A stretch of DNA of 5,823 nt from a virus (Duplodnaviria; Heunggongvirae; Uroviricota; Caudoviricetes): IMG/VR virus record IMGVR_UViG_2695420372_000014; one strand, given 5' to 3'. Every line of letters starts with the position of its first letter. Positions within the stretch are counted from its first letter, which is position 1. The notes beneath the pieces are model-generated. The model was not told the origin of the DNA. It was given only the letters and a program-made list of their open reading frames with translations, and did no database searches. Both the position numbers and the translations under genes were made by a program. Below are positions 1 to 5,823 of the stretch, piece by piece.

Positions 1-41
1 TTTTTTATTGTTGTCAGCTTCCGGATAACGGGAGACGGGGT

Positions 42-257
42 ATGTACCAGATGGAAAAAATCACAACAGGTGTGTCATACACCACGTCAGCGGTGGGAAC
101 GGGCTACTGGTTCCTGCAGTTGCTGGACAGGGTTTCCCCGTCTCAGTGGGCGGCAATAGGCGTGCTGGGGAGTCTGCTGTTTGGGCTGCTGACATATCTG
201 ACTAACCTGTATTTCAAAATCAGAGAGGACCGTCGTAAGGCTGCACGGGGAGAGTAA
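42..257 (+). CDS. S: Class II pinholin, phage-21 S-type (71 aa) with dual-start motif
   Basis: The ORF begins [10 protein letters not shown], with Met1 and Met4 separated by a charged residue, as in the phage-21 S antiholin/holin dual start. Two hydrophobic segments ([19 protein letters not shown] and [22 protein letters not shown]) are followed by a charged C-terminal tail [13 protein letters not shown], which matches the S21 pinholin as I recall it. A G-rich Shine-Dalgarno-like stretch (gggagacgggg) lies upstream. It is paired with a SAR endolysin downstream, which is the expected partner. Confidence 0.85.
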
Positions 258-261
258 TTCA

Positions 262-1068
262 ATGACTCAAAACTATGAACTGATTGTGAAAGGGATCCGC
301 AATTTTGAGAATAAAGTTACGGTAACTTTAGCGTTACGGGACAAAAAACGCTTTGACGGTGAAATTTTTGACCTGGACATCTCGCTGGACCGTGTTGAAG
401 GTGCCGCGCTGGAGGTTTATGAGGCAGCAGCCAGAAGGAGCATCAGACAGGTCTTCCTGGATGTTGCTGCCGGGTTATGTGAAGGGGATGAGCTGTCGCC
501 GGAAAAGCGCCCCATAATTTTAGAGGCGCAGGATGTGTTGATAACCTACAAAGGAAAGCTACCGGGAAGAATTACTGGTTCTCTGAAGATGCCGCCGTCA
601 ACACTGCGGTCAGAAAAAGAGGCGTCTTGTCTGCAGTCTGAGTACTCCATTACGGTTAAAAGTGCCGGAGAGGAAGGAAATAAACGTTATTTTATTGCGT
701 CTGCACCTGATAAAGATCAGGAATGGGAGTGTAACCGGCCATCCTTTGTTGTATACGGAGATGGCGGGAAAATAACCATCTCAGAAAATGGGAAATTAAC
801 ACCGCCATCGCACCAGCATAGTGAGGCGCTCATTGAATTTGCCATTGATTACCTGAAGAACAATAAAAAGCAGGGGCTGATGAAGCGCATTGGTCGTTGC
901 ATGGGATATCTGCAGGTAGCAGCTGAGATTGAAATGATGGCCAGTGGTGCTGACAATGATGCAGTTGTGCTGGAGGCTCTTCTGCGTGATTTTGATAATA
1001 CGCCCTTTAAGAAAGCACCTGTTGACTGGATGCAGCCGGGGATGACTTATCTGAAAGGGCGTATATAA
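262..1068 (+). CDS. Hypothetical protein (268 aa), unknown function, inserted between holin and endolysin
   Basis: A long uninterrupted ORF whose ATG lies 4 nt after the holin stop, with a ggagag Shine-Dalgarno-like motif inside the holin 3' end, so it is likely translationally coupled to the late lysis operon. It has no obvious transmembrane segment or signal peptide. Spot counts of 60-nt stretches give about 37-42% G+C, against about 60% in the flanking holin and terminase. I recognise no catalytic motif or known family. Confidence 0.6.
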   Translation: MTQNYELIVKGIRNFENKVTVTLALRDKKRFDGEIFDLDISLDRVEGAALEVYEAAARRSIRQVFLDVAAGLCEGDELSPEKRPIILEAQDVLITYKGKLPGRITGSLKMPPSTLRSEKEASCLQSEYSITVKSAGEEGNKRYFIASAPDKDQEWECNRPSFVVYGDGGKITISENGKLTPPSHQHSEALIEFAIDYLKNNKKQGLMKRIGRCMGYLQVAAEIEMMASGADNDAVVLEALLRDFDNTPFKKAPVDWMQPGMTYLKGRI

Positions 1069-1077
1069 GGTGGCTCG

Positions 1078-1392
1078 TTATCTGTTGCTGGATAATCGAC
1101 TGAAGATGCGTTCTTTTTGTGTTTTTGCGTAATGATTGTCCCACTCACAATCAAGGTAGCTTAATTCTTCATTCAACCAGTTATTTATATTGGTCTTAAT
1201 ACGCATAAGCATGGGCTGTGTTAATGCTCTGGCGATAATGCCGAGAGTCACAGGTGTGAGATGTCCATACGGCTCAGCCTGAATGGATTTTACTGCATCG
1301 TGTTCTTGTGGGAGGAGTAAGAGGCACTCTGATTTTACCCGCTCATTTATGGCTTGCAGGCATAAATCATAATTATGTTGATCGTTATGCAT
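1078..1392 (-). CDS. Hypothetical protein (104 aa), unknown function, convergent with the 268-aa ORF
   Basis: Minus-strand ORF with an ATG start preceded by a gagga Shine-Dalgarno motif about 6 nt upstream (minus-strand reading ...agtagaggattaacc-ATG). The plus strand has no competing ORF here. A 60-nt spot count gives about 32% G+C. Its stop is only 9 bp from the stop of the 268-aa ORF. The composition is protein-like and soluble, with no family recognised. Confidence 0.45.
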   Translation of the reverse strand: MHNDQHNYDLCLQAINERVKSECLLLLPQEHDAVKSIQAEPYGHLTPVTLGIIARALTQPMLMRIKTNINNWLNEELSYLDCEWDNHYAKTQKERIFSRLSSNR

Positions 1393-1520
1393 GGTTAATC
1401 CTCTACTGAAATTGTCAGATATATTTCAGCCATCAGGAAAAACGCCAGTGTCCTACCGCTGGCGGGCTGAAGATTTAACATATCCAGGGATTCGGAACCG
1501 ATAAATCCTGATAAATATCC

Positions 1521-2054
1521 ATGAACACCAAAATCAAATATGGCCTGTCGGCTGCCGTTCTGGCGTTGATTGCCATCGGTGCGCCTGCGCCTGATATTCT
1601 CGACCAGTTTCTGGATGAAAAAGAAGGTAACCACACAACGGCATACCGTGATGGTGCGGGTATCTGGACCATCTGCCGCGGTGCCACAATGGTGGATGGT
1701 AAACCTGTTATTCCGGGCATGAAACTGTCGAAGGAAAAATGCGACCAGGTTAATGCCATTGAACGGGATAAGGCGCTGGCATGGGTGGAGCGCAATATTA
1801 AAGTTCCACTGACCGAACCACAGAAAGCGGGTATAGCGTCATTCTGTCCCTATAACATTGGCCCCGGTAAGTGTTTCCCGTCGACGTTTTATAAGCGGCT
1901 GAATGCTGGTGACCGCAGGGGAGCGTGTGAGGCGATTCGCTGGTGGATTAAGGACGGTGGCAGAGACTGCCGTATTCGTTCAAACAACTGCTACGGTCAG
2001 GTATCCCGTCGTGACCAGGAGAGCGCGCTGGCGTGCTGGGGTATCGACAGATAA
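1521..2054 (+). CDS. R: SAR endolysin (T4-lysozyme-like muramidase, glycoside hydrolase family 24 type)
   Basis: The N-terminus has a Gly/Ala-rich weakly hydrophobic segment (YGLSAAVLALIAIGAPAP) typical of a signal-anchor-release domain. It is followed by EGNHTTAYRDGAGIWT, which fits the E-x8-D-x5-T catalytic triad of T4-lysozyme-type muramidases and resembles phage 21 R / P1 Lyz as recalled. Confidence 0.85.
   Translation: MNTKIKYGLSAAVLALIAIGAPAPDILDQFLDEKEGNHTTAYRDGAGIWTICRGATMVDGKPVIPGMKLSKEKCDQVNAIERDKALAWVERNIKVPLTEPQKAGIASFCPYNIGPGKCFPSTFYKRLNAGDRRGACEAIRWWIKDGGRDCRIRSNNCYGQVSRRDQESALACWGIDR
1939..1946 (+). other. Chi octamer 5'-GCTGGTGG-3' (site 1 of 3)
   Basis: Exact match to the E. 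coli Chi octamer on the plus strand, inside the endolysin gene. Confidence 0.8.
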
Positions 2055-2143
2055 GCAGAATATTTTGCTGAAAAATAAGGCATGGCCACGCGGGCGGATA
2101 ACATGAAATCCTGCGAACTGGCGAAACGTAAGTGAATAAAAGT

Positions 2144-2186
2144 AAAAACCCCGTTTGTTGGCACCAAGCGGGGTTTTGTGTTTCCT
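2144..2186. terminator. Hairpin flanked by A-run and T-run (bidirectional rho-independent terminator-like)
   Basis: The sequence is aaaaaccccgtttg-ttggcac-caagcggggtttt followed by gtgtttcc. The 13-nt arms are complementary apart from one G-U wobble, with a 7-nt loop, a U-rich tract downstream and an A-tract upstream. It lies in the roughly 300-bp gap between the endolysin stop and the Rz start. Confidence 0.45.
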
Positions 2187-2213
2187 GACTCCGGAAAAGT
2201 CAAAGGAGAAAGT

Positions 2214-2351
2214 GTGTTTGATTTTAGCAAACTGATTCGGGAGATTCGAGTGATGGCTGAAAAATTATCCACCTGGAAGTTCATTCTTATCTGGCTGGTG
2301 TTTGTGATTATGGCCTCCGGTTATTTCATCGGTCAGATACGCTGGTGGTGA
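2214..2351 (+). CDS. Small hydrophobic ORF (45 aa from GTG 2214, or 32 aa from ATG 2253) with one predicted transmembrane helix
   Basis: Translation is (M)FDFSKLIREIRVMAEKLSTWKFILIWLVFVIMASGYFIGQIRWW. An aggag Shine-Dalgarno motif at 2204..2208 lies 5 nt before GTG 2214. The TGA stop (2349..2351) is 1 nt before the Rz ATG, suggesting coupling. It is below the size cutoff of the supplied ORF track and was found by reading the sequence. Confidence 0.3.
   Translation: MFDFSKLIREIRVMAEKLSTWKFILIWLVFVIMASGYFIGQIRWW
2341..2348 (+). other. Chi octamer 5'-GCTGGTGG-3' (site 2 of 3)
   Basis: Exact match on the plus strand, immediately upstream of the Rz start codon. Confidence 0.8.
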
Positions 2352-2352
2352 A

Positions 2353-2820
2353 ATGAACCGCGTACTGTGCGTGGTCATCATTGCCCTGCTGGTGGCCTGT
2401 GGTGCGCTTAGTCTGGGGCTGAATCATTACCGTGATAACGCCATAACCTACAAAGAGCAGCGCGATAAAAAAGTCAGTGAGCTGGAGCAGGCAAATGCAA
2501 CCATTACTGATATGCAGCAGCGCCAGCGTGATGTTGCTGCACTTGATGCCAGATACTCGAGGGAATTAGCCGATGCGAGAGCTGAAAATGAAACTCTGCG
2601 CGCTGACGTTGCCGCTGGTCGTAAGCGCCTGCGGATCAACGCCACCTGCCCCGGTACCGTGCGTGAAGCCCCCACCACCTCCGGCGTGGATAATGCAACC
2701 GGCCCCCGACTGGCAGACACCGCTGAACGGGATTATTTCACTCTCAGAGAGCGGTTGATGCTGATGCAGAAGCAGCTGGAAGTGGCGCAGGAATATATCC
2801 GCACTCAGTGCCTGAAATAA
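2353..2820 (+). CDS. Rz: Spanin inner-membrane subunit Rz (i-spanin), 155 aa
   Basis: N-terminal transmembrane segment, then NHYRDNAITYK, DMQQRQRDVAALDA, RLADTAERDYFTLRERL and MQKQLE, closely matching lambda Rz as recalled. The Rz1 frame is embedded. Confidence 0.9.
   Translation: MNRVLCVVIIALLVACGALSLGLNHYRDNAITYKEQRDKKVSELEQANATITDMQQRQRDVAALDARYSRELADARAENETLRADVAAGRKRLRINATCPGTVREAPTTSGVDNATGPRLADTAERDYFTLRERLMLMQKQLEVAQEYIRTQCLK
2388..2395 (+). other. Chi octamer 5'-GCTGGTGG-3' (site 3 of 3)
   Basis: Exact match on the plus strand within the Rz N-terminal coding region. Confidence 0.8.
2573..2758 (+). CDS. Rz1: Spanin outer-membrane lipoprotein subunit Rz1 (o-spanin), embedded in the +1 frame of Rz
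   Basis: Translation MRELKMKLCALTLPLVVSACGSTPPAPVPCVKPPPPPAWIMQPAPDWQTPLNGIIS has a lipobox (VVSAC), a proline-rich region and CVKPPPPPAWIMQP...DWQTPLNGIIS nearly identical to lambda Rz1 as recalled. The true start may be the internal Met at 2588. Confidence 0.85.
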   Translation: MRELKMKLCALTLPLVVSACGSTPPAPVPCVKPPPPPAWIMQPAPDWQTPLNGIISLSESG

Positions 2821-3017
2821 GTTTTGCTGATGCGCGGTATTGTCGCCGTATCCCCGCATTAACAGAGACCGCAGCCCGACCGGGAGACTCCTCTGCGCGA
2901 GTGTGCGGGGATAATCAAAAACGATACACACCGGGGTTTACCGCGTTAACGGAGCGCGGCGTTGTCCCCTCATAGTCGCCTGTCCGGTGCGATGGTGGAA
3001 GAAACCGGACTACATTG

Positions 3018-3040
3018 AAAATGATAACCATTATCATTTT
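3018..3040. repeat. Perfect 10-bp inverted repeat (aaaatgataa / ttatcatttt) with 3-nt spacer, about 33 bp upstream of cosN
   Basis: Read directly from the sequence. The position corresponds to where lambda carries cosQ, but the sequence is not one I can match to lambda cosQ from memory. Confidence 0.5.
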
Positions 3041-3072
3041 GCGGGTCCTTTCCGGCGATCCGGGCCGTTACG

Positions 3073-3084
3073 GGGCGGCGACCT
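3073..3084. other. cosN: cosN cohesive-end sequence (12-nt GGGCGGCGACCT)
   Basis: The sequence cgttacg-gggcggcgacct-cgcgggttttcgctatttatgaaaattttccgg matches the lambda right-end/left-end junction as recalled, placed immediately upstream of Nu1 as in lambda. Confidence 0.75.
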
Positions 3085-3123
3085 CGCGGGTTTTCGCTAT
3101 TTATGAAAATTTTCCGGGGAAAA

Positions 3124-3233
3124 TCATGTCGGTACTTCTCGAACATAACTATTTGTTTTTTCTAATATCGAATCCGTAAAAGGTCCGACATGAAAACGCC
3201 TAAAAAAGTCATTTTCGGGCACTTTCATGTCGG
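3124..3233. promoter_or_regulatory. cosB: cosB-like region with three copies of a TCATGTCGG motif (direct 3124..3132, inverted 3185..3193, direct 3225..3233) around an AT-rich tract
   Basis: Three 9-bp repeats sit in a direct-inverted-direct arrangement between cosN and the Nu1 start, which fits the R3-I1-R2-R1 architecture of lambdoid cosB. The motif differs from the lambda R sequence as I recall it, consistent with the diverged Nu1 N-terminal domain. Confidence 0.55.
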
Positions 3234-3260
3234 CCCCTGTATTTATTGTGAGACTGTTTC

Positions 3261-3806
3261 ATGAAGGTTAATAAAAAGAAACTTGCCGAAATTTTCAACG
3301 TGGATCCGCGAACGATTGAACGCTGGCAGTCTCAGGGACTCCCTTGTGTCTCCGGAGGTGGTAAGGGCGTTGAATCTGTATTTGATACCGCCATGGCAAT
3401 TCAGTGGTATGCGCAGAGGGAAGCTGATATCGAAAATGAAAAACTCCGTAAAGAGGTTGAGGATTACAGGGCTGCCAGTGAGGCAGATCTCCAGCCTGGG
3501 ACTATTGAGTACGAACGCCATCGACTTACGCGTGCGCAGGCCGACGCACAGGAGCTGAAGAATGCCAGAGACTCCGCAGAGGTGGTGGAAACCGCATTCT
3601 GTACTTTCGTGCTGTCACGGATCGCAGGTGAAATTGCCAGTATTCTTGACGGGATCCCTCTCTCGGTACAGCGGCGTTTTCCGGAACTGGAAAACCGACA
3701 TGTTGATTTCCTGAAACGGGATATCATCAAAGCCATGAACAAAGCAGCCGCGCTGGATGAACTGATACCGGGGTTGCTGAGTGAATATATCGAACAGTCA
3801 GATTGA
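3261..3806 (+). CDS. nu1: Terminase small subunit Nu1 (gp1), 181 aa
   Basis: The C-terminal two thirds ([58 protein letters not shown]...[43 protein letters not shown]) are essentially identical to lambda gpNu1 as recalled. The N-terminal DNA-binding domain ([28 protein letters not shown]) is related but diverged. The 3' end overlaps the A start, as in lambda. Confidence 0.92.
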
Positions 3807-4842
3807 TATTCTGCGGCGTGATGTACGCGCCGGGCTGCGAGCCCTGTTCAGGCCGGAGCCACAGACTGCCGTTGAATGGGCGGATGCCAGTTACTATCTC
3901 CCGAAAGAATCCGCATACCAGGAAGGGCGCTGGGAAACACTGCCCTTTCAGCGGGCCATCATGAATGCGATGGGCAGCGACTACATCCGTGAGGTGAATG
4001 TGGTGAAGTCTGCCCGTGTCGGTTATTCCAAAATGCTGCTGGGTGTTTATGCCTACTTCATAGAGCATAAGCAGCGCAACACCCTTATCTGGTTGCCGAC
4101 GGATGGTGATGCCGAGAACTTTATGAAAACCCACGTTGAGCCGACTATTCGTGATATTCCGTCGCTGCTGGCGCTGGCCCCGTGGTATGGCAAAAAGCAC
4201 CGGGATAACACGCTCACCATGAAGCGTTTCACCAATGGGCGTGGCTTCTGGTGCCTGGGCGGTAAAGCGGCAAAAAACTACCGTGAAAAGTCAGTGGATG
4301 TGGCGGGTTATGATGAACTTGCTGCCTTTGATGAGGATATTGAACAGGAAGGCTCTCCAACGTTCCTGGGCGATAAGCGTATTGAAGGCTCGGTCTGGCC
4401 AAAGTCCATCCGTGGCTCCACGCCCAAAGTGAGAGGCACCTGTCAGATTGAGCGTGCAGCCAGTGAATCCCCGCATTTTATGCGTTTTCATGTTGCCTGC
4501 CCGCACTGCGGGGAGGAGCAGTACCTTAAATTTGGCGATAAAGAGACGCCGTTTGGCCTCAAATGGACGCCGGATGATCCCTCCAGCGTGTTTTATCTCT
4601 GCGAACATAATGCCTGCGTCATCCGCCAGCAGGAGCTGGACTTCACTGATGCCCGTTATATCTGCGAAAAGACCGGGATCTGGACCCGTGATGGCATTCT
4701 CTGGTTTTCGTCATCCGGTGAAGAGATTGAACCGCCTGACAGCGTGACCTTTCACATCTGGACGGCGATTACTATCTCCCGAAAGAATCCGCATACCAGG
4801 AAGGGCGCTGGGAAACACTGCCCTTTCAGCGGGCCATCATGA
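3781..4842 (+). pseudogene. A: Terminase large subunit A, N-terminal fragment: 329 native codons then a 24-codon out-of-frame tail caused by the internal tandem duplication
   Basis: GTG start overlapping the Nu1 3' end. The product matches lambda gpA (MNISNSQ...RPEPQTAVEWADA...HFMRFHVACPHCGEEQYLKFGDKETPFGLKWTPDD...SVTFHIWTA) up to nucleotide 4767. The reading frame then re-enters the duplicated segment out of frame (period 878, which is 2 mod 3), giving ITISRKNPHTRKGAGKHCPFSGPS and a stop at 4840..4842. Confidence 0.85.
3891..4767 (+). repeat. Tandem direct duplication, copy 1 (877 bp, internal to gene A)
   Basis: Base-by-base comparison with 4769..5645 at offset 878. The copies are identical except for 9 substitutions clustered at copy-1 positions 4059..4239. 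A single unmatched a at 4768 marks the junction. Confidence 0.95.
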
Positions 4843-5645
4843 ATGCGATGGGCAGCGACTACATCCGTGAGGTGAATGTGGTGAAGTCTGCCCGTGTCGG
4901 TTATTCCAAAATGCTGCTGGGTGTTTATGCCTACTTTATAGAGCATAAGCAGCGCAACACCCTTATCTGGTTGCCGACGGATGGTGATGCCGAGAACTTT
5001 ATGAAAACCCACGTTGAGCCGACCATCCGCGATATTCCGTCGCTGCTGGCGCTGGCTCCGTGGTATGGCAAAAAGCACCGGGATAACACGCTCACTATGA
5101 AGCGTTTTTCCAATGGTCGTGGCTTCTGGTGCCTGGGCGGTAAAGCGGCAAAAAACTACCGTGAAAAGTCAGTGGATGTGGCGGGTTATGATGAACTTGC
5201 TGCCTTTGATGAGGATATTGAACAGGAAGGCTCTCCAACGTTCCTGGGCGATAAGCGTATTGAAGGCTCGGTCTGGCCAAAGTCCATCCGTGGCTCCACG
5301 CCCAAAGTGAGAGGCACCTGTCAGATTGAGCGTGCAGCCAGTGAATCCCCGCATTTTATGCGTTTTCATGTTGCCTGCCCGCACTGCGGGGAGGAGCAGT
5401 ACCTTAAATTTGGCGATAAAGAGACGCCGTTTGGCCTCAAATGGACGCCGGATGATCCCTCCAGCGTGTTTTATCTCTGCGAACATAATGCCTGCGTCAT
5501 CCGCCAGCAGGAGCTGGACTTCACTGATGCCCGTTATATCTGCGAAAAGACCGGGATCTGGACCCGTGATGGCATTCTCTGGTTTTCGTCATCCGGTGAA
5601 GAGATTGAACCGCCTGACAGCGTGACCTTTCACATCTGGACGGCG
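4769..5645 (+). repeat. Tandem direct duplication, copy 2 (877 bp), contiguous with the native 3' part of gene A
   Basis: Same comparison as copy 1. The supplied ORF track shows identical alternative-frame ORF translations at +878 (4291..4608 equals 5169..5486; 4448..4747 equals 5326..5625). Confidence 0.95.
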
Positions 5646-5823
5646 TACAGCCCGTTCACCACCTGGGTGCAGATTGTCAAAGACTGGATGAAGACGAAAG
5701 GGGATACGGGAAAACGTAAAACCTTCGTGAACACCACGCTCGGTGAGACGTGGGAGGCGAAAATTGGCGAACGTCCGGATGCTGAAGTGATGGCAGAGCG
5801 GAAAGAGCATTATTCAGCGCCCG
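4839..5823 (+). CDS. A: Terminase large subunit A, 5'-truncated reading frame from the internal Met (native codon 61) through copy 2 into the native downstream sequence; partial at window end
   Basis: The frame is open from 4740 to the window end. The first ATG (4839) overlaps the stop of the upstream fragment (ATGA). Translation continues ...HIWTAYSPFTTWVQIVKDWMKTKGDTGKRKTFVNTTLGETWEAKIGERPDAEVMAERKEHYSAP, matching lambda gpA as recalled. Whether it is translated is unknown. Confidence 0.5.
   Translation, partial: MNAMGSDYIREVNVVKSARVGYSKMLLGVYAYFIEHKQRNTLIWLPTDGDAENFMKTHVEPTIRDIPSLLALAPWYGKKHRDNTLTMKRFSNGRGFWCLGGKAAKNYREKSVDVAGYDELAAFDEDIEQEGSPTFLGDKRIEGSVWPKSIRGSTPKVRGTCQIERAASESPHFMRFHVACPHCGEEQYLKFGDKETPFGLKWTPDDPSSVFYLCEHNACVIRQQELDFTDARYICEKTGIWTRDGILWFSSSGEEIEPPDSVTFHIWTAYSPFTTWVQIVKDWMKTKGDTGKRKTFVNTTLGETWEAKIGERPDAEVMAERKEHYSAP

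Follow-up and report, generated by a model that had tools for sequence, protein, structure and literature searches.

A YdfR-family gene and an antisense gene occupy a variable accessory locus between the holin and endolysin genes of Escherichia coli lambda-like prophages

A stretch of 5,823 nt from a Caudoviricetes virus (IMG/VR record IMGVR_UViG_2695420372_000014, here called the window) contains a lysis cassette in which an S21-type holin gene (S) and a lysozyme gene (R) are separated by two open reading frames (table 1). The holin translation carries methionines at positions 1 and 4, which provide a dual start like that of S21 71/68, and the Ala/Gly/Leu-rich N-terminal segment of the lysozyme is consistent with a SAR endolysin. 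An earlier note made from the sequence had described the two intervening frames, a 268-aa ORF on the late strand and a convergent 104-aa ORF, and both are present as it described them, with 9 nt between their stop codons. The 268-aa ORF begins 4 nt after the holin gene (TAA at 255-257, ATG at 262) and the Shine-Dalgarno motif placed by the note within the holin 3' end was also found. The layout is likewise that of the essQ-ydfR-rrrQ locus in Qin of E. coli K-12, where ydfR lies 4 nt after an S21-type holin gene and before the lysozyme gene, and the late co-expression with the holin gene that the note proposed for the 268-aa gene is probable. No terminator was found between the two convergent genes or after the 104-aa gene, and an Rfam scan of positions 1-2100 gave no match.

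Table 1. Genes, protein regions, and sequence signals in the lysis cassette of the window
Feature	Position	Strand	Basis or remark
S21-type class II holin gene (S)	42..257	+	Pfam Phage_holin_2_1 'P21 holin S', E=9e-33
Shine-Dalgarno-like GGGGAGAG, within holin 3' end	247-254	+	would serve the 268-aa ORF
YdfR-family gene, 268 aa, ATG start	262..1068	+	Pfam PF07041, phrog_1085
DUF1327 N-domain (aa 1-74)	262-483	+	Pfam match extends to aa 100; AF2 domain layout
Linker, low-confidence, probably disordered (aa 75-159)		+	AF2 domain layout
C-module (aa 122-268)	625..1068	+	tblastn, architecture survey, alignment
Antisense gene, 104 aa, ATG start	1078..1392	-	phrog_1853
410-bp cassette, 104-aa gene and upstream region	1091..1500		bounded by CTGGATAA (1088-1095) and CCGATAA (1498-1504)
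Shine-Dalgarno GAGGA	1403-1399	-	6 nt upstream of the start codon of the 104-aa gene
Hairpin CGCCAG..CTGGCG, putative 5' leader of the 104-aa gene	1443..1464	-	conserved in variants
Candidate promoter TTTATC (1505-1500), 17 nt, TATGTT (1482-1477)	1477..1505	-	best position-weight site
Lysozyme gene (R)	1521..2054	+	Pfam Phage_lysozyme, E=2.8e-25

The earlier note recognized no family for either protein, which does not hold for the 268-aa ORF. Its product matches Pfam PF07041/DUF1327 over aa 1-100 (136.7 bits with a cut-off of 25, E=3.2e-40) and phrog_1085 (E=8e-146), and close homologues are named 'YdfR family protein' by NCBI; the ORF thus belongs to a known family that is found at this position, although not to a well-characterized one. 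The YdfR protein of K-12 (P76160, DUF1327/PF07041) is a single domain of 103 aa whose gene overlaps rrrQ, whereas the window protein has an additional linker and C-module, with an antisense gene downstream. Its N-domain (aa 1-74) is 80% identical to K-12 YdfR, and at 268 aa the window protein is much longer than the single-domain family members that K-12 and most Stx phages have (about 100-115 aa). Modeling of the whole protein with AF2 gave a poor result (pLDDT 50.6), and fold searches found nothing. Overall, the 268-aa protein is a fusion variant of the YdfR family that consists of DUF1327, a linker, and a separate C-module.

The C-module also occurs as a gene of its own that lacks DUF1327, with 213 aa in E. 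coli and 166 aa in Salmonella, and an identical C-module is joined to N-domain alleles of 100, 95, and 65% identity. A family search identified relatives only in Escherichia, Shigella, and a few Salmonella, the Salmonella homologue being 41% identical, and no Pfam domain was found in the C-module family. In several genomes the intact 268-aa gene is labeled a truncated pseudogene in RefSeq, a label that conceals the C-module from surveys.

For the 104-aa protein the lack of a family stands as far as Pfam, NCBIfam, and PADLOC are concerned, although the protein does belong to phrog_1853 (E=8.4e-50, aa 1-103 on profile positions 57-158 of 159), a profile that carries no function. Neither protein had a match in NCBIfam or among the PADLOC-DB 2.0 defence models at E-values up to 1, and PDB searches by sequence and by profile, with each protein and each family alignment as query, gave chance-level matches only. 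The 104-aa family is restricted to prophages of Escherichia and Salmonella and has no informative relatives: a search of 1.84 billion representatives yielded no more than 20 clusters, 95 of 5426 E. coli genomes carry the gene, and no locus was confirmed for distant relatives in the GTDB representative genomes. A HMMER match to the 6458-aa protein P0142 was treated as spurious, that protein being highly repetitive with weak repeated matches. The AF2 model is a confident, soluble five-helix bundle (pLDDT 88.2, pTM 0.81). Nine intact 104-codon variants give dN/dS ratios of 0.24-0.5, and the ratios for the 268-aa gene are 0.28-0.42; both ORFs evolve as coding sequences and are therefore more than chance ORFs, with purifying selection, as judged from these substitution ratios, acting on both. 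The 104-aa gene is thus a real gene that encodes a small cytoplasmic helical protein.

As an antisense gene it needs a promoter of its own, which the earlier note had placed in the 1393-1520 spacer; the gagga Shine-Dalgarno motif named there is present as well. A consensus promoter scan of the minus strand of this spacer found no site. The best position-weight site scores 7.7, no better than the mean best score of shuffled sequences (8.0 +/- 2.0). The best site in the Salmonella homologue (TTGAGT-18-TACGGT) has its -10 hexamer ending 85 nt before the ATG, compared with 84 nt for the site in the window, so that the position is conserved although the score is at chance level. A promoter in the spacer is thus weakly indicated and the site listed in table 1 is a candidate. 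The leader hairpin is kept in five variants including Salmonella, with one-sided (G-U compatible) changes only. Since no compensatory pairs were found among these variants and the fold z-score (-1.56) is not significant, no RNA structure is claimed. A run of five T residues follows the hairpin in the window only; it is missing in Salmonella, which rules out a conserved terminator. Conservation of the spacer (87-89%) is only a little higher than that of the coding region (82-84%), and the spacer therefore provides no strong footprint argument.

The organization of the locus was compared among 70 junctions located downstream of holins of at least 97% identity. Cargo is present in 60 of these junctions, in at least 24 length classes; a DUF1327 gene was found in 47 and the C-module in 23, and S and R are adjacent in only 10. 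The earlier note took adjacency of S and R as the normal state, which therefore does not hold for this clade. Its picture of an exceptional insert, gained by horizontal transfer, in an otherwise contiguous gene pair is likewise unsupported, since a YdfR-family gene directly after the holin is the rule in E. coli lambdoid prophages. The difference in base composition that the note had offered for this picture is real in direction but not in size: the G+C content is 47.1% in the 268-aa ORF, 41.0% in the 104-aa ORF, and 45.6% in the whole insert, against 53.2% in S, 53.2% in R, and 53.7% in the terminase gene, a difference of 7-12 points and not of about 25 (the values of 32-42% and 60% were not reproduced). 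Part of the region is matched in 4138 out of 5426 complete E. coli genomes and at least 80% of it in 55. The same gene pair is present in E. coli O104:H4, and in the Stx2-converting phage 86 (NC_008464) it consists of gp05 and gp06, which lie between s and r in convergent orientation and are annotated as 'YdfR family protein' (268 aa) and hypothetical protein (104 aa). The pair is thus known there from annotation; the DNA is 93.8% identical to that of the window and the 104-aa protein 100% identical, whereas phage 86 has another terminase and carries ant between its r and rz genes. The two genes are, on this comparative evidence, no one-off insert; they represent one version of an accessory slot that is common in E. 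coli lambda-like prophages and varies greatly.

Within this slot the 104-aa gene and its upstream region form a 410-bp cassette that is precisely missing from related phages, so that S and R lie 1267 nt apart in phages that have the gene and 857 nt apart in those that lack it. The variants without the gene retain its last codons and stop codon, which identifies them as deletion derivatives. A non-overlapping antisense ORF is present in 23 of the 70 junctions, and the antisense slot of other junctions holds phrog_2411, phrog_18136, phrog_10490, or a 233-aa ORF. The lambda bor gene is a small gene that lies opposite to late transcription in or next to the lysis cassette and is present in some lambdoid phages only; it is located after Rz and encodes an outer-membrane lipoprotein with a signal peptide. 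The 104-aa gene resembles bor in its antisense orientation, its presence or absence among phages, and a presumed Q-independent expression, and differs from it in encoding a soluble protein, in lying between S and R, and in having no sequence relationship to it. The orientation independent of the late operon and the presence/absence pattern that mark a lambdoid moron are both found here (antisense, a precise 410-bp unit, G+C of 41% vs 53%).

The antisense orientation and the lower G+C content (41%) would also suit a prophage defence or superinfection-exclusion gene that is expressed in the lysogen, as would the position in a variable slot with interchangeable small genes, one of which (phrog_10490) weakly matches the candidate system PDC-S51 in PADLOC (E=1.3e-5). 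The 104-aa protein itself has no PADLOC match, and a lone 12-kDa helical protein would be an unusual defence system, which makes a defence function very unlikely. A paper on Gifsy defence was set aside as it deals with an unrelated protein. Literature searches found no mention of the O104:H4 locus tags or the protein accession and no expression data for the gene pair, and nothing relevant was found on genes lying between holin and endolysin genes.

A partnership between the two genes has to be weighed against the cargo interpretation. The C-module and the 104-aa protein could form a dedicated module of an effector and its regulator, antagonist, or chaperone, in which the 104-aa protein neutralizes leaky C-module protein in the lysogen or its transcript serves as an antisense RNA to the ydfR-family/holin mRNA. 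The C-module lies immediately convergent to the 104-aa gene in all 43 loci that carry the latter, an arrangement that fits a specific partnership and cargo equally well. The pair is also kept, at 41% and 47% identity, elsewhere in a Salmonella prophage, upstream of an HP1-type holin, and the lack of a terminator between the genes implies that their transcripts would overlap. Furthermore, the 104-aa gene is often missing where a C-module is present, while the reverse was never seen, the pattern expected of a regulator that depends on its target. However, an 82%-identical C-module is accompanied by the unrelated antisense gene phrog_10490 (in the junction with a gap of 1316), DUF1883 adjoins more distant C-module relatives in loci L216 and L217, and many phages tolerate a clean deletion of the 104-aa gene. 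Locus L210 contains an intact 105-aa homologue beside a C-module remnant of only 70 aa, and the co-occurrence can be explained by tight physical linkage alone. A dedicated two-gene module is consequently considered possible but rather unlikely. A type II toxin-antitoxin pair was set aside, the genes not being a co-directional operon with recognizable toxin and antitoxin folds.

Since the pair lies inside the lysis cassette and is coupled to the holin gene, one or both proteins might instead set the timing of lysis, for instance through an effect on the pinholin or the SAR endolysin. The antiholins and endolysin regulators that are known (S107, S21 71, T4 RI) work at or across the membrane. The window proteins have neither a membrane nor a secretion segment and their AF2 models are soluble folds; the maximum Kyte-Doolittle 19-residue means of 0.87 (268-aa protein) and 1.16 (104-aa protein) bear out the earlier note in that no transmembrane segment is present in either, and an antiholin function was set aside on this ground. 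In addition, R directly adjoins a near-identical holin gene in the 10 empty junctions, the Salmonella pair is located outside the S-R junction, and the contents of the slot are far too variable for a core role in lysis. Although ydfR was important for envelope integrity in a genetic screen cited by a study of the K-12 protein (PMC13232886), a function in lysis timing is thus highly improbable.

The same study connects YdfR to RNase E. Residues 1-72 of K-12 YdfR were found three times in a two-hybrid screen, full-length YdfR gave a two-hybrid signal with Rne 1-597, signal being obtained for the full-length protein with a single Rne construct only, and Strep-YdfR co-purified Rne 1-598 (PMC13232886). 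The Strep-YdfR preparation also brought down DNase-resistant nucleic acid, and overproduction of YdfR altered few transcripts (PMC13232886). Because its N-domain is 80% identical to the segment with which K-12 YdfR binds the catalytic, N-terminal half of RNase E, binding to this enzyme is the most likely activity of the 268-aa protein as well, an extrapolation from a 103-aa paralogue. Several phage proteins bind or modify RNase E and thereby alter RNA decay during infection, namely T4 Srd, T7 gp0.7, and phiKZ Dip, all of which act early to middle in lytic phages. For Srd, binding has been reported to the N-terminal half of the enzyme, the part that K-12 YdfR also targets. The 268-aa gene differs from these three as a late gene of a temperate phage; the likeness would be one of target, and sequence similarity is not expected.

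Overall, that both genes are real, that the 268-aa protein belongs to the YdfR family, that the locus is variable and its modules are shuffled, and that the 104-aa gene was lost by deletion is established. The favored interpretation, to which a probability of roughly 60% is assigned, is that the 1.26-kb segment is a hypervariable accessory locus that combines a late, RNase E-binding YdfR-family gene with an antisense cargo gene. Such a locus normally sits between the S21-type holin and endolysin genes of E. coli lambdoid (Stx-type) prophages. The 268-aa gene would be transcribed together with the lysis genes, probably with translational coupling to the holin gene, and its product would most likely modulate RNase E (and RNase G) through binding in the late phase of infection. 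A flexible linker would connect the N-domain to a second module that is elsewhere a gene of its own. The 104-aa gene would fill an antisense cargo slot that holds unrelated small genes in other phages, and, as with lambda bor, would most likely be expressed, also in the lysogen, from a weak promoter of its own that does not rely on Q-dependent late transcription. A more far-reaching proposal, which is regarded as unlikely, is that the S-R junction of S21-type cassettes is a dedicated diversification hotspot in which a conserved RNase E-docking DUF1327 is combined with swappable C-terminal effectors, each with a swappable antisense gene expressed in the lysogen, that act on host RNA decay or in conflicts between phages; the 268-aa/104-aa pair would then be one such combination, transferred as a unit to Salmonella phages as well.

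Most E. coli genomes carry the locus in some form, and it is shared by many Shiga-toxin phages and by the O104:H4 outbreak lineage. If DUF1327 docks on RNase E, these late genes would give temperate phages a widespread way to change the decay of host RNA when cells lyse and release toxin, and the fused C-modules and antisense genes would constitute a pool of candidate effectors.

The window comprises the late region of a lambdoid E. coli prophage (see table). A prophage of E. coli AF39 matches its first 2183 bases at 99.8% identity; this prophage encodes a Q antiterminator and a nanS-type esterase and has head and tail genes like those of lambda. Both ORFs of the insert, their convergent arrangement, the 4-nt spacing after the holin stop codon and the two Shine–Dalgarno motifs are as described in the earlier note, and both proteins lack, as had also been stated, any hydrophobic segment of membrane-spanning length. 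The G+C contrast drawn with the flanking genes was too strong: the insert has 45.6% G+C (268-aa ORF 47.1%, 104-aa ORF 41.0%), compared with 53.2% in the holin, 53.2% in the lysozyme and 53.7% in the terminase genes.

Features of the window, of the 268-aa protein and of other loci (L-numbers) included in the comparison
Feature	Location	Strand	Remarks
S21-type holin (S)	42-257	+	Pfam Phage_holin_2_1, E=9e-33
268-aa ORF	262-1068	+	
104-aa ORF	1078-1392	-	
Palindrome CTGAAAT-N10-ATTTCAG	1406-1429	-	AT-rich; immediately upstream of the Shine–Dalgarno motif of the 104-aa gene
Conserved hairpin	1464-1443		
Candidate promoter TTTATC-17-TATGTT	1505-1477		
Lysozyme (R)	1521-2054		
R-Rz gap	2055-2352		~300 nt
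Terminator-like hairpin	2145-2177	+	strong; 13-bp stem, then T-run
57-aa ORF	2178-2351		hydrophobic segment
Rz	2353-2820		Rz1-like ORF embedded
AT-rich segment	3101-3300		36% G+C; just upstream of Nu1
Nu1	3261-3806		
Large terminase	from 3781		ORF stops at 4842
Duplication in large terminase gene	3891-4767 and 4769-5645		877 bp, tandem direct, 99.0% identity
N-domain of 268-aa protein	aa 1-76		three beta strands and a long helix (AF2)
Linker of 268-aa protein	up to ~aa 159		low confidence
C-terminal alpha/beta module (C-module)	~aa 160-268		conserved sequence from ~aa 122
268-aa ORF, pseudogene in RefSeq, L211	2378-3184		
268-aa ORF, pseudogene in RefSeq, L005	12033-12839		
268-aa ORF, pseudogene in RefSeq, L212	2378-2713		
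DUF1883 gene, L216	913-1203		
DUF1883 gene, L217	1192-1482		
ParE-toxin/HTH pair and DUF4406 gene, Salmonella prophage L213	2569-3269		

Neither ORF had been assigned to a family, which fails for the 268-aa protein: residues 1-100 match Pfam DUF1327 (PF07041; 136.7 bits, E=3e-40), the protein matches phrog_1085 (E=8e-146), and close homologues are labeled “YdfR family protein” at NCBI. Gene order is the same in Qin, a cryptic prophage of E. coli K-12: essQ (holin)-ydfR-rrrQ (lysozyme), again with 4 nt between holin and ydfR, and K-12 YdfR is 80% identical to the window protein over aa 1-74. Genes gp05 and gp06 of the Stx2-converting phage 86 are the same 268-aa gene and convergent 104-aa gene, and the pair is also present in O104:H4 2011C-3493 and strain 55989. 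RefSeq/PGAP calls the intact 268-aa ORF of O104:H4 2011C-3493, 55989 and AF39 a 336-nt pseudogene (“YdfR family protein, missing C-terminus”), so that the C-module is unannotated in these genomes.

An alignment of 30 relatives and an AF2 model indicate a three-part layout of the 268-aa protein, the model being poor overall (pLDDT 50.6; 70-79 within the N-domain). Module shuffling is evident: a 100% identical C-module is joined to N-domain alleles whose identity to that of the window is 100, 95 or 65%. In E. coli proteins of 213 aa and a Salmonella protein of 166 aa, the C-module is found without DUF1327, behind a short coiled-coil-like N-terminus. When 5.8 billion proteins were searched with a profile, the C-module turned up only in Escherichia and Shigella and in a small number of Salmonella, and no Pfam domain was identified in the family. 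Both halves of the protein are under purifying selection (dN/dS 0.28-0.42).

The S-R junction was surveyed in 80 IMG/VR loci with a holin at least 97% identical to that of the window, 70 of which contain S and the start of R. As these loci are the 80 top-ranking of over 600 matches, the proportions are indicative only: a DUF1327 gene (products of 86 to 328 aa) directly follows the holin in 47 of the 70 junctions, a C-module gene lacking DUF1327 is present in 12, one holds other content, and S lies directly beside R (1-4 nt) in just 10, at odds with the earlier premise that holin and endolysin genes are normally adjacent. This same best-80 sample shows at least 24 length classes of S-R spacing, and three of its junctions have the architecture of the window. 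Window positions 230-1530 are matched in part by 4138 of 5426 complete E. coli genomes, with at least 80% matched in 55. Overall, the insert is, with high confidence as to both identity and locus structure, one allele of an accessory locus that is common and mosaic; the observation of an insert was real, whereas its framing as exceptional and family-less is unsupported.

The 104-aa gene is real and represents a narrow orphan family. All nine distinct variants are intact with exactly 104 codons, its subtypes share 79-85% DNA identity with changes mostly at third codon positions (dN/dS 0.24-0.5), and AF2 predicts a confident five-helix bundle (pLDDT 88.2, pTM 0.81). The protein has no match in Pfam, NCBIfam or PADLOC, and an exhaustive HMMER search returned only 20 clusters from among 1.84 billion representatives; the seven looked up are all unnamed proteins, and the four with organism names belong to Escherichia or Salmonella. 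A HMMER match to a repetitive 6458-aa protein was rejected as spurious. The gene is present in 95 of 5426 E. coli genomes, chromosomal in every case, and in three distinct phages (four records) among 50,697 phage records.

The main alternative is that the C-module and the 104-aa gene form a dedicated partnership. In all 43 loci carrying a 104-aa homologue, a C-module lies convergent to it, and a Salmonella prophage encodes both homologues (41% and 47% identical to those of the window) at a different site, upstream of an HP1-type holin and after Q and a ParE/HTH pair, indicating that the pair moved as a unit. An accessory run that includes a DUF4406 gene lies between Q and the gene pair there, ahead of the lysis genes. 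However, in a junction with a 1316-nt gap the antisense gene beside an 82% identical C-module is an unrelated one (phrog_10490). A convergent DUF1883 gene comes after C-modules that are more distant, antisense genes of phrog_2411 or phrog_18136 come after genes that have DUF1327 only, and locus L210 retains an intact 105-aa homologue next to a mere 70-aa C-module remnant. Furthermore, 23 of the 70 junctions in the best-80 sample hold non-overlapping antisense ORFs from at least five unrelated families. These varied partners and the L210 remnant favor a reading in which the antisense slot takes any of several interchangeable cargo genes, the 104-aa gene being one. Occupants of the slot elsewhere in the IMG/VR loci are phrog_2411 (90 aa), phrog_18136 (87-91 aa), phrog_10490 (105-116 aa; weak PADLOC PDC-S51 match, E=1.3e-5) and a 233-aa ORF; the DUF1883 proteins lie beside relatives of the C-module, upstream of HP1-type holins. 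In phages whose 268-aa gene is near-identical but whose S-R gap is 857 rather than 1267 nt, exactly 410 bp are missing (window 1091-1500); these phages keep the last codons and stop of the 104-aa ORF and their junction lies within an imperfect direct repeat, CCG(G)ATAA, identifying them as deletion derivatives.

The 104-aa gene has a good Shine–Dalgarno motif. A consensus scan of the spacer (1393-1520) found no promoter, and the pick of a position-weight scan scored 7.7, on a par with the mean best score of 8.0 +/- 2.0 in shuffled sequences. Its -10 hexamer ends 84 nt before the ATG (85 nt for the top-scoring site of the Salmonella homologue) and, judged by eye, 7 nt before the conserved hairpin in both, which lends the candidate slight backing. 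The hairpin is kept in five variants through one-sided changes only, and the stability of its fold is not significant. The palindrome is conserved among variants from E. coli, not in Salmonella, and might act as an operator or form a hairpin in the leader. No terminator was found between the convergent genes, so a minus-strand transcript would continue antisense into the ydfR-family gene. A search for published expression data on the 104-aa gene found none. Autonomous expression is proposed from homology and layout, and expression in the lysogen has a little under an even chance.

The R-Rz gap looks like a second variable slot, since it holds an ant gene in Stx2 phage 86 and three small ORFs in AF39. 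The terminase duplication has a period of 878 nt, not a multiple of three, and so breaks the reading frame; the gene is single and intact in the closely related AF39 prophage, and the duplication could be genuine and disruptive or an assembly artefact. The AT-rich segment lies at the expected cos location of a lambda-like genome.

Lytic phages encode proteins that target RNase E (T4 Srd, T7 gp0.7 and phiKZ Dip), a precedent for the idea that the 268-aa protein docks on this enzyme. [quoted passage not shown] The YdfR eluate contained DNase-resistant nucleic acid, YdfR overproduction altered few transcripts, and a screen cited by the authors tied ydfR to envelope integrity (PMC13232886). The part of YdfR that the 268-aa protein conserves is the fragment interacting with RNase E, which makes docking on this enzyme, late in infection, the best available proposal for the 268-aa protein; such binding, suggested by sequence homology, is possible but somewhat less than probable. 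The family of the plus-strand gene is known but barely characterised, and the insert may, judging from homologues and gene layout, combine a late protein that would dock on RNase E and bears a fused module with an antisense cargo gene that would be expressed autonomously.

Follow-up and report, generated by a model that had tools for sequence, protein, structure and literature searches.

Does the tandem repeat inside the terminase large-subunit gene A of this prophage reflect a structure that the prophage carries, or did it arise when the sequence was put together? The window, by which we mean the whole stretch of 5,823 nucleotides analysed here (from IMG/VR record IMGVR_UViG_2695420372_000014), is by its Pfam gene assignments the late-gene/packaging junction of a lambdoid prophage, and the order cos-Nu1-A is the same in all the related loci that we fetched. 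Its left end lies inside a poly-T run of variable length and is uninformative on whether it represents a contig end at a mosaic boundary. The features that precede gene A are as follows:

42-257: P21-type holin (Pfam)
262-1068: DUF1327 protein, 268 aa (Pfam)
1521-2054: lysozyme (Pfam)
2353-2820: Rz (Pfam), with an Rz1 ORF embedded at 2573-2758
3073-3084, + strand: cosN core GGGCGGCGACCT, an exact match to the lambda cohesive-end 12-mer; terminase cutting site
3111-3132, 3177-3206 and 3212-3241: cosB repeats, 3' of cosN and up to the Nu1 start
3261-3806, + strand: terminase small subunit Nu1, 181 aa, intact (PF07471, E = 6.9e-91)

An earlier note, made from the letters of this DNA, had identified the interrupted gene as terminase A, and the profile searches agree: Nu1 matches PF07471, with an identical protein listed in 5058 blocks of a public collection, and the A frame that opens at 3781 matches PF05876 (GpA_ATPase; E = 2.5e-51 over residues 47-285 of the truncated ORF). 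The start of A overlaps the end of Nu1 and lies 3' of cosN and cosB, which is the lambda-type gpA layout and is also found in the relatives, whose intact 641-aa A has its start called at the same GTG. The roles of gpA are cos cleavage, ATP-driven packaging and portal binding (PMC2366019). Among solved structures, we found no sequence match to gpA residues 1-329. In the window, A is split between two frames:

3781-4842, + strand: truncated terminase large-subunit ORF, with a GTG start, 329 native gpA codons, 24 out-of-frame codons and TGA
4839-5823, + strand: rest of A in the copy-2 frame, open to the window end

An uninterrupted frame of ~641 codons, the 641-aa length seen in the relatives, is absent from the A gene of the window, which extends past the window end. 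The frame arithmetic of the earlier note holds in full: the native codons, 329 in number, end at 4767, the frame breaks at 4768 and the TGA stop occupies 4840-4842. The copy-2 frame is open to the window end. Native codon 61 provides its earliest ATG, and this shares bases with the TGA that closes the truncated ORF (ATGA, 4839-4842). This second frame matches PF05876 again (E = 4e-46) and then the start of the GpA_nuclease profile PF20454 (E = 3.9e-16; only 69 of the 294 profile positions fall inside the window).

The repeat itself is easily seen. Compared with itself at an offset of 878, the sequence matches at 925 of 1065 positions, far beyond chance when other offsets between 870 and 889 give about 235-287, and a separate repeat search returned the same spacing, so the coordinates first proposed for the repeat (3891-4767 and 4769-5645) are confirmed. 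Tandem Repeats Finder reported nothing, but the longest period that it considers is 500, and its silence is therefore no evidence against the repeat. While period and position were borne out, the copies are not identical: 868 of 877 positions agree, and nine differences that the earlier note did not mention are found at 4059, 4146, 4149, 4152, 4179, 4218, 4230, 4231 and 4239. Eight of these nine internal sites are third codon positions, and all of them are confined to 181 of the 877 bases (4059-4239), an arrangement with a probability of ~2.5e-5 for sites placed at random. For reasons given below we prefer a repeat unit that begins one base earlier (3890-4767 against 4768-5645), which gives copies of 878 bases with 10 differences and no filler base between them; all 10 then fall in the first 350 of 878 bases (random-site probability ~1e-4). 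Being both clustered and mostly at third codon positions, the differences read as imported natural polymorphisms, and on their pattern neither decay nor sequencing error would account for them.

The origin of each copy could be traced by comparison with natural alleles of A. Using the 268-aa DUF1327 protein, we reached a set of relatives with exactly the same gene order, and positions 1-4767 of the window are 100% identical, ungapped, to five independent draft assemblies among them (L013, L014, L015, L019 and L022) and 99.98% identical to a further one (L018). In every one of these loci A is present as a single copy and intact (641 codons). We refer to their allele as X. Window positions 4769-5823 align to the same X loci 878 bases further back, with mismatches at the nine tract sites only. 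Judged by this identity, copy 1 is the resident allele X, and the three parts of the gene may be listed as follows:

3890-4767, + strand: repeat copy 1, assigned by identity to resident allele X; codes for gpA residues 37-329 and lies within the 4767-base X-identical stretch
4768-5645, + strand: repeat copy 2, 878 bases; period 878, with 10 differences from copy 1
5646-5823, + strand: single-copy A continuation, identical to allele X

Copy 2 opens with a different allele. Many complete E. coli genomes match the stretch 4768-5140, junction base included, at 100%, and identity to it reaches 99% or more in 1579 records. We inspected three carriers of this allele (Y): all are prophages whose DNA-packaging genes are of nohA type or similar; two have a Qin-like cspI-ynfO-nohA context and one is a K-12-like Qin remnant. 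We compared the window with allele Y site by site, using L023, L024 and L025, with the following result for copy 2:

4768-5117, + strand: foreign allele Y tract, with Qin/nohA-type A bases at 10 of 10 diagnostic sites
5118-5236, + strand: interval in which X and Y are identical and within which copy 2 switches, in register, from Y to X

Phage lambda was set aside as a donor of the tract: the Qin/nohA-type alleles match it at 100%, and lambda presumably carries the copy-1 bases there.

The first of the ten diagnostic sites is the base at 4768, which the earlier note had taken for one extra base at the junction. It is an A, where the resident base at 3890 is G, and A is also the base of L005, L006, L008, L012, L023, L024 and L025 at the 3890-equivalent, so that the codon there is AAT (Asn) in the other natural A alleles and AGT (Ser) in X. 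We have therefore rejected a filler base in favour of a templated base of allele Y. Nor does this comparison support the headline of a direct tandem self-duplication as stated, as the opening 350 bases of copy 2 match a widespread foreign allele at 100%. Because copy 2 carries another allele from the junction base on, the allele comparison excludes a plain self-duplication as a sufficient explanation.

To the right of the tract, nothing separates X from Y over 4240-4292 or, with other variants of Y, over 4240-4358. Beyond this interval L023-L025 differ from X at 4293 and/or 4359, 4368, 4374 and 4377, and at no fewer than 10 further sites up to 4764 (15 or more overall), and at each Y/X site right of the switch copy 2 agrees with X. 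Copy 2 thus changes allele once, with three Y blocks followed by at least eight X blocks, and the window as a whole is made up of X (1-4767), joined to Y (3890-4239), which passes into X (4240-4945). The exact Y-to-X haplotype of copy 2 is absent from complete E. coli genomes, among which the closest allele is that of L012 (99.2%, 7 mismatches in 877), and a 166-mer of this haplotype has no exact match in IMG/VR, JGI or the GTDB representatives.

A self-duplication could be kept if the event were split in two, with a duplication of 3891-4767 and an untemplated base followed by gene conversion of 4937-5117 from a co-resident Qin-type prophage. The nine-site tract is flanked by 168 identical bases on one side and at least 53-119 on the other, enough to anchor a conversion. 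However, two rare events would be needed, yet nothing else has changed over 4.7 kb. Duplication junctions in E. coli seldom contain untemplated bases, which counts against this account, and the filler would have to equal the Y base by chance (~1 in 4) beside a polymorphic site (about 3-4%). Moreover, the first base of copy 2 is out of the reach of conversion because there is no homology to its left. Although there is good evidence that lambdoid phages exchange DNA with cryptic prophages (De Paepe et al., 2014, PMC3945230), we consider this sequence of events improbable.

What remains is a direct join of X, ending at 4767, to a second allele that starts at 3890/3891, whether the joining was biological or computational. 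The join can be placed to the base:

4767-4768, + strand: sole novel junction, where X (…GGACGGCG) abuts the other-allele 3890-equivalent (ATTACTATC…)

The 31-mer across it reads …CATCTGGACGGCGATTACTATCTCCCG…. The two sides meet 878 bases out of register and without microhomology, the sequence is clean and the junction sharp, with no N and no indels, and the only candidate for a gap is the single base 4768, which is equally readable as allele-Y sequence. Foreign sequence sets in with the junction base itself. Copy 2 starts at the left end of the stretch 3891-4058 that both alleles share, just past a site at which X and Y differ (about 3-4% of positions would give a start just after a polymorphism in this way), and copy 1 ends 30 bases past the X/Y site at 4737 of L024/L025-type (K-12-type) alleles.

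The junction was sought widely. At most the right half of a 70-mer across it aligns in 5,426 complete E. coli genomes, 50,697 phage records and 72,556 plasmids, and a junction 27-mer is absent from the GTDB species representatives, IMG/VR and JGI metagenomes. An exact look-up of the truncated 353-aa product found it not to be on record, and a search of the frameshift tail peptide against 5.8 billion protein clusters matched only in-frame gpA fragments. One apparent full-length match to the tail, P0009, was rejected as an alternative-frame ORF of the native A 5' end (3803-3964).

On balance we think that the repeat is probably a false 'heterotype' duplication introduced by assembly, scaffolding or finishing, and not a structure of the prophage. 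According to this proposal, the source strain would hold the lambdoid prophage X and a second lambdoid or cryptic prophage, whose A gene would have the common Qin/nohA-type sequence to ~4239 and be identical to X from 4240. One assembled piece would follow prophage X, enter the portion of A common to both alleles and stop at 4767; another would start at the shared stretch at 3890/3891, follow the variable tract of the second allele and continue in shared sequence. In the assembly step that we infer, these overlapping pieces would have been laid end to end and not merged, leaving two 99%-identical tandem copies, a homology-free junction and a spurious frameshift. The earlier note had raised, as its alternative, an artefact of near-identical prophage terminase genes; the two-allele make-up favours that suggestion.

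Several observations point to such an artefact. Each copy has sequence characteristic of a different allele, and genome assemblies are known to err by setting two alleles next to each other as if they were paralogues (Ko et al., 2022, PMC9516828). The X loci are 100% identical to the window over positions 1-4767 while having A single-copy and intact, so any real event would have to be extremely recent. A start of copy 2 at an X/Y site is what would be expected of a branch in an assembly graph and not of a random biological breakpoint. The other end of the join also fits a branch end at k = 31 (4737 + 30 = 4767), a correspondence that was noticed post hoc, depends on the Y variant and carries little weight. 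Contig concatenation gives joins without microhomology, which replication slippage and template switching usually do not, and in vivo such similar genes recombine in register. The junction, the truncated product and the frameshift tail were found nowhere else in the collections searched, and a short-read assembly of the same prophage breaks inside A (contig L020 ends in the gene).

Other features fit an assembly artefact less well. Modern de Bruijn-graph and long-read assemblers rarely emit junctions that are absent from the reads, so that a novel join needs chimeric reads or post-assembly concatenation or gap closing, and no N run separates the two copies. The single allele switch in copy 2 resembles a true haplotype and not a random walk through graph bubbles, yet the Y-to-X haplotype that the postulated second allele should have is absent from complete E. 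coli genomes, IMG/VR, JGI and the GTDB representatives.

The main rival is a real event, namely a single illegitimate join, in one cell, of resident X (4767) to another A allele (3890) from a Qin/nohA-type or mosaic prophage or a co-replicating phage. This could have given a hybrid prophage, or the junction could be the point at which a larger duplication or deletion of the chromosome between two prophages was joined. A clean, sharp junction with neither N nor indels is consistent with this, as is a foreign tract that starts from the exact junction base, which end-to-end joining of two molecules predicts. Natural mosaic alleles near copy 2 exist (L012, with its 7 mismatches in 877), and in-silico removal of one repeat unit opens the A frame again, giving either pure X or X with T151S. 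A tandem repeat of 878 bp with 528 identical bases is, however, expected to be unstable given the rates of duplication loss, which counts against a single join. Prophages commonly have A as a pseudogene, as shown by L005, with its frameshift at codon 469, and by the truncated Qin remnant of K-12 type. Exchange between lambdoid phages and defective prophages is known from the nu1/A/cos region, and a recombinant whose A is disrupted can still be packaged, with other copies supplying the terminase (PMC3945230). Against this, genes as similar as these recombine, in the overwhelming majority of cases, by homology and in register; in a lambda assay, events without homology stayed below detection (<5e-9), compared with 1e-6 to 1e-4 with homology (PMC3945230). 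Two different elements would have to break inside one and the same 2-kb gene, at points offset by 878 bases and sharing no microhomology, which would be a large coincidence, and the break would also have to coincide with an X/Y polymorphic site (about 3-4% chance). Elsewhere the prophage has no substitutions at all relative to its relatives, and the junction occurs in no other record searched. A real join of this kind is in our estimation unlikely, though by no means far-fetched.

If the structure were real, it might also be asked whether it does anything. The stop of the first ORF overlaps an ATG (ATGA), the downstream frame matches the ATPase domain and the start of the nuclease domain, and deletion of one unit restores the gene in silico, all of which would be compatible with a reversible packaging off-switch or with a split terminase made of gpA(1-329) and a re-initiated gpA(61-641). 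However, the ATGA is ordinary native A sequence in another frame and is present in every allele, and there is no conservation, as neither the junction nor the tail peptide appears elsewhere in the collections searched. A re-initiated gpA would, moreover, lack the N-terminal Nu1-binding residues known from lambda terminase genetics, which counts against a functional arrangement. We find such a role hardly conceivable. A bolder version, in which a real structure would act as a recombination-resolvable lock on the prophage, with RecA or Red recombination between the 528-bp or 168-bp blocks restoring a working A at high frequency and cryptic-prophage DNA both silencing and diversifying the packaging gene, is to our mind very improbable.

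The locus can be set beside several known systems. As in false heterotype duplications (Ko et al., 2022, PMC9516828), the adjacent copies are two natural alleles, the nearest relatives are single-copy, a join lies between the duplicates and the change to the gene comes as a by-product. The published cases concern the haplotypes of diploid vertebrates and usually have a gap, whereas here the proposed sources are A paralogues from two prophages of one haploid genome, and the join has at most one base and no N; read depth and k-mer multiplicity are the defining diagnostics in that work. The recombinants of De Paepe et al. (2014, PMC3945230) involve the same cos-nu1-A region, with Dlp12, Qin and Rac as defective-prophage partners, so that the types of partner are alike (an active lambdoid element and a Qin/nohA-type element), and the in-register Y-to-X switch within copy 2 resembles homologous exchange of this type. 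Those recombinants are, however, in register and without duplication, while the left junction in the window is 878 bases out of register and without homology.

If real, the window would also resemble the cryptic-prophage terminase pseudogenes (nohA-A of the K-12 Qin prophage, and L005), in which an inactive A stands beside intact Nu1 and cos. The known ones are deletions, truncations and small frameshifts, whereas the window has an internal heteroallelic repeat of 878 bases. Tandem duplications of phage lambda, reportedly described by Emmons, Bellett, Busse and Baldwin in the 1970s, are said to have been selected for genome length and to have spared essential genes. The window is like them in having a head-to-tail repeat with one novel joint that would be unstable through recombination between the copies, but those duplications consist of identical self-copies, while the copies here are heteroallelic and break the essential gene A.

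Should the join prove real, gpA would be cut after residue 329, the sole downstream in-frame start would be the ATG at codon 61, and the prophage would be left without a functional terminase because A is frameshifted. The genome could still be packaged by a terminase supplied in trans (PMC3945230). The earlier expectation of a packaging-defective prophage unless the repeat is resolved by recombination would then be sound: a crossover in the 528-bp identical block would restore pure X, and one in the 168-bp block would put the Y tract into X, with T151S as the single change, in frame in both cases, in line with the reopened frame after unit deletion in silico. Since natural A pseudogenes are common, a real event would be just one more way to kill a prophage gene. 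It would rank among the few documented joins of an active lambdoid prophage to a Qin-type element made out of register and without homology, and would bear modestly on prophage decay and mosaicism without amounting to a novel type of system.

Read literally, the sequence would be annotated as a terminase pseudogene and its prophage scored as defective, although the nearest relatives have an intact A. The site-by-site comparison of the copies with the alleles of the population offers a cheap, read-free way to separate a self-duplication from a two-allele join. More generally, the locus is a caution that the near-identical terminase genes of co-resident lambdoid prophages are a place where assemblies go wrong.

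Upstream of the terminase genes, the window carries several further features:
262-1068, + strand, DUF1327 (YdfR-family) gene, 3' of the holin gene
1078-1392, - strand, 104-aa ORF, flanked by the DUF1327 and lysozyme genes
2573-2758, + strand, 61-aa ORF embedded in another frame of Rz (2353-2820)
3073-3084, cosN, GGGCGGCGACCT
3111-3132, cos-region element, direct
3177-3206, cos-region element, inverted
3212-3233, cos-region element, direct

The DUF1327 gene encodes 268 aa in the window, whereas the product has 114 aa in most related prophages. Because the Pfam match is limited to residues 1-100, the protein has a C-terminal extension of about 170 aa that is assigned to no family. This long form recurs in the public collection, where 164 blocks list a protein identical to it. 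The neighboring 104-aa ORF on the opposite strand gave no match in a Pfam search, and it is an annotated gene in all related assemblies.

The 61-aa ORF within Rz is proline-rich, has a lipoprotein-like start and is called as Rz1 (PF06085) in the related draft assemblies L013 and L019; it represents the known embedded Rz/Rz1 spanin arrangement. Further downstream, cosN is followed on its 3' side by the three related elements, each 22-30 nt long, in the region up to 3241, a layout that probably resembles lambda cosB with its Nu1-binding sites R3, R2 and R1.

Natural pseudogenes or remnants of A were found in three other E. coli records. In CP029327.1 (prophage locus L005, 10521-12460), A is a pseudogene with a frameshift at codon 469; in NZ_CP032992.1 (prophage locus L025, 2892-4697), a K-12-like Qin remnant, A ends prematurely beside tfaQ; and in NZ_CP116925.1, near 3293431, A is annotated in several pieces.

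Several prophages carrying the same Nu1 (L003, L004, L005 and L012) also contain a satellite-like element with integrase, AlpA and D5-primase genes. It is inserted inside the head-gene block (portal, or decoration/major-capsid genes) or downstream of it, and interrupts the structural genes.
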